In this document: in pieces, positions 1 through 64,000 of the stretch | Layout: each line of letters starts with the position of its first letter | Position numbering within the stretch: position 1 is the stretch's first letter | Origin: Candidatus Aenigmatarchaeota archaeon | Lineage (GTDB): Archaea > Aenigmatarchaeota > Aenigmatarchaeia > CG10238-14 > SCSR01 | Direction of reading: 5' to 3' | Assembly: GCA_038998335.1 (NCBI GenBank) | Contig: JAVZHQ010000001.1 | Location: 384,001-448,000, forward strand | DNA: 64,000 nt | Notes under the pieces: model-generated | What the model was told of the DNA's origin: nothing | The model's database searches: none | The model's input: only the letters and a program-made list of their open reading frames with translations | Made by a program: the position numbers and the translations under genes

Positions 1-2
1 AC

Positions 3-800
3 CCAAAAATGCTTTTTGATAAAAATCTCCTTGGTTCGAATGTTTTTAAAGAGCTTTATTGTTTCCAAGATATAGAAGGGAAAAGAATATGTTTAAGGTT
101 TGACCATACTATTTCCTTGTTAAGGATTGTTAGAACCAACAAAAATCTAAAATATCCTTTAAAGAGATACGCGATCGGCCCGGTTTGGAGATTCGAGAAA
201 AAAATAGAAGCAAACCGCTGGAGAGAATTTTGGCAAGCAGATGTGGATATAGTTGGGGGCAAAGAAGTAGAAATGGATGCCACATGTTTAGATATCGTTA
301 ATGAATGCTTAAGGGAAGTTGGCATAAAAGATTTTATATTTAGGTTTAATTCAAGAGAGGTTATTCACGAAATAATATCAAAAAAAGTTGGAAGGAAATA
401 TATGGATAAGATAATGCTTTTTCTAGACAAGGAAAGAATAAATGAACTTAAAAAAGTGGTCACGAAAAAATCTCCTGAATTAATTGAACTGGTAGAAATG
501 AAAGATTCTAACGAAAAAAAGTTACTTTTTTTAAAAGAAAATTTCCTGGGTATAAGCGGCGTCGAAAAATTGTTTAAATTTTACCGAAAATTAAGAGAAA
601 CAATTCGAGATAAAAACTTAGAATTTAATATCAGAACAGTTAGGGGCTTGAGATATTACACTTCATTGGTTTATGAAGTTTACATTAAAAATGTAGGATG
701 TTGTGGTGGCGGAAGTTATAAAGCTATTACTTATAGCAGAAAGGTATTGCCGGCAGCTGGCTTATCTTTGGGTTTGTTCAGGATCTTATATATGGAATAA
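3..800 (+). CDS. Histidyl-tRNA synthetase-like / HisZ-like catalytic domain (5' end outside window)
   Basis: LRFDHT, motif 2 WRFE...RWREFWQADVDIVG, RGLRYYT and motif 3 GLSLGLFRI; stops before an anticodon-binding domain. Confidence 0.8.
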   Translation, partial: PKMLFDKNLLGSNVFKELYCFQDIEGKRICLRFDHTISLLRIVRTNKNLKYPLKRYAIGPVWRFEKKIEANRWREFWQADVDIVGGKEVEMDATCLDIVNECLREVGIKDFIFRFNSREVIHEIISKKVGRKYMDKIMLFLDKERINELKKVVTKKSPELIELVEMKDSNEKKLLFLKENFLGISGVEKLFKFYRKLRETIRDKNLEFNIRTVRGLRYYTSLVYEVYIKNVGCCGGGSYKAITYSRKVLPAAGLSLGLFRILYME

Positions 801-838
801 AATTTTTTGAAAATTTGAGAATTTTTCCAGAGAGCTTT

Positions 839-3800
839 CTAAATAAGCAACCTTAAGCTTGGGTTGTACTTTACACCTTTTTGTATTGCACTTCTCATTA
901 TTTCCTTAACTTCTGTAAAAAATTCTTTTATCACTTCTTGAGCTTTGGCTTCGCCTATTTCAACCTTATCCATCTTTTCTTCCAAAACTTTTGTCAATTC
1001 CTCGTTCAGATATTTTCCGTATTTTTCCCTCAAGAAAAAGTAAACCTTTGCACCAAGCAAAGTTGAAACAAGCCTTTTATTAATTTCTTTAACATATTCT
1101 CTTTTCTTCAAAATTTCCAAAATTTTAGCATAAGTTGAAGGTCTTCCTATACCTTTTTCTTTCATCATAGAAACTATTTCAGAATAAGTAAACGGATAGT
1201 AAGCTTGAACCACTTTTCTTCTAACAAAGGAAATCCATTGTTTTCCTTCTTTAACTTCTGGAATTTCTTTTGTATAAACAGGAGCAATTTTTGAAAAGCC
1301 CTCTTCTATTATTCTTGTTAAAAACTCGAAATCCATTTCTTTTCCTGCTATTAACACTTTCATATAAACCTTTTCTACCTTCGTAGCTTTCATTTGACTT
1401 GCTATAAATCTTTTGAAAATTATATCATAAGCCTTAAGCTCTTGCTCGCTCAAAGCAACTCTAATTGTTTTAAGAGCTATCATGCTTCTCAATCTTTCCA
1501 GATCTATAGCTTTTGTTGGCCTAATGCATTCATGAGCTCCTTCAGTTTGCCACTTCCTTTCCTTAACAAAGTTTTCTCCAAATTTTGAAGAAATATAGTC
1601 TTTTGCTATAGCTATTCCTGTGCTGCTTACAGTAGTACTGCTAGTTCTGTGATAAGTTATTAGACCACTTTCGAAAAGTTTTTGAGCTATTTTCATAGCT
1701 TCGTTTGCGTCAATTTTTAAGGAAGAAGTAAGGGCAGAAATTAAAGTATCAGTTGTAAAAGGAGGATATGGGTTAAGCTCCTCTACTTTTCTTTCTACCT
1801 TGAGAATTTCTGCAACTCTATTTTTCAAAATTTTCTTCCATGTTCCGAGCTCGCTCTTGAAAGAAAGTTTTAGACCATTCTTTAAAGTAATGTTTATTAG
1901 CTCTTGTTTTTCCTTCAACTTTTTAGTTCTTTCGTATATCCAACCTAGAACAGGGGTTTGAACCCTACCTGCTGATAATCTGTTATTGTTGAAAACTTTC
2001 CAGAGTACTGGGCTTATGCTGAAACCTATCCATCTATCTTGAATTCTTCTCACAACTTGCGCTTCCACAAGCTTAAGATCAAAATCCTCTAAATTTTTTA
2101 AACTGTTAATTATTCCTTTTTTTGTAACTTCATGAAACCTTGCTCTTTTGATGTTTTGATTGAATGGTTTAAGCAAAAGATACAAGTCAAAAGCTATCTT
2201 TTCTCCTTCGGCATCTGGATCTGTGCCTATTACTACTTTATCGACTAAGCTTGCAATTTTTCTCAAAACTTTAATTCTTGGCTCAGAGCTAACAAAATCT
2301 TTTCTATTGCAAATAGGGCAAACATCATTTTCAACTTCTTTTCCACAATATCTACATTTTTTAATTGTCCTATAAACAGGAATGAACTCATCGTTAACTT
2401 TAACTCCAAACAAACCTTCAACCAAATCTAAATCAGTAATGTGGCCTTTGCTTGCCGTTATTATAGCTAAAGAATTCTCGATAAAAACTTCAAAAGTTTT
2501 CAAGTCTTCTACAGTTTTTCTGAAAGGTCTTCCAAAGTACCTTGCTATAGTCCTTGCTTTGTTCGGCGATTCCACTATGAAAAGAATAGTAGAAAGAGAA
2601 ACTTTTTCCTCAACCTTAAGCTTACCTTCTTGTGCTAGCAAGACTTTTTCCCTATCTTTATCTATTTCCCTTATCAAAGAAGGCAAGTCAACATCTTCAA
2701 AATTTTTCCACTCTATTTCTTCAAGATAGCCAAGCTCTTTTTTAAGGTTATTAAATGCTTTTTCATCGTCTATAATCATAATGCTTAGCCCTTTTGTTAG
2801 GCCTGCTATGTAAAGTCTACTAGTTCTTCCGCTTGCTTGAATGTAAGCAACCTCGTCAACTACCAAAAAATAATATTCGTTTTTTTCAAACCCAAAGGAT
2901 ATGGTAGGAGATTCTTTTAAGGTTTTGAGTATATTTTGATCATTAAGTATTTTTTGAAAAAATTCCATTCCTTTTAAGGCAACTTTTCTCGTGTACTCAA
3001 GAAAACCTTCCAATTTCTTATTCTCTTTCAAAGCTTCTCTGACAATTTTCAATTGTTCTAAGGTTAGAGTTTTGATTTTAGCCAACTTTTGAACTAAAAC
3101 CTCAAATTCTTTCTTATAATCTTCTCCTATTGCATAGGAAATGTTGTTCAAAAGCATAAGCCATTTTGTAGGATGAAACTCTTGAAGGTTAATTCTTATA
3201 AAAAACTTTGGAACGCCTACAAAAACAGCGTACCTTATTCTATGCGGCAAATCTATTCCTCTAACTAATGGACTTCTTAGAGTTGCCATTCCTATTAAAC
3301 AATCTAGCTCGCCTTTATCAAACATTTCAAAGTATTTTTTGTTTGGCTTGAGAAAAGCCCTTGCTTTTACGTTTTTTTCTTGTAAGTGTTTCTCTAAACT
3401 TTCTGCAAACTCACTTCCTTTATCGGTAGGAACAAAAATTAAAGCTCCGCCTCCAACTTTTTTAATTATTTCTACAACCTCTTCTTCCAAAGGTCTTTTT
3501 GGCTTAAGGTAAGAATCTAAGATTTTTCTTCCAAATTCAACTTTACCTCCAAGCGTAAAACCAAAAATTCTGGCCAAAATAAGAATGCTTTTAGTTCTTT
3601 TTCCTCTTGGCGTGGCACCACTTACTATAACTTGACACTTAATTTCTTCTTCACTTTTCATTTTTTCTATTTTTTGCAAAGCATCTTTTAGTTCAATCTT
3701 CTTTTCATAAATTTTTAGAATTATGTTCTTAATTTTTCTTGGTAGTTTTAGCATTTTAAAAACGTACATAACGCTTTTACTTCTCTTAAGAAAACTGTCA

Positions 3801-4387
3801 ACGTCATCGACAAAAACTAAATCAACGTTTTGTGAGTTTATTTCTTCCTTTTTCATTATGCTTAAGTGGGTAGTAACTATTATGTGAGCTTTTGCCATTT
3901 TTTTAAGCTGTTCTTCTTTCTCTTTTTTTGTTAGCATGCTGTGATAAAATGCTATTTCTGTTTTTAGGTTAAGAGTTTCTTTAAAATTAATCAATTTCTG
4001 GCTGACTTGATGAACAAGGATGCTTGTTGGTAAAATTATTAAACATCTTTTGTTCATTTTTGAGGAAGCGTACAAGCTTAGTATAACTTGCATAGTAGTC
4101 TTTCCGCTTCCTGTGGGAGCGATCAAAGCAAAACTTTCTCCTTCCAAAAACCTTCTTGCCCAAAACCTTTGCAAAGCCCACATGTCAGTTTTCAAAATTT
4201 TCTGAAAAATTTTCTCGATTTCTTCCAGATTTTTATTTCTTAAAGCTAGCCTAGTAAGAAAACCTTCTCTCATTTCTTTCGAACGCTCTGGCAAGCAAAT
4301 TTCGCAGGGCAAGCCTCTTTCCAGTCTTTCAGAAGTTATAGTATTTCCGCAATTCGGGCAAAGTCCCTTATATTCAAATTCCATCAT
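839..4387 (-). CDS. rgy: Reverse gyrase
   Basis: N-terminal Zn finger, APTGSGKT, DDVD, QASGRTSR helicase-like half fused to type IA topoisomerase (VESPNKA, DPDAEGE, SAGRVQTP, ITYHRT). Confidence 0.97.
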   Translation of the reverse strand: MMEFEYKGLCPNCGNTITSERLERGLPCEICLPERSKEMREGFLTRLALRNKNLEEIEKIFQKILKTDMWALQRFWARRFLEGESFALIAPTGSGKTTMQVILSLYASSKMNKRCLIILPTSILVHQVSQKLINFKETLNLKTEIAFYHSMLTKKEKEEQLKKMAKAHIIVTTHLSIMKKEEINSQNVDLVFVDDVDSFLKRSKSVMYVFKMLKLPRKIKNIILKIYEKKIELKDALQKIEKMKSEEEIKCQVIVSGATPRGKRTKSILILARIFGFTLGGKVEFGRKILDSYLKPKRPLEEEVVEIIKKVGGGALIFVPTDKGSEFAESLEKHLQEKNVKARAFLKPNKKYFEMFDKGELDCLIGMATLRSPLVRGIDLPHRIRYAVFVGVPKFFIRINLQEFHPTKWLMLLNNISYAIGEDYKKEFEVLVQKLAKIKTLTLEQLKIVREALKENKKLEGFLEYTRKVALKGMEFFQKILNDQNILKTLKESPTISFGFEKNEYYFLVVDEVAYIQASGRTSRLYIAGLTKGLSIMIIDDEKAFNNLKKELGYLEEIEWKNFEDVDLPSLIREIDKDREKVLLAQEGKLKVEEKVSLSTILFIVESPNKARTIARYFGRPFRKTVEDLKTFEVFIENSLAIITASKGHITDLDLVEGLFGVKVNDEFIPVYRTIKKCRYCGKEVENDVCPICNRKDFVSSEPRIKVLRKIASLVDKVVIGTDPDAEGEKIAFDLYLLLKPFNQNIKRARFHEVTKKGIINSLKNLEDFDLKLVEAQVVRRIQDRWIGFSISPVLWKVFNNNRLSAGRVQTPVLGWIYERTKKLKEKQELINITLKNGLKLSFKSELGTWKKILKNRVAEILKVERKVEELNPYPPFTTDTLISALTSSLKIDANEAMKIAQKLFESGLITYHRTSSTTVSSTGIAIAKDYISSKFGENFVKERKWQTEGAHECIRPTKAIDLERLRSMIALKTIRVALSEQELKAYDIIFKRFIASQMKATKVEKVYMKVLIAGKEMDFEFLTRIIEEGFSKIAPVYTKEIPEVKEGKQWISFVRRKVVQAYYPFTYSEIVSMMKEKGIGRPSTYAKILEILKKREYVKEINKRLVSTLLGAKVYFFLREKYGKYLNEELTKVLEEKMDKVEIGEAKAQEVIKEFFTEVKEIMRSAIQKGVKYNPSLRLLI

Positions 4388-4526
4388 ACTTAACCCTTAA
4401 TTTGAGATTATTTTTAAAGTTTATAGACGAAAAAAATTTATTTTTCCTTTATAATTATTTAGAAATAGGTGTTGCCTGCCGTGGGTAGTAAAATCTGTTT
4501 CCCAGGATTCGACGGTAAAGGTGGGT

Positions 4527-4865
4527 ATGATGAGTATTCACCTTATCGTCGAGTTCATGGGGGTAAAGCCAGAAAAAATATCGAAAGTAAAGCCTGTTAA
4601 AAGAATTTTGGATAGTGTTATTTCTAAAGCTGGCTTAAAAGTTGTCTCCTCAAGTTTCCACCAGTTTAAACCTTTTGGCGTTTCTGCTGTTTATCTTTTA
4701 AGGGAATCTCATTTAAGCATTCACACCTGGCCTGAACTTGGTTATGTGGCTCTAGACATTTTTACTTGTGGGAATGAAAAAAGTGCTCTTAAAGCTTTTG
4801 AATTGCTAGTCAAAAAATTCGAACCAAAGAAGATAAAAAAGAAGATAATAAGGAGGTATGGATGA
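4527..4865 (+). CDS. speD: S-adenosylmethionine decarboxylase proenzyme
   Basis: HQFKPFGVS...LRESHLSIHTWPE...DIFTCG pyruvoyl cleavage signature. Confidence 0.92.
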   Translation: MMSIHLIVEFMGVKPEKISKVKPVKRILDSVISKAGLKVVSSSFHQFKPFGVSAVYLLRESHLSIHTWPELGYVALDIFTCGNEKSALKAFELLVKKFEPKKIKKKIIRRYG

Positions 4866-5881
4866 TGAAAAGAATAAAAGCAAAAATTTTGAATGAAATA
4901 GCAGAATCTCCCAAGAACTTATGGGAAATCCTTGAAAAGTCTGATTTCTTGCTTAGAGATTCTATCGATACCTTAAGAAAACTTTACAAAAATGGCTTAA
5001 TAGAAAGTAAAAAGAGAAAAATAGTTCTCACAAAAAGCGGGAAAAAACTGATTAACAAAAAAAGCTTAGCCCTTAAGCCTGAACTCTGCCATAAATGTCT
5101 GGGGAAAAGAATAGTTTTAAACAAAAAGCTCAAAGAACTCCTTAAAGGATACAAGAAAATCGTAAAGGAAAGGCCTTTGCCAACAGAAAAATTCTTTCAA
5201 GGCTATATGCAAGAGTTTGACGTAATAACAAGAGTTGCTTTCATGCATTATAACAACGACTTGGACAAGAAGAAAATCATTTTAATAGGCGATGATGATT
5301 TGCTTAGCATAGCCTTAGCTCTTACAAGTTTACCTTCAAGAATTCTTGTTTTGGATATTGATGAAAGAATAGGAAGTTTCGTGGAAAAGGTTAGCAAGAA
5401 GTATAAGCTCGATATAGAGTTTCAAGAATATAACGTTGAAGAACCTTTACCAAAAAAGTTTTTAGGAAAGTTTGATGTTTTCTCTTCAGAACCTTTAGAA
5501 ACGCTTACCGGACTTAAGGCTTTCATCTTGCGCGGAGTTTCTGCTTTAAAGAAGAATTCTTCAGGATATTTCGGTTTAACTCATGCTGAAGCTTCTCTCA
5601 AAAAATGGTTGGAAATTGAAAAATTCTTAACAAGGATGAACTGCGTGATAACAGATTTGATAGCTGGTTTTTCGGTTTATCCCACTATTTATGGAGATTT
5701 AAGTTATGAGAATTTTGTTAAAAAGCTTCCTTTCAAGGTTCCGGAAAATAAAGGAATTAACTGGTACAAATCAGCTTTATTCAGGTTTGAAGTTTTGGAA
5801 AAGCCGAAAGTTTCTGTTTTGAACAAGAAGATGAGAATAGAGTTCATAGATAAGGAAGAGGATATAACTTTTCCAGGTTAG
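4862..5881 (+). CDS. bpsA: N4-bis(aminopropyl)spermidine synthase (branched-chain polyamine synthase)
   Basis: N-terminal wHTH plus CxxC, GDDDLLSIAL, DIDER, GYFGLT, WYKS; adjacent to speD. Confidence 0.88.
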   Translation: MMKRIKAKILNEIAESPKNLWEILEKSDFLLRDSIDTLRKLYKNGLIESKKRKIVLTKSGKKLINKKSLALKPELCHKCLGKRIVLNKKLKELLKGYKKIVKERPLPTEKFFQGYMQEFDVITRVAFMHYNNDLDKKKIILIGDDDLLSIALALTSLPSRILVLDIDERIGSFVEKVSKKYKLDIEFQEYNVEEPLPKKFLGKFDVFSSEPLETLTGLKAFILRGVSALKKNSSGYFGLTHAEASLKKWLEIEKFLTRMNCVITDLIAGFSVYPTIYGDLSYENFVKKLPFKVPENKGINWYKSALFRFEVLEKPKVSVLNKKMRIEFIDKEEDITFPG

Positions 5882-6294
5882 GAAATTTTTCCCAAAAGTT
5901 TGGTTAGCTTGAAAAAAGCTTCTTCCGGAGTTTTACATTTTTCGACAGCTTTTTCAAAAGGACAAGTTTCTGTTTTATTTTTATTGAGAATCCTTTCCGC
6001 TAAGGTCTCATACTCGTAGGGAATTCCATTTTCCTTTAAAACTTCTAAACCATGCTTACTTAAAACCTTGGCAAAAACATTTTTCACTTGAGAAAAAGCA
6101 AGAAGAAAAGCTGCAGCTTTTCCAACTATTTTATCAGCAACACTTGAAGCTTTAACATCAAATTCTGTAACAGCTTTTAACAAATCTTTTATTCCACTTG
6201 AACTACTTTCAAAAATAATTTTACTATCTTTAACAAAGACTAAAGCTAAATTTTTTTCTTTCATCGTTTGCTTAGCTATTTCTAAATCTTCCAC
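5878..6294 (-). CDS. DUF1893 (TM1506-like) protein
   Basis: VADKIVGKAAA and CPFEK motifs. Confidence 0.8.
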   Translation of the reverse strand: MEDLEIAKQTMKEKNLALVFVKDSKIIFESSSSGIKDLLKAVTEFDVKASSVADKIVGKAAAFLLAFSQVKNVFAKVLSKHGLEVLKENGIPYEYETLAERILNKNKTETCPFEKAVEKCKTPEEAFFKLTKLLGKIS

Positions 6295-6320
6295 TTTTAA
6301 TTTAATGAGCTTGAAAAATT

Positions 6321-6566
6321 TTAAATTCTTTCAACTTTTTCTTCTTCTATTAACCATAGTCCATAGAAATTTTGGCCTCTGTGATGTCTTGTAAAACCTA
6401 TACCAAAACTTAAGTTTTCATCTACTTTGTAAACTTCCAGAGTTGCATCTTCAGGGAAAAAATAATGAACTATCTTTGGTTTAATTTGTTTAACTTCTTC
6501 TAGGGAAAGACCTAGCAAATTACAAGCAGCAAGCAAAGCTTTTTCCTCACTTTCGTATTCTTCCAT
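6321..6566 (-). CDS. Hypothetical protein
   Basis: 81-aa ORF with host-like composition filling the gap between genes. Confidence 0.55.
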   Translation of the reverse strand: MEEYESEEKALLAACNLLGLSLEEVKQIKPKIVHYFFPEDATLEVYKVDENLSFGIGFTRHHRGQNFYGLWLIEEEKVERI

Positions 6567-6642
6567 AATTAAGAAATAAAAGAAAAAATTTAATCTTTTA
6601 GTTTGTCGGATTTTTTATCTTTTTAATGCTTAATTAAAATTT

Positions 6643-7065
6643 ATGGAAACTTTTAATGAAGTAGTTAAAGGTTATCTTTATTTTAGAAGAGTTTACCTTT
6701 TGGACAAATTTGAATACGGAAAAAGCTTGGTTGCGCCTAAAAATTTTTTTGATAAGCTAGGGATAAAAATTACTCAAATTTCAATCAAATTCAAACCAAT
6801 ATCAGGAGAAGAAATGAAAAATAAAGTGAGAAAATATTCGGGCAAAAGTTCTGTAAGAAATGCTTCTAAAAGATTGGAAGAAGAATGGTTGGAATGTCAT
6901 TTGCTAAAATCAAAATTTAGCTATCATTACAGCATCTTTTATAATCCAATAACCCAAATCCAAATAGAAGAAATTTTCTATGCAACAAGCCAATGGTTTG
7001 ACAGTTATGAGCTTTTGCCTGGTGTAAAAATTGTGGTAAAGATTCCAGGAGAGTATTTAGTTTAA
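6643..7065 (+). CDS. Hypothetical protein
   Basis: 140-aa ORF, ATG start, no recognised motif. Confidence 0.6.
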   Translation: METFNEVVKGYLYFRRVYLLDKFEYGKSLVAPKNFFDKLGIKITQISIKFKPISGEEMKNKVRKYSGKSSVRNASKRLEEEWLECHLLKSKFSYHYSIFYNPITQIQIEEIFYATSQWFDSYELLPGVKIVVKIPGEYLV

Positions 7066-7117
7066 TAATGAATTTACTTTTATATTTAATTAAGTCAAGG
7101 ATAATTTTTAATAGAAA

Positions 7118-7214
7118 GCGCCAGTAATCTAACCTGGTAGGATTAACTATACTAATACCAGCTTCCCAAATCTGGAATAAGCTGGGTGTCCGGGTTCAAA
7201 TCCCGGCTGGCGCA
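7118..7214 (+). tRNA. tRNA-Gly(CCC) with two short introns (~7144-7156 and 7169-7179)
   Basis: Acceptor GCGCCAG/CTGGCGC, T arm CCGGG-TTCAAAT-CCCGG, anticodon stem CCAGC/GCTGG; removing 13 + 11 nt gives a 73-nt tRNA. Confidence 0.88.
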
Positions 7215-7254
7215 TAAGTTAAGCATAAATCCTTTTTCTTTCTTTTTTAACTTG

Positions 7255-8760
7255 ATGACTTCGATAACTTTTTACGGTGGAGTAGGAGAAGTTGGAGGAA
7301 ACAAAATTTTAATAGAAGATAAAAATACAAAAGTTTTCCTAGATTTTGGAACTTCCTTCGGAAAAATAAAAAGATTTTATAAAGATCCTTTTTCTTCGCC
7401 AAGAAGCTTGTTAGATAGATTTGTTATGGGAATTCTTCCAAGTTTGGAAGGAGTATACAATCCTGCTATGCTCAAGAAGATAGGTAAAAAGCCTCATGAA
7501 GAGCCTTTAATAAACGCTTGCATTTTATCTCACTCTCATCTTGACCATTTTGGTGATATTGGTTTTCTTGACCCCAACATACCTGTATACTGCTCAAGAG
7601 AAACTTATTGCACAATAAGAGCTTATGAAGATGTTACAAAAGGCTTGGAAGAAAAGCAATGGACTTACTACCAAGAATCAAGAAAATTTGACGACTGGAT
7701 ACCTATAGGGTATTATATAATAGACGAACTTGGAAAAGCACATAAAGCACCAAAAGAAAAAGCTACACATGAAAGGGTAATAATTCAGTTCGAAATTCCT
7801 CCTGAGGAAATAAAAAGAAATTTTATTCAAAGATTAAAATCCAAAATTGATGATTTAGAAGTTGAACTTTATCCTGTAGACCATAGCTCTTTTGACGCTC
7901 AAGCTTGTATACTCTACACTTCTGACGCAAAAATAGCTTACACAGGAGATATAAGGTTTCACGGCTTCAAAACACAAGAAAGCATAAAATTTGTAGAAGA
8001 GGCAAGGAATGCAGATATTCTTATAACAGAAGGGACTAAAATTAACGAGGAAGTAAATTTCACGGAGTATGATGTAGAAGAAAAAACAAAGGAAATTGTA
8101 AGAAATACAAAAGGTTTGGTTTTGATTGACTTCTCTTCAAGAAATTTGGAGGAATTTTTGATTTACAAGAGAATAGCAGAAGAAACAGGAAGGAAGTTTG
8201 TAACTTCTCCTAAGAATGCCTTGTTTCTTTTGTATAAGGATATGAGAAACTTGATAAAGGAAAGGTTTTCCAATTTTTTATCAAAAATTCTTGTTTTTGA
8301 AAAAAATGCTTCTTCAACAAGGTCTAAAAGAAGTATTTCTCGGTATAAAGAAGTTGAAGTAGTTAAAGATGAGGAAATAAAAAATAATCCTCAAAATTAT
8401 ATAGTAAACCTAAGCTTTTATGATTTTGACAAGCTTGTTGACTTTTCTCCACCAGAAGGAAGTGTTTTGATAGTTAACAACCCGGAACCTTTTGACGAAG
8501 AATCTACTCTTGATGAGGAAAAAATACAAAACTGGTGCAACTACTTTAAACTCAAATATCATAGAATTCATGCTTCAGGTCATTTGGGAAATTCAGATTT
8601 GTTGTGGATGGTAAAAGAAATTAAACCAAAGCATATATTGCCAATTCATTCAAGCCTAGACAATGCTTTACTGATTAGAGAAAGGTTTGGCTCAAACGTT
8701 AAGATTATGAAAGAAGGTGAAGCTTTCAACTTTAGACCTGGTCTTTTAAATTTCATTTAA
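7255..8760 (+). CDS. Metallo-beta-lactamase/beta-CASP RNase J-like protein (paralog 1)
   Basis: GGVGEVGGN, HSHLDH, VDHS, YTGDIRFHG, HASGH, PIH; start moved to ATG 7255 because the longer ORF overlaps the tRNA. Confidence 0.85.
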   Translation: MTSITFYGGVGEVGGNKILIEDKNTKVFLDFGTSFGKIKRFYKDPFSSPRSLLDRFVMGILPSLEGVYNPAMLKKIGKKPHEEPLINACILSHSHLDHFGDIGFLDPNIPVYCSRETYCTIRAYEDVTKGLEEKQWTYYQESRKFDDWIPIGYYIIDELGKAHKAPKEKATHERVIIQFEIPPEEIKRNFIQRLKSKIDDLEVELYPVDHSSFDAQACILYTSDAKIAYTGDIRFHGFKTQESIKFVEEARNADILITEGTKINEEVNFTEYDVEEKTKEIVRNTKGLVLIDFSSRNLEEFLIYKRIAEETGRKFVTSPKNALFLLYKDMRNLIKERFSNFLSKILVFEKNASSTRSKRSISRYKEVEVVKDEEIKNNPQNYIVNLSFYDFDKLVDFSPPEGSVLIVNNPEPFDEESTLDEEKIQNWCNYFKLKYHRIHASGHLGNSDLLWMVKEIKPKHILPIHSSLDNALLIRERFGSNVKIMKEGEAFNFRPGLLNFI

Positions 8761-8818
8761 AAATTTAAATTCTTTTATATAAAAAACTAAAAATACAATA
8801 TTTTTAAAAAGTGAGAAA

Positions 8819-9181
8819 ATGAGACCAACAGGACCAACAAACCCCTACTTAAAAAAGCTTATAGAAGAGCTTAAGAAAAAAAGCAAGGAATTAAAAGCAC
8901 CTATTTGGCTTAGCGTAGCTGAAAAGTTAGAAAAGCCAAGGAGAAAAAAAGTTGAAGTTAACGTTGTTGATATAGAAAGACATGCAAAGGAAAATGAAAG
9001 TGTGGTTGTCCCTGGTGTAGTTTTGGGTTATGGTGAACTAACAAAACCAGTAAAGGTTGCTGCTTGGCGCTTTAGCTTAAAAGCAAGAGAAAAGATTGAA
9101 AAAGCTGGAGGAAAGTGCATAAGCATAGAAGAATTGCTTAATGAAAACCCAAAAGGTAGTGGAGTAAGAATACTTACGTGA
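8819..9181 (+). CDS. rpl18e: 50S ribosomal protein L18e
   Basis: TNP, VVVPGVVLG, FS..AREKIEKAGG. Confidence 0.95.
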   Translation: MRPTGPTNPYLKKLIEELKKKSKELKAPIWLSVAEKLEKPRRKKVEVNVVDIERHAKENESVVVPGVVLGYGELTKPVKVAAWRFSLKAREKIEKAGGKCISIEELLNENPKGSGVRILT

Positions 9182-9185
9182 TTTT

Positions 9186-9605
9186 ATGATAATAGACGCT
9201 GAAAACCAAATCCTTGGAAGGCTTGCTTCAAGAATTGCAAAAAAACTTTTAGAAGGAGAAAAAATAATTGTTGTTAACTGCGAAAAGGCAATAATTTCTG
9301 GGAATCCAAAGTATACGATTAAAAAATACTTAGAAAAAATTCATCGAGGAGATCCTAAGCATGGTCCTTTTTTCCCAAGAACTCCTGACGGAATTTTTAG
9401 AAGAACTGTAAGAGGGATGCTTCCTTGGGATAGGGCAAAAGGTAGAAAAGCTTTTAAAAACTTAAAGGTTTTTATTGGCATCCCAGAAGAGTTAAAAGAT
9501 AGAAAATTTGAGAAGTTTAAGGAAGCTGATGCAAGTAAGCTTAAATGTGAATTTATAAGTTTGGAAGAGCTTTCGATAGCTTTGGGGGCTAAGAAAAGAT
9601 GGTGA
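9186..9605 (+). CDS. rpl13: 50S ribosomal protein L13
   Basis: IDAENQILGRLAS, RRTVRGMLP. Confidence 0.96.
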   Translation: MIIDAENQILGRLASRIAKKLLEGEKIIVVNCEKAIISGNPKYTIKKYLEKIHRGDPKHGPFFPRTPDGIFRRTVRGMLPWDRAKGRKAFKNLKVFIGIPEELKDRKFEKFKEADASKLKCEFISLEELSIALGAKKRW

Positions 9606-10021
9606 AGAAAGAAAAACCAAAAATTGTGATAACCTTGGGAAAAAGAAAAAGTTCTGTAGCAAGAGCTGTAGCCAAAGCAGGAAGCGGAAAAGTAACTATA
9701 AACTCTATACCTTTAGAAATTTGGGGAACTGAGCTTGCTAGAATGAAAATAATGGAACCTTTAGTTCTTGCAGGAGACGCTTCAAAAAAAGTTGATATTG
9801 AAGTTAATGTTAGTGGAGGTGGAACAACAGGGCAAGCAGATGCTGTAAGAATGGCCATTGCTAACGCTTTAGTTGAGTTTTACAAGGATGAAAATCTTAA
9901 AAGAAAATTTCTCGATTATGATAGAAATTTGTTAGTTGCAGATGCTAGAAGGCCTGAACCAAGAAAACCTTCAAGAAGTAAGAAAGGCGCAAGAAGACAT
10001 AAACAGCGCAGCAAAAGATAG
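9599..10021 (+). CDS. rps9: 30S ribosomal protein S9
   Basis: GKRKSSVARA, GGGTTGQADA, QRSKR C-terminus. Confidence 0.96.
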   Translation: MVKKEKPKIVITLGKRKSSVARAVAKAGSGKVTINSIPLEIWGTELARMKIMEPLVLAGDASKKVDIEVNVSGGGTTGQADAVRMAIANALVEFYKDENLKRKFLDYDRNLLVADARRPEPRKPSRSKKGARRHKQRSKR

Positions 10022-10072
10022 ATTGTGCGCATTCTCAATTAAATATTTAAAAATGATTTTGAAATTAAGAAT

Positions 10073-10663
10073 ATGGAAGCAAAAAATAATTCACCAATAG
10101 AGTACATAAAAAATGAAAAAATCAACGAACTTATAAAGCTATACTATGAAATTAATCACTTAAAACAACTTTATAGAAAAGGATGGTTAAGATATGTACC
10201 AAATGAAAAATGTGAAAGTGTGGCTGACCATAGTTTTGCAGTAGCTGTTCTTGCTTATTTTCTAGCAGAGAAGTATTTTCCTCAACTGGACAAAACCAAA
10301 ATTCTTAAGATGGCCTTAATCCATGATTTTTGTGAAGTTTATGCAGGAGATATAACTCCTTCTGATAAAATTGACCAGGAAAAAAAAGCAAGTATAGAAG
10401 AAAAAGCAATAGTCAAAATTTTTTCTAAACTAGAAAAAGGTCAAGATTACATAAACTTGTGGAAAGAATTTCAAGAGGAAAGCTCGGAAGAGGCAAAGTT
10501 TGTAAAGCAGGTTGATTGTTTAGAAATGGTATTGCAGGCTAGTATTTATGAAAAGCAAGGTTATAAAAATCTACAGGAATTTTTTGACATGGGAAATAAA
10601 AAAATAAAAAATCGAGTATTAAGAAAATTTCTTGAAGATATAATTAAAATAAGGGGAAGATAA
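10073..10663 (+). CDS. HD-domain 5'-deoxynucleotidase-like hydrolase
   Basis: RKGW, ESVADHS, IHDFCEVYAGDI. Confidence 0.88.
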   Translation: MEAKNNSPIEYIKNEKINELIKLYYEINHLKQLYRKGWLRYVPNEKCESVADHSFAVAVLAYFLAEKYFPQLDKTKILKMALIHDFCEVYAGDITPSDKIDQEKKASIEEKAIVKIFSKLEKGQDYINLWKEFQEESSEEAKFVKQVDCLEMVLQASIYEKQGYKNLQEFFDMGNKKIKNRVLRKFLEDIIKIRGR

Positions 10664-11094
10664 TGGAAGTTCAGGTTGGAACTGCAGCCGTTGTTGTAAA
10701 AAATGGAAGTTTTTTAGTTATAAGAAGAGCTATGAAAGACGAAATAGGAAAAGAAAGTAGCTGGACTTTGCCTGGTGGGAGAGTAGAAAATTATGAAGAC
10801 CCGAATAAATCAGTTTTAAGAGAGGTAAAGGAAGAAACAGGCCTAAATGTAAGTTTAATTAAACCAATTTTTGTTTGGACAGGAAGAAAAGGTAGCTTGT
10901 GGAGAATAGTAATCCATTATCTTTGTAAGTATAAAAGTGGGAAAGTTAAACTAAGCAAAGAGCATAGTGAATTTAAATGGATTGATTTTAAAGATTTAGA
11001 AAAAGTAAAGCTTGAAAAATGGGTAAAAGAGCGTGCAAAAACTGCAATGGAAGAACTGAAATTAAACCGAAAGTCTTTTAAATTATCAAAATAA
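10663..11094 (+). CDS. NUDIX hydrolase
   Basis: Nudix box PGGRVE...LREVKEETGL. Confidence 0.9.
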   Translation: MEVQVGTAAVVVKNGSFLVIRRAMKDEIGKESSWTLPGGRVENYEDPNKSVLREVKEETGLNVSLIKPIFVWTGRKGSLWRIVIHYLCKYKSGKVKLSKEHSEFKWIDFKDLEKVKLEKWVKERAKTAMEELKLNRKSFKLSK

Positions 11095-11122
11095 TCTAAT
11101 AAAATTATTAAGGTGATATTTT

Positions 11123-11317
11123 TTGATCATTCCAGTGAGATGCTTTACATGCGGAAAAGTTGTTGGCCACTTGTACGAAGAATATAAAAAGAGAGTAGAA
11201 GCTGGAGAAGAAAGGGAAAAAGTTTTAAATGAGTTAGGTCTTAAGAGGTATTGTTGCAGACAGCTTTTCTTAGGGCATGTAGACTTGCTAAAAGAAATAA
11301 AGCACTTCAAACCATAA
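11123..11317 (+). CDS. rpoN: RNA polymerase subunit Rpo10 (N)
   Basis: [11 protein letters not shown]...RYCCR. Confidence 0.96.
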
Positions 11318-11402
11318 ATTTTAAAGTTTAAAAATCCATAAAACTTAAATATTTAAAATATGGGAGCTGAAATGAATACAAAACTTTTTTTGTGGTGAGA
11401 TT

Positions 11403-11663
11403 TTGATATGGCCTATAGACAGACTAACGAGATTTGAAGCTGCCCGTTTACTCGGAGCGAGAGCTTTGCAAATCTCTCTTGGGGCCCCGATTTTAGTTAA
11501 AGCGGAAAAGGAAACCAATCCTATAGAAATAGCAAAGCTTGAATTTAAAAATAAAATTATACCCATAACTGTTAAAAGGAGATTACCTTCAGGGGAAGAA
11601 ATGGTAATAGACATAAAAAAAGCAATAGAAAATTGGCTAGCTAATCATGGGGGAGAAATTTAA
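11403..11663 (+). CDS. rpoK: RNA polymerase subunit Rpo6 (K)
   Basis: TRFEAARLLGARALQISLGAP. Confidence 0.95.
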   Translation: MIWPIDRLTRFEAARLLGARALQISLGAPILVKAEKETNPIEIAKLEFKNKIIPITVKRRLPSGEEMVIDIKKAIENWLANHGGEI

Positions 11664-13267
11664 ACCAATTTTCTTAGATGATTTAAAAGCTCGGAATAAG
11701 CTTCGTACCTTTTTCTTCTATCATACTCTAGGACTATTTCACTTCCTCTGTTTTCTTTGATAAAGTCTTTTAAAACTTTAAAGTTTTCTCTTCTAACTTT
11801 ATCGCTTACTTTTGGTTCTTCCATTTTTTCAAGATTTTCGTGAACATAATGCATAGAGGTAAAGTATAAGTAATCCCAAGAAGTTTCAAAAGGTTTTTCT
11901 ACGTAGCAGCATACCCCATGCCTTATTTTTGAATTCAAGCTTCCAGGAACTTTCCAACCTTTGTTAAAGCATATCGAAGTAGTGTCTACTATTGCATCGC
12001 TCTCTATCTTTTCAGAAAAATTTCTAGGGTCAAAACCAACTTTAAGTTTGGATTTTAAGGTAGAGATTAAAGAATAAGTTAAAATCGTTTCTCTTAAAGA
12101 ATCAAGAAGTATTTCACCAGGACTTTTTCTTCTCTCGTAAGTTTCGAGCTTAAGTTGAGAAGAAGGCGAGATTAAATTTTCCTCGTAGATCAGAGGAATA
12201 AAAAGGTGGTAGCCTCCTACTGAACTTCCCGAAGCCCTTACTATAATGTCTTTTAAACCTATACTCTTATCAAACTCAAGAATTTTATTAACTATTTTAA
12301 GGGTATCTTGGTATTCAAGAGATAAAGGATCTATGTCTCTAATAGCATCTATCGGAGTTTGATGAACAGAAGCTTCAGAAAGAAGTTCAAAGCCTAAGGG
12401 ATGGGAATTTCTTATTATCTCGAAAGCGAGTAAGCGTTGATTCAACTCTTTTATTTCTTCTTTTTTTTCTATTTTTATAGGTTTTTTTCCATAAAAGCTG
12501 GGCCAGTTCCTTAAAGTAACAGACTCTTCTAGTTCAAGCTCTTCATCAAGCTTTTGCCATTCTTCATCTTTAATCAAAGAAGTTGAAATTTTTTTCAAAA
12601 AAGGAAACCAGTTTTTTGGTCTTAAACATTTAACCGAAACTCCATAATTTTTACAATAATTTGCAATAATATCACCAATCAACTTGTAATGTTCAATTAT
12701 TTTTGGCATATCTTTTAAAGAATAAGCCTCTTTGTAAGGCTGTTTGAGCTTGAATTCACCTTTTAAAGATAAGGGAAAATCTTTTGAAATATAAGAAACA
12801 CAGAAGATTTTTTTGCTATCTGAAAAAAGTTGGTAAGTGAAACGATGGCAAAAATTTATGCTTTCATAATCTAACAAAAGCCTGTTGAAATCGCTCACTT
12901 CTTTTACCAAATCTTTGAAGTCTTCTGCTTCAATTCTCCCTATGGCTTCTACCTTTTTTGAATCAATAGAAGGAAGAAAGTGTGCTTTCAAGTTGATGTT
13001 TTTAATTCCTGCAATCTTGTTTATCGTGCTAACAAAATTTTCTGCATGATTCTTTCCTTCCTTAAGTAAAACCTTTCCTGTAAAAGGGTTTTTTATGAAA
13101 AACTCAAGCTCAACCCTAAAAGTTAAAGTCTTTGCCTCGGTAAGAAAAGGCCTAACTCTATTCTTTGCTTCCTCGTTAATCTCGCTAACAGGCAAAACAT
13201 CGACTAATTTATCCTTAAAATAAAGCTTCACGTTTCTTCTTTTTTTATACTCTTCTTTCCAAGACAT
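11660..13267 (-). CDS. Putative archaeo-eukaryotic primase (AEP) superfamily protein with long N-terminal extension
   Basis: C-terminal half has AIRDIDP (DxD), RASGSSVGGYHLF (SGxxGxH-like) and IVD...KVPGSLNSK. Confidence 0.55.
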   Translation of the reverse strand: MSWKEEYKKRRNVKLYFKDKLVDVLPVSEINEEAKNRVRPFLTEAKTLTFRVELEFFIKNPFTGKVLLKEGKNHAENFVSTINKIAGIKNINLKAHFLPSIDSKKVEAIGRIEAEDFKDLVKEVSDFNRLLLDYESINFCHRFTYQLFSDSKKIFCVSYISKDFPLSLKGEFKLKQPYKEAYSLKDMPKIIEHYKLIGDIIANYCKNYGVSVKCLRPKNWFPFLKKISTSLIKDEEWQKLDEELELEESVTLRNWPSFYGKKPIKIEKKEEIKELNQRLLAFEIIRNSHPLGFELLSEASVHQTPIDAIRDIDPLSLEYQDTLKIVNKILEFDKSIGLKDIIVRASGSSVGGYHLFIPLIYEENLISPSSQLKLETYERRKSPGEILLDSLRETILTYSLISTLKSKLKVGFDPRNFSEKIESDAIVDTTSICFNKGWKVPGSLNSKIRHGVCCYVEKPFETSWDYLYFTSMHYVHENLEKMEEPKVSDKVRRENFKVLKDFIKENRGSEIVLEYDRRKRYEAYSELLNHLRKLV

Positions 13268-13305
13268 TCAAATAAGATTTATAAGCTACTTATAAATCTT
13301 TAATT

Positions 13306-14226
13306 TTATTCCAAAAATTCTACATCATCTATTCTTCCGTCAGAATCTCTGTCTATTCCTAAAACAACCTTTGCTATAGTATTAGGAGAAAATTTATTGC
13401 CTCTTTCTATTTCTTCAAGATAGTTGATTAGCCCAATTATCGCTGCTCTTGTTCCCTTAAACCTTTTTCCACTTAAAACAAGAATTTCTTTTTCCGGGTT
13501 GAAAGGATTCTTAATTTTTTCTATTATTCCAACCTCATCTTCAACATAAACTTGTTTAGAAAAAGGAGAAACTATGTTCCATTCTCGGTGAAAATCAAAG
13601 TAAATTGGCAAACTTTTGTTTATTCTTTCAACAATCATATTCGCCTTTGGACCACCAACCAAAATCAAGTTTTCTTTTAGTTCCTCTTCTTTTACTTCAG
13701 TGTCAAGCTTATAGTTTGCATAAACTTCTTTTAGCAAACTTCCTAGAAATAAAGCTAAGTCTATTGCACAGCAACCATCAGAAGCTTGTGCTGCATACTT
13801 TCCGTGAGGATCTGGCGAACCCACTATTATTTTTGCCTCTAACTTGCCATCTTTTATAAAAGGCTTGAAAAACTTTATTTCTCTAACTTTTATCTTGCTG
13901 TTTATTATTTCCTTTCCTTCAAAAAGTTTGAAAGAAACTACCGGATAACTAACAGAATAAATTTTTGCCGTAGCTCCAACTCTTTCCTCTGTTTTTTCAA
14001 GTTTGATTAGGCCTATTTCTTCCAAGTTTCTTAAGTGATAATAAACCTTTTGTTCATGTTCCTTCAACTTTCTTGCTATATCCATAGCACAAGAAGGTTT
14101 TTTTGAGAGAAGAGAAATGATTTTTAAGGCTAGCTCGTTACCCAAGCAAGAAAAAAGTTTTGGGTTTGTTATGAGCAAAGATTCGTAAGCTCTTTGCTTT
14201 TTGCCTTCTTCTACTAGAAATGCCAT
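13306..14226 (-). CDS. ArsR-type HTH transcriptional regulator with C-terminal ligand-binding-like domain
   Basis: MDIARKLKEHEQKVYYHLRNLEEIGLI wHTH; C-terminal NLILVGGPKAN; divergent from glmS. Confidence 0.75.
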   Translation of the reverse strand: MAFLVEEGKKQRAYESLLITNPKLFSCLGNELALKIISLLSKKPSCAMDIARKLKEHEQKVYYHLRNLEEIGLIKLEKTEERVGATAKIYSVSYPVVSFKLFEGKEIINSKIKVREIKFFKPFIKDGKLEAKIIVGSPDPHGKYAAQASDGCCAIDLALFLGSLLKEVYANYKLDTEVKEEELKENLILVGGPKANMIVERINKSLPIYFDFHREWNIVSPFSKQVYVEDEVGIIEKIKNPFNPEKEILVLSGKRFKGTRAAIIGLINYLEEIERGNKFSPNTIAKVVLGIDRDSDGRIDDVEFLE

Positions 14227-14229
14227 AAT

Positions 14230-14249
14230 GTTATAATTAAAATTATAAC
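14230..14249. promoter_or_regulatory. 9-2-9 inverted repeat, candidate operator
   Basis: GTTATAATT-AA-AATTATAAC immediately upstream of the regulator start codon. Confidence 0.4.
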
Positions 14250-14523
14250 CTTATAAATTTGTTTGTAATGGTTAAGCTTTTTTTGACTTTATTTTTAAGC
14301 TTACAGCTAAGCCTTAAAATTTTATTTTTAGGTTTTCTTTTTATTCAAAACTTTATTTTCTTAATTTTGTGAAGAAAAAACAAGCTTTGTGGAGCGAAAT
14401 TTTATGCTCAAGATTTGGCTCAAATTTTGTTGTAATTTCTAGTGTTAATTATCCAAATTCTTTTGAGTGCAAAAAATGTGGAAACCTTTTTTTAAGAATA
14501 CCAAAAGCTTTGGTTGATGAATA

Positions 14524-16290
14524 ATGTGTGGAATTTTTGGTTATTTTGGTGAAAATAATGCTTTTTCAACTATCTTGAAAGGGTTAAAAATGCTTGAGTA
14601 TAGAGGATACGATTCTGCTGGAATCGCGATACTAGGCCAAAAACTAGAGATAGTTAAAGATATTGGAAAAATAGACGAAGTTTTTTCAAAAGTTAATCCT
14701 GAAAGCTTAGCCGGAAATCTTGGAATTGGTCATACAAGATGGGCAACTCATGGGAAAGTTACAAAGGAAAACGCTCATCCACATGTTTCAAACAACAAAA
14801 AGATTGCAGTTGTTCATAACGGGATAATAGAGAATTACCAAGAACTTAAGAGTTTTCTTGAAAGTAACGGCTTTGTTTTTTACAGCGAGACTGACACTGA
14901 AGTTATTCCTAACCTTATCGAGTATGAGATGAGAAAGGGGGAAAGTTTTGAAGAAGCATGCAAAAGCGCTTTTAAAATGCTTGAAGGAAATTATGCAATT
15001 CTTGTCGTTCATGAAGATGAGAAAAAAATTATAGCAACGAGAAATGGCTCTCCTTTGGTTATAGGCGTTGGTGAAAAAGAATACTTTGCAGCTAGCGATA
15101 TTCCTGCTTTTCTTGAGTTTACTCCAAGAGTTATTTACTTGCACGATAAGGATTTTGTTGTTATTGATAAAGAAATGAAATTCTTCAACCTTGCTGAAGA
15201 AAGAGAAGTGAAAAGAGAAGTGAAAAGTGTTGAGTGGAGTTTGGAGCAGGTTAAAAAGGGGAATTTTGAACATTATATGTTAAAAGAAATTTCTGAGCAA
15301 GTTGAAACTATTCAAAGAGCTATAAATCAAGACGAAAAAATATTGATGGAAGTTGCAAAAAAGATTAAAGAAGCAAAAGGAGTTTTTTTGATCGGATGCG
15401 GAACTTCTTACCATGCATGCTTAACAGCAAGCTACTTGTTCTCAAGAATAGCTAAAATGCATGTTAATGCAGTTTTGGCTTCAGAATTTTCAAACTATGA
15501 AGATTTTCTAATGGAAAAAACTCTTGTTATAGCAGTATCGCAAAGCGGAGAAACTGCAGATGTTTTAGAAGCTGTAAAGACTGCAAAGAAAAAAGGAAGT
15601 AAAGTAATTTCAATAGTTAATGTAGCAGGCTCTTCTTTACACAGAAATTCTGACCAAGCTTTACTCATGAATGCTGGACCAGAAATTTGTGTGCTTTCAA
15701 CAAAAACCTACACTTCTCAACTTGCTATTTTAACGCTTTTAGCTTATGCCTTAGCTGGAAAGTACGAAGAAGGAAGGAAAAAATTAGGATATCTTTGGAA
15801 CTTGATTTATAACCTAACTTCAGAGAGTACTAGAGAGCATATAAAAAAGCTTGCCGAAAAACTGAAAGATAAAGAGCATATATTTTTGATAGGAAGGGGC
15901 TTGCAATATCCCACTGCTCTAGAAGCTGCTTTGAAAATAAAAGAAGTTTCTTACATCCATGCAGAAGCTTTTGCTGGTGGCGAGCTTAAACATGGGACAA
16001 TAGCCTTAATAGAAAATGATACCCCTTGCATAGTTTTTGTTTCAGAAGAAAATGAGAAAGAAATTATTTCTAACGCTTACGAAGTTAAAGCGAGAGGAGG
16101 TTATATAATCGGAATTTCTCCAAAAAGAAATGAAATTTTTGACTTTTGGATAAAAGTCCCTGAAGTTGGAGAAACAAACCCTATATGCCAAATCATTCCG
16201 ATTCAAATTTTAGCTTATCAGCTGGCAGTTTTAAGGGGTTATGACCCTGATAAACCTAGAAATTTAGCTAAAAGCGTGACTGTAAAATGA
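14524..16290 (+). CDS. glmS: Glutamine--fructose-6-phosphate aminotransferase
   Basis: MCGIFG, EYRGYDSAG, HTRWATHG, PRNLAKSVT. Confidence 0.97.
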   Translation: MCGIFGYFGENNAFSTILKGLKMLEYRGYDSAGIAILGQKLEIVKDIGKIDEVFSKVNPESLAGNLGIGHTRWATHGKVTKENAHPHVSNNKKIAVVHNGIIENYQELKSFLESNGFVFYSETDTEVIPNLIEYEMRKGESFEEACKSAFKMLEGNYAILVVHEDEKKIIATRNGSPLVIGVGEKEYFAASDIPAFLEFTPRVIYLHDKDFVVIDKEMKFFNLAEEREVKREVKSVEWSLEQVKKGNFEHYMLKEISEQVETIQRAINQDEKILMEVAKKIKEAKGVFLIGCGTSYHACLTASYLFSRIAKMHVNAVLASEFSNYEDFLMEKTLVIAVSQSGETADVLEAVKTAKKKGSKVISIVNVAGSSLHRNSDQALLMNAGPEICVLSTKTYTSQLAILTLLAYALAGKYEEGRKKLGYLWNLIYNLTSESTREHIKKLAEKLKDKEHIFLIGRGLQYPTALEAALKIKEVSYIHAEAFAGGELKHGTIALIENDTPCIVFVSEENEKEIISNAYEVKARGGYIIGISPKRNEIFDFWIKVPEVGETNPICQIIPIQILAYQLAVLRGYDPDKPRNLAKSVTVK

Positions 16291-17411
16291 AGGCTGTAAT
16301 TTTAGCAGCAGGAAAAGGGACAAGAGCTTTTCCCTTAACAGAAAATAGACCAAAATCTATGCTTAACGTTCTGAACAAACCTTTGCTTTACTATATAATT
16401 GAAAAATTAAAAGGTTTGGGAATTGAAGAAATAGGAATTGTTGTTGGCTATAAAGAAGAGAAAATAAAGGAATATTTTGGAAAGGACTTTAAGTATTTTA
16501 AGCAAAAAAAGTTGGTAGGAACTGCTAATGCTTTATATCAAGCAAGGAATTTTATTGATGGTAATTTCATCGCCTTGAACGGTGACATTTACTTTGAAGA
16601 CAATTTAAAAAATTTTTTGAAGTTCAAGAAAAATGCGATAGGCACAACTTTTTCAAACAATGCTAGTTTATACGGAAGAATTTTGAAGAAAGGAAATAAG
16701 TTAATAAGAATAGAGGAAAAAGGCGTAGAGAAAAAAGGGTTGATAAACACTGGAATTTATCTTTTTGATGAAAAAATTTTTGATTTTATAGAAAAAACTA
16801 GAGAAAACGATTTGAGAAAAGAATATGAGTTAACAGATTCTATAAACCTTATGGCTAAAAAGTTTGAATTCAAAATTTATGAGCTTGAAGGTTATTGGCA
16901 AGATATTACTTTCCCTTGGGATTTGCTTAAAGCAAATCTTTTTGCACTTAACAAACTTAATGATGTAGTTATTGGTGAAAACACAGAAGTTTGGAAAAGT
17001 GCTATAATAAGAAAACCTGCAGTTATTGGAAATAATTGTACGATAAAAAATTGTGTGATAGAATCTTCTGTTATTGGAAATAATTGTACTGTAGGAGAAT
17101 TTTCTATCGTTAAAAGAAGTATAGTAGGTGATTTTTCAAAAGTTCCGCACTTGAACTATGTTGGAGATAGTATAATCGGCGAAAACTGCAACTTGGGAGC
17201 AGGAACTAAAACAGCAAACCTTAGGTTTGATGAAAAAGAAATTTTTGCAATAGTGAAAAATGAAAAAGTTTGCACTGGCTTAAAAAAATTCGGAGCAGTA
17301 ATTGGCGATGGAACAAAAACTGGAATAAATGTTTCCATTTATCCTGGAAGAATTATTGGCTGTAATAAATGGATTAAGCCTCATTCAGAAGTAGTAGAAA
17401 ATATAATTTAA
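16287..17411 (+). CDS. glmU: Bifunctional sugar-1-phosphate nucleotidyltransferase/acetyltransferase
   Basis: LAAGKGTR, hexapeptide repeats, HLNYVGDSIIG, ANLRFD. Confidence 0.88.
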   Translation: MKAVILAAGKGTRAFPLTENRPKSMLNVLNKPLLYYIIEKLKGLGIEEIGIVVGYKEEKIKEYFGKDFKYFKQKKLVGTANALYQARNFIDGNFIALNGDIYFEDNLKNFLKFKKNAIGTTFSNNASLYGRILKKGNKLIRIEEKGVEKKGLINTGIYLFDEKIFDFIEKTRENDLRKEYELTDSINLMAKKFEFKIYELEGYWQDITFPWDLLKANLFALNKLNDVVIGENTEVWKSAIIRKPAVIGNNCTIKNCVIESSVIGNNCTVGEFSIVKRSIVGDFSKVPHLNYVGDSIIGENCNLGAGTKTANLRFDEKEIFAIVKNEKVCTGLKKFGAVIGDGTKTGINVSIYPGRIIGCNKWIKPHSEVVENII

Positions 17412-17429
17412 AAGAAACAAATTAAACTT

Positions 17430-17636
17430 ATGATCATAAAAAACTTTTCGCTAACTGAGAAAAAAGGGATGTTTAACCTAACTTTGCTATGCCTCTCGCC
17501 TCGTGGAAAAGAAAAAGTAGTAAAACTTTACCTTTCTTTTCCAACTCTAGAACATCTAGCAATTTCCCTACAAAAAGCTGTTGAAGAGCAAAAGAAAAAA
17601 ATTCCTACTGGTAAAGATACAAGATACATAGCTTAG
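17430..17636 (+). CDS. Small hypothetical protein
   Basis: 68-aa ORF filling the gap between glmU and argS. Confidence 0.5.
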   Translation: MIIKNFSLTEKKGMFNLTLLCLSPRGKEKVVKLYLSFPTLEHLAISLQKAVEEQKKKIPTGKDTRYIA

Positions 17637-19322
17637 CTACATTTTTTCAGGAATTTGTATCCCGATTATCTTCAAACAATTCTTTAAGATTTTTCTCGTA
17701 CAATCAACTAAAGTAAGTCTAAATTCTCTTAACCTTTTTTCTGCTTTCAAAACCGGACAATACTCATAAAATTTGTCAAAAGCTGTGGCCAAATCAAAAG
17801 CATAATTACAAATATAATTCGGCCTTAGATTTTCTGCTGCATCTTTAACAACTTTTGGAAATTTCAAAAGCAATTTAATCAAGTCTTTTTCTTCCTGAGT
17901 AAGTTTTTTTGTTTTATAACTTGGCTTCCACTTTCCTGCTTTTTTTAAAATTCCATTACATCTTGTACAAGCGTACTGCAAGTAAGGGCCAGTATCTCCC
18001 TGCAAACTTAGCATTCTGTTCCAATCAAAAATTATAGCATTGCTTGGGTCTATCTTAACTATAGCATACTTTAAAGCTCCTATTCCGATAATTTCCGCTA
18101 TTCTAACTTTTTCCTTTTCTTTCATTCCTGGGTTTCTTTTCTCAACTTCTTTTAAAGCAAGTTCTGTTAGTTTTTTAATAACTTCATCAAGCATGACAGC
18201 TTTTCCTTCTCTTGAAGACATTTTTCCTTCAGGCAGTCTTACGAGCTCGAAAGAAAAATGATAGCAATTTTTAACCCAGGAAAAACCCAAAAGTTCCAAA
18301 ATCTTAAAAAGTTGTTTAAAGTAAAGGTTTTGCTCAGAAGAAACAACCCAAAATGCTTTTTCAAGCTTATACTTTTCAAACTTTTGTTTCGTTAATCCTA
18401 AATCGCTAGTTACGTACAAACCTGTACCGTCTGACCTTAAAATAACAATGTTTGGCAAACCATACTTTTCCAAATCTGCGACTATCGCTCCTTCGGGAGA
18501 CCTGAAAGCTATTCCTTTTCTTAAAGCATCTTCAACTAATTTCTTTCCCAAATCTCTTGAATCACTTTCATAAAAATAAACATTGAATTTTATCCCAAGT
18601 TTTTTGTAAGTTTCTTCAAAACCTTTTACACACCAACCAACAACTTTATTCCAAATTTTTATTACTTCCTTGTCTCTTTCTATTTCATACTTTCTCAAAA
18701 TTTCTCTTGCTTTTTCCTCTAGCTTAGGATTTTTGTTTGCTTCTTCATGAAACTTAACGTAAAATTCCCAAAGCCATAAGTCTGGTTTTTCTTCTGGTTC
18801 TTTTTTATTACCCCAAAGCAAGTAAGCAGTAACTAGCTTAGCAACTTGTAAACCAACGTTATTCATGTAGTTTGCTCTTATAACTTTATAATCAAGAAAT
18901 TCAAGCATATTTGCTAGCGCATCACCAAGAAAAGTTGACCTTGCATGGCCTATATGCATAGGATGTACAGGATTTGGTTGAGAGTATTCAACCATTATTC
19001 TTTTTCTTTTTCCTTCGTTAAGCTCTATCCCTTTTTGAATTTCCTTCAAAACCTTTTCAGAAATTTTTTCCCAATCAAAGAAGAAGTTTATGTAACCAGA
19101 TTTTGCTTCAACTTTTTTTATCAAGCTTTTTCTAGGAATTTTTATTTTTTTAACAATTTCTTCAGCAATTTCTTCCGGTTTTTTTCTTTCTTTTTTTGCT
19201 AGCTGAAAACAAACGGTAGAAGCTAAATCTCCAAGTTCTGAGCAAGGCGGAACTTCTAGAGTTTCCTCTATTTTCTCTATGCCCAAAAACCCTAAAGTTT
19301 TTATAACTTCCTCTTCTAACAT
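17637..19322 (-). CDS. argS: Arginine--tRNA ligase
   Basis: HIGH, KMSSR, GPYLQY, DALR-type C-terminal domain. Confidence 0.96.
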   Translation of the reverse strand: MLEEEVIKTLGFLGIEKIEETLEVPPCSELGDLASTVCFQLAKKERKKPEEIAEEIVKKIKIPRKSLIKKVEAKSGYINFFFDWEKISEKVLKEIQKGIELNEGKRKRIMVEYSQPNPVHPMHIGHARSTFLGDALANMLEFLDYKVIRANYMNNVGLQVAKLVTAYLLWGNKKEPEEKPDLWLWEFYVKFHEEANKNPKLEEKAREILRKYEIERDKEVIKIWNKVVGWCVKGFEETYKKLGIKFNVYFYESDSRDLGKKLVEDALRKGIAFRSPEGAIVADLEKYGLPNIVILRSDGTGLYVTSDLGLTKQKFEKYKLEKAFWVVSSEQNLYFKQLFKILELLGFSWVKNCYHFSFELVRLPEGKMSSREGKAVMLDEVIKKLTELALKEVEKRNPGMKEKEKVRIAEIIGIGALKYAIVKIDPSNAIIFDWNRMLSLQGDTGPYLQYACTRCNGILKKAGKWKPSYKTKKLTQEEKDLIKLLLKFPKVVKDAAENLRPNYICNYAFDLATAFDKFYEYCPVLKAEKRLREFRLTLVDCTRKILKNCLKIIGIQIPEKM

Positions 19323-19368
19323 ATATGAGATATTTTATTTTAACTTAAAAAATAAATTGTTGGTGAGT

Positions 19369-20304
19369 ATGGAAGTAAAAGAATTTGAACCAAAAAAGCA
19401 AAGTGTGAATGAGCTAACCAAACAAATGAGAAGAACAGCCTTTAACGCAAGAAGGCTTGGGGAAGCAGTAGAAATTATAGAAGAAATGATAAGAGATAAA
19501 AATTGTGTTAAATTTTTAGGTTTGGCTGGAGCCCTAATTCCTGCTGGAATGAGTAAGTGTATAGTAGAAATGATAAAAAATAAATGGGTTGATATAATTG
19601 TTTCTACAGGAGCTAACATTACTCATGAGCTTGCAAATTGTTTTGGAGAGAAATATTATCAATGCGAACCGGAAAAAGTTAACGATTTAGAACTGAGAGA
19701 AAAAGGTTTGGATAGAATTTACGATGTTTATGCAAGCTCAACCACAATGGCAATAATGGAAAAAAATTTTCAAGAAATTTTGAGCAAAATCAAAGAAGGG
19801 GAATACGCTACTTTTGAACTTCTCGAGGAAATAGGAAAAAGGATTGAAAAGAAAGAATCGATCTTAAGAGTAGCGTTTGAAAATGAGGTTAAAATTATTG
19901 TTCCAGGAATTGTTGATTCAATCCTAGGAATTCAAGTTTGGATGTTTTCTCAAGACCATAAATTAAAGATAAATGAAATGAAAGATTTGGACTTTTTGAT
20001 AAACTTAAACTTTGACTTAAAAAAGGAAGGAAAAAATACTGGTGTAATAATTTTAGGTGGAGGTGTACCGAAAAACTTTATTTTACAATCAGTTTTGTTA
20101 GCTGACAAACCTCACAAGTATGTTGTTCAAATAACAACTGAAGTTCCAGAGTATGGTGGTTTATCGGGAGCAACTTTAGAAGAAGCTTTAAGCTGGGGTA
20201 AAGTTGACAAAAGCTCAAAAACCTGCACAGTTTATTGCGATTCGACCATAGCTTTACCCATAATAGTTTCTTCTTTAAAAGAGAGACTAACTTTCAAAAC
20301 CTAA
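19369..20304 (+). CDS. dys: Deoxyhypusine synthase
   Basis: STGANITH, GGGVPKN, GGLSGATLEEALSWGK; GGTGA RBS before ATG 19369. Confidence 0.93.
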   Translation: MEVKEFEPKKQSVNELTKQMRRTAFNARRLGEAVEIIEEMIRDKNCVKFLGLAGALIPAGMSKCIVEMIKNKWVDIIVSTGANITHELANCFGEKYYQCEPEKVNDLELREKGLDRIYDVYASSTTMAIMEKNFQEILSKIKEGEYATFELLEEIGKRIEKKESILRVAFENEVKIIVPGIVDSILGIQVWMFSQDHKLKINEMKDLDFLINLNFDLKKEGKNTGVIILGGGVPKNFILQSVLLADKPHKYVVQITTEVPEYGGLSGATLEEALSWGKVDKSSKTCTVYCDSTIALPIIVSSLKERLTFKT

Positions 20305-20940
20305 CTCTTTCAGTTTCTTTAAAATTCTATCAACAACAACTTCAGGGGGGATATCAACTTTGCTACACCTTACATTTCCAAAAGGTTTTTTCTTTTTATA
20401 ATATTTTATCAAAGGTTTTGACTGTTTTTGATAAACTCTAAACCTTTCTTTAATAACTTCTGGTTTATCGTCTTCTCTTTGAATTAGCTTGCTTCCGCAC
20501 TTATCGCATATTTCATCGTTTTTTGGCTTAAGAAAAATTTTATGGTAAATCGCGTTGCAATTTGGACAGATTAACCTTCCAGAAAGTCTTGCAATTATAA
20601 CACTTTGAGGGACAACCAAATTTATAATTACGTCAGGAGAAGAGATTTTTTCCAAAGCTTCTGCTTGCGGAATTGTTCTCGGATACCCATCTAAGATATA
20701 ACCTTTTGAGCAATCTGGTTTTGAAAGTCTTTCTTTAACTATTTCTATAACAATATCGTCAGGAACTAGCTCGCCTTTACCTTGATATTCAGCTATTTTT
20801 TTAGCTAGTTCGCTTCCTGACTTAGCAATTTCTCTTAGAATATCACCAGTGTTAATTTTTGGTATTCCTAACTTGCTTTCAATAATTGAAGCATAAGTTC
20901 CTTTTCCTGAGCCTGGGGGACCAAAAATTATTAGCTTCAT
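20287..20940 (-). CDS. adk: Adenylate kinase (long LID, Zn-binding)
   Basis: GPPGSGKGT, LDGYPRT, CxxC...CxxC LID, QREDD. Confidence 0.93.
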   Translation of the reverse strand: MKLIIFGPPGSGKGTYASIIESKLGIPKINTGDILREIAKSGSELAKKIAEYQGKGELVPDDIVIEIVKERLSKPDCSKGYILDGYPRTIPQAEALEKISSPDVIINLVVPQSVIIARLSGRLICPNCNAIYHKIFLKPKNDEICDKCGSKLIQREDDKPEVIKERFRVYQKQSKPLIKYYKKKKPFGNVRCSKVDIPPEVVVDRILKKLKELGFES

Positions 20941-21023
20941 TTTCTTGCCTCAATTTTATTAAATTAGGGAAAACAAAGCTATAAAGTTTATTAAAAAAAT
21001 ATAAGAGAAATAATTAATTAGAA

Positions 21024-21132
21024 GCTGGGATAGTTCAGCGGTTAGAACGCGGCGCTCATAAGCTTTATGAGCTTTGAAAAAATGATGAAAGATGAAACGC
21101 CGAAGTCCCGGGTTCAAATCCCGGTCCCAGCA
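21024..21132 (+). tRNA. tRNA-Met(CAT), elongator type, with 36-nt anticodon-loop intron
   Basis: Acceptor GCTGGGA/TCCCAGC, anticodon stem CGGCG/CGCCG, CTCATAA loop after removing 36 nt (21061-21096, or 21062-21097 by BHB geometry). Confidence 0.9.
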
Positions 21133-21173
21133 TTTTCTTAAAGAATTTATCCTTTCACTTTTTGTTTAATATT

Positions 21174-21422
21174 ATGATTGTACCAACAAAAATTTTGAAG
21201 AAAGAAGATGATTATGAAATAGCCTTGATGGTTTTCCCTGTTTTTGAAAAAGAAAAAACTTTCTACGAGTTTCATCTTGTCAAATCATCTAGCTCCAAAA
21301 CGGAAACACTTAAAGTAAATGAATACAAACCACCACTTAAACTAGAAGAAATAGCAAATGATTTTAACGTTAAACCAGAAGACGTAAAAGAACTTTTAGA
21401 AAAGCTGGGTTACAAGGCTTAA
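21174..21422 (+). CDS. Hypothetical protein
   Basis: Open frame with ATG start, host-like composition. Confidence 0.6.
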   Translation: MIVPTKILKKEDDYEIALMVFPVFEKEKTFYEFHLVKSSSSKTETLKVNEYKPPLKLEEIANDFNVKPEDVKELLEKLGYKA

Positions 21423-21476
21423 CTTTAGAAAAGTATTAAATTTATTTTTGCTTAAATATTATCAAAAGGTGAAAAA

Positions 21477-21704
21477 ATGGTTGAATTGACAGAAGAGGAA
21501 AAAAAAGTTGTAGAAGCGATGAAAATGCTAAAAGCAACTTCCGAATCTCAGCTTAAAACAGTAGACCATATAGCAAAAGCTGCATCAATGCCAAAAAGTA
21601 AAGTTGCTTCAATAATCCAAATGCTAATGAACAAAAAAGTTGTAAAAAGAATTGCAAGGGAAAAAGCAGCAGGATATTATCTTGATCCTTCAGCCCAAGT
21701 TTGA
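21477..21704 (+). CDS. Small winged-helix DNA-binding protein
   Basis: HIAKAASMPKSKVASIIQMLMNKKVVKR..GYYL wHTH pattern; GGTGA RBS. Confidence 0.7.
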   Translation: MVELTEEEKKVVEAMKMLKATSESQLKTVDHIAKAASMPKSKVASIIQMLMNKKVVKRIAREKAAGYYLDPSAQV

Positions 21705-21779
21705 CATAACCTTACCTTTGAATTAATGGGATAAAAAGAGGATTTATTTATTCCTAATTCTAATTTTTATTTAAACCAT

Positions 21780-21854
21780 GGCCCGATTAGCGTAGCCTGG
21801 TTAGCGCGCAGGCCTGTGGAGCCTGAAGGCCGGGTTCAAATCCCGGGTCGGGCC
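21780..21854 (+). tRNA. tRNA-His(GTG) with encoded G-1
   Basis: G-1:C73, acceptor GCCCGAT/GTCGGGC, anticodon stem CAGGC/GCCTG around CTGTGGA. Confidence 0.93.
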
Positions 21855-21998
21855 CAAATTTCTCATCCTTCAAACCCACAGAAGAATTTTTGGATATTTT
21901 GGTAAACTTAAGTAGTTTCAGGATTAAACTTCATCTTTCACAAGAAATTTTAAAAATTTAAAAATTTGATTTAAATTAACAGTTAAAAGTGGAAAAAT

Positions 21999-22736
21999 AT
22001 GAATGAAATGGAGATTTTTGTACTTGGTTCTGGTAATGCTTATTCAGAAAAACGTAACCCAACAAGCTTTGTAATTAATTCTTCTGGAAAATATACACTA
22101 GTTGAATGTCCTAGTATGCTGAGAAAAATTTTAAGAGAATTTAGAGAAAGGTCTGGCAAAAAATTAGGAATCGAGGAAATAAACGATGTTATAGTAACCC
22201 ATTTACATGGCGATCATTCTAACGGTTTAGAAGCTTTTGGATTTTGGAAACATTTTGTAGAAAAGAAAAAGCCAAACATTTATTCTATAAAAGAAGTTTT
22301 TGAAGATTTATGGGAGAATAAACTTAAAGCCAGTATGCAAAGAATTTATACAGAAAATTTTTCTTTAGAAAAAGTTTCTTTAGATTTTTACTTCCAAACA
22401 AAAATTTTAGAATTTGGAAAGATAAATGAAGTAAACAATTTAAAAGTGGAGATTAAAAGAACAAAACATGTTGTACCCTGTTTTGCGATTAAAGTTAATG
22501 GTATACTAGGCTACAGCTCAGATACTTCTTTTGACCCTGAATTAATAGAATTTTTGTCGCCATGTAGAATGATTATTCATGAAGTTGGACCTGGAATTCA
22601 TACAGACTATAAAGAACTAATTCGATTGCCAAAGCATATAAAAGAGAAAATTTATCTTGCTCATTTGGACGATGACTTTAATACCATAAGATCTGAGTTA
22701 AAAATTTTGGAAGAAGGCTTGGTTTACAGAGTATAA
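21999..22736 (+). CDS. MBL-fold hydrolase (RNase Z / phosphodiesterase-like)
   Basis: LGSG, THLHGDH, YSSDT, HE, LAH. Confidence 0.8.
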   Translation: MNEMEIFVLGSGNAYSEKRNPTSFVINSSGKYTLVECPSMLRKILREFRERSGKKLGIEEINDVIVTHLHGDHSNGLEAFGFWKHFVEKKKPNIYSIKEVFEDLWENKLKASMQRIYTENFSLEKVSLDFYFQTKILEFGKINEVNNLKVEIKRTKHVVPCFAIKVNGILGYSSDTSFDPELIEFLSPCRMIIHEVGPGIHTDYKELIRLPKHIKEKIYLAHLDDDFNTIRSELKILEEGLVYRV

Positions 22737-22802
22737 AATCTTTTTTCTTATATCTATACAGAAAAAAATAAAGTGTTAAATACTCAAATTAATTATGAGA
22801 AG

Positions 22803-23441
22803 ATGGGAGTAAGAGAAAAATTAACATCCTTCTGGAAAAGCTTAGAAGGCGCCTCTCTTCTTAGAAAATATGTTAACGGAGAAATAGGAATTAAGGAAGT
22901 AGTAACAGTAGAAAAAGGTGGAATAAAATTCTTTGGTGTTATACCAGTTTTTCCTATGGAAGCAAAGGACTGGGGAAGACTTATAGAAGAACTTATAAAA
23001 ATTCATGGTCCTGGTGTAGTTGCAACGATGAGAATGAGTTATAAAAAGAATGGTTACGAAGAAACAAAAGAACTTAAAAAAATTTTACCAAAAGAAAAAA
23101 TAATTAAACTTCTTGAATTTTGGATAGACTTAGGGCATATAGAAAAAATTCTCGAGATTAAAATGGGAAAAAATAACGAGCTGCGAGAAGTTTCTTTTGA
23201 GAATATTTTAAATGAAATAAAGGAAGATGATAATAAAGTTGTAGTAAAGGTAAAAGGTTCTCTTTCTTGCAAAGCAGTAAAAGAAGTTATGAAAAAAACT
23301 CGGTATCCAGTTTGTATCCATGAACCAGGTTATATAGCTGGCTTTCTAGAAGCTTTAGTAGAAGGAAAATGGGAAGTTGAAGAAACTAAATGTGAAGGAA
23401 TGGGAGATAAGTTTTGTGAGTGGGTTTTCTTTAAAAAATAA
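22803..23441 (+). CDS. V4R-domain protein
   Basis: PVC...GYIAGFLE...VEETKCEGMGDKFCEW. Confidence 0.8.
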   Translation: MGVREKLTSFWKSLEGASLLRKYVNGEIGIKEVVTVEKGGIKFFGVIPVFPMEAKDWGRLIEELIKIHGPGVVATMRMSYKKNGYEETKELKKILPKEKIIKLLEFWIDLGHIEKILEIKMGKNNELREVSFENILNEIKEDDNKVVVKVKGSLSCKAVKEVMKKTRYPVCIHEPGYIAGFLEALVEGKWEVEETKCEGMGDKFCEWVFFKK

Positions 23442-23462
23442 TTTTTATCTCTTTAAGTAAAA

Positions 23463-23479
23463 CGAAAAACTTATAAATA
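23463..23479 (+). promoter_or_regulatory. BRE/TATA promoter of the 16S transcription unit
   Basis: CGAAAAAC-TTATAAATA about 30 nt upstream of the structured leader. Confidence 0.65.
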
Positions 23480-23506
23480 CTTTGAAAACAATTCTTTTAA
23501 ATAAGC

Positions 23507-23586
23507 CTCATGGGCATGGCGTTGGACTTTGACTCTACCGACTTAACGGCAGGATGAAAAGTTCTATTCCTGCTCATGAGATAAAC
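23507..23586 (+). ncRNA. H/ACA-like guide RNA in 16S leader, predicted target U24629 (E. coli 966 equivalent)
   Basis: Lower stem CTCATGGGCA/TGCTCATGAG, pocket TGGCGTT / ATTC, upper stem GGACTTT/AAAGTTC, GA...ATGA K-loop, ATA box 15 nt from the pocket. Confidence 0.75.
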
Positions 23587-23646
23587 TTGATCCTGAAGTA
23601 GTGCTTCAGGTAGGTTGATTGGTGAAACCTAGAGGTATTCCCGCCA

Positions 23647-25193
<1,547 letters not shown>

Positions 25194-25240
25194 TAAGTCT
25201 TTGTGTGCGGTAATACCTCTAGGCACCAAAAATCGCTACC

Positions 25241-25252
25241 TTTTTTCTTTCT
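25241..25252 (+). terminator. Oligo-T terminator after the 16S processing stem
   Basis: TTTTTTCTTTCT directly after the 3' processing arm. Confidence 0.5.
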
Positions 25253-25288
25253 CGGTCAAAAAAAATAGAGGCTTTAATTAAAAATAAA

Positions 25289-25304
25289 TGTTAGACGTCT
25301 AACA
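25289..25304. repeat. 16-bp perfect palindrome TGTTAGACGTCTAACA (copy 1)
   Basis: Identical copy at 46014-46029; related GTTAG-N4-CTAAC at 27439-27452. Confidence 0.8.
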
Positions 25305-25309
25305 AAAAT

Positions 25310-25765
25310 TTAAATTCGATCTTGATCTTTAAGGAACTCTAAGGTTTGGAGAAGTAATTCTTCAAAACGATAAAGAGCTTTTTTGTTTCCAAAAATTTCT
25401 ATAATACCAAAATTTGTAGGAAAGTCTCTTAACTTCCACATCTCATAAGGATAAGGGAATAATCTGTCAACGAGATTTTTTTCTTGTAGATAAAAAGCTA
25501 AATCCCTAACAATGCCTTTATCACAGAACTCTAGTTCAAAAATCGTTGGCGAATAATCATCACAACTGTGCACACCTAAACAAACCTTCGAGAATTTTGA
25601 CAGAACTTTTATTTTACTTTCCTTTCTCGCAAAACATTCCAAGTCAACAAAAATAAAATTCCCATTATTATCGTACTTCTTCATCAGTTTTAAGCAATAG
25701 TTTCTCGCATCTCTATCCTTATCTAACCCGAAAAGAATTCCAACATAGTTTTTTACTTCTGTCAT
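25310..25765 (-). CDS. Hypothetical protein
   Basis: 151-aa ORF with ATG start. Confidence 0.6.
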   Translation of the reverse strand: MTEVKNYVGILFGLDKDRDARNYCLKLMKKYDNNGNFIFVDLECFARKESKIKVLSKFSKVCLGVHSCDDYSPTIFELEFCDKGIVRDLAFYLQEKNLVDRLFPYPYEMWKLRDFPTNFGIIEIFGNKKALYRFEELLLQTLEFLKDQDRI

Positions 25766-25792
25766 CTTGAAAATAAAAATACTTTAAAAGAT

Positions 25793-26599
25793 TTAACTCT
25801 TAACTATTTGACCCAGGAAATAACTAGCTATTTCAAATTTACCAGTTCTTAGGAAACCAGTCGTATGATCTCTCAGCAAATATATAGTTTCCCTAAGCAT
25901 GAGAGTATGCGAAGGAGTAATGTAAGGAATTATGTAATTGTTGTTAAAACCTTGTAAAGAAGCTTTTTCTAAGCATTTCCTTATATCTTCTTTAAAGAAA
26001 TTAAAAGCTAAATCAAAACTTTTGAACCTTGAGTCTAAGCCAGAAATCAAGGCCAAGTTGTTTTTTCTAGCATAATTTATAGCTTCTTTGTTTGCTTTTT
26101 TAAGACCCTTTTTTAATGAAGGAATAGATTCCAAGTAATAGCTTACTTCTATGAAAGGTTTGTGACAAATTTCACCTTTTTCGTAAAGTTTAATTATCTC
26201 GTCTGCTCTTTTACCCAACCCGCAAGGTCCAAACTGGTGCGGAACGACAATAAATCCTTCATCCCTTTCTATGCTCTTGCAAACATCTTCTAAATTTTTT
26301 GGTGAGATCTTGTTTTCCCATCTTTCTGGAGTTAAGCATAAACCCAAAATATGATAATTGTCGAAAGTCAAAAATTCTAAACCAAAAAGCAAGTTTTCTT
26401 TTTTTGCTTTAAGGTAAGATTTGATCTCTTTGAAAGCTTTTATCGGCAAATCGATTTTTTCACACGCAAAAGCTTTATCAGTAAGAATAAGATAATCTAC
26501 TTTGCTTTTTTCAAAATCTTCTGCTAATTTTTTTGAAGTTTTTCCTAGGTTAAGTTTTTCTCCTTCTTTTGTATGGTAATGGATTGTTACTAAAGGCAT
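25793..26599 (-). CDS. PHP-domain-like protein (degenerate metal ligands)
   Basis: IHYHT, ILTD, GLE...HILG, VPH, SGLDS. Confidence 0.6.
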   Translation of the reverse strand: MPLVTIHYHTKEGEKLNLGKTSKKLAEDFEKSKVDYLILTDKAFACEKIDLPIKAFKEIKSYLKAKKENLLFGLEFLTFDNYHILGLCLTPERWENKISPKNLEDVCKSIERDEGFIVVPHQFGPCGLGKRADEIIKLYEKGEICHKPFIEVSYYLESIPSLKKGLKKANKEAINYARKNNLALISGLDSRFKSFDLAFNFFKEDIRKCLEKASLQGFNNNYIIPYITPSHTLMLRETIYLLRDHTTGFLRTGKFEIASYFLGQIVKS

Positions 26600-26654
26600 A
26601 CTTATTTAAATAGCTCTAATCTTCAAATCTATTGCTCAAAAGTAAAGTTTTATT

Positions 26655-27389
26655 CTATGTAATATAAGGTTTGTAATTTTCTCCAAAAGCTCCCATAATC
26701 ATTTTTTTTAATTCTTTCTCGAAGAAGCTCCTACAAGTTTTATAAAATGGATAAAATATTTTATATATACTTTCACTTTTCTTTTCATAATCCACAAACT
26801 TCGCTTTCAGTTTTTCTCTTGTGTACTCGTACAATTCTTTGGTACTGATTGTTTGAATTTCATTACAACCATAAAACTTTCTAAAAGTACATAATTGAGG
26901 GTTGGCAATCCCTTTATCATATTCTTGGATTTTAATTTTTTTACCCCATTCCTTAGAGGAATTTATCAACCCGATTTTATAAGGATTTTCCCGATCCGAC
27001 AACCTACAGATTAAAATGCTTTCGCTTAGTTCTTTTCCTGGTACAGGCATAATAGAAGCGATAAGAAAATAATCACAAAAATATTGAATTCCTTTTATCT
27101 TTTCTTCGTCCAGGAAAGTTGAAGAATTGTGAAGGATTTTTCTTACCGGTGCCCCTGGACCCTCGACTATAGAATGATTCAAGAGAGACGGCCTTGAATA
27201 TAATAAAGTGAGAAAACTTAAACCGATTAAATGACCTGTAAGGGGTTCTTGTACTTCTTTATCTCTTCTGAAAAGTTCAAACATAAAAATGTCCAAAACC
27301 TGTACTCCATTTAAACCAGTTTTTTCTTTGGCTTCCTCAAGAGTTGATTGAAATTCTGCCCACATTGCTTCCTCTTCTTGGATATCCAT
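26655..27389 (-). CDS. Hypothetical protein
   Basis: 244-aa ORF, no recognised motif. Confidence 0.65.
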   Translation of the reverse strand: MDIQEEEAMWAEFQSTLEEAKEKTGLNGVQVLDIFMFELFRRDKEVQEPLTGHLIGLSFLTLLYSRPSLLNHSIVEGPGAPVRKILHNSSTFLDEEKIKGIQYFCDYFLIASIMPVPGKELSESILICRLSDRENPYKIGLINSSKEWGKKIKIQEYDKGIANPQLCTFRKFYGCNEIQTISTKELYEYTREKLKAKFVDYEKKSESIYKIFYPFYKTCRSFFEKELKKMIMGAFGENYKPYIT

Positions 27390-27566
27390 TATAAGAAATA
27401 GAAAGTAGAAGAATTTAAACCTTTTGACAAAAAGAGTCGTTAGGTTTCTAACACTTTAGAATTTTTAAACTATAAAGCCTTATCTCATAAGAACAAAGCT
27501 CCTTGAACTTAAAAACTTAAGGATAAAATTTTATCTTCATCTTAACTAAATTAGAAATAATTAATT

Positions 27567-27638
27567 GGGCCGGTAGATCAACGGTAGATCGCCTCGCTTG
27601 CAACGAGGAGGTTCGGGGTTCGAATCCCCGCCGGTCCA
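27567..27638 (+). tRNA. tRNA-Ala(TGC)
   Basis: GGGCCGG/CCGGTCC acceptor with G3:U70; CCTCG-CTTGCAA-CGAGG. Confidence 0.95.
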
Positions 27639-27712
27639 TACTCTTAATAAAAGTTATCGAGAAAATCCAAATGAGTTTAAAAATTTTTATTTTTAGTTGT
27701 AAATTAAATCAA

Positions 27713-28273
27713 ATGGAAGTCCCATCTTGGTATGTAATAACGGGAGAACCTTCTTCTGGTAAGACAACAATTTTAAAAAAATTGGAAGAATTAGGATACT
27801 TTGTTGTTCCAGAGACTGCAAGAATTTTGATAGATAAATATATCAAAAAAAGGTATACCAGCACAAAAATTAAGAAAAAACGAAAGTCGATTTCAAAAAC
27901 AAGTTTTAAAGTTGAAATTAAAAATTGAAGAAACTGTTCCTAAGGATAGAATTGTATTTTTTGACAGAGGTATTCCAGACAGTATAGCCTATTTCAAAAT
28001 TTGTGGGCTAGATACCAAGGAATTAGAAAAATATCAAGAAATAGATATAAAAAAATATTCTTTTTAGAGCAGCTACAATTCCAGCGAGATTATGTAAGAA
28101 TAGAAAATGAAGAAACTGTTAAAAAGTTAAATCAATTACTTCTGGAGACTTACAAAAATTTAGGCTACAACATTGTTCATATCCCAGTTTCTTCGGTTGA
28201 AAAAAGAGTAAGACTTATTTTTATTCAATTTATGATTTATTGGCACGGTATTGAAAAAATGTACAACTACTAA
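27713..28273 (+). pseudogene. AAA_28/NadR-like P-loop kinase with two compensating frameshifts
   Basis: ITGEPSSGKTT...VPETAR; frame shifts at A7 (27845-27851) into FFDRGIPDSIAY, and returns at A5 (28027-28031). Confidence 0.7.
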
Positions 28274-28409
28274 CTTTTTTAAAAAAAGGTTTCTTAACAA
28301 AAGTAAAACAAAAGCTTTAAATAGGATAAAGCTTTTAAATTATAAAAACTAATAAATTAGTTGCCGGTGTCGTTATGTCTGCTTAGCTTGAACATCGGCC
28401 TTTTTGTTT

Positions 28410-28467
28410 AGCTATGAGTTTGCCCTTCTAACTGATAAAAGATGAAGAAATGGGCACCTAACGAGCT
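28410..28467 (+). ncRNA. Box C/D sRNA 1 in 23S leader (D guide to U2552 equivalent)
   Basis: C ATGAGTT, D' CTGA, C' ATGAAGA, D ACGA; TGGGCACCT is antisense to 31499-31507. Confidence 0.8.
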
Positions 28468-28514
28468 TCCTTTGATGCGAATCCTTATTTTGATAATAAG
28501 GGTTTAAGAGTTGA

Positions 28515-28576
28515 GGTTGATGACTTGACTGACAGCGTCTGATAAAAGATGAAGAACGAACTGTCTTTATGAAACC
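28515..28576 (+). ncRNA. Box C/D sRNA 2 in 23S leader (guides to 2504 and 2600 equivalents)
   Basis: GGTT/AACC stem, C ATGACTT, D' CTGA, C' ATGAAGA, D ATGA; guides antisense to 31451-31459 and 31548-31557. Confidence 0.85.
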
Positions 28577-30618
28577 AGAAGATGAAACTACCATAGGATA
28601 AGCTGGTCAAGAGGTCCTGGCAACAGTAGCCCACTTGGTGGATGGCTCGGCTTGGTTAGCCGAAGAAGGCCGTGCCAAGCTGCGATAAGCCTGGGTTATC
28701 CGCATGGAGGAGCTGACCCCAGGATTGCCGAATGGGATTCCTAGCCCGTTAAGGGCTATTTCGGAAGAAAAGGGAACGCGCCGAAGTGAAGCATCTTAGT
28801 AGGCGCAGGAAAAGAAATCAAACGAGATTCGGTGAGTAGGGGCGACCGAAAGCCGAACAGGACAAACCGAACTTTCTTTCGAAGAGGAAGAAAGGATGTG
28901 GAGTTACAGGACTTGGGCCTTTCCTAGCTTGCTAACCTGAAGTGAGCTGGAAAGCTCCACCATAGAGGGTGATAGTCCCGTAGGGGAAGGCAAGAAGGAA
29001 AATGCCAAGTCTCCTGAGTACCATTCCTTGGATATGGAGTGGGAATTTGGGTGGCATTAACATCCAATCCTAAATACTAACCAAGTCCGATAGCGGACTA
29101 GTATCGTGAGAGAAAGCTGAAAAGTACCGCGAAAGCGGGGTGAAAAGAGCCTGAAACCAAGTTGGGCATAGTCAGCTAGGGCATGAAAGGTGCTACTCCG
29201 AAGGAAATTCTCGCAAGAGAAGAGTACGAGGAGTAGCTTACAGTGTCCTAGCATCCGTTCTGAAAAACGGGGCAGGGAGTTTGCTCGAGTAGTGAGGTTA
29301 AGGGGTTTAAACCTCGAAGCCAAAGCGAAAGCGACAAGCCCGTAGTCTCGCAAGAGACGTGGGGCGGGGTGTGAAAGCGCCTGAAATTACTCGAGCAAGA
29401 CCCGAAGCCGGTCGATCTAATCCTGGGCAGGATGAAGTTCCTCGAAAGAGGAATGGAGGTCCGAACCGGTGCTGAGACCCAATCGCTCGGTTGACCCAGG
29501 ATTAGGGGTGAAAAGCCAATCGAGACCGGTGATAGCTGGTTCCTCCCGAAATGAGCGTCAGCTCAGCCTGGTTGGAGGTAAGCAGTAGGGTAAAGAGACT
29601 GATTGGACGGTCAAGGTGCGAAAGCATCAGCCGTCCTGTCAAACTCTGAATCTACTGCTGCCTGAGAAGACCGGAGTGAGGGTACTGGGTTAAGCTCGGT
29701 ACCCAAAAGGGGAACAACCCAACCTGGGGTTAAGATCCCTAAATGCCGGCTAAACGAAGAAGGGAGTCCAAATCCTTAGACAGCGGGGCTGTAGGCTTAG
29801 AAGCAGCCATCAGTTAAAAAGTGCGTAACAGCTTACCCGCCGAGGGTTTGGGCCCTGAAAATGGAAGGGACTAAGCCGGCTGTCGATACCCCAGACCTGC
29901 GAAAGCAGGGGGTAGGGAGGCGTTCTGCATGGGTAGAAGCTTGTTCGTGAGAACAAGTGGACCGTGCAGAATTGAAGATCCTGCCATGAGTAGCAGCATA
30001 GCTGGGTGAAAATCCCAGCCGCCTGAACCCTCAGGGTTTGCCAGCAATGTTCGTCAGCTGGCAGTTAGTCGATCCTAAGGGCGCTCTTAACCGAAGCGCT
30101 CAAAAGGGAAATCGGTTAATATTCCGATACCATGGAGGTACGTGCGGCAACGCAAGCTAGCTTTCCGACGTTTCGGGATAGGCCGACGCAAGTTAACTGC
30201 CGAAGCCTGCAGAGTCTCGTAACGAGGAGAAGCAGGTGAAAGCAGGAATAGCTCCGCGTATGCGGAGTTCGGCCGATTCCTGGAACCCGTGAAAAGGGAA
30301 GCTAGAAGGATCCTCCATGATCGTACCAAGAACCGACACAGGTAGGGTCGCTGAGAAGGCGAAGGCGTGTTGGGAGAACCCAATCCAGGGAAATCGGCAA
30401 ATTGGCCCCGTATCTTCGGTAGAAGGGGTGCCTGTTCTCTCGAAAGGGAGAACAGGTCGCAGTGACAAGGGGGAAGCGACTGTTTAACAAAAACACAGGA
30501 GACTGCTAGTCCGAAAGGATTTGTACAGTCTCTGAGGTCTGCCCAGTGCCGGTGTGTGAAACCCGGTTCCAACCGGGAGAAGCCCCGGCAAACGGCGGCG
30601 GTAACTCTGACCGTCGTA

Positions 30619-30664
30619 ACTCAGGGCGGTCATCTGATTTGATGATACGCCGCCTGGGCGACAT
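30619..30664 (+). ncRNA. 46-nt BHB intron in 23S (E. coli 1927/1928) with D'/C' motif and cis guide
   Basis: GTCG-TA|A-CTCAGG...CCTGGG-CGAC-AT|A; CTGA-T-TTGATGA inside. Confidence 0.9.
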
Positions 30665-30792
30665 AAGTAGCGTAATCCCTTGCCGTTTAATTGACGGCCC
30701 GTTCAACGGCTTAACGACTTCCCCACTGTCCTGGGTTGGGACCCAGCGAAAATGCTGTTCTGGTGAATAGGCCAGAGACCTCCGGTGGGAAA

Positions 30793-30823
<31 letters not shown>

Positions 30824-30976
30824 GCGTTGCTGTAAGGTTGAAATTGCATAGAGTAGCTGGGACTCGCTATTAGGCGCAGGCTTCGGCCGAGGCTGAGAGG
30901 AAAGTGTAACACCAGCCCTTTTCAACCTTACGGCTTACCCGTAAGGGGACAGCGTCAGATGGGCAGTTCGGCTGGG

Positions 30977-31060
30977 AGTTTAGGAGCTAGAATGAAGAGT
31001 CCCTTAAGTTATGAAAAAATGATTAAGGGCATACGGTCTGAACAGCTCCTAAACCAGCAA
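30977..31060 (+). ncRNA. 84-nt BHB intron in the 23S P-loop (2252/2253) containing a complete box C/D sRNA
   Basis: GCTG-GG|A-GTTTAGGAGCT...AGCTCCTAAAC-CAGC-AA|G; splicing restores GGCTGGGGCGG. Confidence 0.93.
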
Positions 31061-31115
31061 GCGGTACGCCCTTGGTAAGAGATCAAGGGCGCCCAAAGCT
31101 CAGCTCATCCGGGTC

Positions 31116-31212
31116 ATGTCAGAAGTTGAAGCTATGATTACACTGCTCCAGAATGATTTAAAGATGAGTATGGAGGTAGCTTATGAGCTTTCATCAACTT
31201 CTGACACCCGAA
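31116..31212 (+). ncRNA. 97-nt BHB intron in 23S (about 2306/2307) containing a complete box C/D sRNA
   Basis: CGGG-TC|A-TGTCAGAAGTTGA...TCAACTTCTGACA-CCCG-AA|A; splicing restores CGGGTCAGAAATCC. Confidence 0.92.
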
Positions 31213-31384
31213 AGAAATCCGGAGTAGAGTGTAAGCGCAAAAGCTGGGTTGATTGGATCCCGCAAAGCGAGGGATCCAAGGGCGAAAGCCTGGGCTAGCG
31301 ATACATCGGTTCGCCTTAATGGCGGCCGGTGGTATCAGAAAAGCTACCTCGGGGATAATGGGCCCGTGGCCGGTGAAAGCCCAC

Positions 31385-31427
31385 AGCTCAGGGGTTTTCA
31401 TCCCACTCGATAGCGACGAGCGGGTAA
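31385..31427 (+). ncRNA. 43-nt BHB intron in 23S (about 2477/2478)
   Basis: GCCC-AC|A-GCTC...GAGC-GGGT-AA|A; splicing restores AGCCCACATTGACCC. Confidence 0.88.
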
Positions 31428-31526
31428 ATTGACCCGGCGCGTTGGTGCGTCGCTGTCGGCTCCCCCCCTCCTGGCCGTGCAGTAGCGGCCAAGGGTACAG
31501 GTGCCCACTGGTTAAAGGGGGACGTT

Positions 31527-31560
<34 letters not shown>

Positions 31561-31958
31561 GCTATCTACCGGAGGTGCTGGCTGTCTGACCGGAAGGATG
31601 GGTGAGTACGAAAGGAACACCCATCCGTGGCCTCTGGTCTACCGGTTGTTCATCGCACAGCCGGGCAGCTAAGCCATAGCGGATAAGTCCTGAAGGCATC
31701 TAAGGACGAAACCGCCCGGGAAAATAGGCAGCCAATTGCTCTGCTATTCCGCAAGGAACGGTAGAGCAACGAGGGCTCTCCTAGACGAGGAGGTTGATAG
31801 GAAGGGGGTGTACGCGCCAAGCTTTCGAGCGAGGCGTTCAGCCCGCCTTTCCTAATCGCCCGAGGTTGCCAGGACTTGATAAGCAGCTTATCCTATGGTA
31901 GTTTCAAAAGTTTTTTTCTAAAATAAAAAAGTTAAACTTTTTTTTCTTAATTTAATTT

Positions 31959-32267
31959 GTGAAGATTGAAGTGTACATAAGAAATAGAGAAGTTGAAATT
32001 CCTTGTGTTTACTCAAATCAAAATCTTTACTTGGAAACTCTAAACCTTTCTATTGATTTACCTCCTGTTATAGTTTACAAAAAAGTAAGAGAAATTCCGG
32101 AAAAAGATAGAAAGGCCTTAGAAGTAGCTAGAAAACTCGCAGTCGATGGAGAGTTAAAGATTTATGATGTTTGTAGCTTAAGGGGGAAAATTTTAGCGAA
32201 AATAAAAAGGGTAAAAGATTTTCCTGCAGTTTTTGTTGATGGTAAAAGGGTAGAGTTAGAGGAGTGA
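31959..32267 (+). CDS. Hypothetical protein (thioredoxin-like C-terminus)
   Basis: IYDV...VKDFPAVFVDGK. Confidence 0.55.
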   Translation: MKIEVYIRNREVEIPCVYSNQNLYLETLNLSIDLPPVIVYKKVREIPEKDRKALEVARKLAVDGELKIYDVCSLRGKILAKIKRVKDFPAVFVDGKRVELEE

Positions 32268-32271
32268 TTCG

Positions 32272-32637
32272 TTGAGAGAAGTTTTGTTAAAGTTTGGTGG
32301 AAAAAGAATTAAAACAAAAATTAGAAAAAATTTTTTGGAAAAGACTATCGGGTTAATGTTTAAGAAAAAATTAAAGAAAAACGAAGGTATGCTATTTGTT
32401 TTTGAAAAAGAATGCTTTCCTAGTTTTTGGACTTTTGGAATGCTTTTTCCAATAGATATAATTTGGTTTGATAAAGAAATGAAAGTTGTAGATTTGAGTG
32501 AGAATCTTAAGCCTTTTAGGTTTTGGAAATTTTATACACCAAAAAAGGCTTCAAAGTTTGTTTTAGAGGTTAATTCTGGCTTTATTAAAGAAAATAGAAT
32601 TAAAGTTGGAGATAAGTTTGTTTTAGAGCAAAAGTAA
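32272..32637 (+). CDS. DUF192 protein
   Basis: GLMF, GMLFVF, FPIDIIW, VLEVNSG. Confidence 0.88.
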   Translation: MREVLLKFGGKRIKTKIRKNFLEKTIGLMFKKKLKKNEGMLFVFEKECFPSFWTFGMLFPIDIIWFDKEMKVVDLSENLKPFRFWKFYTPKKASKFVLEVNSGFIKENRIKVGDKFVLEQK

Positions 32638-32991
32638 GGATTTGATCTCTTTAATCGCTTTCTCCATTTTCACTATTACCATTCCTAAATTCACATCTTT
32701 GTAAAGAAGGGAAGAAAAAACTAATTCGCTACCTATACTGAAACAAACATAATTACCATCACTTGATTTTACTATCGTATACTCTAACTCGCCTATTCCC
32801 AATTCTTTTGTCGTAAATTGTGAACTTTTGATTATAGCAGCAGAAAGAGCAGCAACCATTTTAGAGTTAATTTCCATAGGTAAAGTGGAAGCAACAAGCA
32901 AACCATCATACTTAGCTATAACAGAACCTTTTACTCCATCTATTTCTTTTAATTTCTTTAAAATTTTTTCGAGCTCGGCTTTTAGCTCCAT
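32623..32991 (-). CDS. Roadblock/LC7 (MglB-like) protein
   Basis: GSVIAKYDGLLVAS...AALSAA...ELGIGEL. Confidence 0.88.
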   Translation of the reverse strand: MELKAELEKILKKLKEIDGVKGSVIAKYDGLLVASTLPMEINSKMVAALSAAIIKSSQFTTKELGIGELEYTIVKSSDGNYVCFSIGSELVFSSLLYKDVNLGMVIVKMEKAIKEIKSLLLL

Positions 32992-33314
32992 CAGCCTTCC
33001 CTCGTTATTCTTTCTAAGGTTTTAAGGAAGTAAATAAAACCAAAAAGATAAATAACTGTAGCGATCCAGGAAATCCAAGGCTCTGTTATAAACAAAAACT
33101 GAATTAAATCTAGGCAAAGAAAAATTAAAAGAGAGTATAAAATGACTTTAAAAGCTTTTGGAGATTGTGAATGGGTAAACAGCATAAGCAAAGCAAAGTT
33201 TAAGTTTTTCTTGAAATTTTTAAGAAGGTTAAAAGAGTAATAAACAGAAACTACTAACTCTACAACTACAATGAAAGTAAAAATGAATAGAGGAATAACC
33301 ATAAAGCTAAGCAT
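32991..33314 (-). CDS. Small membrane protein (paralog of 38972-39298)
   Basis: Hydrophobic helices; GFIYFLKTLERIT. Confidence 0.7.
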   Translation of the reverse strand: MLSFMVIPLFIFTFIVVVELVVSVYYSFNLLKNFKKNLNFALLMLFTHSQSPKAFKVILYSLLIFLCLDLIQFLFITEPWISWIATVIYLFGFIYFLKTLERITREG

Positions 33315-33711
33315 ACTTTTTAAACCTCCTTAGCCATCTAAAAACTATAAAAGCCATTGTTATAGCATAAAGCGTTGCCGAAATCATAACAGTTGTTCCA
33401 CATATTAAAGAAATTAATAGAAGAAAAGGTTCTGTTGTTGTAAACTCGTAAAAATGACTTGGAAATGCAAATATACTACCTACAAAGAAGATGAGAGTTG
33501 AGTAAAACAACAATTTAATCTCGTAAAAAGTTTTTTGAGGTTCAAGAAGAAAAGAAACCATAGAAACTTCTTCTTTTTTTGTCAAGTATCTTAAAAGTCT
33601 TAAAGTTATAATGATGGCAAAGATTGAGAGACAAAGCCATATTATTCCAAAGAAAGCATTAACCATATTTTCAAACTCATCAGAAAGTAGAAAGGAAATC
33701 ATATCTTCCAT
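33307..33711 (-). CDS. Small membrane protein (paralog of 38497-38979)
   Basis: Hydrophobic helices; KEEVSMVSFLL, RWLRRFKKY. Confidence 0.7.
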   Translation of the reverse strand: MEDMISFLLSDEFENMVNAFFGIIWLCLSIFAIIITLRLLRYLTKKEEVSMVSFLLEPQKTFYEIKLLFYSTLIFFVGSIFAFPSHFYEFTTTEPFLLLISLICGTTVMISATLYAITMAFIVFRWLRRFKKYA

Positions 33712-33770
33712 AAGTAAAATTTCTCTTTTTAAAAATATCTTTATCGCTTAAGAAATAGAAAATAAAATTG

Positions 33771-35201
33771 ATGGTAAAGCTAACTTTTTTTGGTGGAATA
33801 AACGAAATAGGAGGAAACAAAATTTTTTTGGAAGATAAGGATACTAAGCTATTTTTTGATTTTGGTTTTAGCTTTTCTTCTGCAAGAAAATATTTTGCAG
33901 AATTTTTAAGACCAAGAGTTTGCTCTGGTTTAGAAGATTACTTTGAGTTTGACTTATTACCAAGAGTGAAAGGAATTTATAGAGATGATTTGCTCACTCA
34001 ATCGGGAAGAGAAATTACTGAAAAGCTAGAAATTCAAGGAGTTTTTATTTCTCACGCTCATGCAGACCATTCTTGGGATATCGCTTTTTTACATAAGGAT
34101 ATGCCGATTTATTGTGGTGAAACTTGTAAGCTTTTTCTTCAAGCTATACAAGAAACTGGAAAGGGAAGTTTTGAAACAGATTTCTTCACTTACAGGCAAT
34201 GCTTTGTTTCAAGGGGAGAAAAACCAGAATTTGAAAGAAATTTTAGAACTTTCAGAACTGCAGATAAAATTAAAATTGACTCGGTAGAAATTTTACCAGT
34301 ACATGTAGACCATTCTATTCCAGGGGCTTATGGCTTTATAATTTTTTGCTCTGACTCAACTTTAGTTTATACAGGCGATTTAAGAATGCACGGCCCAAAA
34401 AAACAAATGACACTAGATTTTGTTGAAAAAGCAAGAGAAGCTAAACCTGATTTGCTCATAATTGAAGGGACTAGGATGGATAAGAGTAAAAGCTTAAGTG
34501 AAAAAGAAGTTAAGGAAAGAGTTAGCAAATTTATTTCTAAAACAAAAAAGCTTGTAGTAGCAAACTTTTCATGGAAAGATATAGACAGGCTAAATTCATT
34601 CTTTCAAGCTTGTAAAGAAAATGGAAGAAAGCTTGCGATAAACACAAGAATTGCTTACTTGCTCGAAGTATTAAAACAGGATAAAAGACTAGAAATACCA
34701 GATATAAAAGATGAAGATTTGTTAATTTACTTTCATAGAGCTAAATGGGGCCTAATAGATAAAAACGTTAGCGTAGAGGAAAAGAAAAAAGATTACTTAA
34801 AATGGGAAAAAGATTACTTGGATTATTCAAACGTTGTTTGCTATAAGGATGCGAGGGAAAGAGAGGAAAAAATTGTTTTGTTTTTGGATTACTTTGATTT
34901 AAAGGAATTGATAGACTTAAAACCAAGTTTGGGAAGCACTTACATATATTCAACTTCTGAACCTCATGACGAGGAACAAGAAATAGATTTTGAAAGAATG
35001 TTGAATTGGGTTAGGCATTTTAAGCTTGATTTTAAGCAAGCTCACGCTTCTGGACATGCTTCAAGAGAGGAAATAGTAAAAATAGCAAGAAGTATTAATG
35101 CTAAAAAAATAGTTCCCATTCACACACAAAACGCAAAAGAATTCAGAAAATTCTTTAAAAATGTTTTAATAGTGAAGAAAGGGAAAGAAATACTTATTTG
35201 A
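33771..35201 (+). CDS. Metallo-beta-lactamase/beta-CASP RNase J-like protein (paralog 2)
   Basis: GGINEIGGN, HAHADH, VDHS, YTGDLRMHG, HASGH, PIH. Confidence 0.87.
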   Translation: MVKLTFFGGINEIGGNKIFLEDKDTKLFFDFGFSFSSARKYFAEFLRPRVCSGLEDYFEFDLLPRVKGIYRDDLLTQSGREITEKLEIQGVFISHAHADHSWDIAFLHKDMPIYCGETCKLFLQAIQETGKGSFETDFFTYRQCFVSRGEKPEFERNFRTFRTADKIKIDSVEILPVHVDHSIPGAYGFIIFCSDSTLVYTGDLRMHGPKKQMTLDFVEKAREAKPDLLIIEGTRMDKSKSLSEKEVKERVSKFISKTKKLVVANFSWKDIDRLNSFFQACKENGRKLAINTRIAYLLEVLKQDKRLEIPDIKDEDLLIYFHRAKWGLIDKNVSVEEKKKDYLKWEKDYLDYSNVVCYKDAREREEKIVLFLDYFDLKELIDLKPSLGSTYIYSTSEPHDEEQEIDFERMLNWVRHFKLDFKQAHASGHASREEIVKIARSINAKKIVPIHTQNAKEFRKFFKNVLIVKKGKEILI

Positions 35202-35272
35202 TTTAGCTTTTCCAATTTTTAAAGCCTATTTTTCTAAGTATAATTTAAAAATATTCGAGATTAATTTCAATC

Positions 35273-35893
35273 ATGCTCAAACTAATAATTTTTGATGGTG
35301 AAGGAGTTTTGTACACAGGAAAAAAGGCAATCAAAATTTTTGAAAGGGAATACAATAAGTTTTTGAAAAATTTTGGAGTAAAGTTTGAAAATCAACATAA
35401 AATTTGGATAAAGCTTTATCCTAAAATTTCCTCTGGAAAAGTTTCATTGAGAGAAGCTAACAAGATTGTCTACAAGAAACTTGGAATTCCGACTTCAAAA
35501 GTTGATGAATGGCTGAGAAAAGATAAAAAAATAAACTTAAAGTTTATCAAACTTTACAAAAATAGAAAAGAATTTCTAGAAAAAATTAAGTCAAAAGGAA
35601 TAAAAGTTGCAATTCTTTCAGATAGTGTTCATCCTCTAAAATGGAGGTTAGAGCTTTTCAAAAAGTTTGGTCTGAAAAAAGGAAAACATTATGATAAACT
35701 TTTTCTCTCTCGCTTAATTGGTTATGAAAAACCTCATCCAAAAGCTTACTTAAAAGTTTTAGAGTATTTTAAAGTTAAACCAGAGGAAGCAATCTTTGTT
35801 GGACATGATGAAGAAGAAATGAAAGGTGCAGAAAGAGTTGGGATAAAAGCAGTTTGTTGGGAAGAATTAAAGAAAATCTCAAAAAATATTTAA
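35273..35893 (+). CDS. HAD-superfamily hydrolase
   Basis: FDGEGVL, KPHP, FVGHD. Confidence 0.8.
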   Translation: MLKLIIFDGEGVLYTGKKAIKIFEREYNKFLKNFGVKFENQHKIWIKLYPKISSGKVSLREANKIVYKKLGIPTSKVDEWLRKDKKINLKFIKLYKNRKEFLEKIKSKGIKVAILSDSVHPLKWRLELFKKFGLKKGKHYDKLFLSRLIGYEKPHPKAYLKVLEYFKVKPEEAIFVGHDEEEMKGAERVGIKAVCWEELKKISKNI

Positions 35894-35910
35894 AAAACAG
35901 AATTAAAATT

Positions 35911-36234
35911 ATGAGAAAAATAGTTTTAATAGTTCCATTGATTATTGTAGTTGTTGGAATAGTAGGATACTATTACTACTTAAGTCTAAAGGAAACAGAA
36001 GCTGCAAAAGAAGCTTGTATTCAAGCTTGTATGGAAGCTAAAGCCCAAGAAATGAATTTAAACGATGGACCTTGCCTTTCTAACAAAATAATAGAGAATT
36101 GGGTTTGTGATGTAGCTCATAGCCCAAGAGAGCCTGTAGACGATATAAAAGAAAACCAATGCCCAGAATATGGAAAAACAGCCTTTCATTTTGTTGAAGT
36201 GGACCCCAACTGCAATTTCATAAGAGCAGTTTAA
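35911..36234 (+). CDS. Membrane-anchored Cys-rich protein
   Basis: N-terminal TM helix, six Cys, GPCLSN...WVCDVAH. Confidence 0.7.
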   Translation: MRKIVLIVPLIIVVVGIVGYYYYLSLKETEAAKEACIQACMEAKAQEMNLNDGPCLSNKIIENWVCDVAHSPREPVDDIKENQCPEYGKTAFHFVEVDPNCNFIRAV

Positions 36235-36236
36235 TT

Positions 36237-36782
36237 TTAAGAGGAACTTTTACCTGAAAGCTCTAAACTTTTTCTTACATAAATTTCTAGTTTTTCGTAT
36301 ACACTTTTTAAAGCATCTAAATCGTCTTCGCAATGCTCTATTATTTCTTTTTTTGCCTTCTCATTTCTCTTTAAAAACTGGAAATAAAGCTCTTGAACGT
36401 TTTTTCCTGTTATACTTAAGTTTTTCTTTATTCCAAAAAATCTAGAAACTTCATCTAACTTATAACTTGCAAGAGCTAAGTTTTCTTTTGCAAACTTACA
36501 CAAATCTAAAATTTTTGTTTCAAACAAGATTGATGCATCGATATTATACTTAATGGCTCTAGTTAAAAGAAAAGGGATATCAAACCCAGAATGCCAAATG
36601 AGTAAGGTTTCGTTCTTATTTTTTCTTATAATTTCTAAAGCCCTTTGTATGGTTTCTTTTTCCTTTTCTGGCTCTTCAGTAAAAATTATTTCTTTTTTTC
36701 CGTTTGGTAGAATAAAGCCAATTGCAATTATAATTCCTATATCTGCGTGAAGCGAGGAAGTTTCCAAGTCTAAAAACATCAT
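36237..36782 (-). CDS. RNase H-like DEDD exonuclease domain protein (YprB-like)
   Basis: FLDLETS, GFDIPFL, HCEDD. Confidence 0.8.
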   Translation of the reverse strand: MMFLDLETSSLHADIGIIIAIGFILPNGKKEIIFTEEPEKEKETIQRALEIIRKNKNETLLIWHSGFDIPFLLTRAIKYNIDASILFETKILDLCKFAKENLALASYKLDEVSRFFGIKKNLSITGKNVQELYFQFLKRNEKAKKEIIEHCEDDLDALKSVYEKLEIYVRKSLELSGKSSS

Positions 36783-36824
36783 ACTTTTTCATAAAAACTT
36801 AAACAACTTAAAGGTTTCTCTACC

Positions 36825-37181
36825 TTATTTCCGGTGAAAGTATAACAACTCTTTTGATAAAGAAGAAGAATAATCTACTTCAAAAAAGGCTTTCCTTCCT
36901 ACTCTTCTCTTTTTAAGATAACCCATAACCATAAGCTGATTCAAGTAAGCTGATTCTACTGCCCTTGCTCTTTTTGTTTGTTCAGCAACCTGAGAAGCGG
37001 TTGCCTTTTCAAGTTTATAAACAGCAATAAAAGTTTTAACCAAATGTTCTGGTAATTGAGAAGTCAATTTTATGTAGGGTAAATTTTCTAGTATTTCTAT
37101 TTTTTTACTTAAATCATTGACTAAGCTCTCTAAAGAATTAAGCCTTTCTTCCAATTTCTTTAGTTTTTCTTTTAAACTCAC
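36825..37181 (-). CDS. Coiled-coil plus wHTH transcriptional regulator
   Basis: ATASQVAEQTKRARAVESAYLNQL...RVGRKAFF. Confidence 0.75.
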   Translation of the reverse strand: MSLKEKLKKLEERLNSLESLVNDLSKKIEILENLPYIKLTSQLPEHLVKTFIAVYKLEKATASQVAEQTKRARAVESAYLNQLMVMGYLKKRRVGRKAFFEVDYSSSLSKELLYFHRK

Positions 37182-37250
37182 AAAATGAAATTAATCTCTA
37201 AGGAATAAATTCTTTTAAAGTTAAAATAGTTGGCGTGAGAATTTAATTAA

Positions 37251-37343
37251 ATGAAGTATTGTAACAAATGCAATAAAACTTATTCGGACAAAATAAAAGT
37301 TTGTCCAGAGTGTGGGAAAAAGCTAGTAAAAGTTAGTTATTAG
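37251..37343 (+). CDS. 30-aa CPxCG zinc-ribbon microprotein (absent from ORF track)
   Basis: MKYCNKCNKTYSDKIKVCPECGKKLVKVSY*. Confidence 0.7.
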   Translation: MKYCNKCNKTYSDKIKVCPECGKKLVKVSY

Positions 37344-37733
37344 TTACTTTATTTCCTTCAAAGTCTTTATTCCAAGAACTTCAAAGTACTCTGTTTCTTC
37401 TCCAGCTTTAATTTTCTCCTTAACTTCTTCAGGAATATCGAGCTCAAAAACAGAAAAATCTGTCAAATCCATAAGTTGAGCTTTTTCCCCAATTATAGCT
37501 AAAACTTGAGCTTTTTTTCTTTCAACTATCGGAACTTCTACAACTTCGTCTGCAGGTTTAACTATACTATGTCTTCTACCATCAAACAAACCTATAGCTT
37601 CAACTCTTGCTTTAGCAGCACCATGCTTTCCTGATTTGCTTACATCTACTCTTTCAACTCTGCAAGGCTCATTATCTATTAAAACAAAACCGTTTGGTTT
37701 TAAATCTTTTATAACAGCTGTTGTCTTGCTCAA
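37344..37733 (-). CDS. eif5a: Translation factor aIF5A
   Basis: SKSGKHGAAK hypusination loop. Confidence 0.96.
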   Translation of the reverse strand: MSKTTAVIKDLKPNGFVLIDNEPCRVERVDVSKSGKHGAAKARVEAIGLFDGRRHSIVKPADEVVEVPIVERKKAQVLAIIGEKAQLMDLTDFSVFELDIPEEVKEKIKAGEETEYFEVLGIKTLKEIK

Positions 37734-37737
37734 AATC

Positions 37738-37962
37738 TCACTTCCTTGTCACAAGGAGAATATCTTCTCTTTTAACAGTTACTCTTTTTGCATGATGTGC
37801 TACAGTTACCGCATCTATGGCAATTTTGTCTGCAACCTCTAAAAGATAATTCTTTAGCTCTTTCACAGCTTCCAAGGAAACTCTATCTGCTCCAACTTCC
37901 TTTCCTGCTTTTTTTGCTATCTTTTCTATTGCAAGCAACGGAAAATCTTTAACCATATTCAT
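37738..37962 (-). CDS. Archaeal histone
   Basis: PLLAIEKIAK...RVS...AHHAKRVTVKREDI histone fold. Confidence 0.9.
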   Translation of the reverse strand: MNMVKDFPLLAIEKIAKKAGKEVGADRVSLEAVKELKNYLLEVADKIAIDAVTVAHHAKRVTVKREDILLVTRK

Positions 37963-38024
37963 TACCCTTTTTTAATTACCTTAAAATATATATTTTCTTT
38001 GGATTTTTAATTAATTAAGGTTTT

Positions 38025-38495
38025 ATGAGAGTTGTAATAGACACTTCTGGGTTAATTTATCTGAATTATTTCAGAACCTTTGAAGAAATTTTTACTGTTC
38101 CTGAAGTTATAGAAGAAGTAAAAGATAGGCTAACTAGCCTTAAAGTTTCTGGTTTAAACCTTAAGGTAGAAAACCCATCAAGAGAAAGTATAAAAGAAGT
38201 AAAAAAGATTGCTAAAGAAACCGGAGATTTAGAAAAATTATCAAAAACTGACCTTAAACTTCTCGCTTTAGCCAAAGAAAAAGAGCTTGTAATAGTTTCT
38301 GACGATAGAAATGTTCAGAACGTTGCTGAGAAAATCGGAATTAAGTATATTTCAATATTCAGCAAAAAGATTACCAAGTTAATAACATGGAAAAAATATT
38401 GTAAAAACTGTAAAAAATTTTTCCAAGGTAAAGTTTGCCCAATATGCGGAATGAAGCTAATAAAAATACCAAAGAAAACCAAATATATATATTAG
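38025..38495 (+). CDS. nob1: Nob1-like PIN endonuclease
   Basis: VIDTS, TGD..LSKTD, SDD..VQNVA, C-terminal Zn ribbon. Confidence 0.9.
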   Translation: MRVVIDTSGLIYLNYFRTFEEIFTVPEVIEEVKDRLTSLKVSGLNLKVENPSRESIKEVKKIAKETGDLEKLSKTDLKLLALAKEKELVIVSDDRNVQNVAEKIGIKYISIFSKKITKLITWKKYCKNCKKFFQGKVCPICGMKLIKIPKKTKYIY

Positions 38496-38496
38496 G

Positions 38497-38979
38497 ATGA
38501 AAGAAAGTACAAAGATGTTTTTAAAAATTTTTATAATTTCTTTAATCATTTTTCTGCCATTTGAATATTTCTACTATTATATTCAGGACAATTATGGAAT
38601 GGAGAAAAGTTATTATTTTTCTATCATTTCCCAAAACTTAACATTTTCCTTTTTTGGTTGTATAGGTTTCTTCGTATCTCTAAACTTATACAGGATTTTA
38701 AAGACAAAAGAAGAAATATCCATGGTTACTTTTCTCTTAAAGTCTAGCGAAATGACAGAAGAGTGTAAAGTTTTATTTTATATTTCTGTGATATGTGTGA
38801 TTTGTTGGTCGGTTTATACCTTATGCCTTCCTATAACACTTGGCATTATTCCACCTTTAGTAAGTAAAAGAATTAGTGAAATGATTGGTGACGGCTTCCT
38901 TTTTTCTTCCATTCTTTTTTCCTTAGCTGCAATTTTTATGTTTAATAGATGGCTTAAAAGAGTGAAGAAATATGTATGA
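38497..38979 (+). CDS. Membrane protein (paralog of 33307-33711)
   Basis: KEEISMVTFLL, RWLKRVKKY. Confidence 0.7.
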   Translation: MKESTKMFLKIFIISLIIFLPFEYFYYYIQDNYGMEKSYYFSIISQNLTFSFFGCIGFFVSLNLYRILKTKEEISMVTFLLKSSEMTEECKVLFYISVICVICWSVYTLCLPITLGIIPPLVSKRISEMIGDGFLFSSILFSLAAIFMFNRWLKRVKKYV

Positions 38980-39298
38980 GATAATCTTAATTGTTGTTCC
39001 CATACCGGTAGTAATTCTTTTTTCATTTCTCTCGTTTTACCTGAACAAATTCTTAAAAAACGTGAAGAAAAATGAAAAGCTTACCTGGACTTTAATCTTT
39101 GTTCATCCCTCTGCTTCTAAAGCACTTAAAGTATTAGTTATAACTTTATTATTTTTCAGCATAGTTTGGATTGTAAGAACCATCATAAATCTTTTTTTAA
39201 TTCTTCCTATACCGCTAGGTCCTATCGGTACCTATGTTCTTCTTTTAGGGTTTGTTTATTTCTTTAAAACCTTAGCTAAAATAACAGAGGGAAAATGA
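38972..39298 (+). CDS. Membrane protein (paralog of 32991-33314)
   Basis: GFVYFFKTLAKIT. Confidence 0.7.
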   Translation: MYEIILIVVPIPVVILFSFLSFYLNKFLKNVKKNEKLTWTLIFVHPSASKALKVLVITLLFFSIVWIVRTIINLFLILPIPLGPIGTYVLLLGFVYFFKTLAKITEGK

Positions 39299-39299
39299 A

Positions 39300-39647
39300 A
39301 TGGAAAAAGAAAGAGTTGAAGAAATAGTTGCGAAAATAAAGAAAAGAAAGAAAAATTTGAAATTTATTCTAGCAGGAACTGATGGCTTTTTACTTGCTTC
39401 AGGTTTTCCTTTGGAAATTAATAGCAGAATGTTAGCAGCACTTGCTGCTGCTGTATTCAAAAGTTCGGTTATAAATTCAAGGGAACTTAAAATTGGTAGC
39501 TTTTCTTATGCTTTAATCAAAGCTTCTGATGGTTTTTTCGTTTGTTTTGAAGTTTCTCCAAGTATAATTCTTGGTTGCATTCTTAGTAAAATGGGTTTGA
39601 ATAAGGCTTTAAGTGAAAGTACAAAACTTAGAAAAATATTTATTTAA
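39300..39647 (+). CDS. Roadblock/LC7 protein
   Basis: DGFLLAS...EINSRMLAALAAA...ELKIG. Confidence 0.82.
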   Translation: MEKERVEEIVAKIKKRKKNLKFILAGTDGFLLASGFPLEINSRMLAALAAAVFKSSVINSRELKIGSFSYALIKASDGFFVCFEVSPSIILGCILSKMGLNKALSESTKLRKIFI

Positions 39648-39667
39648 AGAAAAATGAAAAATAATTA

Positions 39668-39970
39668 ATGATAGACTCAGCTTTTTTGCTTCTTTTACTT
39701 ACAGCAATATTCTGTGCTATCGATGATATTCTTATTTACTTTATGGTTAAAAGAATTGGCGGAACTATAGGAGCTGGTTTAAAAGTAGTTGGTTTTTCAC
39801 TTTTTGCTATTTTGGTTTATATGATAATAGACTTAGCAGTTATCTACTTTGGTTGGTTGAATGCTGTCTATTATCTTATAGCTCATTACATAATAGAAAT
39901 GATTGCGTACTTACCGATGATTGTAGGTCTATATTTAATATACAAGGCAATTAGGGGCGAGAAAAAATGA
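39668..39970 (+). CDS. Small membrane protein (about 3 TM)
   Basis: Hydrophobic helices; KRIGG loop. Confidence 0.65.
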   Translation: MIDSAFLLLLLTAIFCAIDDILIYFMVKRIGGTIGAGLKVVGFSLFAILVYMIIDLAVIYFGWLNAVYYLIAHYIIEMIAYLPMIVGLYLIYKAIRGEKK

Positions 39971-40362
39971 TGGAATTTATAATGGCTTTTATAATGGTTG
40001 AGAGTATAATCACGCCAATAATAACTTTAATCATTCTTTTCTTTGCTCTTTACATGGCAAAAAAGTTTGGTGGAATGTACAAGAAATTCTTTATTGTTTT
40101 TGCTATAGGCTGGATATTCCAAATCCTTCATTCTATAGATGAAACTCTTTTGGTTCAAGCAATGCCAAGCATGATGCCTCTTGAAGCTATGTTCCTAACT
40201 TTTCCAGAAATATTGGCAAGCATGCGTATACCATCGCCTCTCTTTGCAATTCTAGGTTTAAACTTTGATTTTATCCTAGTTAAAATGACTTTCATGGCGG
40301 TTTGTGCAGTAATAATAACCTATGCTTTAACTATTCATTACAAACTAACAAAAGAAAAATAA
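39967..40362 (+). CDS. Small membrane protein
   Basis: Hydrophobic helices; KKFGG loop similar to upstream neighbour. Confidence 0.65.
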   Translation: MMEFIMAFIMVESIITPIITLIILFFALYMAKKFGGMYKKFFIVFAIGWIFQILHSIDETLLVQAMPSMMPLEAMFLTFPEILASMRIPSPLFAILGLNFDFILVKMTFMAVCAVIITYALTIHYKLTKEK

Positions 40363-40647
40363 CTATTTTAAAACTTCTGGAAGTTTAACTTTCTTTTTTC
40401 CTACTATTGGTTTTATAGCCTTTTTTATTGGTTCATGACAAACGTTGCCAACAATACTTTCAAACTGCTTTAAAAGAATCCCAACAACAATTTCACCTTC
40501 TCCATAAAAAGTTTTTACTTTTCCTTTTTCGTCTAGGAGTAAGGGCGATCTCCTCGCGCAAATTAAAGCAATTTTTTCACCAAGAAGCTCAGTCATAACT
40601 TCTATCATTTTATTCAATATTTTAATATAAGTCTTCTTTTCTTTCAC
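40363..40647 (-). CDS. Hypothetical protein in the Roadblock/GTPase operon
   Basis: 94-aa ORF, co-oriented, GGTGA RBS. Confidence 0.6.
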   Translation of the reverse strand: MKEKKTYIKILNKMIEVMTELLGEKIALICARRSPLLLDEKGKVKTFYGEGEIVVGILLKQFESIVGNVCHEPIKKAIKPIVGKKKVKLPEVLK

Positions 40648-40668
40648 TGGGTTTTCACCAAAAAAGTT

Positions 40669-41031
40669 TTAAACGAGCTTCTCGATTTTCTTTGCTGCTT
40701 TTTCCATCTCAAGAAGAATAAGCCCAATATTTGCATTTTTTCTCAGCAAAGCTATAAGTATTGCTTCTTCTCCTGCACCTATTGCTACGTATTGCCCTTC
40801 AGAAGCGTTAACTATTACTTGTTGAAACTCACCTATTTCTAATTCTTTTGTTGAAGTTTCAGAAGTACCAACTATTGCAGCAGCCATAGCAGCAACTGCC
40901 CTTGCGTTTACTTCACTTGGTAAACCACTTGCAATTAATAAACCATCTCTCCTTACTATGGCTGAACCTATTATATCGCCGATCTTTTCTAGTTCTTTCA
41001 AAACATCCTCAAGTTCTTTCTTCTCAACCAT
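40669..41031 (-). CDS. Roadblock/LC7 (MglB-like) protein
   Basis: GSAIVRRDGLLIAS...AAMAAA...NIGLILLEM. Confidence 0.9.
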   Translation of the reverse strand: MVEKKELEDVLKELEKIGDIIGSAIVRRDGLLIASGLPSEVNARAVAAMAAAIVGTSETSTKELEIGEFQQVIVNASEGQYVAIGAGEEAILIALLRKNANIGLILLEMEKAAKKIEKLV

Positions 41032-41046
41032 TCTCTCACTTAAATT

Positions 41047-42192
41047 TTAGATTGTTTTTAATTTAAATATTTTGTCAAACAAGAGCCTTAAACCTTCCTC
41101 CAAACCTTCCTTCTTAACTGCACAAGTTCCTATAACATCTTCAAAACCTAGAGCTTTCTTAATTTCCTCTATGCTTAAAGCTTCTGGCAAATCTTGCTTG
41201 TTTGCAAAAACAACGAAAGGAATCTCATAACCCCTAACTTTATCAAGCATTTCTTTTGCTCTTTCAAAAGTTTCTGGTTTAGTAGAGTCAACAACAAGAA
41301 TTACTCCCCAAACATCTCTTGCTAGGATTTTAAGTATCCAGTCAAACCTTTCTTGGCCAGGAGTTCCAAAAATGTCGCAAACCAAACCTTTTTTCTCTAT
41401 GTAACCATGGTCTAAAGCTATTGTTGTTCCAAGCTTATCTATGGAAACAGCTTTTTCTGAAAGAGAGTGAATAGTGCTAGACTTTCCTGCGCCGAAAGGT
41501 CCGGTTACCAAAATTTTTGGAACGTATATATTTACTCCAGTTTGTGTTATTTGGAATAAAATTTTAGGTGAATCATTGTACTGGAAATAATTCATCCAAA
41601 GTAGTTTTTTCTCTATGGTATCAAGTTTGATAACGCTATCCATGACATTACAAACTTCTTCTATTTCTTCTTTTGAATAACCCCAATCTGTAAACAAGAA
41701 AAAGCAAGTAGTTTTTGTTTCCTCAAAAACATCTTTTAATTTTTTAATTCCTTCTGCTACTTTTTTTGCTCCAACCCCCATAAAAACTTCTAGACAATCA
41801 AAAATTGCAGTTTTTAAACCTGGAGTTTCTCCTAAAGCTTTTTCGAAAAGCTCTAAAGTTTTTTCCCAAGCTTCTTCTGGTCTTGTGACAAGCGCTTTTA
41901 AAACATACTTGGCATCGCTTTCTTGTTTGAGAGTAAAGGAAATGCAATCAACAAAAACTATATCCTTAGATTCCCAACCATGCTCGTACATATTCTTAAG
42001 AATTGCAGCAGGAGCTTTTGATGTTGTCAAATAAATTCCTTTGTCTCCTTCCAGAATTCTTGTTGAAAGTATATGCTGAGAAAAGCTTGATTTATCTATT
42101 AGTGTACCTGTTAAAAGTAAAACAGCCGAATTTGACTCTACGCCTCCACCTAAAATTTCATCAAGCTTTTCTATTCCAGTTGAGATTTTCAT
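41047..42192 (-). CDS. Fusion of degenerate KaiC/RecA-like domain and MglA-like small GTPase
   Basis: STGIEKLDEILGGG with broken Walker A (TGTLIDKS); C-terminal GPFGAGKS, GTPGQERF, NKQD. Confidence 0.85.
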   Translation of the reverse strand: MKISTGIEKLDEILGGGVESNSAVLLLTGTLIDKSSFSQHILSTRILEGDKGIYLTTSKAPAAILKNMYEHGWESKDIVFVDCISFTLKQESDAKYVLKALVTRPEEAWEKTLELFEKALGETPGLKTAIFDCLEVFMGVGAKKVAEGIKKLKDVFEETKTTCFFLFTDWGYSKEEIEEVCNVMDSVIKLDTIEKKLLWMNYFQYNDSPKILFQITQTGVNIYVPKILVTGPFGAGKSSTIHSLSEKAVSIDKLGTTIALDHGYIEKKGLVCDIFGTPGQERFDWILKILARDVWGVILVVDSTKPETFERAKEMLDKVRGYEIPFVVFANKQDLPEALSIEEIKKALGFEDVIGTCAVKKEGLEEGLRLLFDKIFKLKTI

Positions 42193-42196
42193 ACCA

Positions 42197-42889
42197 TCAC
42201 TTTTCCACAACTATACCCTTTTCTGTTATAGCAAATCTTAAAGCTTCTAATGGAGGTTTGGTATCTTTTAGCCTTCTTATCCACATTAATCTTTGAGTAT
42301 AAGCAGTAGGGTCAAAACCTAACTCTATTGTTCCGTCTGTCAAGGCTTCTAAAGTTACCATATCTTTTTGCTCGATAACATCTTTTTCTATGGTTGAAAT
42401 AGAAGTTATTCTTGAAGATTTTAACTTAGCAAATAAAACTGAGGAAAATTTTGCACAAAGGTCTTTTGGAACATAAAGGTAAAGAGTGGAAATAGCATCT
42501 ATACAACATCTCCTGAGGTTTTTATCCTGCAATTCCTTAATTGCTTGAGAAATTTTAATATTAAACTCGTTTAAGTCAGCAGGGTTGTTTATTATATAAG
42601 TGTCTTTTTCTATTCCTCCTACTTGCCAAGAGTAAACGTCTATAAAAACTATAATCTTTCCTTCTATATGCCAACCGAACCTTTCCATACTTTTTTTAAC
42701 TTCTTCTGGAGGGGCATTAAAAAGTATATAAACAGCTGCTTCGTTTTGGGTCAAACCTTTGTAAATGAATTGATTGCAAAAAGTTGTTTTTCCTGAGCCT
42801 GGAGGGCCAACTAATAGAATAGAAGAAAACTCAGGAAGTCCGCCTTCGATTTTTTCATCTAAATTTTCTATCCCACTCGAAACTCTCAT
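42197..42889 (-). CDS. Single-domain KaiC-like ATPase
   Basis: SSGIENLD..IEGGLP, GPPGSGKT, DGTIEL, FAITEKGI. Confidence 0.88.
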   Translation of the reverse strand: MRVSSGIENLDEKIEGGLPEFSSILLVGPPGSGKTTFCNQFIYKGLTQNEAAVYILFNAPPEEVKKSMERFGWHIEGKIIVFIDVYSWQVGGIEKDTYIINNPADLNEFNIKISQAIKELQDKNLRRCCIDAISTLYLYVPKDLCAKFSSVLFAKLKSSRITSISTIEKDVIEQKDMVTLEALTDGTIELGFDPTAYTQRLMWIRRLKDTKPPLEALRFAITEKGIVVEK

Positions 42890-42927
42890 TTTCTCTTTTA
42901 TTTAATTTGTTTTCTATTTTTAAAAAC

Positions 42928-43398
42928 TTATGACTTTTTTTCTTCGTTAAAAGATTCTATCGAACCTTTAAGCTTAACTTCTATTTCTGTTAGGTCTTTA
43001 AGAATATTCGCATAAACTGCTTTCAAATCTTCCTCGGAAATTTCTTGCTTGAAATATTTCTCCCTTAAAGTGGCTATCATAAGCTTAAGCTCTTCGTATC
43101 TTTTTTTAAGTTGAGAAATTTCGTAAGCATTATAAAGTACTGTTACTGAGCCTATAAGGGTAAATATTACTCCGATAAGAGAGGTAACTATTATAAAAGT
43201 TGGTGCAAAAGGTTCTATCTCAACTCTAAACAGATGAGAAAGAGCTATAAATTCTAAGCCTAAACAAAGAGCAAAAACATTTACCGAAACTTGCCTTTTT
43301 GGGTTTGATAGCCTACCAAAATAAAAGATTAAAAGTGAAGCAAAGCTTAATCCAACAAAAGAAGCAAAGTTAATGAAAGTCATCCACCCAAGTTCCAT
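42928..43398 (-). CDS. Membrane protein with C-terminal coiled coil
   Basis: Three hydrophobic helices then a heptad-rich tail. Confidence 0.65.
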   Translation of the reverse strand: MELGWMTFINFASFVGLSFASLLIFYFGRLSNPKRQVSVNVFALCLGLEFIALSHLFRVEIEPFAPTFIIVTSLIGVIFTLIGSVTVLYNAYEISQLKKRYEELKLMIATLREKYFKQEISEEDLKAVYANILKDLTEIEVKLKGSIESFNEEKKS

Positions 43399-43427
43399 AA
43401 TTAAAATTTGTTTTCCTTATTAAAGAA

Positions 43428-43700
43428 TTATCTCTTTCTCTTTGCTTTTTTCATTCCTTGCTTAATTCCTTTTTTTATTTCTTTTAACACGCTTGGTAAT
43501 AACTCTTTTGTTATTTCTGCCATTTCTTTAGTTTTTTCTTTTAAAACTTCTGCTGTTTCTTCAGCAATGCTTTCTGTTTTCCTTACAACTTTTTTAGCTT
43601 TTTTTTCGCTTACTACAGCCATTTCCCCTAAAAGTTCTCCTAACTTTCTTGCTGTTTTAAGCACTGGCTTTACTTTTTTCAAAACTTTTTTCTCTCTCAT
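43428..43700 (-). CDS. Lys/Glu-rich helical hypothetical protein
   Basis: 90-aa ORF co-oriented with neighbours. Confidence 0.55.
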   Translation of the reverse strand: MREKKVLKKVKPVLKTARKLGELLGEMAVVSEKKAKKVVRKTESIAEETAEVLKEKTKEMAEITKELLPSVLKEIKKGIKQGMKKAKRKR

Positions 43701-43739
43701 AATATTTATTTTGATTAAAAAAATAAAAAGAAAGAAAGC

Positions 43740-43982
43740 TCACTCCCAGTAAAATAGACTAATACTGCTTGCTATTTCATCTTCAACTTGTGTGTTGAAG
43801 GATGCTTGATCTATAGAAATTTTTTCAAGCTCTTCTTCCATCAGTGTGTTTAGTGAGTCGTCTAAGATGTAGGCTTCTTCGACAGAAGGTTGGGGTGCTG
43901 GTCCTGGCTTTGGTTGAATCAAAAAATAAGCTGCTATTGCAATCAACGCAACGATACAAATCAAGATAATTAACTTGCTCAT
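43740..43982 (-). CDS. Membrane-anchored hypothetical protein
   Basis: N-terminal TM helix, Pro-rich linker. Confidence 0.6.
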   Translation of the reverse strand: MSKLIILICIVALIAIAAYFLIQPKPGPAPQPSVEEAYILDDSLNTLMEEELEKISIDQASFNTQVEDEIASSISLFYWE

Positions 43983-44614
43983 GCTACCGCCCTAGGGTAT
44001 GCAAAAGCTCCAAACTTGTAGGTTACTCCTTTAAACTCTAGGGTTCCTTTCCAAAGATAATGATTGCCAGGAAGTCCTGTAGGCTCGCCTTTTGTTAGGC
44101 TGATGCTTCCTACTTTTGTTGATTGAAGCTCACATTGCTCAGCAGAAATGTTTTGTTGCTTGCAGTTTTGATAGTTTGGAACTTCTTTTATGTCTGCACT
44201 GAAGCTTGTGTCAGTTTTAACTATGTTGGTTAAAGCGTATGTAGTTCCGTTAATAGAAATTCTTCCTTTTGAGATTACTGTTCCGTTAGCATCTATAGCA
44301 GCTCTTATTCTTTCTCTTACTGCAGACCAATCAACTACTTGAGACTTGTTTCTTTCTTCTCTTATTATTGAAAGCACTTGATTAAAAGGTAAAATTTTTA
44401 CGTTTAGTACATGGAACTTTGCTGTTATGTAAGAATCTCTTTCGCAATCAAAACCTATACCCCAACCATGGATTACTGGTGAAAGATAGTTTCTTACCAT
44501 ATTAGTAAAAGCTAGTCTTTCTGTTTCTCCTATTGGTCCTAATCTTGCAATCGCTAGAGAAGTTGTTACTGATAGAATTGCTAAAAACAAAAGAACTAAA
44601 GCCAAGGTTTTCAT
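43979..44614 (-). CDS. Secreted hypothetical protein
   Basis: Signal peptide MKTLALVLLFLAILSVTTSLA. Confidence 0.7.
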   Translation of the reverse strand: MKTLALVLLFLAILSVTTSLAIARLGPIGETERLAFTNMVRNYLSPVIHGWGIGFDCERDSYITAKFHVLNVKILPFNQVLSIIREERNKSQVVDWSAVRERIRAAIDANGTVISKGRISINGTTYALTNIVKTDTSFSADIKEVPNYQNCKQQNISAEQCELQSTKVGSISLTKGEPTGLPGNHYLWKGTLEFKGVTYKFGAFAYPRAVA

Positions 44615-44810
44615 GCTCTCACTCTCTATTATTTGCCCTTTTTTTATATTTATTAGTTTTTAAAAAAAGGTTTAGGAAAACTTAGGGTAAAAAATGATAT
44701 TCGTTTTTCTAAAAAATGTTTATGTTTTACAAAATAGAAAGCTTTAAATACTTTTCGACTTATATTTTATTAAGTTTTCGAAAAATGGATTTTCACTTAA
44801 AAGTGATAAA

Positions 44811-45743
44811 ATGGCAAAAAAAAGAAAATCGATGCCATCATGCCCTGAATGTGGAAGCACAAGTATTGTGGAAGATCCTTCTAGAGGAGAGCTTACTTGC
44901 TTAAAATGTGGATTAGTTATAAAAGAGGAAATGATAGACACAGGACAAGAATGGCGTGCTTTTGATTCTGAGCAAATGAGCAAAAGGGCAAGAGGTGGAG
45001 CTCCTTTAACTTTCACTAAGCATGATAAAGGATTAACTACAGAAATAGGAAAAGGCTTAGGCGAGCTTTACAAAGTTCCTGCTAGAAAAAGAGCCCAGTA
45101 TTATAGGTTAACAAAATGGCATAAAAGATTGATAAAATCAAAAGACAGAAACTTAAGCTTTGCTTTAAGCGAATTACAAAGAATTGTTTCTTTTCTTAAT
45201 TTACCGAGAAGCATTCATGAAAGAATTGCAAGGTATTATGAGGAAGCTGTAAATAAAGGGTTGGTAAGAGGAAGAAGCATAGAAAGCGTAATAGCAGCTT
45301 TAACTTATGCTGTTTCTCGTGAGTTTGGAAGCCCAAGAACTTTGGATGAAATTTCTGAGGCAAGTGGAGTTGAAAAAAGGGAAATAGGAAGAACTTATCG
45401 TTATGTTTCTAGAGAGCTTAACATAAGAATTTTGCCTGCCGACCCTATAACTTTTGTTCCCAGATTTTGCTCAATGTTAGGATTAAGCGATAAAGTTCAG
45501 GCAAAAGCAACAGAAATTTTGAAGAAAGCAAAGAAGCATGATATAACAAGCGGGAAAGGACCTACTGGAGTAGCTGCTGCTGCAATCTATATTGCTTGTG
45601 TTTTAGTAGGAGAAAAAAGAACTCAAAGAGAAGTTGCCGATATTGTTGGTGTGACAGAAGTGACCATTCGTAACAGATATAAGGAATTAATCGAAAAACT
45701 TGGTATAGAAGAAGAAGTGGAGAAAAAGGCTAAAGAAGAATAG
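44811..45743 (+). CDS. tfb: Transcription initiation factor IIB
   Basis: CPECGS...CLKCG Zn ribbon, EWRAF, two cyclin repeats, VTIRNRYKEL. Confidence 0.97.
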   Translation: MAKKRKSMPSCPECGSTSIVEDPSRGELTCLKCGLVIKEEMIDTGQEWRAFDSEQMSKRARGGAPLTFTKHDKGLTTEIGKGLGELYKVPARKRAQYYRLTKWHKRLIKSKDRNLSFALSELQRIVSFLNLPRSIHERIARYYEEAVNKGLVRGRSIESVIAALTYAVSREFGSPRTLDEISEASGVEKREIGRTYRYVSRELNIRILPADPITFVPRFCSMLGLSDKVQAKATEILKKAKKHDITSGKGPTGVAAAAIYIACVLVGEKRTQREVADIVGVTEVTIRNRYKELIEKLGIEEEVEKKAKEE

Positions 45744-45752
45744 GAAAGACTT

Positions 45753-45989
45753 ATGAGAGAAAAAAATCTTATAGAAGAACTTTATACTTCTAAACTTCCT
45801 CGTTATCTTTTTCAAAAATATAAAAATTCTAAAAAAAGTTATAAAAAAGCCTGCTATGCATTAGCATCAGTAACCTGTATGAATCCGTTTTACTTAATTT
45901 TAATGAGTAGTGAAATAATTATACGTGATAGTTGTCAGCAAATTAAGCTAGCGTTAAAAGAATTAGAAGAAGAAAAAATCAAAAAGTAA
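45753..45989 (+). CDS. Hypothetical protein
   Basis: 78-aa ORF directly after tfb. Confidence 0.45.
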   Translation: MREKNLIEELYTSKLPRYLFQKYKNSKKSYKKACYALASVTCMNPFYLILMSSEIIIRDSCQQIKLALKELEEEKIKK

Positions 45990-46013
45990 TTATGATAACT
46001 TTTTGATCTTCTT

Positions 46014-46029
46014 TGTTAGACGTCTAACA
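46014..46029. repeat. 16-bp perfect palindrome TGTTAGACGTCTAACA (copy 2)
   Basis: Identical to 25289-25304. Confidence 0.8.
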
Positions 46030-46521
46030 TTAAGAAAAATTTTTAGCTTTTTTATCACAAAAAATCCTTAGTTTCATTTTTTCCTCAACCTCTTTATCTT
46101 TAGGCTTATGCTCTTGAGTTTTTTCTTTATCAAAGATGTGAATCACTTGATGACCTAAGATTGCTAAACGATTTGCTATATATCTTCTATGACAGCGCCA
46201 CCATAGCAACTCAGCACAAAGTATTGCTGTAGTTTTATTATCAGCAATTTCTAAAAGTTTTTTTATAGTTTCTGAAAACTCTTTGCTTTTTGAAAAATTT
46301 TCATAACCCTCTTTCCTATAGCCGCCAAGCTCAGGAAAGTGAAGGTATTGAATTTTTTCTTTTGCTAATTCTTTTTCTAAATTTTCTTTGTTAAACCAAG
46401 GGAATTTTTTGCTGGAAGGAAACTTACGAACATCGATAACCAATTCGATCTGGTAATTCTTTAAAATCTCTAAAAATTCTTCAAAGCTTCTTGTGCTATG
46501 GCCTAAGGTGTAAATTTTCAT
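46030..46521 (-). CDS. DUF488 protein
   Basis: IYTLGHS, DVRKFPSS, CAE...CHR. Confidence 0.88.
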   Translation of the reverse strand: MKIYTLGHSTRSFEEFLEILKNYQIELVIDVRKFPSSKKFPWFNKENLEKELAKEKIQYLHFPELGGYRKEGYENFSKSKEFSETIKKLLEIADNKTTAILCAELLWWRCHRRYIANRLAILGHQVIHIFDKEKTQEHKPKDKEVEEKMKLRIFCDKKAKNFS

Positions 46522-46554
46522 AAGTTATTTTAATTCTTTATTTAATTTGAATTT

Positions 46555-47115
46555 ATGGAACTATCAACTTGTCCAGCATGTAAAAAACAAAGCATGATTT
46601 TCTCTAGCCTTACACAAGAAATTCCATACTTTGGGAAAATTCTAATTTTAAGTTTGAAGTGCGAAAATTGCGGCTTTAAGCATAACGATATTTTTAACGT
46701 TGAAATAAAAGAGCCGATGAGCTATAGAATTAGAGTAGAAAATGAAAAGGATTTGACAGCAAAAGTAGTAAGGGCTTCTTCTGGAACTATAATAGTTCCT
46801 GAACTTGGAGTTAAAATAGAACCAGGGAGCTATGCAGAAGGTTTTATAACTAACGTTGAAGGAATTCTAGAAAGAATAGAGAATGTTTTAAAATATCAGG
46901 AAAAAGTTAAAAAAGGAAAGAAGCTTGAAAAAATTAAAAAATTGATGGAAAAAATCGAAAGAATGAGAGAAGGAAAGGAAAAGTTTACGGTGATAATTAA
47001 AGATCCTTTTGGAAATTCTGCAATAATCTCAGAGAAAGCAAAAAGAAAAAAACTTAGCAAAAAGGAATTAAAAAATTTAAAAAGTGGTATGGTAGTTTTT
47101 GAAATGATCAAGTAA
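46555..47115 (+). CDS. ZPR1 zinc-finger protein
   Basis: CPAC, IPYFG, CENCG, ITNVEG, DPFGNS. Confidence 0.92.
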   Translation: MELSTCPACKKQSMIFSSLTQEIPYFGKILILSLKCENCGFKHNDIFNVEIKEPMSYRIRVENEKDLTAKVVRASSGTIIVPELGVKIEPGSYAEGFITNVEGILERIENVLKYQEKVKKGKKLEKIKKLMEKIERMREGKEKFTVIIKDPFGNSAIISEKAKRKKLSKKELKNLKSGMVVFEMIK

Positions 47116-47394
47116 TTACTTCTTTAAAGCTTTTTTGAATTCTTCTTTTAATTCTTCTAACTTTGAAATTAATCTATCGCAAGCTTTTTCTAGCGCAGTT
47201 TCTGGAGAACCACGAGAAACTTTGACGAATATTTTTGGCTCTGAAAGGTAAGGATGTTCTTTTATTTGGGCAGACTCTATCACACTTTTATCATTCCAAA
47301 GCTCTTCTCTTAAAAGATTTGTTAAAGTGTAAGTCTCCCCTCTAACTTCAAGCTCCAAGGTTTTTTCATCTTTCTTTATTACTCTAAGCTCCAT
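47116..47394 (-). CDS. rpoL: RNA polymerase subunit Rpo11 (L)
   Basis: GETYTLTNLLREEL...EHP. Confidence 0.9.
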   Translation of the reverse strand: MELRVIKKDEKTLELEVRGETYTLTNLLREELWNDKSVIESAQIKEHPYLSEPKIFVKVSRGSPETALEKACDRLISKLEELKEEFKKALKK

Positions 47395-48022
47395 CTTCTC
47401 CCTTCTCTATTATGTACAAATCAACGTCATAACTAATTTTTGGTTTTTCATGAAATTTAAACATATATGGAATTGAAAATTTATATTTTAATACTTGTTC
47501 TATCTTTCCTTTCCTTTCTTCAACAAACTTTTTTATAAAACTTCTAGTCTTTTTTCTTCCATTCTTGTGTAAAGTATAAATTCTTTTTCCACATCTTAAA
47601 GCTGCTTCAAGAAAAATTCTGTCAGCATGTCTGCTTTGAACACCAAAAGGAGGGTTTTGAATTATTGTGTCAGCTTTTGCGAGCCAATTTCTTATATCGC
47701 AAACAACAAAATAAACAGGTAATTTCTTTGAAACATAAGATTCATGTCTTTTCAAATTTTCTTTCGCAGCTCTTATAACATTTTTATCTATATCTATACC
47801 AACAACAAGCTTTGCCCCAAAGATTGCAGCACCTATAGCTAACCTTCCTGAGCCTGTACCAAAATCAAAAACTACTTTATTTTCTATATCGCCATGCAAG
47901 TAGGCAAGGTTTATAATTTCTGCCGCAAGATTTCCAGTAATTGTGTATTGTTCTAGGCTTGGCTTTGGAAGTGAAGGTTCTTTAAGTTGTGATAAAATTA
48001 TTTCAAGTTGCTTTTTGTCCAT
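47384..48022 (-). CDS. METTL5-like N6-adenine RNA methyltransferase
   Basis: LEQY, DFGTGSG, NPPFG. Confidence 0.88.
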   Translation of the reverse strand: MDKKQLEIILSQLKEPSLPKPSLEQYTITGNLAAEIINLAYLHGDIENKVVFDFGTGSGRLAIGAAIFGAKLVVGIDIDKNVIRAAKENLKRHESYVSKKLPVYFVVCDIRNWLAKADTIIQNPPFGVQSRHADRIFLEAALRCGKRIYTLHKNGRKKTRSFIKKFVEERKGKIEQVLKYKFSIPYMFKFHEKPKISYDVDLYIIEKGEDGA

Positions 48023-48035
48023 AATAATTATTTGA

Positions 48036-48947
48036 TTAAAAAATGTAATTTACGTTTAACACAGGAATTTTATACTTTTCTAAATCATCAATCCCTATTC
48101 TTGGACAAGCTAAGTTTATCAAAAAATCCAAACTTAAACCTTCTATTTTTTCTGGAGTTATTTCATCCATAGCCAAAATATAAATTTCCTTCCCTTCTTT
48201 TTCCAATTTTTTCTTAAGTTCGAAGAAATTTTTATTGAGTTGACCTTTTTTCCAGCTAACAAGAATTCCAACTCTTTTTGCTTCTTTAAATTGAGCCCTA
48301 TTCCAAGTTATTATTTTTTCTATCTTTCTTTTAAATTCCTCCAAACTGTAAATTTCTCCTTTTTCCAAATCCAGGCAAAAGACTGGTTTATTTGTTTTTA
48401 AAACTAAACCTAAACCATAAAACTTCCCTGCTGACACACATAAAAAGCAATCTACTTTTTTCTCTATAGCTTCTGCTGCTCTCAGATCACAACCTAAAAT
48501 TTGAGCAGGATGTTGTAGAATTTTTTGAGTAAAAACTTTTTTTGCTTTTTTTTCTAAAAAATTTTTAACTTTTTTGATAGTTTTAACAAATTGGATACTT
48601 GTAACTATTCCTATTTTCTCAAATTTTTTAATTTTCTCAAACTCTTTTTCCAAAATTGGAATAGGATTAGCATCTATAAAGTATTCCCAGTAAACTACTG
48701 GTAAAGAATTTTTCTTCAAAAATTCCTCATGCCCGATGTGAAGAATCGCATCGCAACCTAACCTTTTTGCTTCCTCATCTCTTATATCACAAGCGCCAAA
48801 ACAAGGTTCTAAACATAATACAACATCAAAACCTTCTTTTTCTAATTTTTTAGATATCTCTTGAATTCTAAGCTTTAGGCCTTCTGGAAATTGAACTAAA
48901 ACCTTTTTTGCTTTTATTTTTTTCAATTTTTTAATAGCCTCTTCCAT
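48036..48947 (-). CDS. dph2: Diphthamide biosynthesis radical-SAM enzyme Dph2
   Basis: QFPEGLK, CFGACD, QILGC, ACPR. Confidence 0.93.
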   Translation of the reverse strand: MEEAIKKLKKIKAKKVLVQFPEGLKLRIQEISKKLEKEGFDVVLCLEPCFGACDIRDEEAKRLGCDAILHIGHEEFLKKNSLPVVYWEYFIDANPIPILEKEFEKIKKFEKIGIVTSIQFVKTIKKVKNFLEKKAKKVFTQKILQHPAQILGCDLRAAEAIEKKVDCFLCVSAGKFYGLGLVLKTNKPVFCLDLEKGEIYSLEEFKRKIEKIITWNRAQFKEAKRVGILVSWKKGQLNKNFFELKKKLEKEGKEIYILAMDEITPEKIEGLSLDFLINLACPRIGIDDLEKYKIPVLNVNYIF

Positions 48948-48988
48948 TCTTTCACAAACTTATTTTCATCTTATGCTTTAATATAATT

Positions 48989-49231
48989 ATGGAAAAGGTT
49001 TCAAGAGAGGTAAGAAAAAAAGGTTACTTGCTTTTTAGGAAGAATAAAGTAAAAAAGGAACTGGAAACCGAAAAAAGAATACACTTTAAAGTTGAAGGTG
49101 AAACAGAAATTCATTCTGTAATTTTCGACAAAATAAAGAAAAAATTCTTTTGTGATTGTTCTTATTTCTCGCTTCATGAGAAAAAATGCTCTCATATAAT
49201 TGCTTGCGAACTATTTTTGAAGCAAGCCTAG
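48989..49231 (+). CDS. SWIM zinc-finger protein
   Basis: CDC...CSH. Confidence 0.75.
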   Translation: MEKVSREVRKKGYLLFRKNKVKKELETEKRIHFKVEGETEIHSVIFDKIKKKFFCDCSYFSLHEKKCSHIIACELFLKQA

Positions 49232-50544
49232 GGTAGCATTCTTGTCACATATCTTGGAAATAAAACTACCTCTTTTATATTTTTCATATCAAGTAACTTC
49301 ATGGTTAACCTTTCTATTCCTAGGCTAAAACCTCCGTGAGGAGGCACGCCATACCTAAAAACTTCTGTAAACCACCTTAAATTCTCTAAGTTTAGACCTT
49401 TCTCTTTTATCTGAGCAATTATTTTTTCATACCTATGCTCTCTTTGACCTCCTGAAGAAAGTTCTAGACCTTTAAAAATCAAATCAACACTTCTTGCCCA
49501 TTCAGGCTCTTCATCAACTCGCATAACATAAAATGGTTTAATAGAAAAAGGAAATCTATTAACAAAGAAGAAATCAGCCTTGTACTTTTCTTTTACGTAA
49601 TCTGTTAAAATTTTTGTAGATTCTTTATCTAAGTCTTGATTTCTGGGTAATTTTCTTCCATATTCTTCTAGTATTTCATAAATTTTTGGAAACCTTAACT
49701 CTGGAAAAGGAAGCTTAGGTACTTCTATTTCTTTATTAAGAATTTTTAGCTCTTTTTCACATTCTTCTACAACTTTTTTTATTCCAGCTACACAAAGTCT
49801 TTCTTCCAATTTTATCATATCGCTTTCGTCTTTCATGAAAGCAAACTCAGGAGCAATTGTTCTGTGCTCAGCTAAATGGGTTGGCTGATCAGAAGGTTCA
49901 GCCCTCCAGCTAGGTCCTAAGTCGTAGATTTTCTCAAAACCAGCAGCTATTAACAATTGCCTATGCAGCTGAGGATCTTGTCTTAAAAAAGCTTCTTTTC
50001 CGAAGAAATCTATCTTAAAAACTTCTGCCCCACCTTCTGAAATTCCGCCTATTATACTTGGTGTCCAAACTCTTAGGAAACCTTCTTTTTTGAGAAATTC
50101 CTCCATTCCCTCTTGCAATTTTGCTTGAATTATAAAAATAGCTTGATTTTCCCTTCTTCTCAAGTCAAGAGAACGCCATTCAAGTCTTGTTTCTAGGGTT
50201 GCTGGAGTAACATTCCTTGGGTCTAAAGGCAAAGGAGCTTGCGCTTTGCTTATAACCTCAATCTCAGAAGGAATTATTTCTATTCCTTCTTTTGCTATCT
50301 TGCTTCTTACAACTTTACCTTTAACACTTAAAACATCTTCTTGATGTAAACTTTTGTAAATCTCAAGAATTTTTTCAGGAACTTTTTTCCTTGGCGCAGT
50401 AACTTGAACTATACCTTCTCTATCTCTTAGTAAAAGAAAGTTTATTCCTCCTATCAGTCTTACATCATGACACCATCCAGAAACAATTACTTCTTTTCCT
50501 ATGTTTTTTTTCAGCTCGCTTGTGTAATGAGTTCTTTTAAGCAT
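49228..50544 (-). CDS. aspS: Aspartate--tRNA ligase (archaeal type)
   Basis: OB-fold FLLLRDREG, SGGQREH, PPHGGFSLGIERL, FPR. Confidence 0.93.
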   Translation of the reverse strand: MLKRTHYTSELKKNIGKEVIVSGWCHDVRLIGGINFLLLRDREGIVQVTAPRKKVPEKILEIYKSLHQEDVLSVKGKVVRSKIAKEGIEIIPSEIEVISKAQAPLPLDPRNVTPATLETRLEWRSLDLRRRENQAIFIIQAKLQEGMEEFLKKEGFLRVWTPSIIGGISEGGAEVFKIDFFGKEAFLRQDPQLHRQLLIAAGFEKIYDLGPSWRAEPSDQPTHLAEHRTIAPEFAFMKDESDMIKLEERLCVAGIKKVVEECEKELKILNKEIEVPKLPFPELRFPKIYEILEEYGRKLPRNQDLDKESTKILTDYVKEKYKADFFFVNRFPFSIKPFYVMRVDEEPEWARSVDLIFKGLELSSGGQREHRYEKIIAQIKEKGLNLENLRWFTEVFRYGVPPHGGFSLGIERLTMKLLDMKNIKEVVLFPRYVTRMLP

Positions 50545-50548
50545 TTTC

Positions 50549-50794
50549 TCACAAAGCATAGAGGGTAAACCAACTTAACAACCAAAATAAAATAAACGTA
50601 ACAAAGCTGTTATAAACTAAAACTCTTAATTTAACTTGTTTTTTGAAAAGAGGAAGCAAAACAAAGTAAACTATAAAAGGAAACGTTAAAGAAAAAATAA
50701 TGCTTCCGAAACTTTTAGAGAAATAATCTGAAATTACTCCACAAAAAATACCAGCTACTAAAAAAGCTATTGTGATTTTTTTAATCGGTTTCAT
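50549..50794 (-). CDS. Small membrane protein (about 3 TM)
   Basis: Hydrophobic helices; overlaps rnhB stop. Confidence 0.6.
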   Translation of the reverse strand: MKPIKKITIAFLVAGIFCGVISDYFSKSFGSIIFSLTFPFIVYFVLLPLFKKQVKLRVLVYNSFVTFILFWLLSWFTLYAL

Positions 50795-51586
50795 CTTCTC
50801 CCTCTTTACAGTTTACTTTTTTGGAAAAGAAATCTTTTATTTTTTTCTGCCAAGATTTCTCGCCCAAAACTTCATCTTTTACCCATGGTTGTAACTTTTT
50901 TCCTTCTTCAAAGAGTTTTGTAGCTACGCTTTCCACAGTGTCCCAATGCCACCTTATAAAATTTGGTTTTTCTTTGTATTCTGTTAAAACTTTTTCTAAA
51001 AACTTTATAGTTCTGTAATCATGGCTATAGCCTACACCAAAATCAAAACCAACTTTTAACTTTAACTCTTCTATAGCTTTATCTCTTTCAACCTTAGCTA
51101 TTATCGAGGCAGCTGAAACTACAGGATATGTTTCATCTGCGTAATTTTCAACTATAAGCTTCAAATCTTTTCTCCTTAGATTTTCAGCAATTAATTTCTC
51201 AAACCTTTTGTTTTTAGAATGGTTAGTATTGCCTAAAGCATCTATGTAGATTACTTTAGCGTCTATCATATTTATTATTTCAGCCATCTTCATAGCTTCT
51301 ATTCTATCTAAATTTATTTTCTTCTTCATGTAACTGTTAATCCTACAGGCTGGAACTCTTAAAACTACCATGCTCTTTGCTATTTTTTCTATAATTTTAG
51401 CTAACTCTTCCCTTCTTTTTGGCGAGAGCTCTTTTGAATCTTTAACCCCTAAACTCTTCAACTTTTTTTCATCTTTCCTTTCTATTACCAAACCACAAAT
51501 TACCATTGGCCCTATAAGAGCTCCGCGGCCTGCTTGACGTTGCAAAAAGCAATTTCGTCTATGCCGCAGATTAGAATTTTCTTCAC
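50781..51586 (-). CDS. rnhB: Ribonuclease HII, join(51586-51554, 51533-50781), interrupted by a 20-nt BHB intron
   Basis: Spliced frame reads MKKILICGIDE/AGRGALIGPM (261 aa); VKDSK, VSAASIIAKVERD. Confidence 0.9.
51534..51553 (-). other. Putative mRNA intron with BHB splice motif
   Basis: GACG-AA|A-TTGC-TTTTT-GCAA-CGTC-AA|G on the minus strand. Confidence 0.85.
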
Positions 51587-51605
51587 CCCCTTTAAATTAA
51601 TTAAT

Positions 51606-51977
51606 TTATTTGTTTCTTTTAATAAACCAATGTTTGATTCCAATTTTTAAAATCATAAAATCTTCGAGCAAATCCCAAGCTTGATGTAAAACTAATGAAA
51701 GAAAAATTAATTTTAAAGGGAAACTAACTAAAATTGTTAAAAAAATGAAAAACAATAAAAATAAAAAGTTATGAAAGAGATATCTTCTTGGTTTGTTAAA
51801 TTTTATTATTTCATTAAAACCCTTTCTTAAAATTGTTGGCAAATGGTCAAAATCGATAATAATAGTTGAGAGAAAAACTAGAAAGGATAGAAACAAATCA
51901 AGCTTAAACAATGCTATTATCATGAACGCTAGAGAAAAATGAACGAACCAATGAAAAATTATATACCTGAAACTCAT
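51606..51977 (-). CDS. Membrane-bound metal-dependent hydrolase-like protein
   Basis: H..., DFDH, R..FH, H...D motifs with TM helices. Confidence 0.7.
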   Translation of the reverse strand: MSFRYIIFHWFVHFSLAFMIIALFKLDLFLSFLVFLSTIIIDFDHLPTILRKGFNEIIKFNKPRRYLFHNFLFLLFFIFLTILVSFPLKLIFLSLVLHQAWDLLEDFMILKIGIKHWFIKRNK

Positions 51978-51979
51978 AA

Positions 51980-52453
51980 CTAAACCTTTAAAATAATTAG
52001 CAAGACGAAAATAATGCTTACCAAAAGACTTGGTATATGCGATCTTTTGTGAGTTTTAAGGTAAGAAGGATCTTCTAACAAATAACCAACTGGCAATGAA
52101 CCTTTTATTTTTTTCTTAATTAAGGGAGGTAATATATAAATTCCGTTTTTATCTAAAATGTCTAAAAATAAATGGGCAAACAAAGGAATGAAAATTAACT
52201 CTACAGGTAAAAAGAAAAGGAAAGGTATTGAAACGATTAAAAGGCCTAAAATGCTATGAAACCAGCTTCTTGGCCTGTAAGCTAGATGAAGCAGTGAAGG
52301 AATTTCTATAGGAAGCTTTTTTCTTTTATCATACAAGTAGCCGATAACATGATCTAAATCAAATATACAGCTAAAAAATAAAGGCCAGTAATTCTCGAAT
52401 TTTATACTCAAGTACAAACCGACTATAAAATGAGCAAGTATGTCCATTTTCAC
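51980..52453 (-). CDS. Membrane-bound metal-dependent hydrolase (YdjM-like)
   Basis: AH, DLDH, RSWFHS, HLFLD. Confidence 0.75.
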   Translation of the reverse strand: MKMDILAHFIVGLYLSIKFENYWPLFFSCIFDLDHVIGYLYDKRKKLPIEIPSLLHLAYRPRSWFHSILGLLIVSIPFLFFLPVELIFIPLFAHLFLDILDKNGIYILPPLIKKKIKGSLPVGYLLEDPSYLKTHKRSHIPSLLVSIIFVLLIILKV

Positions 52454-52506
52454 CCTTAATTTCTTTATTTTAAAAGAAAAAAAACTTATTCCTTTAATAT
52501 TATTTT

Positions 52507-52968
52507 ATGCTAGAAGAAATAAAGACAAAAAATTTGGAAGAAGAGCTTAGATCTTTGGATTGGAGAAATTTTGAGAAAGTAGTACAAGAAATTTTTGAAG
52601 CTAATGGATTTAGAGTTAAAAGAAACTTTAGGTTCAAAACTAAAAAAAGGTATGAAATAGACATAATAGCAATAAAGGATAATTTTAATTTTTGTGTGGA
52701 TTGCAAACGCTTAGGAAAAGGTAGATATAAAAAAAGTGAAATTGTAAAAGCAATAAAGAAACAAGAAGAAAGAAGCAAAGAACTTAAAAAGTTTTTAAAG
52801 ACAAACCTTTTAGCAAAAGATTCTTTAAAAATAATATCTGAAAAGTTTTATCCTATGTTAGTTACTCTTTTTGAGGAAGAAATAGTAAAGGAAAACGAAA
52901 CTTTTGTTGTGCCAATTTGGAAGTTAAACTCTTTTTTAAACGAGGTAGAAAATTACATCTCGATCTAG
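52507..52968 (+). CDS. PD-(D/E)xK restriction-endonuclease-like protein (Mrr/NERD-like)
   Basis: WRNFE...GF.V, EIDIIA, VDCK. Confidence 0.75.
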   Translation: MLEEIKTKNLEEELRSLDWRNFEKVVQEIFEANGFRVKRNFRFKTKKRYEIDIIAIKDNFNFCVDCKRLGKGRYKKSEIVKAIKKQEERSKELKKFLKTNLLAKDSLKIISEKFYPMLVTLFEEEIVKENETFVVPIWKLNSFLNEVENYISI

Positions 52969-53078
52969 AAATCAGCTTTATAAAGTCTTTTTTTTCTTTT
53001 CTTATAAACGTTTCGAAAAGTATATAAGGAAGTTATTTAAATACTTTTACTCTTATATTTAAGAGTATAGGTGAGAAG

Positions 53079-53636
53079 ATGACTGATTTTAAAATAAGAA
53101 TAGAAAACATAGTTGCTTCTGCTTCACTTGGAGTGAATGTAACTTTGGAAAAAATTGTATCAAAACTAGAAGGAATGGAGTATGAACCTGAGCAGTTTCC
53201 TGGTTTAGTTTACAGGGTAAAAAATCCTAAGGCTGCTGCTTTAATTTTCGGTTCAGGGAAGATTGTTTGCACAGGAGCAAGAAGTGTAGAAGATGTGAAT
53301 ACAGTAATAAAAAAAGTAATAAAAGTAGTAGAGAGTACAGGAGTAAATGTTCCTAAAGGAGTTAAAGTTCAGATTGAAAACATAGTTGCTTCCGCAAAAC
53401 TTAATGCAAACTTAAATTTAGACATAATAGCTTTTAACCTAGAAAATTCTGAGTATGAACCTGAGCAGTTTCCTGGTTTAGTTTACAGGATGGACAACCC
53501 AAAAGTTGCTTTCCTTTTGTTTGGTTCAGGAAAGATTGTTTGCACAGGAGCAAGGAGCATACAAGATGTGAATACAGCAGTAAAAAAAGTGTCAAGAAAG
53601 TTGAAGGAAATTGGCGCACTAGTTAAAAGCAAGTAG
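53079..53636 (+). CDS. tbp: TATA-box binding protein
   Basis: Two repeats IENIVASA...YEPEQFPGLVYR...FGSGKIVCTGA. Confidence 0.97.
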   Translation: MTDFKIRIENIVASASLGVNVTLEKIVSKLEGMEYEPEQFPGLVYRVKNPKAAALIFGSGKIVCTGARSVEDVNTVIKKVIKVVESTGVNVPKGVKVQIENIVASAKLNANLNLDIIAFNLENSEYEPEQFPGLVYRMDNPKVAFLLFGSGKIVCTGARSIQDVNTAVKKVSRKLKEIGALVKSK

Positions 53637-53696
53637 CTTTCCGAAACATTTCAAAAATTAGAAAAATTTAATAAACTTTGAAAACAATAAAAAAGC

Positions 53697-56600
53697 GTGG
53701 AAAAGGAAAACATAATAGAAAAGTTTGCTGAGTTTCTAAGGGAAGAGTATTATAATGATTTAGTGAACGCTGTAAATGAGGGAAAAAAATCAATCTATAT
53801 CGATTTTTCTCTTTTAGATAAATTTGACCCTGAGTTGGCAGATTATTTACTTGAAAATCCTGAAGAAGTTTTGGAGTTGGCTGAAGAAGCAATAAAACAA
53901 ATTGACTTGCCTGGAGAAGCAAAGTTAAGAGTAAGAATACTAAACCTTCCAGAGAGTAGAGAAATAAGAATAAGAAATATTCGTTCAGAGCATATAGGGA
54001 AACTAATCGCAGTAGATGGAATAGTAAAGAGAGCAAGTGAAATAAGACCAGAAGTTTCAGAAGTTATATTTTCTTGCCCAGAATGCGGAAGAGAAATAAC
54101 TGTTATCCAAACAGAAAGAACTATTAGAGCTCCTGTTGAATGTGAATGTGGGAATAGAAAAGGTTTCAGAATTTTAAAGCAAAAACTTTATGACGCTAGA
54201 TGGATTGTAATAGAAGAGCCTTTTGAAATAGTCTCAGGAGAAAGACCTTCAGAAATAATGGTTTTTCTCAAGGAAGATTTGACCTCTCCAAAAATGCAGA
54301 ATAAAACTGACCCAGGTAACAGGATTAAAATAGTAGGAATACTGAAAGAATTGCCAAAAAGAGTTAAAGGAACAAGGTCAAGACAAGTTGAAATATACAT
54401 AGAAGCAAATTCTGTTGAAAGTATAGAAGTTGAGTGGGAAGAACTTGAAATAACTCCAGAAGATGAGAAAAGAATCTTAGAGCTAGCAAAAGACCCAGAA
54501 ATTTATGATAAACTTGTTAGGTCGATAGGGCCAAGTTTATACGGACTAGAAGAAGTAAAAGAAGCAATAGTTTTGCAACTTTTTGGCGGAGAGCCTCATG
54601 TTCAAAAAGATAAGTCAAGGGTTAGAGGAGATATTCACATACTTTTAATCGGAGATCCTAGTTGCTTGGTTGGGGATGAAAGAGTAGTCTTGGGTAATGG
54701 TGCTATAGCCAAGATTTCTTCCCTGGGAAAAGAACATTTACAAAAAATTGATGTTCCAGTTTATTTAGCCGAAGGATATAAACGTGGTACTGCTAAAACA
54801 TTTCATAAGTATGAATTTCAACCTGTCATAGAAATTGTTACAGAGAGTGGTAAAAGTATTAAAGGAACTTTTAATCAGCCAGTTTTAGTGAAGAAAAAAC
54901 CCGGCAAATTTGGAAAATTTAAGAGCGAGTGGAAACGTTTAGATGAGATAAAAATTGGTGATGAAATAAGGGTTATCAACTGGATTCCATGTAGAATTTA
55001 TAAATATGTAGAAACTGGATGGAGTTTGAAAAGTTCAACCAAAAGGAAAAAAATTAAAGTACCTAAGATTCTGGACGAAAAGTTAGCAAGTGTACTTGGT
55101 TATTTGTTAGCAGACGGTTATGTACAAAAATACAGAGTAGGCTGTGCTTTCAATTATGAAGAATTAGACTTATTACCGAAAATGAAAAAGCTTTTTGAAG
55201 AAATTTTTGGTATAAAACCTAGGTTTGAATATCATAAAGAAAAAAATGGTACTAACGTAGAAATGGTTTTCAATTCTATCGAGCTTGCTGAAATTTTACA
55301 ATTTTTGAAAAATAAAAGGGTTCCCGATATGATACTATCATCAAAAAATAGTGTTGTTGCTGCTTTTCTTTCTTGGCTTTATGATGGTGACGGTTCTGTA
55401 ATTTCGGAAGGAAGAGGTAAAAATGGTATACTCTACAAAGCAAAAGATATAGAATTGCTACGTGACATTCAAATCTTATTGTTAAGATTTGGTATACATT
55501 CCCAAATATACGGAAATAATTTGATAATAAGACAAGCAAATTCTATAATAAAATTTGCCAATTCTATTGGTTTTAATTCCAAAAAAAAGAAAGAAAAACT
55601 ACAAAAACTTGTAGAAAATGTAGAAAAACTTAAAAGAAAAAGACATAATAAAAGATGGGAAAGAATAGTTAAAATTATTTACCATCCTCCAGAGAGTGTG
55701 TATGATATAGAAGTTCCTGTACATCATAAATTTGTGGCAAATGGTATAGTTTGTCATAACACAGCAAAAAGTGCTTTGATGAAGGTAGTTTCAAGTCTGA
55801 TTCCTCGCGGACGATATGTATCGGGAAAAGGAGTATCCATAGATTATGACGATCCTGTAATTTACAAAGAAAACGGATTAATCAAAACAGATATAATAGG
55901 TAGGTTTTGTGACAAGTTCTATAAGCAGGGTGAAGTAGGCTTTGTTAAAGTAAAAGGAATAGAAGTTCCTGTTTTTGATCCAACCACTTTTAAAATTTCG
56001 TGGAAACCTGTAACTTATATTTTTAGGCATCCAGCCGAAGAACCGTTACTTAAGTTAACACTCAGGACAGGTAGAGAGATAAGAGTAACACTAGGTCATT
56101 CAATTTATACTCTTGATAAGGGAGAAATCGTAACTAAGCGGGCTGATGAACTAAAGGTTGGAGATTTTATTCTTATACCTTCTCGAATTCCTCCTAACAA
56201 TAAAATAGTTAAAAAAATTATTGTTGCTGATTTAATTAAAAATCACCCTGAGATAAAGCTAAGAACTCTTAAAAAATTTCCAAAAGAGATAAAAGTTAAC
56301 GGCGAGCTTATGAGGCTGATTGGCTACTACATTGCTGAAGGTTCTTTGAATGAAAGTGGAGAACATTGGAAAGTGAGGTTTGATGTCGGAGAAAAAGATA
56401 ATGAAATTATTGAGGATATAAAACGTATTGTAAAGAAATTGTTCGGGCTTGAAGTGAAAGAATATAAAAAGAAAAATTCTAAGGGTAAAGCTCTAGAGAT
56501 TAACTCCAAGTTACTAGTGTTGATTTTTAAAGAAATCTTACAACTCGGAAAAAGTGCTAAGATGAAAAAAATCCCCCCAATAGTTTTTAACACATCAAGC

Positions 56601-59600
56601 AGGAATCAGCTCGAATTTATCAAAGCCTACCTCAAAGGAGATTATGGTGTTACAACCTCTAAAGAACTTACATCAGACTTACAATACTTATTTTTGCTTA
56701 ATGGGGTTATTTCATCGTTTTTGAAAAAAAGAATTAAAGGAAAGATAAAATTTCCGGACCATCTAAGTTTTGTTGACACAATTGTCTATGAAGTGAAAGC
56801 TCCAAAAGTGAGTAAACTGCTAAGGGGTATTTTTAGTATTTCCCGTATTCATGGTTATCCTCCCTTAAAGTGTTTTAGTTCAGAAAAAATTTTAAACCTA
56901 GCAAAGAGTGGTTATAAAAGGGTTTCGAAATCCGCGATGAAAATTCTATTTTCACCTTACAATCTCTTACTTTTCAGTAGGTTAGAAATGTTAAAAAAAG
57001 GTATAGATACAAAAAAATTATCAAGAATTTGTAAAATAAATAGAAAATCTGCTTTGCAGTATCTTAACTCTCTGGTGAAAAAAGGTATTGCGCTTAAAAT
57101 CGGTAAAAAAGGAGAAATAAAGTATTTTTTAACAGAAAAAGGAAAGCTTTTGCTTAAAGAAATTAAACTAATAAATTCTCTTCTCTTGTCAGATTTAGGA
57201 TTTGTAGAAATAAAAAAGATTGAGAGAGTTAAAGCGTCTAAAAGATTTGTATACGATTTGGGAGTTGAAAACTTTAATAATTTTATTGCTGGCTTCGGTG
57301 GGGTGATTTGTCATAACACTGCTGCCGGATTAACGGCAACTGTAGTAAGAGACGAAGAATTTCTGGGAGGATGGGTTTTAGAGGCTGGAGCTTTGGTTAT
57401 GTGCAATAGAAGTCTTTGCGCTATTGACGAATTCGAGAAAGTTGAGAAGAGCGATCAAATAGCTTTGCATGAAGCGATGGAACAGCAAAGCTATCATCCT
57501 TCTATGGAAATCCTTCTTGCAGACGGAAGAAAAGTAAAAATTGGAGAATTTGTAGATAAATTGTTTAACCTTTTAAAGAACAAAATTGTAAGGGGAATTA
57601 ACTGTGAGATTTTACCGCTTCACGAAATATATATCCCGATTCTTACAACTGATGGGCAAAAATTGTTTGTAACGAAAATTACTCAAGTGAGTAGACATAA
57701 ACCGCCAGAAAAGTTTATAAAAATAACTTACTCAAACGGCAGAGAAATAATAGTTACTCCAGAGCATCCTGTCTTTGTTTTTGAGGATTCGCTTACAACT
57801 AAACCTGCTACAAAAGTTAGGCCTGGAGATTTTGTACCAGGAGTCCGCCAGCTTCCCTTGATTACTTCATCTAAAAATCTAGAATTACCAAGCACATCTG
57901 GAAGAAAAAAAATTAATTTTCCAACAGAAATGTCAACAGATTTTGGGAAGTTTTTGGGGTATTTCATAAGTGAAGGTTACTCTTATTCAGGATCTTCTAA
58001 GGAAATAGGAATATCTAACACTTCCAAAAGTATAATTTCTGAAACACAAAACCTAACAAATACCCTATTTGGTATAAATGCATTAGATTATTCACAAATA
58101 AACAGAACCCAACGAATTATATCTTCATCTCTATTTGATTTTATGTTAAAAAATTTTCCTGAAATCATGCAAAAAGCAAGGAATAAGAGAATTCCTTCTA
58201 GCATCCTAACAGCAGAAAAAGAAATATTAAGAGAATTCCTGAAAGCTGCTTTTGAGGGAGACGGCTCTATTGAAAGTAATGCTATATGTTATAGAACTGC
58301 TTCTTCTAAACTAGCAGAAGATTATCAGGATGCACTTTTAAGGTTTGGTATTTTTTCAAGAATTGCATACGATAAGCATAATAACTCTTATAAAGTATAC
58401 ATAACAAGTGATAGTCTTGAAAATTTTGTAAGGATAATCTTAAGGAAAAAGTGCAAGAAGATCGAAAAATTAATAAAAACTTCTAAGAGAAAACTTAGAA
58501 AGCATGATGTTCTCCCTACTTCTGTAGGCCTAAAGATAAGAAATCTTATGAAGAAGGTAGGACTTGTCTACTCAGGCTATTTTAATCAGCATTTGAGATT
58601 TAATTTTGGAATAACTAGAGAGGTTTTCGATAAATACCTTAAACAGATTAGAGAGAAAATAGAAGAAAGCAAAAAAGCTGTAGAAGAAATCCAAGACTTT
58701 AAAGAACTTAGAAGGAAGTTAAATTACTCTCAAGAGTATGTAGCAAACCTTTTGAAAATAAAGAGAAGTAAGATAAACTATATAGAAAGGGGAGGGTACA
58801 CGAAAGAGATAAGAGAAAAATTGCTCAAGTTATTTAAAGAAAACGTAAAGAAAGAAATTAAGAAAGTTGAAGAAAGCTTAAACCAACTAGAAGATCTCAA
58901 AAAATTTAGATGGCTAAGAGTTAAAAAAGTGGATGTTTTAGAAAATAAAGGAAGCGTAAAAGCAGAATGGGTTTATGATGTAACCGTTAAGCCGACAAAA
59001 TGTTTTATAAGTAATGGGCTAGTTCTTCACAACACAATTTCAATAGCAAAAGCAAACATAGTAGCTACTCTTCCTGCAAGAACTAGCATACTAGCAGGAG
59101 GTAATCCAAAGCTTGGAAGGTTTGACCCTTACTTGCCGATAAAAGAGCAGATAGATGTTCCAGAAACTCTTTTAGCAAGGTTTGATTTAAAGTTTGCCTT
59201 AAGAGATGTGCCAAACCCTGAGCTAGACGCAAAAATCGCAGAACATATTCTTAAAGCAAGGCATTATGAAGAAGAAGAGATTAAACCAGAAATAGAACCT
59301 GATTTTATAAGAAAGTACGTAGCTTATGCTAGGAAGAACTGCCATCCGAAACTTACAAGAGAAGCTGGGGAAACGATAAAAGAATTTTTTGTTAAATTAA
59401 GAGAAAAGGTTGGAGGAGAAGAGGCTCCAATACCTATAACTTTAAGGCAATATGAGGCTCTTATAAGACTTGCTGAAGCTTCAGCTAAAGTTCAGCTTAG
59501 AAATGAGGTTACGAAAGAAGATGCTATAAGGGCAATAAATTTAATGAAAGCCTCTTTGAGACAGTTTGGTTTTGACCCAGAAATAGGAAAAATTGACATA

Positions 59601-59831
59601 GATAGGGCAGAAGGACATATCACAGCCACACAAAGAAGTAAGATTAGAATACTGCTAGAAGTGATAGAAGAATTAACAAATACTATAGGGAAAAACATTC
59701 CAAAAGAAGATATAATTAAGCTAGCAAAAAGCAGAGGGCTAAAAGAATTTGATATAGAGAAAATGTTAAACGAGCTTAAAAGTAATGGAACTTTATTTGA
59801 GCCTAGACCAGGAATATTGCAAAAAATGTGA
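53697..59831 (+). CDS. mcm: Replicative helicase MCM with three inteins (669 aa after splicing)
   Basis: Zn finger, GDPS/TAKS, IDEFEK, AMEQQ/TISIAKA, ARFD, C-terminal WH. Confidence 0.96.
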   Translation: MEKENIIEKFAEFLREEYYNDLVNAVNEGKKSIYIDFSLLDKFDPELADYLLENPEEVLELAEEAIKQIDLPGEAKLRVRILNLPESREIRIRNIRSEHIGKLIAVDGIVKRASEIRPEVSEVIFSCPECGREITVIQTERTIRAPVECECGNRKGFRILKQKLYDARWIVIEEPFEIVSGERPSEIMVFLKEDLTSPKMQNKTDPGNRIKIVGILKELPKRVKGTRSRQVEIYIEANSVESIEVEWEELEITPEDEKRILELAKDPEIYDKLVRSIGPSLYGLEEVKEAIVLQLFGGEPHVQKDKSRVRGDIHILLIGDPSCLVGDERVVLGNGAIAKISSLGKEHLQKIDVPVYLAEGYKRGTAKTFHKYEFQPVIEIVTESGKSIKGTFNQPVLVKKKPGKFGKFKSEWKRLDEIKIGDEIRVINWIPCRIYKYVETGWSLKSSTKRKKIKVPKILDEKLASVLGYLLADGYVQKYRVGCAFNYEELDLLPKMKKLFEEIFGIKPRFEYHKEKNGTNVEMVFNSIELAEILQFLKNKRVPDMILSSKNSVVAAFLSWLYDGDGSVISEGRGKNGILYKAKDIELLRDIQILLLRFGIHSQIYGNNLIIRQANSIIKFANSIGFNSKKKKEKLQKLVENVEKLKRKRHNKRWERIVKIIYHPPESVYDIEVPVHHKFVANGIVCHNTAKSALMKVVSSLIPRGRYVSGKGVSIDYDDPVIYKENGLIKTDIIGRFCDKFYKQGEVGFVKVKGIEVPVFDPTTFKISWKPVTYIFRHPAEEPLLKLTLRTGREIRVTLGHSIYTLDKGEIVTKRADELKVGDFILIPSRIPPNNKIVKKIIVADLIKNHPEIKLRTLKKFPKEIKVNGELMRLIGYYIAEGSLNESGEHWKVRFDVGEKDNEIIEDIKRIVKKLFGLEVKEYKKKNSKGKALEINSKLLVLIFKEILQLGKSAKMKKIPPIVFNTSSRNQLEFIKAYLKGDYGVTTSKELTSDLQYLFLLNGVISSFLKKRIKGKIKFPDHLSFVDTIVYEVKAPKVSKLLRGIFSISRIHGYPPLKCFSSEKILNLAKSGYKRVSKSAMKILFSPYNLLLFSRLEMLKKGIDTKKLSRICKINRKSALQYLNSLVKKGIALKIGKKGEIKYFLTEKGKLLLKEIKLINSLLLSDLGFVEIKKIERVKASKRFVYDLGVENFNNFIAGFGGVICHNTAAGLTATVVRDEEFLGGWVLEAGALVMCNRSLCAIDEFEKVEKSDQIALHEAMEQQSYHPSMEILLADGRKVKIGEFVDKLFNLLKNKIVRGINCEILPLHEIYIPILTTDGQKLFVTKITQVSRHKPPEKFIKITYSNGREIIVTPEHPVFVFEDSLTTKPATKVRPGDFVPGVRQLPLITSSKNLELPSTSGRKKINFPTEMSTDFGKFLGYFISEGYSYSGSSKEIGISNTSKSIISETQNLTNTLFGINALDYSQINRTQRIISSSLFDFMLKNFPEIMQKARNKRIPSSILTAEKEILREFLKAAFEGDGSIESNAICYRTASSKLAEDYQDALLRFGIFSRIAYDKHNNSYKVYITSDSLENFVRIILRKKCKKIEKLIKTSKRKLRKHDVLPTSVGLKIRNLMKKVGLVYSGYFNQHLRFNFGITREVFDKYLKQIREKIEESKKAVEEIQDFKELRRKLNYSQEYVANLLKIKRSKINYIERGGYTKEIREKLLKLFKENVKKEIKKVEESLNQLEDLKKFRWLRVKKVDVLENKGSVKAEWVYDVTVKPTKCFISNGLVLHNTISIAKANIVATLPARTSILAGGNPKLGRFDPYLPIKEQIDVPETLLARFDLKFALRDVPNPELDAKIAEHILKARHYEEEEIKPEIEPDFIRKYVAYARKNCHPKLTREAGETIKEFFVKLREKVGGEEAPIPITLRQYEALIRLAEASAKVQLRNEVTKEDAIRAINLMKASLRQFGFDPEIGKIDIDRAEGHITATQRSKIRILLEVIEELTNTIGKNIPKEDIIKLAKSRGLKEFDIEKMLNELKSNGTLFEPRPGILQKM
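54663..55760 (+). mobile_element. Intein 1 in MCM Walker A (366 aa, LAGLIDADG)
   Basis: GDPS|CLVGDE...VCHN|TAKS; LGYLLADG and LSWLYDGDG. Confidence 0.93.
55836..57317 (+). mobile_element. Intein 2 in MCM (494 aa, LAGLIDADG-like, wHTH-like insert)
   Basis: GKGV|SIDY...ICHN|TAAGLT; IGYYIAEG. Confidence 0.92.
57489..59033 (+). mobile_element. Intein 3 in MCM (515 aa, LAGLIDADG, XRE-HTH insert)
   Basis: MEQQ|SYHP...VLHN|TISI; LGYFISEG, AAFEGDG. Confidence 0.92.
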
Positions 59832-59835
59832 TTGC

Positions 59836-60561
59836 ATGGTAAAAAGATTGCCAGCAAAAAAAGTAAGGATCTTTGACTTGGTTTATGGAAAATATTTCCC
59901 AGGAGAAAAGGAAAACATGAAAGAAAGCTATGTTATAACTCCTTTAGGTCAAAAAGTTTCAAGAGTAAATATAGTGGCAAGCGTCATCGATAAGTTTTTA
60001 AGCGAAGATGGGAACTACTCAACTATAACGATAGATGATGGTAGCGAGGCTATAAGAGTTAAAACTTTTAGAGAAAAAACAGAGTTGCTTCAAGACGTAG
60101 AAATTGGCGATCTTGTTTTAGTGGTAGGAAAAATAAAAGAGTTTAATAACGAGATTTATGTAAACGGCGAGCTAATAAGAAAAATTGATCAGCCAAACTT
60201 TGAAATTTTAAGAAAGTTGGAAATTTTAAAAGAACTTTTAGAGCAGAAGAAAGTAATAGATGAATTAAAAAATTTGAAAGAAAGGATGGAAGAAGACGAA
60301 TTCAAACAGTATGCGAAAGAAAAATACGGGCTTGAAGAGGATGCTTTAGAATTTATAATGAAAAAGCCAGAAGTAAAGGAAGATTATAAACCTAAGATAA
60401 TGAAAATAATTGAAGAGTTAGACGAAGGTGAAGGCGTAGAAATAGGGAAGATCCTTGAAATTTCAAACTTACCAGAGAATATAATAGAAAGGGAAGTAGG
60501 AGAATTGTTGGGTTCGGGAGTTATTTTTGAGCCTAGGCCTGGAATATTGAAGAAGGTGTGA
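59836..60561 (+). CDS. RPA32-like OB-fold ssDNA-binding protein with C-terminal WH
   Basis: VSRVNIVASV, TIDDGS..IRVK, FEPRPG. Confidence 0.8.
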   Translation: MVKRLPAKKVRIFDLVYGKYFPGEKENMKESYVITPLGQKVSRVNIVASVIDKFLSEDGNYSTITIDDGSEAIRVKTFREKTELLQDVEIGDLVLVVGKIKEFNNEIYVNGELIRKIDQPNFEILRKLEILKELLEQKKVIDELKNLKERMEEDEFKQYAKEKYGLEEDALEFIMKKPEVKEDYKPKIMKIIEELDEGEGVEIGKILEISNLPENIIEREVGELLGSGVIFEPRPGILKKV

Positions 60562-60968
60562 AAATGAATTATGAAGAAATGCTTGAAAAGGCGATAAAAG
60601 AACTGCCGAAAGAAATAATAACAAAGCAAAGGTTTGAGATTCCACAAGCTGTTTGTGAAATTGTAGGGAATAAAACTGTTCTAAGAAATTTTGGAGAAAT
60701 ATTAACAACTTTGAGAAGAGATGCTAACCATTTATCAAAATTTTTGCTCAAGGAATTGGCAACTGCTGGAAGCGTTGAAAACAATACCTTAGTTTTTCAA
60801 GGAAGAATATCAAGAGAAATCATTCAAAGGAAAATAGAAGATTATATTAAAAGATTTGTTATTTGCAAAGAGTGTAAAAACCCTGACACAAAGCTTGTAA
60901 AAGAAGATAGAATAACTATAATGAAATGTGAAGCTTGTGGGGCAAGGTCTGCGGTAGAAAGTATATAA
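60558..60968 (+). CDS. eif2b: Translation initiation factor 2 beta
   Basis: RFEIP, KELATAG, CKECKNPDT...CEACGA. Confidence 0.95.
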   Translation: MKMNYEEMLEKAIKELPKEIITKQRFEIPQAVCEIVGNKTVLRNFGEILTTLRRDANHLSKFLLKELATAGSVENNTLVFQGRISREIIQRKIEDYIKRFVICKECKNPDTKLVKEDRITIMKCEACGARSAVESI

Positions 60969-61002
60969 AAATTCTTTGCTTATTTCAAATATAGATGGGA
61001 AA

Positions 61003-61293
61003 ATGTTTTGGAGTAAAGTTTTTGAAACAAAGTACGATATAGTTGTAGCTATTTGTGATGAAGAGCTTATAGATAAGGAAATAGATAAAAAACTAAAAAT
61101 TAAGGTTAACAAAAATTTTTATGGTGGAGAATTAGTTGATGAAGAAACTGCTCTCAAGCTAATGAGAAAAGCAACAATAGGAAACTTGATGGGGAAAAAA
61201 ATAGTTGAGCTTGCTGAAAAAAATGGATTTATAACAAAAGAAAACATTATCTTAATTAATGGCATTTCTCACGCGCAATTTGTTAAAATCTAG
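61003..61293 (+). CDS. DUF424 protein
   Basis: VAICDEEL, FYGG, ATIGNLMG. Confidence 0.85.
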   Translation: MFWSKVFETKYDIVVAICDEELIDKEIDKKLKIKVNKNFYGGELVDEETALKLMRKATIGNLMGKKIVELAEKNGFITKENIILINGISHAQFVKI

Positions 61294-61663
61294 AAAAGCG
61301 GAATTTTTTGTAGTCTCTACTGTTGCTATTGTAAGCATAATTTTTGTTTTGAGTAAGCACATGGGACCTCAAACCTTGGTTGATACTTCTTCTGCAGTTT
61401 TGAACGAACCTTTTATTTTTGATAATATCGTGGAAAAAGCAATAGAAACAGTGAAAATAAGTAAGAATTGTGAAGATCTTAGGTATAACCTTGATGAGTA
61501 TAAGAATTTTGTTGAAAGTTTTTATGCTAAAAAAAACATAAAAGTAAGTATAAATTATGTAATTCATTCGCCTTGCGATAATAATATTTTAAGAACAAGT
61601 TTTGATATCCAACTTATTACTTCAAACATAAGAATGAGGAAGGAATTTGAAGCTAGGAAGTAG
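61280..61663 (+). CDS. Possible pilin-like protein (class III signal peptide)
   Basis: KSRKA-EFFVVSTVAIVSIIF basic leader plus hydrophobic helix. Confidence 0.45.
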   Translation: MLKSRKAEFFVVSTVAIVSIIFVLSKHMGPQTLVDTSSAVLNEPFIFDNIVEKAIETVKISKNCEDLRYNLDEYKNFVESFYAKKNIKVSINYVIHSPCDNNILRTSFDIQLITSNIRMRKEFEARK

Positions 61664-62810
61664 AGCTTAAAACTTTTTCCAAATTTTTACCAAAAATTAT
61701 TCTCAAATAAGGTAAAAACTCTAGCCTAATTTTTTTTGTTGAGCAATGTAAAACTTGCGAAAGTTTAAACAATAATTCTTTCTCTTCTTTTCTCATCGTT
61801 TTAGTTCCTCCAAGAATTATTAATTTCTGTGGATATTCGTACCTTGTAAATTTTCTGTACATTTCTTTTTTAGATAAAGCTACTCCTGCTGTCATTAGGT
61901 CTATCATATAGCCTCTGAACCTCCAGTTTTGGGTAAGAGTTATTCTTTGTCTAAACAAATCTGCTTTGCTCAAGGCATCAAAAGCTTTTGCTATTTCTTC
62001 TGGTTTTTCGTATTCTTTTGTTATATTGTTTTCAATCCACCAAAAAATTTCTTCAGGATCTTTGTCAACACTTGCTATTGCTAACTTTGCGGAAATGCTA
62101 GATTGAGTTTTAAAAATAATTTTTAAAGCATCAAAAATTGTTGTTTCCCTTTCTCTATAACCTAATGCTTCTAAATCTTCAAGAGTGACTTTTTTTCTCC
62201 CTGCTGCTACAACTTCCAAATCGTTTATCGCAGCTCTTAAATCACCTTCTGCTCTTTTTGCTAAATTTCTTAAAACTTCTTTTTCCACGCTTATTCCTTC
62301 TTTTTTGCATATTTCTTCTAACCTTTTCTCTATATCAAAAACGTGAATTTTTTTAAACTCAACAAGAATGCACTCTTCTCTTAAGCTTCTGAGCTTTGGG
62401 TCGTAAGGATTATTGGCTGTTAGTATACAAGGATAGTTTGATTCTTTTATTATTTTTATGATTGCACTTATTCCACCAATGTCTTCCCTTCCAGCAATAC
62501 CATCTATTTCGTCTATAAGAAAAATTTTTGATTTTTTAAACAAAGGTTTTTGAAGCATACTCCTTCCAAAAACTTCTTCTATTTGGGTTTTGCTTCGAAA
62601 ATCGCTAGCGTTCATCTCCACAAACTCTAAATTTTTTTCTTGAGCATAAGCCTGAACTAAAGCAGTTTTTCCTGTTCCAGGAGGACCATAAAAAAGCATT
62701 GCTTTGCTTCCAGGCTTCCAGTTCTTAACCCAGGCTAAAAATTTTTCCAGAGCTTCTTTTTGATTTACAAATTCCTTTAATGATTTTGGCCTGTACTTTT
62801 CACTCCACAT
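61653..62810 (-). CDS. rfcL: Replication factor C large subunit
   Basis: WSEKYRP, GPPGTGKT, EMNASD, DEIDG, GDLRAAINDL. Confidence 0.94.
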   Translation of the reverse strand: MWSEKYRPKSLKEFVNQKEALEKFLAWVKNWKPGSKAMLFYGPPGTGKTALVQAYAQEKNLEFVEMNASDFRSKTQIEEVFGRSMLQKPLFKKSKIFLIDEIDGIAGREDIGGISAIIKIIKESNYPCILTANNPYDPKLRSLREECILVEFKKIHVFDIEKRLEEICKKEGISVEKEVLRNLAKRAEGDLRAAINDLEVVAAGRKKVTLEDLEALGYRERETTIFDALKIIFKTQSSISAKLAIASVDKDPEEIFWWIENNITKEYEKPEEIAKAFDALSKADLFRQRITLTQNWRFRGYMIDLMTAGVALSKKEMYRKFTRYEYPQKLIILGGTKTMRKEEKELLFKLSQVLHCSTKKIRLEFLPYLRIIFGKNLEKVLSSTS

Positions 62811-62821
62811 TTTTTAACCTT

Positions 62822-63787
62822 TTATTGTTTGCTTGCTAAGAGAAATTGAGCTAAAAGACTTTCTAACTGAATTAGCTCGTTCCCGCCCAGGCTCAATCTA
62901 AACTCATATTCTCCACATTTTTCCACTAGCTTGACTTTTAATTCTTCTGGAATATTTAAGGAATAGATTTGTCTATGAATTTCAGAAATTATGTCACCTC
63001 CGCTTAGGCCCTGTCTCAAAATTAAATCTTGCAATTTTTTTCTAGCATCCTCAAACTTTCCTTTTAAGGTTAACTCAAGCATTTCTTTAACATCCATAGG
63101 CTTAGCTCGAGAAGCAACATCATAAATAGTTTCTTCTGTAATCTTTTTGTCTATGGAAGAGGCTGCTTGCAATAAATTAGCAACTTTTCTTAAGTCACCT
63201 TCTGAGATTTCTATTAAAGCCTGAATAGCATCTTCAGTTATCTTTAATTTTTCTCCTACTGCTATTCTTTGAATGAATTTTTTTATGTCAGCATCACTTA
63301 ACAACTTGAACCTAAATACTGCAGTTCTACTTTGGATGGGCTCTATAATCTTGCTCGAATAATTACAAATTAGTATAAAACGAGTTACTGAAGTGTAGCT
63401 TTCCATAGTTCTTCTTAGAGCGTTTTGTGCGTCAGGGGTTAGAGCGTCTGCCTCATCAAGAATTATTAACTTGTAAGGTATTTCACCAATTGGTTTAATT
63501 CTTGCAAAATCTTTTATTTCTCCTCTAATAACATCTATTCCTCTTTCGTCGCTTGCATTTTTTTCTAAGATATTTTGACGCCAGTTTTTGCCGTAAAGCT
63601 CGTAAGCTATACAAAGAGCTACAGTAGTTTTTCCCGTGCCAGGAGGACCAGCAAAAAGCATGTGTGGAATGTTTTTTTCTTCTACAAAAGTCTTTACTCT
63701 TTCAACAACATGCCTTTGATTTATTACTTCACTCAATTTCTTTGGTCTGTATTTTTCAGCCCATATATTTAACTCCATAGTAACCAC
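62822..63787 (-). CDS. rfcS: Replication factor C small subunit (no intein)
   Basis: WAEKYRP, GPPGTGKT, NASDERG, DEAD, QSR. Confidence 0.96.
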   Translation of the reverse strand: MVTMELNIWAEKYRPKKLSEVINQRHVVERVKTFVEEKNIPHMLFAGPPGTGKTTVALCIAYELYGKNWRQNILEKNASDERGIDVIRGEIKDFARIKPIGEIPYKLIILDEADALTPDAQNALRRTMESYTSVTRFILICNYSSKIIEPIQSRTAVFRFKLLSDADIKKFIQRIAVGEKLKITEDAIQALIEISEGDLRKVANLLQAASSIDKKITEETIYDVASRAKPMDVKEMLELTLKGKFEDARKKLQDLILRQGLSGGDIISEIHRQIYSLNIPEELKVKLVEKCGEYEFRLSLGGNELIQLESLLAQFLLASKQ

Positions 63788-63860
63788 TCAAATTATTGTT
63801 TATTTAAGATTTAAATATAAACTTTATAAATAAAGTTTTAAAGAATTAAAAGTAGAGAAA

Positions 63861-64000
63861 ATGAAGCCAGAGTTATTAGGTTTATCCGTTTTAATTTTAT
63901 TTCTTTTGATTCCTGTTGCTCTTTCTGCTGTAGTTGAAATAACAATAGAATACGAAGAAGTTTGTGTGATAAACGGAACTTGCGATCCAGGAGAAACTTG
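63861..64000 (+). CDS. Secreted protein, runs off window end
   Basis: Signal peptide MKPELLGLSVLILFLLIPVALS, then C...NGTCDPGET. Confidence 0.55.
   Translation, partial: MKPELLGLSVLILFLLIPVALSAVVEITIEYEEVCVINGTCDPGET

Follow-up and report, generated by a model that had tools for sequence, protein, structure and literature searches.

Introduction

What does an intron of only 46 nucleotides do in an archaeal 23S rRNA gene, directly behind helix 69, beyond being removed? This question is raised by a locus of a Candidatus Aenigmatarchaeota archaeon. The original prediction, drawn from the sequence alone, was that the intron carries a guide in cis, of the box C/D type, for C1920 (E. coli numbering) in helix 69, and so targets RNA a few nucleotides from its own insertion point. 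We followed up this prediction by comparison with related genomes and metagenomes, by folding and by chance tests. Our analyses suggested that the intron, an archaeal BHB intron, probably embeds a reduced box C/D methylation guide aimed at C1920; the methylation itself is inferred. The underlying observation was confirmed, and its interpretation is backed by comparison and not proven experimentally; both the methylation and the choice between action in cis and in trans are only inferred.

Results

Position of the Intron in the 23S rRNA Gene

The window, by which we mean the whole stretch of 64,000 nucleotides that was analyzed, contains the archaeal rRNA operon of a 1.0-Mb genome (9 contigs, 90% complete), a size typical of DPANN. 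The 16S rRNA gene lies at 23647-25193 and the host 23S rRNA gene at 28614-31875 (Rfam LSU_rRNA_archaea, 2633.5 bits, model positions 1-2987); the latter and all features of the intron locus described below are on the plus strand. In the Rfam alignment of the 23S gene, 48 nt stand against 2 model positions directly after helix 69. The 46 nt at 30619-30664 are missing in 16 related genomes, in which the site reads GTC(G/A)TA|AAGTA, or more fully GACCGTC(G/A)TA|AAGTAGCG. Alignment to rrlH of E. coli K-12 equated C30611 with C1920 and A30618 with A1927, so that the intron follows A1927. Helix 69 (E. coli 1906-1924) occupies 30597-30615 according to the rrlH alignment and the Rfam structure line, its stem being formed by GGCGG (30597-30601) and CCGUC (30611-30615). 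The Rfam insert, the 16 intron-less relatives and the rrlH alignment together established a true insertion in the 23S gene after position 1927, as had been predicted, and every string quoted in the original prediction was found in its place when the sequence was read. The limits could equally be shifted by one nucleotide, as an A is repeated at both ends.

Splicing Motif and RNA Evidence

The exon strand GUCG (30613-30616) pairs with the intron strand CGAC (30659-30662), as tabulated for the whole family, and forms a central helix of 4 bp flanked by a 5' bulge UAA (30617-30619) and a 3' bulge AUA (30663-30665). Two 3-nt bulges on opposite strands of a 4-bp helix fulfill the BHB criterion, and the outer helix h is weak, which corresponds to the relaxed HBh' form. 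In the BHB motif, cleavage falls after the second bulge nucleotide. The cuts inferred from this geometry and the sequence, UA|A and AU|A, place the 5' splice site at 30618|30619 and the 3' splice site at 30664|30665; they reproduce exactly the mature sequence of the intron-less relatives and also agree with the RNA contigs described below. The relaxed BHB form is accepted by broad-specificity endonucleases (PMC5829648).

On the intron side, the minimum free energy (MFE) fold closes with a basal stem (h') between 30620-30625 and 30653-30658, which is 93% paired across the family and occupies the place where a terminal C/D motif would stand. Over 22 distinct flanked sequences, every cell of the central helix was paired (100%), the changes being one-sided (A/G and C/U). 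For the splicing fold as a whole the value was 95.4%, as compared with 28-48% in controls with slid partners. The covariation support for this fold is nevertheless thin, because only a single pair shows a double change.

Two metatranscriptome runs from one study gave zero contig depth over 30632-59 while the flanks reached depths in the thousands, and 9 contigs of one RNA run joined 30618 to 30665. In two DNA runs, the intron was covered at flank depth and no 30618-30665 joint was present. The RNA contigs thus fit splicing at the predicted sites. However, intron-less relatives in these samples would give the same joint, and contigs cannot show an RNA of 46 nt, so that these data offer only weak support.

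A Putative Guide Module Within the Intron

The core of the intron reads GGCGGUCA-U-CUGA-UUUG-AUGAUAC. Its first element, GGCGGUCA (DNA GGCGGTCA) at 30625-30632, is the putative guide, covering positions N9 to N2 upstream of a D'-like box CUGA (30634-30637), with N5 at G30629 and with a T as N1 at 30633; it aligns to the D' guide of sRNAs from relatives. The guide is complementary to UGACCGUC (DNA TGACCGTC) at 30608-30615 in the 5' exon, which is its best N2-N9 match in 16S plus 23S rRNA. The duplex comprises 8 bp, seven of them Watson-Crick and one G-U at N8, and N5 stands opposite C30611, the predicted 2'-O-methylation site, only eight bases upstream of the intron. The sequence and the rrlH numbering therefore bear out the predicted pairing with its one G-U and the predicted fall of the fifth nucleotide upstream of CUGA on C30611.

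A variable spacer UUUG (30638-30641), the loop of a proposed K-loop, separates the D'-like box from a C'-like box AUGAUAC (30642-30648). The original prediction had read the latter as UGAUGA. This string is indeed present at 30640-30645; the register kept in the family, however, is AUGAU (30642-30646), two nucleotides to the right, which also agrees with the model alignment of AUGA at 30642-30645, and UGAUGA occurs in only 5 of 25 variants. Judged from sequence alone, CUGA at 30634-37 and AUGAU at 30642-46 would be able to form a K-loop with tandem G.A pairs and a U.U. A second antisense segment had also been proposed, namely CGCCGCC at 30648-30654. Its complementarity to the exon GGCGGCG (30594-30600) holds, but the segment more likely serves as the opposite strand of the intron hairpin, in whose splicing-competent state it is base-paired to the GGCGG of the intron. 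A second guide after C' was rejected, since no D box stands 12 nt away and even the best matches of this segment to rRNA are poor.

Neither terminal box C nor box D stands where its spacing to the guide or to C' would place it; the sequence there reads GUCGUAA and GCGA/ACAU, and the family alignment shows no such box either. The intron is not a canonical C/D sRNA: its terminal C/D motif is replaced by the basal stem and the BHB, and it was not filed as such because this defining test failed. Furthermore, although the register is exact (N5 on C1920), the duplex has only 8 bp including one G-U, whereas the full sRNAs of relatives form 10 bp at that site; guides in C/D RNAs measure 10-12 nt (PMC7994747). 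The distance from the basal stem to D' is about 10 nt as against the usual 12.

Three other structures were considered and set aside. An H/ACA-like pocket would fit the topology of the antisense arms, but it would leave 7-10 target nucleotides unpaired instead of 2, and an ACA box occurs in only some variants. The 3' bulge of the intron hairpin, UACG, is no K-turn, as it has no tandem G.A pairs. Circularization of the intron creates no new boxes at the junction, as judged from the intron ends by eye and not by computation.

Chance Tests and Folding

The box pair CTGA-N2-6-ATGA occurs 10 times in the window, with 8.6 expected, and is not unusual by itself. Joined to an 8-bp guide in register to the exon (N2-N9, at most one G-U, target within 60 nt of either exon), it was produced by 25 of 200,000 shuffled versions of the intron. 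These numbers bear on the simplest explanation, namely that the element is merely a BHB mini-intron of the usual sort, and that its palindromic hairpin contains CUGA and UGAUGA and looks like helix 69 by accident. The frequency of the box pair would allow it, UCAUC:GAUGA is a Watson-Crick stem in any case, and the stem of the intron (GGCGG:CCGCC) is similar to that of helix 69 (GGCGG:CCGUC), a likeness that creates cross-complementarity by itself. The rarity of the full arrangement among the shuffles argues otherwise, and so do the conservation pattern across the intron family, the full sRNAs with the same guide in eight relatives, and the rank of the intron as top hit of a model built from unrelated loci (see below). 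We consider mere coincidence very improbable.

The intron alone folds into a hairpin of -19 kcal/mol (z -3.08), and the strands of its top stem, UCAUC:GAUGA, largely coincide with CUGA and UGAUGA. For the 91-nt region, the MFE structure (-32.8 kcal/mol) combines helix 69 with this intron hairpin, while the hairpin that pairs guide and target in cis reaches only -12.7 kcal/mol. In free RNA, the guide is thus buried in a stable intron hairpin and the target in helix 69.

Conservation Across the Intron Family

The intron family is present in 13 of 118 genomes of the order, as 12 short forms and one form of 78 nt (G117), and none of the 253 genomes that belong to the class but not to the order has it. 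Metagenomes added 34 loci with an intron at the site, all belonging to the family except one that matches partly (L201). A scan of contigs with a loose pattern returned at least 120 matches, mostly bacterial ones due to chance, and among the matches listed only L095, a near-identical intron, was relevant. An unrelated intron of 33 nt occupies the same site in genome G010. Genomes and metagenome loci together gave 25 distinct intron sequences, 23 of which were parsed for boxes.

The guide GGCGGUCA is kept in 24 of the 25 variants, and the remaining one reads GACGGUCA, a perfect complement of the target in which the G-U becomes A-U. D' is NUGA in 22 of 23 parsed variants and UUAA in one, its first position being C in 9, U in 10 and A in 4. 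C' begins with RUGA in 23/23, and its position 5 is mostly U (20 variants; A in 2 and G in 1). The loop that separates the two boxes is 3-6 nt long and freely variable. D' position 1 can pair with C' position 6 in 13 of 23 variants (U-A 9, C-G 3, A-U 1); column composition alone would give about 7 of 23, and the sequences are not independent. In the 78-nt form, a stem-loop is inserted exactly between D' and C' and leaves UAU as a 3-nt bulge ahead of GA, as in a K-turn and not a K-loop. The pairing of guide and target could not be tested by covariation, because both sides are invariant (0 compensatory pairs).

This pattern also has to be weighed against decay. The ancestor of the intron might have been a C/D sRNA, or an intron containing such an sRNA, and the present form might no longer guide anything, its conserved bases being kept for the hairpin that presents the BHB. 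The absence of terminal boxes C and D accords with such a history, and most variants lack GA at C' positions 6-7. The f5-family clade has C.C at D'1:C'6, and there the 'guide' and the 'C' box' are simply the strands of a perfect 9-bp hairpin (GGCGGUCAU:AUGAUCGCC), and the splicing fold is by far the most stable state. A hairpin, however, needs complementarity and not identity, so that the invariance of UCA, UGA and GGCGG, beside a loop and a basal stem that change freely, points to a sequence-specific role; UCA/UGA and GGCGG never covary in the 25 variants. In addition, the UGA of D' is maintained in spite of its unpaired position in the hairpin loop, and guide N1 varies without compensation (UCAC twice, UCAA once), as would be tolerated at N1 of a guide. 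A mere remnant also fits poorly with the half-modules that two further introns of the window contain, both of them placed in register to a plausible target. On balance, a relic of this kind appears unlikely to us, though it deserves attention. A plain hairpin as the sole explanation, which the first five homologues had suggested since UGAUGA is not kept in them, was dropped in view of the 25 variants and the full sRNAs of relatives.

Full Box C/D sRNAs for the Same Site in Relatives

The pattern GRCGGTCA-NN-TRA-N2-10-TGA was searched over the 118 genomes of the order. It hit the 12 short-intron genomes and 13 other genomes, and a control with the reversed pattern gave 16 hits over the 118 genomes, so that some of the 13 must be regarded as chance. 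Five hits without CUGA (L215, L216, L219, L225, L226) were taken as such in the light of the reversed control, and three extra hits of a looser guide pattern (G034, G059, G002) look like coding sequence without box C and were likewise ascribed to chance. By the first pattern, no second guide locus was found in the 12 short-intron genomes.

Eight of the 13 other genomes read GACGGUCAN-CUGA (D' guide ACGACGGUCAN|CUGA), and all eight of these loci are complete C/D sRNAs. Each has a box C (AUGAUGA, AUGAAGA etc.), a 12-nt D' spacer ending in GACGGUCAN, CUGA, a loop of 3-7 nt, then AUGA(A/U)GA or GUGA(A/U)GA, a D spacer of 12-13 nt and box D. Their guide pairs with UGACCGUCGU over 10 bp and sets position 5 on the same C, C1920. 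Five of the sRNAs stand alone (G030, G031, G036, G106, G108) and one lies inside a tRNA intron (G026). In G052 and G054, which have no intron at the helix 69 site, the sRNA is found within another 23S intron, close to E. coli position 1096. A sequence-only model (R1) built from these eight sRNAs alone, without any sequence of the 1927 intron family, had its best hit in the 64 kb, both strands included, at 30623-30645 (E 0.028). The hit spans model positions 9-30, that is, the guide, D', the loop and the start of C', and the calibration of the E-value is rough.

The distribution has its limits. No guide for the site was found, by the patterns used, in the 16 intron-less relatives with an assembled 23S site; the modification of C1920 may be dispensable, or the patterns may miss guides. 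In addition, the metagenome-assembled genomes are incomplete (56-97% complete), which leaves the complementary occurrence of full sRNA and mini-intron a soft result. Strict scans of the window's own genome for canonical sRNAs returned 0 to 2 units, few because boxes in this lineage are degenerate (AUGAAGA, AUGAGGA), and a relaxed scan found two full sRNAs.

Similar Modules in the Window and the Genome

The intron of tRNA-Met(CAU) (21024-21132) contains GCUUUAUGAGCU|UUGA-AAAA-AUGAUGA. N2-N9 of this module pair with 21054-61 and N5 falls on C21057, the wobble C34; Cm34 of archaeal tRNA-Met is sRNA-guided (PMC2584109). Similarly, a 79-nt BHB intron of the 16S gene (24382-24460) contains GGGAGUAUCUU|CUGA-UAAAAG-AUGAAGA, with N5 on U24373 just upstream in the exon, and shows the same overlap of guide-target pairing and BHB as the 23S intron. 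The module is kept in G097 and G031, and the guide in G097 forms a perfect 8 bp. Terminal C/D boxes are missing from both introns.

Complete guides occur beside these half-modules. A second 23S intron (30977-31060) is a complete dual-guide sRNA with 10-bp matches to 16S rRNA and N5 on U24575 and U24866, and one more complete sRNA lies within a tRNA intron at another place in the genome. The 23S leader has two further modules with the same CUGAUAAAAGAUGAAGA core, one of which matches 23S 31547-57 over 11 bp. These findings indicated that the lineage places guides inside precursors of stable RNAs, and that a class of half-guides coexists with full ones.

Discussion

The claim that the intron encodes a C/D-type guide for C1920, a nucleotide close to its own insertion point, is supported by the 25 intron variants, the eight sRNAs of relatives, the sRNA model, the other introns of the window and the set of proteins encoded. 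Regarding the last, the genes of fibrillarin and Nop5 are adjacent in the genome, a homologue of L7Ae is encoded, and both an EndA domain (95.1 bits) and RtcB (547 bits) were identified. Methylation by a stand-alone TlyA-like enzyme had been named as one case that would refute the prediction; TlyA was looked for and not found in the 90% complete assembly (25 bits against a cut-off of 185.8). TlyA is the bacterial Cm1920/Cm1409 methyltransferase, acting on the same helix 69 nucleotide as a stand-alone protein enzyme that is not guided by RNA.

We propose the following mechanism, each step of which is inferred. L7Ae would bind the D'/C' pair as a K-loop, which would open the top of the hairpin and free UCAU. 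The guide could then pair with the 3' strand of helix 69 in the flanking exon (30608-15), and Nop5-fibrillarin would 2'-O-methylate C30611 opposite guide position 5. Finally, the RNA would refold into hairpin and BHB, and EndA and RtcB would excise the intron. The guide-active and the splice-competent states exclude each other, because both need exon 30613-15 and the guide strand. A duplex of 8 bp suits an intramolecular reaction, which makes methylation before splicing and in cis the simplest order; we presume that methylation on the precursor most likely comes first and splicing after it, while neither the order nor the cis action goes beyond inference.

Experiments on engineered RNAs lend plausibility to such a reduced guide and also raise doubt. 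A half-mer with a K-loop and L7Ae modified substrates of 8-11 bp specifically in vitro, and a plain stem can replace the C/D motif on Nop5 (PMC9670817); whether natural guides exist with a stem for one C/D motif was left open there (Wang, Yang and Ye 2022, PMC9670817). In contrast, a fully single-site RNP was active but not site-specific (Hardin and Batey, PMC1635284), and for this reason the specificity of the half-module is a real concern. Helices 68-71 are hotspots of archaeal methylation (PMC4644070).

The same pairing could serve without any methylation. The intron might pair with the 3' strand of helix 69, alone as an antisense element or together with L7Ae as a chaperone, and hold open or time the folding of domain IV and splicing, with no part for fibrillarin. 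The complementarity of guide and target is invariant, and the RNAalifold consensus of the flanked alignment picks precisely that helix; the target overlaps the exon strand of the BHB, so that a switch is built in, and pairing of sRNA with rRNA has been proposed to act as a chaperone (PMC4644070). A pure chaperone, however, would not need the register of N5 on C1920, which the full sRNAs of relatives share exactly, and fibrillarin and Nop5 are both encoded. We therefore think this role quite unlikely to account for the intron, and retain the reduced methylation guide as our reading.

Compared with archaeal box C/D sRNAs, the intron shares an antisense element directly 5' of a D'-type CUGA, a target opposite the fifth nucleotide upstream, a D'-loop-C' capable of forming a K-loop, a guide and register that match sRNAs of relatives, and the proteins encoded in the genome. 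It differs in having neither a terminal C/D motif nor a second guide with a D box, in its duplex of 8 bp instead of 10-12, and in its location within a BHB intron of its own target RNA, where pairing within the molecule hides the guide. Among natural RNAs, the closest precedent is the archaeal pre-tRNA-Trp intron, which constitutes a complete C/D guide for Cm34 and Um39 (Clouet d'Orval 2001; Bortolin 2003; Singh 2004, cited in PMC2584109 and PMC7994747). There, too, a BHB intron guides its own host RNA, the guiding and splicing folds compete, and the same question of cis or trans arises; but that intron is a complete dual guide of about 100 nt in a tRNA, whereas the present one is a single-guide half-module of 46 nt in 23S rRNA. 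The nearest mechanistic precedent is the engineered half-mer (PMC9670817), in which one K-loop and one guide act with L7Ae on substrates of 8-11 bp; in that work a plain stem could also take the place of a C/D motif in binding Nop5. The engineered RNAs are synthetic and were assayed with Sulfolobus proteins at 70 degrees C, while the intron is natural and conserved, with an activity that is only inferred.

Introns of 16S rRNA in Thermoproteales (PMC4496867) resemble the present intron in their BHB motif, their conserved central rRNA sites and their patchy distribution. In contrast, published descriptions give them homing endonuclease genes or nothing, and here a very small intron has a putative guide module; the terms sRNA, methylation, fibrillarin and guide have 0 occurrences in that paper. 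In the literature searched, we found neither C/D guides inside rRNA introns nor natural guides with a K-loop only, although the supplements of PMC4644070 and PMC6009581 could list sites equivalent to C1920. The intron is supported, so far by sequence evidence, as a member of the BHB class that may act like a C/D guide, and this combination was not found described in that literature.

A broader proposal may be put forward only tentatively, as an idea that could well fail: that some rRNA and tRNA introns of the order are domesticated guide RNAs that became inserted at the 3' edge of the duplex with their own target and target themselves, with a checkpoint that has methylation precede splicing, and that the present intron would be the first natural guide with a plain stem for one C/D motif. 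The 5' splice site 30618|30619 coincides with the exact end, on the target, of the 12-nt D' spacer of the relatives' sRNAs, and, in our reading, the targets of the 16S and tRNA-Met introns precede the 5' splice site by 8 nt and 3 nt, respectively. If such a checkpoint exists, the exon bases of the splice motif would remain occupied until the guide releases them, so that the rRNA would be methylated before it is spliced.

Confirmation of the guide would have several consequences. Helix 69 lies at intersubunit bridge B2a and at the contact surface for tRNA, and the same C1920 would then be a convergent target, bacteria using the protein enzyme TlyA. The intron would provide a natural minimal guide that consists of one K-loop, one guide of 8 nt and a stem for the C/D motif, together with a testable order of events (methylate, then splice) and a testable origin of introns, guide RNAs inserted at their own target. 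The swap between full sRNA and mini-intron across one order offers a natural experiment on the reduction of guide RNPs. Furthermore, it would no longer hold that every archaeal rRNA intron is selfish or empty, and some of these introns would guide the modification of the very helix that they interrupt.

Complete C/D sRNAs within other introns

A second intron of the 23S rRNA (84 nt, 30977-31060), which interrupts a GGG run of the P-loop region (approximately E. coli G2252/G2253), was found to contain a complete C/D sRNA, in which a terminal stem is followed by AUGAAGA, a 12-nt guide, AUGA, AAAA, AUGAUUA, another 12-nt guide and CUGA. Both guides matched the 16S rRNA with 10 bp each, and their position 5 (the fifth guide nucleotide upstream of the D or D' box, which faces the predicted methylation site) fell on U24575 and U24866. 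Elsewhere in the same genome, the 57-nt intron of a tRNA whose variable arm is long and whose anticodon region reads CGA (G000:C1:504696-504833, minus strand; locus L214 197-334) also constituted a complete C/D sRNA, with the order AUGAGGA ... CUGA AUA AUGAUGA ... CUGA; its top Rfam match was sR12, at 25 bits and below the gathering score. Additionally, loci L217 and L218 of two relatives (G052 and G054) carried a full C/D sRNA inside an intron that interrupts the 23S rRNA close to E. coli position 1096. C1920 is the predicted target of its D' guide; the D guide, as judged by eye, matches AAUGGCUUAA, a stretch that follows helix 69 at a distance of a few tens of bases.

Half-modules and leader modules

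The 79-nt BHB intron of the 16S rRNA (24382-24460, 790-loop region), whose central helix pairs CCCG (24376-79) with CGGG (24455-58), carried a half C/D module, namely a guide, D'- and C'-like boxes and the loop between them without terminal boxes. This module reads GGGAGUAUCUU followed by CUGA, UAAAAG and AUGAAGA, its predicted target is U24373 in the adjacent exon, and it was kept in the homologous 16S introns of relatives G097 and G031. The exact core CUGAUAAAAGAUGAAGA was common to this intron and to both of the C/D-like modules that precede the 23S rRNA in its leader (28408-28470 and 28515-28580); the downstream one of these two has a second guide with an 11-bp partner at 23S 31547-31557.

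Two intron-containing tRNAs were detected by Rfam and not by ARAGORN. In tRNA-Met(CAU) (21024-21132), the intron contained a guide-UUGA-AAAA-AUGAUGA half-guide lacking terminal boxes, with the wobble base C34 (C21057) opposite guide position 5; in the other (97 nt, 7118-7214), no box-like motifs were seen.

Separately, the RtcB match at locus L264 (G000:C1:120751-122073) spanned two TAA stops in a 494-codon frame, for which an intein, an intron or a split gene are among the possible causes.

Insertion at 1927/1928

The 1927/1928 site was also occupied in G010 (L022/L156), which belongs to a different genus of the family; the 33-nt intron found there is unrelated and has no box-like motifs. Introns may thus have entered this site repeatedly.

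Follow-up and report, generated by a model that had tools for sequence, protein, structure and literature searches.

An intron in the 23S rRNA P-loop of an Aenigmatarchaeota archaeon probably acts in trans as a conserved box C/D guide for 16S rRNA

Modification guides that reside in introns are characteristic of eukaryotes; in archaea, to our knowledge, all described cases are tRNA introns whose guides act on the very tRNA that carries them. The papers cited below by PMC number were available in part, and statements drawn from them refer to those parts. The pre-tRNA-Trp intron of Pyrococcus (sR50) and of Haloferax volcanii encodes a C/D sRNA (Clouet d'Orval 2001; Singh 2004; both in PMC7994747). 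There, the bulge-helix-bulge (BHB) intron is itself the guide, is released by EndA, acts as an RNP and targets Cm34 and Um39 in the same tRNA that hosts it (PMC7994747). The hosts of eukaryotic intronic C/D snoRNAs are often genes for ribosomal or translation proteins, and the snoRNAs act in trans on rRNA (PMC7994747, PMC3511168); they reside in spliceosomal introns of mRNAs and are released by exonucleolytic trimming. Free-standing double guides with distant 16S targets are known from the DPANN archaeon Nanoarchaeum equitans, whose sR15 and sR17 are independent genes with targets on opposite strands of one helix (PMC4644070). Finally, archaeal rRNA introns spliced through a BHB, found in Thermoproteales and others, occupy the most conserved rRNA sites; they carry nothing or a homing endonuclease, and none is described as a modification guide in the available parts of PMC4496867 and PMC6125680. 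Our literature search, which was thin in subscription journals, found no published case of a C/D sRNA in an rRNA intron, and the accessible text of PMC7994747, PMC4644070 and PMC6125680 does not mention one.

The locus described here is an 84-nt BHB intron in the P-loop of a 23S rRNA gene, and we regard it as a real and new form of intron-encoded guide RNA. Like the tRNA-Trp intron, it is a BHB intron that is itself a C/D guide; unlike it, it is hosted by 23S rRNA and both of its targets lie in the separately encoded 16S rRNA, and not in the host RNA as for a cis-type guide. As with the eukaryotic intronic snoRNAs, guide output would be tied to a translation-related host gene that has to be transcribed and spliced, but its host is an rRNA, and its maturation would involve a tRNA-type endonuclease, RtcB and a likely circle. 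It resembles sR15 and sR17 (PMC4644070) in its core of about 55 nt, its 12-nt guides and its two distant 16S targets. In contrast to these, it is intronic, and its targets in h27 and h34, 291 nt apart, are not partners of one helix, unlike those of typical double guides. With the known archaeal rRNA introns it has in common BHB splicing and a position in one of the most conserved rRNA sites. The 23S gene thus appears to be the host gene of a small-subunit modification guide. A P-site rRNA intron would then act in trans as a guide for the other subunit, as part of a wider habit of this genome. Such an arrangement offers a simple prokaryotic model of how guide RNAs come to inhabit host-gene introns, gives a selective reason for keeping introns at essential rRNA sites in tiny genomes, and suggests that the synthesis of large subunits and the modification of small ones are inherently coupled in stoichiometry.

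The genome comprises 1.01 Mb in nine contigs (33% G+C, about 90% completeness), and its sequence is present in hot-spring metagenome runs. The window, that is the whole stretch of 64,000 nucleotides that was analysed, contains the following stable RNA genes.

23647-25193: archaeal 16S rRNA gene
27567-27638: tRNA-Ala
28614-31875: 23S rRNA gene

The 16S and 23S genes are separated by 3.4 kb. The part of this spacer between the 16S gene and tRNA-Ala contains, on the opposite strand, three long ORFs of 151, 268 and 244 aa without a match in Pfam. This spacing and these ORFs make separate transcription of the two rRNA genes plausible. Between tRNA-Ala and the 23S gene, two further ORFs on the plus strand (window 27671-27928 and 28001-28273) have matches to Pfam AAA_28, in its N-terminal and its C-terminal part; they are possibly one gene, split or frameshifted.

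Comparison of the 23S gene with the Rfam archaeal LSU model revealed 86 bases where the model has 2, within the P-loop, between GGCUGGG and GGUACGCC. A MAFFT alignment to E. coli K-12 rrlH gave the insertion point as G2252|G2253, in agreement with the position that a reading of the sequence alone (hereafter the sequence-only reading) had assigned to the intron. The elements of the intron and of its splicing motif are as follows.

30977-31060, plus strand: 84-nt BHB intron between the equivalents of E. coli G2252 and G2253 of 23S rRNA (Rfam LSU insert, E. coli alignment and RNA-contig junction)
30968-30970, plus strand: 5' strand UCG of the outer exon helix, pairing with 31062-31064
30971-30974, plus strand: exon strand GCUG of the central 4-bp helix, pairing with CAGC at 31055-31058; kept in 7/7 variants
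30975-30977, plus strand: 5' three-base bulge GG|A, cut at 30976|30977 (BHB geometry; exon 1 ends at 30976 in RNA contigs)
30978-30988, plus strand: 5' strand of the intron helix, pairing with 31044-31054
31044-31054, plus strand: 3' strand of the intron helix
31055-31058, plus strand: intron strand CAGC of the central 4-bp helix
31059-31061, plus strand: 3' three-base bulge AA|G, cut at 31060|31061 (BHB geometry; in RNA contigs 31061 is the first base of exon 2 and directly follows the end of exon 1)

The motif is thus a canonical BHB, made of two 3-nt bulges around a 4-bp helix, flanked by a 3-bp exon helix and an 11-bp intron helix. Cleavage after the second base of each bulge yields the 84-nt intron and the mature P-loop, and removal of the intron produces GGCUGGGGCGGUA, which matches the Rfam LSU consensus and E. 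coli 2246-2258. The 126-nt region folds with -41 kcal/mol (z = -2.97), and only one of 200 shuffled sequences was equally stable.

Assembled contigs from the metagenome runs show both the intact gene and the spliced product. The DNA-run contigs X1 and X2 cross the 84-nt intron unbroken. In the RNA-run contigs X10 and X13, position 31061 is preceded by GG(G)CAGTTCGGCTGGG, 15-16 bases that are identical to 30961/2-30976; the X13 contig with this junction has 66 nt in total, of which 51 nt are exon 2, with no mismatch. Conversely, the RNA contigs that end at 30976 mostly continue with GCGG, and one class of X13 contigs ending there runs on into unrelated sequence. The exons are therefore joined in RNA, 30976 directly to 31061, as seen in assembled metatranscriptome contigs of one study (two RNA runs) with overhangs of 15-16 nt. 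The RNA-run contigs X10 and X13 have zero cover at 30992-31039; RNAs that are small or circular escape assembled contigs and standard libraries alike.

Between the two strands of the intron helix lies a complete box C/D layout. The consensus sequences are RUGAUGA for box C and CUGA for box D. The elements and their 16S targets are listed below.

30992-30998, plus strand: box C AUGAAGA, 6/7 to RUGAUGA; AUGUAGA and AUGAGGA in relatives
30999-31010, plus strand: D' guide GTCCCTTAAGTT, 12 nt, antisense to 16S 24571-24581
31011-31014, plus strand: box D' AUGA, invariant in 7 variants
31015-31018, plus strand: D'-C' loop AAAA, 4 nt, varying among AAAA, AAAG, GGA and UUUUUU
31019-31025, plus strand: box C' AUGAUUA, invariant in 7 variants
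31026-31037, plus strand: D guide AGGGCATACGGT, 12 nt, antisense to 16S 24863-24872, with the invariant core GGGCAUACG
31038-31041, plus strand: box D CUGA (4/4); CUAA or CCGA in some relatives
24571-24581, plus strand: target site for the D' guide in 16S rRNA, equivalent to E. coli 908-918 in h27 and the central pseudoknot (3' strand); 2'-O-methylation predicted at U24575
24863-24872, plus strand: target site for the D guide in 16S rRNA, equivalent to E. coli 1200-1209 in h34; 2'-O-methylation predicted at U24866

Every element of the box C/D anatomy, from C at 30992 to D at 31041, was recovered where the sequence-only reading had described it. The RNA has the features of archaeal C/D sRNAs: terminal C and D boxes beside the 11-bp helix, a short loop between the internal boxes D' and C', 12-nt spacers, and guides with antisense matches of at least about 9 bp and a Watson-Crick fifth base. 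At the consensus G-C position of the inner motif, U6 of C' and A1 of D' are able to pair. The antisense matches to 16S proposed before also held, with 11 contiguous base pairs for the D' guide and 10 for the D guide. In both duplexes the fifth guide base forms an A:U pair, opposite U24575 and U24866, and the MAFFT alignment to E. coli K-12 rrsH bore out the assignment of these two nucleotides to the equivalents of C912 and C1203. Position 912 belongs to the 3' strand of h27, beside the pseudoknot strand 916-918, and the D' guide duplex spans 916-918. Helix 27 is named as a 16S methylation hotspot in archaea in the accessible parts of PMC4644070 and PMC7994747, and conserved Gm1428 and Gm1490 are reported in the h34 of eukaryotes (PMC2794176, in part).

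The host RNA itself offers no comparable target: in 23S rRNA, neither guide has an antisense run of at least 8 nt or a match of 10/12, the best remaining matches being 7 Watson-Crick plus 2 GU pairs and 7 Watson-Crick pairs. A search of the intron (30977-31060) against Rfam returned no C/D family at E up to 1. This weighs little because archaeal C/D sRNA families are lineage-specific. The two guides are also partly complementary to each other: CCCTTAA (31001-31007) in the D' guide matches TTAAGGG (31023-31029), where C' ends and the D guide begins, and CCCUUAA and UUAAGGG are paired in the minimum-energy fold. This self-pairing may represent an alternative conformer of the naked RNA, and given this pairing part of the guide conservation could be structural.

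The significance of the guide matches was then estimated against controls. An antisense run of at least 11 nt covering the fifth base was reached for guide 1 by 14 of 5000 shuffled guides and by 6 of 4940 random genomic 12-mers; for guide 2, a run of at least 10 nt covering the fifth base was reached by 42/5000 shuffles and 40/4940 genomic 12-mers. The joint chance of both matches is about 1e-5. The box layout by itself is far less telling. The strict double-C/D pattern occurs three times in the real genome versus twice in the reversed genome and 2.2 times on average (range 0-6) in 30 shuffles, and this lack of enrichment in a genome of 33% G+C led us to reject the box layout alone as proof. 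All three strict matches are, however, found within BHB introns, namely two 23S introns and a 59-nt tRNA intron (C1:281225-281370). Single C-guide-D units with a 9-nt rRNA match are at noise level, with 25 in the real genome versus 27 in the reversed one. A 25-nt match in the same genome (G000:C5) lies within a coding region and was discarded as chance.

Conservation was analysed in relatives. The surrounding 361 bases were searched in 40 relatives, and the P-loop could be judged in 19: the intron is present in two (G001, of the same genus, 97%; G015, from a different genus, 86%), the exons abut in 15, G025 contains a different intron, of 662 nt, and the remaining one, G038, is ambiguous. Further copies came from pattern scans (G095 and G097), from four species-representative contigs and from seven metagenome contigs. 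The 16 copies, one of which is interrupted by a contig end, fall into seven distinct variants, and the insertion site in the P-loop is the same for every copy. The columns that are invariant across these variants were distributed as follows.

guide 1: 11/12
box D': 4/4
box C': 7/7
guide 2: 9/12
box C: 5/7
box D: 2/4
loop: differs in sequence and length

The 18 pairs of the BHB and the intron helix are formed in 125 of 125 cells of the seven variants. In the outer exon helix, 3/3 pairs are kept in 7/7 variants and none varies; in the intron helix, 5 of the 11 pairs show compensatory changes on both sides with 100% pairing. The covariation score was reached by none of 500 shuffles, and controls with slid strands were only 22-49% paired. 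The guides and the inner boxes thus remained almost invariant while the loop and the helix pairs varied, which supports the reading of this RNA as a guide. Weaker terminal boxes occur in relatives (C AUGUAGA in G001; D CUAA in G015, L051 and L054; D CCGA in G097), and this drift indicates that the terminal kink-turn is less constrained than the inner one.

On the target side, 24571-24581 is identical in the 16S rRNA of G001, G097, G095 and G023, and 24863-24872 in that of G001, G097, G095, G023, G012 and G021; the 16S rRNA of G021 has A at E. coli position 915. Guide-target covariation was considered and rejected: the lineage-specific G at 915 pairs with a guide C, yet G023, which lacks the intron, shares this G. 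Since both targets are unchanged in G023 and no homologue of the intron was detected there, the family can do without these modifications.

The sequence-only reading had raised the question of a free-standing homologous sRNA in relatives. No such homologue of the P-loop-intron sRNA was found in 118 genomes of the order, many of them without assembled rRNA; the h34 guide was found in tRNA introns instead. The pattern of guide 1 with its flanking boxes matched only intron copies, in 4 of the 118 genomes, with 0 control matches. The guide-2 pattern matched in 7/118 (five intron copies and two tRNA-intron copies), with 2 control matches. A covariance model of the intron gave five strong matches of 92-106 bits, all of them intron copies; the next best score was 22.7 bits, and by eye the weak matches were noise or unrelated tRNA introns. 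The two tRNA introns with the h34 guide core (53-58 nt) belong to G025 and G034 of the sister family. Their elements follow in the order C AUGAGGA, UGGGCAUACGGU or UGGGCAUACGAU, D' at exactly 12 nt, C', a second guide and CUGA, and here too the guides are mutually complementary; the 16S genes of both genomes are absent from their assemblies. To judge from these copies, the h34 guide has been kept in BHB introns of two kinds, those of rRNA and those of tRNA.

The genome encodes the proteins expected to process and use such an RNA: L7Ae (PF01248, 109 bits), Nop5 (PF01798, 230 bits) next to the fibrillarin gene (PF01269, 282 bits), one EndA (PF01974, 95 bits, in a 193-aa frame) and RtcB (PF01139, 547 bits). 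In the proposed mechanism, the 23S rRNA would be transcribed with the 84-nt intron in its P-loop, and exon and intron sequences would fold into the BHB. EndA would cut at 30976|30977 and 31060|31061, and RtcB would join the exons, restoring CUGGG-GCGG, and probably close the excised intron into a circle. The released intron would be a double-guide box C/D sRNA, with L7Ae bound at the C/D kink-turn beside the intron helix and at the C'/D' kink-loop, on which Nop5 and fibrillarin would assemble. The 12-nt guides would then anneal in trans to 16S rRNA at E. coli positions 908-918 and 1200-1209, and fibrillarin would 2'-O-methylate the nucleotides opposite the fifth guide base, the equivalents of U912 and U1203. 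In this scheme we infer RNP assembly, methylation, a stable or circular intron, and a guide supply that depends solely on 23S transcription and splicing.

The rRNA genes of this genome contain three more BHB introns.

31116-31212, plus strand: second 23S intron, 97 nt, with a full C/D layout (C 31134-40, D' 31153-56, C' 31164-70, D 31183-86)
31385-31427, plus strand: third 23S mini-intron, 43 nt, no C/D boxes, near E. coli 2477/2478; an RNA contig joins 31384 to 31428
24382-24460, plus strand: 16S intron, 79 nt, at the equivalents of E. coli 801|802, with the D'-loop-C' module CUGAUAAAAGAUGAAGA and no clear C and D boxes

The assignment of the P-loop intron as a conserved box C/D guide acting in trans on U912 and U1203 of 16S rRNA is the one we consider likely. 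Against it stand a box C that departs from the consensus, the drift of the terminal boxes, the complementarity between guide 1 and UUAAGGG, the dispensability of the intron in relatives and the distance between two targets that are not helix partners. That it is an ordinary ORF-less rRNA intron, in which C/D-like boxes and 16S matches arose by chance in an AT-rich genome, is very improbable. The strict box pattern is indeed expected about twice per genome and single units with a 9-nt rRNA match are equally common in the reversed genome (27 versus 25), but such coincidence would have to account for the joint match probability of about 1e-5, for guides that are conserved where loop and helix vary, and for the confinement of all three full-pattern matches to introns. 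The C/D module could instead serve the intron itself, either through L7Ae stabilising the BHB or by an action within pre-23S rRNA, the 16S complementarity being secondary. The kink-turn does abut the 11-bp intron helix, and D'-loop-C' modules without full guides occur in the 16S intron and in several tRNA introns. This would leave unexplained why two antisense runs lie exactly upstream of D' and D, why the guides are invariant and why the h34 guide is reused in tRNA introns; moreover, the third 23S intron (43 nt) splices without C/D boxes. We regard such a role as quite improbable.

Rather unlikely, in our estimate, is that the intron, as a C/D RNP or at least bound by L7Ae, functions mainly as an RNA chaperone or in timing and not in methylation, or that only its invariant C'/D' side is catalytic. 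Pairing to 908-918 would then stop both h27 and the 3' strand of the pseudoknot from closing while the subunit assembles, in line with a D' duplex that covers E. coli 916-918 and with the conservation pattern, in which C'/D' and the guides are most conserved and the terminal C and D boxes drift. Chaperoning by archaeal double guides with distant targets has been proposed by Dennis et al. (PMC4644070, in part). However, both guides have a Watson-Crick fifth base, their duplexes of 10-11 bp fit catalysis, and the fibrillarin gene is present.

The second 23S intron has the junction CCGGGUC|AGAAAUCC, deduced from the loose ends of RNA contigs. Its D guide forms 10 bp with 23S rRNA around 31345 (equivalent of E. 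coli U2438), and its D' guide can form 8 Watson-Crick and 2 GU pairs with CUGGG|GCGGU of the spliced P-loop, which places the fifth base opposite 30975 (G2251). As this D' target spans the P-loop splice junction, pairing would be possible only after removal of the first intron. The match is weak in the genome studied (its score was reached by 287 of 2000 shuffles), and the P-loop site ranks first for 4 of 5 guide variants of homologues; we take the pairing of this guide with the spliced P-loop as a lead only. Homologues of the second-intron sRNA exist as free-standing genes in G022 (L027) and G030 (L028). It follows that guide RNAs change location in this order, between free-standing genes, tRNA introns and rRNA introns.

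A broader and doubtful reading is that the rRNA precursors host guide RNAs which impose an order across the subunits, large-subunit maturation gating small-subunit folding. The intron freed by splicing of pre-23S rRNA would sequester the 3' strand of the pseudoknot and h27 and then methylate U912 and U1203, while removal of the P-loop intron would create the continuous target for the D' guide of the neighbouring intron, with its fifth base opposite the equivalent of G2251. Sequestration of 16S 908-918 recalls the U3 snoRNA.

Several other inserts were observed near the sites discussed here. In the 23S rRNA of G025, the 662-nt BHB-type intron (L010 1688-2349) lies at C2254|G2255, displaced by 2 nt relative to the sRNA intron, and contains a 209-aa double-LAGLIDADG ORF. 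The P-loop is, on these sequences, a recurrent intron site in this order. The 16S rRNA genes of G097, G095 and G021 (L064, L065, L068, L103) carry, at about E. coli 1197/1198, an intron of some 88 nt. It lies 1-2 bases 5' of the h34 guide target and has a D'-loop-C'-like module. A further insert in the 16S gene of G095:C29 follows directly after AACTTAAGGGAA (E. coli 919/920), at the 3' edge of the other target.

C/D-like elements are also found elsewhere in the genome. The 5' leader of the 23S gene contains two C/D-like units (window 28411-28470 and 28520-28572), and the D guide of unit B forms 10 Watson-Crick pairs and 1 GU pair with 23S rRNA around 31551. The genome has three exact copies of the 17-mer CTGATAAAAGATGAAGA, two of them in this leader (28432-48 and 28539-55) and one in the 16S intron (24403-19). 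The tRNA genes whose introns bear C/D elements lie at window 21024-21132 and at G000:C1:281225-281370, 371540-371646, 504696-504833, 556995-557113, 569471-569588, 663523-663634 and 785187-785307. Two of these introns (59 and 53 nt) are full double-guide sRNAs and six (31-46 nt) consist of a guide and a D'-loop-C' module; in the tRNA-Trp intron the fifth base is opposite C34, as in the known tRNA-Trp case.

We also noted an 18-nt insert with two in-frame TAA codons in rtcB (G000:C1:120751-122073; L039 ~1574-1591). It interrupts the conserved motif PDMHFGY|GFPIGG, and folds as a canonical mini BHB; we consider it a candidate intron of the tRNA type, carried by the mRNA of the very ligase that acts in splicing. 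A brief literature search on that point found no paper on an intron in rtcB mRNA. At the same site, G004, G012, G009 and G030 have inserts of 18, 29, 20 and 26 nt, three of which are not multiples of 3, with matching stems. Including the genome studied, the insert is present in 5 of 12 rtcB loci and absent from the other 7.

Follow-up and report, generated by a model that had tools for sequence, protein, structure and literature searches.

A spliced intron in the 23S rRNA gene of an aenigmatarchaeon holds a double-guide box C/D sRNA predicted to methylate the same 23S rRNA

The 23S rRNA gene of an ultrasmall hot-spring archaeon of the Aenigmatarchaeota (DPANN) carries an insertion in the hairpin loop of helix 84. 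Is this insertion a part of the mature ribosome, an intron, a guide RNA gene or the remnant of one, and, if it is a guide, what would it modify? In order to answer these questions, we analyzed 64,000 nucleotides of the genome of Candidatus Aenigmatarchaeota archaeon (assembly GCA_038998335.1, contig JAVZHQ010000001.1, positions 384,001 to 448,000, forward strand), hereafter called the window, to which all coordinates refer unless stated otherwise. E. coli numbers were assigned by alignment to rrlH of NC_000913.3; a direct BLAST search of E. coli genomes with the exon gave no match. The analysis strongly favors a reading in which 31116-31212 is a BHB intron of the 23S rRNA gene with a double-guide box C/D sRNA, predicted to methylate U31345 and G30975. 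The features of the locus are collected in Table 1.

When compared with the Rfam archaeal LSU model, the gene exhibited a 101-nt insertion in the helix-84 loop. In a first sample of relatives with a readable helix-84 region, the insert was found in 16 genomes and was missing from seven. The insert and its borders form a canonical hBHBh' motif, in which a 4-bp helix (31110-31113/31207-31210) lies between two 3-nt bulges, with an inner stem of 13 bp and an outer helix of 2 bp only, and the predicted fold of the intron had a z value of -3.5. Across 44 introns of this kind, each of the four pairs of the BHB helix was canonical in 41-44, with switches among CG, GC, AU and UA, and pairs 1-12 of the intron stem were canonical in 36-42, with many pair types. 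The loop of two intron-less relatives, G033 and G028, reads GGGUCAGAAAUCC, which is identical to the spliced loop predicted here. Another BHB register, i.e., GGGU/ACCC with cuts at 31116/31117 and 31211/31212, was rejected, as it leaves the loop 2 nt too long relative to intron-less relatives, whereas the register CGGG/CCCG reproduces both the loop of those relatives and the junction found in RNA.

That junction was found in contigs from two metatranscriptome runs. RNA contigs ended at 31116 and then continued with GAAAUCCGGAGU, or began at 31213 after ...CUCAUCCGGGUC; the junction C31115/A31213 was as predicted and was present, at loose contig ends, in both RNA runs. RNA contig depth was zero over 31136-31201 and over two other inserts in these two runs, both from one study, and DNA contigs without any differences spanned both intron borders. 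A further joint, from 31384 to 31428, was shared by the two RNA runs and absent from both DNA runs. Neither RNA run is paired with a DNA run, and in some junction contigs 7 of 56 letters depart from those of the window, so that part of the evidence for the junction comes from relatives whose own DNA was unseen. Alternatively, the insert might be retained in the mature 23S rRNA and form an expansion segment there, its k-turn bound by L7Ae; in favor of this, it lies in a surface hairpin loop, and k-turns do occur in archaeal 23S rRNAs. We nevertheless find such retention scarcely credible, given the zero RNA depth over the insert, the exon-exon junction in RNA contigs where DNA contigs are continuous, and the canonical BHB motif with its covariation. 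The insert at 31116-31212 is removed from the 23S rRNA as a BHB intron at the predicted junction. A sequence-only reading of the locus had already placed an intron in the helix-84 loop with these borders; its location is borne out by the Rfam insertion, the intron-less relatives and the RNA junction, and its borders coincide exactly with those given by the BHB rule and by the RNA contigs. Contigs over the intron itself were found in neither metatranscriptome; contigs from standard libraries cannot show the absence of a small RNA, and ordinary RNA-seq library contigs usually miss RNAs so small.

A complete box C/D sRNA with two guides lies within the helix-84 intron; its boxes, 12-nt guides and 13-bp stem are all at the positions first read from the sequence. 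Both spacers, i.e., C to D' and C' to D, are exactly 12 nt long. The C/D motif is closed by a 3-bp stem (AGC/GCU), followed by a 4-nt bulge and then by the 13-bp stem. The boxes deviate from the textbook consensus, with AUGAUUA vs RUGAUGA in box C and AUGA vs CUGA in box D. No Rfam family was matched at threshold, also in a relaxed search, the best being sR35 with 17.7 bits vs a gathering score of 60; the remaining weak matches were also to C/D families. Given that no match exceeded the threshold, the sRNA represents a family absent from Rfam rather than belonging to one already named.

Table 1. Features of the helix-84 intron, its box C/D sRNA and the predicted target sites (window coordinates)
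Feature	Start	End	Strand	Basis
D' target, 5' half, in the P-loop (helix 80); G30975 = E. coli G2251	30971	30976	+	Target scan, alignment, covariation
P-loop BHB intron, 84 nt, between E. coli G2252 and G2253	30977	31060	+	Rfam LSU, relatives, RNA joint
D' target, 3' half, joined to 30976 only once the P-loop intron is spliced	31061	31066	+	Target scan, RNA contigs
Exon 5' strand of the 4-bp central BHB helix, CGGG; pairs with 31207-31210	31110	31113	+	Covariation
5' bulge, 3 nt, UCA; predicted cut C31115/A31116	31114	31116	+	Sequence geometry, RNA contig ends
BHB intron, 97 nt, in the 23S helix-84 loop, between E. coli 2306 and 2307	31116	31212	+	Rfam LSU insertion, relatives, RNA contigs
Intron stem (h'), 13 bp, 5' arm; pairs with 31194-31206	31117	31129	+	Predicted fold, covariation
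Box C, AUGAUUA	31134	31140	+	Sequence; covariation of position 6 with the first D-box residue
D' guide, 12 nt, CACUGCUCCAGA; pairs with the spliced P-loop, predicted target G30975	31141	31152	+	Target scan, covariation
Box D', AUGA	31153	31156	+	Sequence, alignment of copies
Box C', AUGAGUA	31164	31170	+	Sequence, alignment of copies
D guide, 12 nt, UGGAGGUAGCUU; pairs with 31341-31350, predicted target U31345	31171	31182	+	Target scan, covariation
Box D, AUGA	31183	31186	+	Sequence, alignment of copies
Intron stem, 3' arm	31194	31206	+	Predicted fold, covariation
Intron 3' strand of the central BHB helix, CCCG	31207	31210	+	Covariation
3' bulge, 3 nt, AAA; predicted cut A31212/A31213	31211	31213	+	Sequence, RNA contig ends, relatives
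D-guide target in 23S; U31345 = E. coli U2438	31341	31350	+	Guide scan, E. coli alignment, covariation

To follow the sRNA beyond this genome, a covariance model (R1) was searched across 118 genomes of the order. It yielded 80 full-length copies in 78 of these genomes, with an E value of 1.5e-18 for the present locus. By context, as classified by BLAST of the exon flanks from the window, 44 copies lay in a helix-84 intron (43 genomes), 35 were free-standing (34 genomes) and one was ambiguous; an earlier test of the flanks by regular expressions had given 40 intronic copies, 31 free copies and ten half matches. Intronic and free-standing copies never occurred together in one genome; all 43 genomes with the intron lacked any other copy of the family. 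Conversely, six of the seven genomes with an intron-less helix 84 had a free-standing copy elsewhere. The helix-84 intron arrangement is kept across several families of the order. Within the copies, in which box positions were taken from the alignment and not from regular expressions, the UGA/GA cores of the boxes were conserved. The inner pair of the k-turn, C6:D1, was Watson-Crick in 71 of the 80 copies (UA 47, AU 15, GC 5, CG 4), as was the corresponding C'6:D'1 pair in 65 of the 80. The terminal stem reached a covariation score of 0.80, compared with 0.25 for shuffles, a value attained by none of 500 shuffles. Among the family copies, the guides are conserved at positions 2-10/11 but free to vary at positions 1 and 12.

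We assigned target residues by the N+5 rule, i.e., as the residue that faces the fifth guide nucleotide counted upstream from box D or D'. The D guide forms ten contiguous Watson-Crick pairs (10/10) with 31341-31350, the sole such match in the rRNAs, and together with the rrlH alignment this upholds the target at U31345, equivalent to E. coli U2438, that had been proposed from the sequence. Methylation of the residue equivalent to U2438 is not known to us from any organism. Positions 2-10 of the D duplex were fully paired within the same genome in 29 of 39 cases (counted by eye).

The D' guide had been left as a possible orphan in the sequence-only reading. Its positions 2-11 pair with the spliced P-loop over 10 bp, eight of them Watson-Crick and two G-U, and relatives show compensatory changes in this pairing, so that the guide has a predicted target in the host rRNA after all. 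In an ungapped scan, the P-loop gave the best score (18) once the P-loop intron had been removed; the site was missed earlier because it is split by that intron, 30977-31060, in this genome. The P-loop intron carries a C/D sRNA of its own. The joint from 30976 to 31061, which skips 84 nt, was likewise seen in the two RNA runs but not in the DNA runs. Since the D' duplex crosses the P-loop exon junction, splicing of the P-loop intron would be needed before G30975 could be methylated. The equivalent residue, E. coli G2251, is 2'-O-methylated in bacteria and eukaryotes. Pairing over D' positions 2-10 within the same genome was complete in 28 of 43 cases (counted by eye), and positions 6 and 7 of the guide, which face G2252 and G2253, were only ever C or U.

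Other candidate targets of the D' guide fared less well. The two sites suggested earlier, 31218-31229 and 29284-29294 (29283-29294 in our scan), scored 9 and 14, respectively, vs 18 for the P-loop. The helix-84 stem was rejected since relatives with another stem (the UCUCGAG type, e.g., G013) keep the guide unchanged. For this guide, a search of the unspliced window and of the genome returned matches at the level of chance only: a 12-mer with one G-U pair at C1:334932, outside the rRNA genes and the tRNAs listed by ARAGORN; weak matches in tRNA-His and tRNA-Lys; and 16S site 24259, with two G-U pairs and a mismatch. These chance-level candidates were dropped because the P-loop scores best after intron removal and it alone shows covariation between guide and target.

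Taken by itself, this genome gives guide matches that exceed chance only modestly for both D and D': a match as good as the best one observed was reached by shuffled D guides in 13 of 200 trials and by shuffled D' guides in 32 of 200. It is the relatives, i.e., the presence of the sRNA in 78 of 118 genomes and the covariation of its boxes, of its stems and of guides with their targets, that raise the matching above chance. All four genomes with a C2254-to-U change in the P-loop have A at guide position 8 (4/4). In G038 and its kin, a U-to-C change in the target is accompanied by A-to-G at guide position 11; G007 combines a target G-to-A change with C-to-U in the guide, and G083 a target C-to-U change with G-to-A in the guide. 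There were also exceptions, namely a D' duplex with an A-C mismatch in G029, a mismatch at position 4 in G112, a D duplex mismatched at position 8 in one clade of eight genomes, and genus g6, in whose eight introns the D' guide has no P-loop match. Single mismatches in several lineages, complementarity to the P-loop lost in g6 and boxes off consensus are features that a decaying sequence might display, were the C/D-like motifs left over from a guide RNA caught in an ordinary intron without function. However, we judge such decay very improbable, since guides and targets change in a compensatory manner, the k-turn inner pair covaries, and every intron-bearing genome has its only family copy in the intron while intron-less genomes keep a free-standing one.

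The proteins that such a guide would employ are encoded by the host genome. Genes for fibrillarin and Nop5 are adjacent (PF01269, 282 bits; PF01798, 230 bits), and L7Ae (PF01248, 109 bits), the splicing endonuclease EndA (PF01974, 95 bits) and the RNA ligase RtcB (PF01139, 547 bits) were also detected, the RtcB match containing two TAA codons. We propose that EndA would cut within the two 3-nt bulges and that RtcB would ligate the exons and probably circularize the intron. The intron stem, with the C/D k-turn and the C'/D' motif, would recruit L7Ae, Nop5 and fibrillarin, and the resulting RNP would 2'-O-methylate the host 23S rRNA at U31345, through the D guide, and at G30975, through the D' guide, both near the peptidyl-transferase centre. 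Transcription of the rRNA operon would supply one guide per 23S molecule and make a separate promoter unnecessary. The guide may act either in cis within the precursor or in trans after excision.

The arrangement of the targets bears on a different role for the RNA. They lie at most about 190 nt apart in domain V, on either side of the intron, and the D' duplex bridges both exons of the neighboring intron, as might be expected if the C/D RNP, or the bare RNA, mainly aided folding or splicing, with methylation absent or secondary; its two antisense elements would then keep the P-loop (helix 80), together with the strand into the peptidyl-transferase ring, positioned as assembly proceeds. We think it unlikely that this is the main role, as fibrillarin, Nop5 and L7Ae are retained in the genome, the exact 12-nt spacing puts position 5 at the site of methyl transfer, and the D' target is the equivalent of G2251, for which C/D-guided methylation has been predicted in three other archaea (Dennis et al., 2015, PMC4644070). 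Methylation of U31345 and G30975 hence stays our preferred reading. Chaperoning and methylation can coexist.

Guide RNAs housed in introns are characteristic of eukaryotes; the archaeal examples known to us were previously confined to a few tRNA introns. The archaeal rRNA BHB introns that we know of are either empty mini-introns or carriers of homing-endonuclease genes, and a search of an open-access library retrieved no example of such an intron coding for a guide RNA. The closest parallel is the intron of archaeal pre-tRNA-Trp, a box C/D guide in Haloferax volcanii and, as sR50, in Pyrococcus; it too is a BHB intron, cut by the tRNA splicing endonuclease, that doubles as a C/D guide with both guides aimed at the host RNA (PMC7994747, PMC3491384). 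The intron of tRNA-Met in Nanoarchaeum equitans is described as C/D-like. Unlike the tRNA-Trp intron, the helix-84 intron is hosted by 23S rRNA and not by a tRNA, its targets are 130-240 nt away and not in the adjacent stem, one of them is created by the splicing of a second intron, and in sister lineages the guide is also found as a free-standing gene. The sRNAs predicted to act on the G2251 equivalent share with it the dual guide, the 12-nt spacers, the N+5 rule and the P-loop guanosine target; they are, however, independent genes, the comparison being one of descriptions (PMC4644070). In its hBHBh' form, its functionally central rRNA site and its patchy presence, the intron resembles the BHB introns of 16S and 23S rRNA in Thermoproteales and Desulfurococcales (PMC4496867, PMC6125680). 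Eukaryotic intronic C/D snoRNAs are similar in that the guide is released from a host gene for ribosome production, which couples the two syntheses (PMC7994747). They differ in that their hosts are mRNA or non-coding genes, from whose spliceosomal introns they are released by debranching and exonucleases, whereas the helix-84 guide lies inside the rRNA itself and would be released by a tRNA-type endonuclease.

A wider reading that joins these observations is offered tentatively, as a possibility that we consider more doubtful than probable. In this reading, rRNA introns would carry and express guides for the same rRNA and would depend on one another: the Gm2251-equivalent methylation would occur only after P-loop splicing, with the guide supplied by the adjacent helix-84 intron on that very transcript, and the P-loop intron would in turn carry a guide for 16S rRNA. 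An order, or checkpoint, would thereby be built into ribosome maturation. Guide genes would also move between intron and free gene, probably via the excised and possibly circular RNA; were the joint reading true, such movement would follow from the strict either/or pattern, i.e., 43 genomes with an intronic copy, 34 with a free-standing one and none with both, for the same rRNA site.

Taken together, the data place a guide, predicted to act on two residues close to the ribosomal catalytic centre, in an intron of its own target rRNA, and rRNA introns would thus gain a function beyond the carriage of homing endonucleases. For the prediction of archaeal guide targets, spliced rRNA has to be used, as real targets are otherwise scored as orphans. 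The order of splicing and modification in archaeal ribosome assembly becomes testable, and the family provides a concrete system for studying the movement of guide RNA genes. In very small genomes such as this one, the arrangement would allow guide RNAs to be expressed without separate promoters and in step with the rRNA.

Against the Rfam LSU model, domain V of the 23S rRNA gene carries three insertions, of 86 nt after ~30976, 101 nt after ~31117 and 45 nt after ~31383. The second of these, in helix 84, is a canonical BHB intron. BHB introns are normally cut after the second nucleotide of the bulge, a rule that we re-derived from 37/38 tRNA intron geometry and that delimits an intron of 97 nt here, at 31116-31212, identical to the coordinates proposed in a sequence-only reading. 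The predicted spliced loop, GGGUC joined to AGAAAUCC, is also that of two intron-less relatives (G033 and G028); another BHB register, which left the loop 2 nt too long when compared with intron-less relatives, was dropped. On re-reading the sequence, every element of the C/D sRNA described in that reading (boxes, two guides and stem) was found in its place. In order, the intron contains box C (AUGAUUA), a 12-nt guide, D' (AUGA), C' (AUGAGUA), a second 12-nt guide and box D (AUGA), with a 3-bp stem directly beneath the C/D motif, and the fold of the region beat 200 of 200 shuffles (z = -3.5).

Features of the two rRNA genes, the three 23S introns and the helix-84 BHB motif (window coordinates)
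Feature	Position	Remarks
16S rRNA	23647-25193	Rfam match
Archaeal 23S rRNA	28614-31875	Rfam match
P-loop intron, BHB, 84 nt	30977-31060	helix GCUG/CAGC, bulges GGA and AAG, same cut rule
Central BHB helix	31110-31113 with 31207-31210	exon CGGG with CCCG
5' bulge, 3 nt (UCA)	31114-31116	between central helix and 13-bp stem
Enclosing 13-bp intron stem	31117-31129 with 31194-31206	
Box C, AUGAUUA	starts 31134	read from sequence
Box D, AUGA	starts 31183	read from sequence
3' bulge, 3 nt (AAA)	31211-31213	3' of central helix
Third intron, 43-nt mini-intron	31385-31427	23S, between E. coli 2477 and 2478 equivalents; RNA-only joint

Contigs from two metatranscriptome (RNA) runs of one study, X11 and X16, and from two metagenome (DNA) runs, X1 and X2, were placed on 30850-31500. 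DNA contigs covered the whole of this interval, those of X1 with zero differences spanning 30850-31117 and 31088-31246. In both RNA runs, contig depth was 0 over 30982-31047 and 31136-31201, and over 31400-21 it was 54 in X11 and 0 in X16; the exons between the three insertions had RNA depths in the thousands. The joints 30976 to 31061 (skipping 84 nt) and 31384 to 31428 (skipping 43 nt) were each seen in X11 as well as X16 and were absent from X1 and X2, the RNA runs being from a single study without a DNA run from the same samples. The sides of the helix-84 junction are too short for the joint list, and it was read from loose ends: two contigs per RNA run that end at 31116 run on into GAAAUCCGGAGU, and those starting at 31213 (three in X11, one in X16) have ...CUCAUCCGGGUC ahead of them, which places the junction between C31115 and A31213. 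Some of these contigs derive from relatives, given that 7 of 56 letters differ from the window. The junction sequence fits the exons of intron-bearing genomes; each of the seven helix-84 sequences without an intron differs from it. No contig of X11 or X16 lies over the intron itself, and the contigs are silent on the fate of the excised RNA. Retention of the insert as an expansion segment of the rRNA is at odds with the RNA contigs and is hardly credible.

The P-loop intron lies between the equivalents of E. coli G2252 and G2253, with its splice junction shown by the RNA contigs, and its spliced product (GGCUGGG joined to GCGGUAC) is the uninterrupted P-loop of relatives. It bears a C/D sRNA of its own, with box C (AUGAAGA) at 30992 and box D (CUGA) at 31038. 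The two guides of this sRNA fit 16S and not 23S rRNA: 11 Watson-Crick pairs join the D' guide to 24571-24581 (predicted target 24575; shuffles equal in 3/200), and 10 join the D guide to 24863-24872 (predicted target 24866; shuffles equal in 9/200). P-loop inserts of 83-86 nt occur in the relatives G001, G015, G095 and G097, while G025 (locus L006, G025:C11) has one of ~660 nt, a length that could accommodate a homing endonuclease gene or another protein gene, one or two bases off the site of the 84-nt intron. No C/D boxes were seen in the 43-nt mini-intron. The 16S match spans 1547 nt versus 1478 model positions, and the gene may contain a short intron or insertion. ARAGORN reported introns in ~20 of the 46 tRNA genes of this genome, several at non-canonical positions, including genes at 7118-7214 and 21024-21132 in the window, a 35-nt intron in tRNA-Trp and, in a doubtful tRNA-Leu(CAG) call (C1:653838-654731), one of 800 nt.

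The D guide of the helix-84 sRNA has a sole 10-bp Watson-Crick match in the rRNAs, at 31341-31350, in which position 5 faces U31345, equivalent by alignment to rrlH to E. coli U2438, 13 nt ahead of A2451. For the D' guide, scans of the unspliced window and the whole genome gave no convincing target. Once both introns were removed in silico, its best site in 16S and 23S rRNA was a P-loop 12-mer (30971-30976 joined to 31061-31066), paired at positions 2-11 by eight Watson-Crick and two G-U pairs, with position 5 facing G30975, the equivalent of E. coli G2251. The D' guide, previously suspected of being an orphan, is thus not one; the finding is real and, on this point, exceeds what was first proposed. 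Since the duplex crosses the exon junction (G2252/G2253), the D' target is present in this genome only after P-loop intron splicing. RlmB 2'-O-methylates G2251 in bacteria, and the residue carries this modification in eukaryotes too. For three archaea, Dennis et al. predict its modification by C/D sRNAs (PMC4644070). Shuffled guides equalled the observed matches in 13/200 (D) and 32/200 (D') cases; these statistics are weak in this genome alone, and the weight of the guide-target case rests on the comparison with relatives.

When 30900-31500 was compared by BLAST with 40 relatives, 16 genomes had the helix-84 insert and seven lacked it. Two matches to the sRNA core lay outside any rRNA gene, each of them a free-standing gene that has a terminal stem of its own. 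One of these, in G023, where helix 84 is without the intron, has a TTTAAATA element ~24 nt upstream. A covariance model (R1), built from 16 cores (alignment A1) and run over the order, matched 78 of 118 genomes, nearly always once per genome. The flanks of the matches were fetched, the matches re-aligned (A2) and the copies classified by BLAST for the helix-84 exon flanks of the window. Among 80 full-length copies, 44 (43 genomes) lay between two helix-84 exons, 35 (34 genomes) were free-standing and one (G069) was ambiguous, with no genome having both states. Of the seven genomes with an intron-less helix 84, six have a free-standing copy elsewhere, either on a different contig or at a large distance, and the search of the remaining one, G032, yielded none. 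Intronic copies are present in families f1, f2, f5 and f6, always at the same rRNA site, and free-standing ones in f1, f4, f5 and f7. Taken together, the data show a spliced BHB intron bearing a conserved, single-copy, dual-guide C/D RNA. In genus g6 (L019, L103, L104, L106-L108, L110 and L111; genomes G010 and G073-G079), the D guide is kept and the D' guide has a different conserved sequence, of the AACCUUUGAUU type, unfit for the P-loop.

Each of the four central BHB pairs is canonical in 41-44 of the 44 introns, with CG, GC, AU and UA all occurring. In the intron stem, 36-42 of the introns have a canonical pair at each of positions 1-12, where as many as six pair types are seen; among the misfits, two have a badly extrapolated 3' border. 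The inner k-turn pair (box C position 6 with box D position 1) is UA in 47, AU in 15, GC in five and CG in four of the 80 copies, and its C'/D' counterpart UA in 31, AU in 22, GC in 10 and CG in two (n=80); the boxes of this genome are non-consensus because an inner U-A stands in for the usual G-C. In the terminal stem, 84.9% of cells were paired versus 54.9% in shuffles, and the covariation score was 0.80 versus 0.25 (0/500 as high; slid controls <=0.24), in an alignment (A2) that was fitted to R1 and is biased towards structure. All four bases occur at guide positions 1 and 12, and positions 2-10/11 are constrained, with only U or C at D' positions 6 and 7, as expected facing two guanosines.

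Guides were compared with the targets of their own genomes, and the pairings were counted by eye. At positions 2-10, the D' guide paired fully in 28 of 43 rows, with one mismatch in six, a misfit to the P-loop in eight (g6) and one undecided (G025, P-loop insert). The D guide did so in 29 of 39; eight had a position-8 mismatch, all in a clade with target CCCC, one (G112) a position-4 mismatch, and one was mis-parsed. The C2254 equivalent is U in four genomes (G014, G067, G083 and G103), every one of which has A, not G, at D' position 8; among non-g6 genomes with C at that target site, G029 alone has this A. Where the U2257 equivalent is C, D' position 11 is G, not A, in G038, G112, G114 and G117, and four others are uncompensated. 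A G-to-A target change is matched by C-to-U at D position 3 in G007, and C-to-U by G-to-A at D position 4 in G083. The predicted targets at the U2438 and G2251 equivalents are thus supported by covariation. That the intron holds a decaying remnant of a guide RNA is very improbable, being at odds with these compensatory changes and with the alternation of single intronic and free-standing copies.

The host genome (1.0 Mb, 33% G+C, nine contigs) encodes fibrillarin and Nop5 in adjacent genes, L7Ae, a splicing endonuclease and RtcB. The closest fibrillarin loci in public genomes are from hot-spring MAGs labelled Candidatus Aenigmatarchaeota (identity <=92%), and all ten listed DNA runs with at least 0.48 of the stretch's sampled words are hot-spring metagenomes. 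The 547-bit match to RtcB, the presumed exon ligase (G000:C1:120751-122073, outside the window), contains two TAA codons in frame; the gene may be split or interrupted or may hold an intein-like insert, or the assembly may be in error. We propose that EndA would free the helix-84 intron, RtcB would join the exons and probably circularise the intron, and the intron RNA would assemble with L7Ae, Nop5 and fibrillarin, such that both residues would be methylated. A role as chaperone only is unlikely; chaperone activity is itself compatible with methylation, side by side.

No Rfam family reaches threshold for the helix-84 sRNA, and searches of the open-access literature (main text only) turned up no archaeal rRNA intron described as carrying a guide RNA. 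The passages of a 2021 review that mention introns place archaeal C/D genes in tRNA introns and downstream of tRNAs, and nowhere in its text is there the term 'rRNA intron' (PMC7994747). In a Pyrobaculum survey, rRNA introns were stripped before target prediction, the main text being silent on guides inside them (PMC6009581). The nearest precedents are two tRNA introns: that of euryarchaeal tRNA-Trp, which is a C/D guide for the tRNA that hosts it, and the C/D-like one in tRNA-Met of N. equitans (PMC7994747, PMC3491384). The helix-84 sRNA is likewise an archaeal intron-encoded guide RNA, with rRNA as both host and predicted target. Two features accompany it, an unusual dependence between two introns and a clean intronic/free-standing alternation of copies across an order. 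If the proposed mechanism is true, the guide would be produced 1:1 with 23S rRNA, with no promoter of its own, and P-loop methylation would occur only after P-loop intron splicing.

Follow-up and report, generated by a model that had tools for sequence, protein, structure and literature searches.

A probable splicing-endonuclease intron of 20 nt at the catalytic motif of RNase HII in an Aenigmatarchaeota genome

The DNA analysed here (hereafter the window) is a stretch of 64,000 nt from a small hot-spring archaeon, a Candidatus Aenigmatarchaeota (DPANN), the genome of which comprises 1.009 Mb in 9 contigs, is 90% complete and has a G+C content of 33%. On the minus strand of the window lies rnhB, the gene for RNase HII, in which the codons GGC ATA GAC GAA are followed by a 20-nt insert, ATTGCTTTTTGCAACGTCAA, and then by GCA GGC CGC GGA (Table 1). 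An earlier note on this DNA had placed the insert at 51534-51553, between the codons for GIDE and AGRG, and this position is correct base for base. Without splicing, the frame that opens at GTG 51586, which lies within a 43-aa open reading frame (ORF; 51512..51643), meets a stop after 24 codons; here too the sequence and the ORF list agree with what had been reported. The long ORF at this locus (50781..51545, 254 aa) has its TTG start within the insert. Read from 51533, the 3' exon matches the Pfam RNase_HII profile (PF01351) with an E value of 9.9e-43 over profile positions 6-199 of 199, and solved archaeal RNase HII chains in the PDB align to it from their own residue 9, and thus begin 8 residues earlier. 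The 254-aa ORF therefore lacks the GIDE residues, as the note had stated of the catalytic Asp and Glu. Deletion of exactly the 20 nt generates GIDE-AGRG, by which both the frame and the catalytic Asp and Glu are regained, and it is only after this removal that the full RNase HII (PF01351) catalytic domain, including the N-terminal Asp-Glu of GIDEAGRG, is encoded. The translation start may be ATT 51577 instead of GTG 51586; in relatives a GGTGA is kept 4-8 nt 5' of ATT, ATC or ATA, and several of these genes have no in-frame ATG, GTG or TTG.

Table 1. Features of the rnhB locus, in window coordinates; a slash within a motif marks a predicted cut.
Feature	Coordinates	Strand	Evidence or remark
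Intron, 20 nt, ATTGCTTTTTGCAACGTCAA; first base 51553, last base 51534	51534..51553	-	sequence, relatives, DNA contigs, covariation
Shine-Dalgarno-like GGGGGTGA, 5' of the 5' exon; GTG 51586-51584 lies within it	51583..51590	-	sequence; GGTGA kept in relatives
5' exon, ...ILICGIDE, including catalytic Asp and Glu	51554..51586 (from GTG 51586)	-	
UCUGCGGC, 5' strand of exon-exon outer helix	51563..51570	-	MFE fold, flank duplex energies
GACG, exonic strand of 4-bp central helix	51556..51559	-	fold; covariation
5' three-base bulge AA/A	51553..51555	-	predicted cut between 51554 and 51553
Inner hairpin UUGC-UUUUU-GCAA (helix h')	51540..51552	-	fold; 4/4 pairs change on both sides
CGUC, intronic strand of central helix	51536..51539	-	fold, alleles, covariation
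3' splice-site bases AA/G, within 3 x 6 internal loop	51533..51535	-	predicted cut between 51534 and 51533
GCCGCGGA, 3' strand of exon-exon outer helix	51522..51529	-	fold, flank energies, covariation
3' exon of rnhB, 250 codons and stop, first residues AGRG	50781..51533	-	Pfam, PDB alignment, dN/dS

The interrupted gene is the sole RNase H gene detected in this 90% complete genome, profile searches of which returned exactly one RNase_HII match and no match to a second rnhB or to type-1 RNase_H (RNase HI). An intact rnhB copy elsewhere had been named beforehand as evidence that would count against splicing; the genome, at 90% completeness, contained none. The gene is under purifying selection, comparison of the window's rnhB with those of four intron-bearing congeners giving dN/dS values of 0.061-0.070 at dS 0.87-1.43. 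DNA reads without the insert had likewise been named as counter-evidence, and the contigs of four DNA runs, from three studies, were examined for them. All four cover the insert and none skips it: a 15.6-kb contig (run X1) spans positions 51000-52000 free of gaps, a 150-nt contig (X4) bridges the site with one loop base missing, representing a 19-nt variant, and those of X2 and X3 reach across the insert but extend no more than 18 nt beyond it on one side. A gene resembling Mrr_cat (52507-52968) lies beside rnhB and was considered as a homing-endonuclease companion of the intron. Within 1.5-kb flanks, however, it is found at 11 of the 15 loci that have the intron and at 13 of the 15 that lack it, and is thus a conserved neighbour in either case.

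The minimum free energy (MFE) fold of positions 51515-51580 has a predicted energy of -21.4 kcal/mol (z -3.15), a value equalled by 2 of 200 shuffled sequences. It comprises an 8-bp helix between the two exons (UCUGCGGC with GCCGCGGA), the 4-bp GACG/CGUC central helix and, stacked on the latter, the hairpin UUGC-UUUUU-GCAA, with the bulge AAA in between. At the 5' site the geometry is canonical, since the 3-nt bulge has the inner hairpin on one side and the 4-bp central helix on the other. The 3' site, AA/G, comes directly after the central helix but falls within an internal loop of 3 x 6 nt (AUA versus AAGCAG), beyond which the 8-bp outer helix begins. Thus, of the structure drawn in the earlier note, the central helix, the AAA bulge and the hairpin all recur in the MFE fold, whereas the second bulge does not, AA/G being part of the larger loop and not a clean 3-nt bulge. 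A bulge-helix-bulge (BHB) intron is recognized by two 3-nt bulges that lie on opposite strands and are separated by a 4-bp helix (hBHBh'), or by one of the relaxed forms HBh', hBH and BHL. As modelled, the rnhB motif is a relaxed BHB, canonical only at the 5' site. It should be emphasized that shape alone is weak evidence, because BHB-like shapes are common in an AT-rich genome; a loose scan of this 1-Mb genome returned 24,440 of them. The rnhB insert is set apart from chance occurrences by the combination of a motif that its removal restores exactly with the conservation and covariation observed among relatives. The 20 nt occur exactly once in the genome, with six other places at 3-4 mismatches, and the 49-nt motif is unique at up to 10 mismatches; a mobile or dispersed repeat was therefore rejected. 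A self-splicing group I or group II intron was also rejected, the insert being only 20 nt long and without an Rfam match; an Rfam scan of the window at gathering thresholds returned rRNAs and tRNAs and nothing else. The intron-bearing tRNAs of the window (21024-21132 and 7118-7214) gave folds without a simple BHB drawing.

The relatives used for comparison are metagenome-assembled genomes (MAGs) named Candidatus Aenigmatarchaeota, and RNase HII was present in 40 of the 41 searched. Among the 30 loci first fetched, 11 carry an insert at exactly the same site (site 1), in four the insert lies 8 nt downstream, where it interrupts the Arg codon of AGRG (site 2), and 15 have none. A strict site-1 pattern matched 20 of 371 genomes of the phylum, compared with 2 of 371 for a reversed control. 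After a check on pairing, 17 genomes were accepted as BHB-like and four places were dropped (L070-L073), at each of which no more than two of the four central pairs could form. The 17 genomes belong to one order, 16 to the window's family (its own genome included) and one to a second family. Together with G001 and G038, carriers that the pattern missed and that were known from the first 30 loci, at least 19 of the 118 genomes of the order have a site-1 insert. The site-2 pattern matched 11 of these 118 genomes and its control none, so that an rnhB insert at either site occurs in at least 30 of the 118.

Pooled over all loci, site 1 is represented by 19 distinct sequences, with inserts of 15, 16, 17, 18, 19, 20, 22 and 23 nt that cover all three classes modulo 3. 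A cut after the second bulge base, the rule proposed in the earlier note for the window's gene, produces an in-frame GIDE-AGRG here and in all 19 of the distinct site-1 sequences, and does the same in the four site-2 sequences first examined. The inserts of 15 and 18 nt are in frame but contain stop codons; it follows that this single rule repairs every allele. The same fold is found at all insert-bearing loci, and the site-2 inserts, at 28-35 nt, have the same geometry, with the central helices UGGG/CCCA, UGGC/GCCA, UGGG/CCUA and UGGG/CCCG. In the alignment of the 19 sequences, 91.7% of the cells pair, as against 82.2% in shuffles, none of 500 of which reached 91.7%; this figure is not a probability, because the aligned sequences are related and shuffle statistics overstate their independence. 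With the partners slid out of register, 28-46% of cells were paired. Compensatory changes were evident, six of the 16 pairs changing on both sides, among them all four pairs of the inner hairpin. In addition, the synonymous exon change GAC to GAU is matched by G to A in the intron in three of the 19 sequences (central-helix pair 22-44). One allele (L013) has an A.C mismatch within the central helix. Complementarity between the exon flanks is confined to alleles that have the intron: the energy of the flank duplex ranged from -9.1 to -18.9 kcal/mol in 13 intron-bearing alleles and from +0.6 to -5.6 kcal/mol in 22 intronless ones, with no overlap.

A maximum-likelihood (ML) tree was built from 45 distinct RNase HII proteins, of which 22 come from uninterrupted genes, 19 from genes with an insert at site 1 and four from genes with one at site 2, rejected pattern matches and identical duplicates having been left out. 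On this tree site 1 requires nine changes of state, at least six of which are forced by well-supported branches, and site 2 requires four, at least two of them forced. Intronless genes are nested among intron-bearing ones, exemplified by L010, which falls within a clade supported at 100/99. As reconstructed from a single gene with weak deep branches, the tree shows repeated loss and/or gain of the rnhB inserts.

The apparatus that such an intron would require is encoded by the host, which has both an EndA and an RNA ligase. The single EndA ORF (188 aa) contains both Pfam domains (PF01974/PF02778), and its best solved relative is the homotetrameric alpha4 enzyme of M. jannaschii, with which it aligns over its full length (E 1.5e-29). 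Searches of the genome at E thresholds of 1 (N-domain) and 0.001 (catalytic domain) revealed no second EndA subunit, limits that a very divergent beta subunit could escape. The enzyme thus looks like a single-subunit, alpha4-like endonuclease. Compared with the M. jannaschii protein, six additional residues are inserted immediately ahead of its catalytic His, at a place where the ARMAN-2 enzyme is likewise longer. According to the account in PMC5829648, a ‘specific loop' in the enzyme is required for relaxed motifs, alpha4 enzymes had been considered to cut only canonical motifs, and heavily disrupted tRNA genes go together with DPANN alpha4 enzymes that possess an additional ‘L3' loop. The 6-residue insertion appears to be of the DPANN type and is a candidate for the L3 loop. 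The relaxed 3' site speaks against a spliced intron insofar as alpha4 enzymes are described as having been thought restricted to canonical motifs (PMC5829648). One RtcB is encoded in the genome, and its own gene is interrupted by an 18-nt insert.

We consider it very probable that the 20 nt represent a splicing-endonuclease intron with a relaxed BHB, located in the coding sequence of rnhB, and that this intron is spliced. Judged from the gene as it stands in the DNA, production of the enzyme almost certainly requires that the rnhB mRNA first be cut and rejoined, and we infer that both cleavage and ligation take place in the cell. In the mechanism that we propose, the exon stretches UCUGCGGC and GCCGCGGA would pair in the pre-mRNA and so draw the splice sites together, and exonic GACG and intronic CGUC would form the 4-bp helix, with the AA/A bulge and small hairpin at one end and, at the opposite end, an internal loop rich in A. 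The single alpha4-like EndA would cut after the second base of each bulge, and RtcB would ligate the exons to give full-length RNase HII, with the catalytic Asp-Glu adjoining AGRG. Unspliced RNA would yield a 24-residue peptide, or an N-terminally truncated protein without catalytic residues, and nothing else.

Similar inserts interrupt three further coding sequences of the same genome. In rtcB, 18 nt with two in-frame TAA codons lie between HFGY and GFPIGG, in the same architecture as in rnhB. This insert is present in five of the 22 relatives' genomes with a readable site, in four versions, the inner helices of which differ yet pair, and the congeners G001 and G005 have an intronless rtcB. 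In cbf5, a 12-nt insert splits the codon for the catalytic Asp of GTLDP and is accompanied by a 15-bp exon-exon helix. It was found in seven of 26 genomes, namely every one of the six in the genus and a single genome from another family, where two synonymous exon changes are compensated within the intron. The cbf5 insert can be drawn in two equivalent ways, one of which falls exactly at the intron point described for Crenarchaeota (PMC2738675). The gene for fructose-1,6-bisphosphatase (fbp, PF01950) contains 23 nt in a fully canonical hBHBh' motif; the profile match of its downstream part begins at position 13 of 361, and the short upstream frame opens with ATG. All four introns (rnhB, rtcB, cbf5 and fbp) lie near the 5' end of the gene and within a few codons of active-site motifs, and hence unspliced RNA from any of the four is predicted to yield nothing active. 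The earlier note had proposed that rnhB expression depends on the tRNA splicing endonuclease and that other seemingly broken genes of this lineage may be spliced. Both remain predictions, and both have gained in support, the former from the frame rule in 19 alleles, covariation, the presence of EndA and RtcB and the lack of any other rnhB, the latter from the like inserts in rtcB, cbf5 and fbp.

It could be argued that rnhB is a pseudogene, inactivated by a small insertion in which the hairpin is incidental. The gene is indeed broken as annotated, its 254-aa ORF being without the catalytic Asp and Glu. Decay is, however, difficult to reconcile with a dN/dS of 0.06-0.07, with an insert carried by at least 30 of the 118 genomes of the order, in which the helices covary and the lengths vary yet the splice rule holds, and with the failure to find any other RNase H in the genome; we regard inactivation as very improbable. 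Much the same low probability attaches to the proposal that the insert stays in the mRNA and that the ribosome copes with it by bypass, frameshifting or read-through. T4 gene 60 exemplifies programmed translational bypass, in which the skipped stretch is flanked by a take-off codon and a landing codon that match. A hairpin just past the last codon of the 5' exon, and an early stop within the insert of some alleles, would suit such a scheme. In rnhB, however, the take-off codon would be GAA and the last insert codons are CAA, TAA or TGA, and so do not provide a landing match, while a frameshift would insert residues within GIDE-AGRG. Moreover, since inserts of 15-23 nt fall into all three classes modulo 3 and some in-frame alleles contain two stops, each allele would need a recoding event of its own, and the covariation tracks BHB geometry, exon-intron pairs included. 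That the window comes from a metagenome-assembled genome raises the question of an assembly or sequencing artefact. The contigs of the four DNA runs, none of which skips the insert, and the 19 distinct alleles in separately assembled genomes reduce the probability of an artefact almost to nothing.

A further alternative, which is a variant of the spliced-intron explanation, concerns regulation. In eukaryotes the HAC1/XBP1 mRNAs undergo cytoplasmic splicing, in which IRE1 cuts at stem-loops and RtcB joins the products, constituting a stress-regulated switch of frame. By analogy, the rnhB mRNA may be left unspliced, and the gene thus off, by default, with EndA and RtcB acting as the switch in the way that IRE1 and RtcB do for HAC1/XBP1. 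The location of four introns at active-site motifs near the 5' end, which would leave unspliced RNA inactive, is compatible with conditional splicing, and an intron in rtcB would couple the supply of ligase to ligase activity. In contrast, close relatives dispense with the introns (15 of 30 rnhB loci, and rtcB in G001 and G005), and the patchy pattern on the tree is better explained by an element that is tolerated and lost again and again than by a conserved switch. We therefore think conditional splicing unlikely. Whether or not splicing is regulated, the rnhB intron resembles that of HAC1/XBP1 in being a short coding intron for which a protein endonuclease acting at stem-loops and joining by RtcB are predicted; it differs in that EndA takes the place of IRE1 and in that stress regulation is a feature of HAC1/XBP1.

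The nearest precedent for a spliced rnhB intron is the cbf5 pre-mRNA intron of Crenarchaeota. Watanabe 2002 is said to be another source on this intron, and Yoshinari 2006 reportedly linked mRNA splicing to hetero-oligomeric endonucleases. The cbf5 intron is described as spliced, as lying in the codon for the catalytic Asp (Yokobori 2009, PMC2738675) and as having a patchy distribution with repeated loss and/or gain (PMC2738675). Like it, the rnhB insert is short, of splicing-endonuclease type and located in coding sequence at catalytic residues, so that its removal is needed for an active enzyme; it also has a patchy distribution that implies loss in some lineages. In contrast with crenarchaeal cbf5, the host gene is rnhB, the host belongs to the Aenigmatarchaeota (DPANN) and two alternative sites 8 nt apart are used. 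Furthermore, crenarchaeal cbf5 is reportedly paired with an (alpha-beta)2 endonuclease, whereas the EndA here is apparently of the single-subunit alpha4 type and splicing is predicted from sequence. Because gene and phylum differ and the endonuclease is apparently single-subunit, the rnhB intron falls outside the cbf5 case. In Haloferax volcanii, HVO_1309 has a BHB intron in the 5' UTR of its mRNA that was confirmed in vivo and in vitro (PMC7714728). The two share an mRNA as substrate of the splicing endonuclease, outside tRNA and rRNA; however, the HVO_1309 intron is a confirmed one in an untranslated leader and that of rnhB a predicted one in coding sequence. Archaeal tRNA genes, for their part, are reported to contain non-canonical mini-introns with relaxed HBh', hBH and BHL motifs (PMC5829648). 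The rnhB intron is like these in size class, relaxed motif and presumed enzymes, but its host is an mRNA, in which the frame survives only if excision is accurate to the nucleotide, and the encoded protein places a further constraint on the exon strands of its helices.

In 2020 cbf5 was described as the only archaeal mRNA reported to have a BHB intron, beside the 5'-UTR case presented in the same paper (PMC7714728). None of the full texts searched described a BHB intron for rnhB or for a coding gene of the DPANN; ‘RNase HII' and ‘bulge-helix-bulge' did occur together in one paper, in unrelated passages. If spliced as predicted, rnhB would be a second well-supported host gene, with two sites, dozens of natural alleles and clear exon-intron covariation, and the same 1-Mb genome would add rtcB, fbp and a cbf5 intron at the crenarchaeal position. 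Gene callers mistake genes of this kind for truncated genes or pseudogenes, and metabolic reconstructions of uncultured archaea are distorted as a result. Cleavage of relaxed mRNA motifs would fall to a single-subunit alpha4-like EndA, a prediction that can be tested with a 66-nt substrate, and an intron in the mRNA of the ligase itself raises a question of bootstrapping and regulation. The rnhB alleles would also offer a tractable system in which to study the gain, movement and loss of protein-spliced introns in coding sequences.

More tentatively, the four genes may belong to a small mRNA-splicing programme in Aenigmatarchaeota, and perhaps in DPANN widely, in which EndA and RtcB excise mini-introns at the active-site codons of rnhB, cbf5, fbp and rtcB, with both ligase feedback and gating. 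Although we hold this to be possible rather than probable, it would, if true, mean that ligase activity feeds back on ligase synthesis and gates enzymes of DNA repair, RNA modification and gluconeogenesis. It would provide an archaeal counterpart of the unconventional splicing mediated by IRE1 and RtcB, and the single cbf5 case would greatly understate both the age and the frequency of protein-spliced introns in coding sequences.

The earlier note had recommended a search of the whole genome for BHB motifs in frameshifted genes. Such a scan, combining the motif with restoration of an ORF, reduced the 24,440 structural candidates to 4,481 at the first ORF filter, while a stricter version, in which the downstream frame was required to be closed upstream, went from 378 to 79. 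The search had the merit of turning up fbp, but at either stringency was too noisy to give a count of coding-sequence introns. Ranked by outer-helix energy among the 79, cbf5, rtcB, rnhB and fbp are found at positions 1, 6, 8 and 22, respectively. Candidates in PEP-utilizers_C, AMP-binding and MFS genes were rejected as false positives inside intact ORFs, and one other (L077) had no family match. The six candidates that were followed also included an HsdR_N/N6 methylase gene (C6) and fbp, the latter of which held up.

Short interruptions of protein-coding genes in this archaeon extend beyond the 20-nt rnhB intron, predicted to be of the bulge-helix-bulge (BHB) type, to rtcB, cbf5 and the fructose-1,6-bisphosphatase gene (see the table below). 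The rtcB gene, which encodes an RNA ligase, contains an insert whose bulge-helix-bulge architecture matches that of the rnhB insert. Among the 22 relatives in which the rtcB site could be read, five carry inserts, which occur in four versions with hairpins that compensate; the insert is missing in two congeners. At the same GFP|IGGV motif (around position 1468 of L116, a locus on contig C49 of the relative G011) the rtcB of one relative is broken by a long open insertion, the end of which resembles an intein C-terminus. This would point to a conserved rtcB site that draws in intervening sequences of more than one type.

The cbf5 insert adopts a bulge-helix-loop form with an exon-exon helix of 15 bp, and resembles the crenarchaeal cbf5 intron in that both are located in the catalytic-Asp codon. 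It was found in 7 of 26 relatives, with compensatory changes between exon and intron. The fructose-1,6-bisphosphatase gene is split about 15 codons in, and the part downstream of the insert matches the Pfam profile (PF01950) from position 13 of 361. A BHB-like element elsewhere in the genome may represent either another intron or a coincidental resemblance; in the HsdR_N/N6-methylase ORF that follows it, the first Pfam domain begins at profile position 38 of 110.

At rnhB itself, 7 of the 11 inserts that relatives carry 8 nt downstream of the window's insertion site (L086, L087 and L089-L093) share the motif TAAGTC in the loops of their hairpins, despite differences between the stems. The Mrr_cat/NERD-type protein adjoins rnhB in most relatives, intron-bearing and intronless alike. 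Several rnhB genes, again of both kinds, have no in-frame ATG, GTG or TTG ahead of ILICGIDE and keep a GGTGA motif 4-8 nt upstream of ATT, ATC or ATA. A non-canonical start codon is possible, and the window's rnhB may begin at ATT 51577 instead of GTG 51586. In the 141-aa ORF near the gene for EndA, the tRNA splicing endonuclease, one stretch resembles a LAGLIDADG homing-endonuclease motif.

Two tRNA genes in the window bear introns; both were missed by ARAGORN, and the folds of both yielded no simple BHB drawing. The LSU rRNA gene, when its length is set against that of the model, holds about 275 extra bases, which may be the rRNA introns mentioned in the earlier note.

Interrupted genes and associated features (G000, genome holding the window; C, contig; L, locus)
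Feature	Position	Strand	Remarks
rtcB 18-nt insert	G000:C1:120826-120843 = L003:1576-1593, outside window	+	two in-frame TAA codons; flanked by HFGY / GFPIGG
cbf5 12-nt insert	G000:C1:284122-284133, in L075, outside window	-	in-frame TGA; splits catalytic-Asp codon of GTLDP
Fructose-1,6-bisphosphatase 23-nt insert	G000:C1:46651-46673 = L079:89-111, outside window	+	fully canonical BHB motif (hBHBh')
BHB-like 23-nt element	G000:C6:4552-4574, in L080	-	directly upstream of 714-aa HsdR_N/N6-methylase ORF
Mrr_cat/NERD-type nuclease protein, 153 aa	window 52507-52968	+	conserved rnhB neighbour
rnhB start region	window 51575-51590; L005, L007, L008, L010, L014, L016, L019	- (window)	GGTGA then ATT/ATC/ATA
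141-aa ORF	L002:2832-3257	-	~0.8 kb from EndA gene
tRNA-Met(CAU), intron-bearing	window 21024-21132	+	insertion ~36-38 nt with C-box-like ATGATGA
Second intron-bearing tRNA gene	window 7118-7214	+	two insertions, ~18 and ~15 nt
LSU rRNA gene	window 28614-31875	+	3,262 nt vs 2,987 model positions
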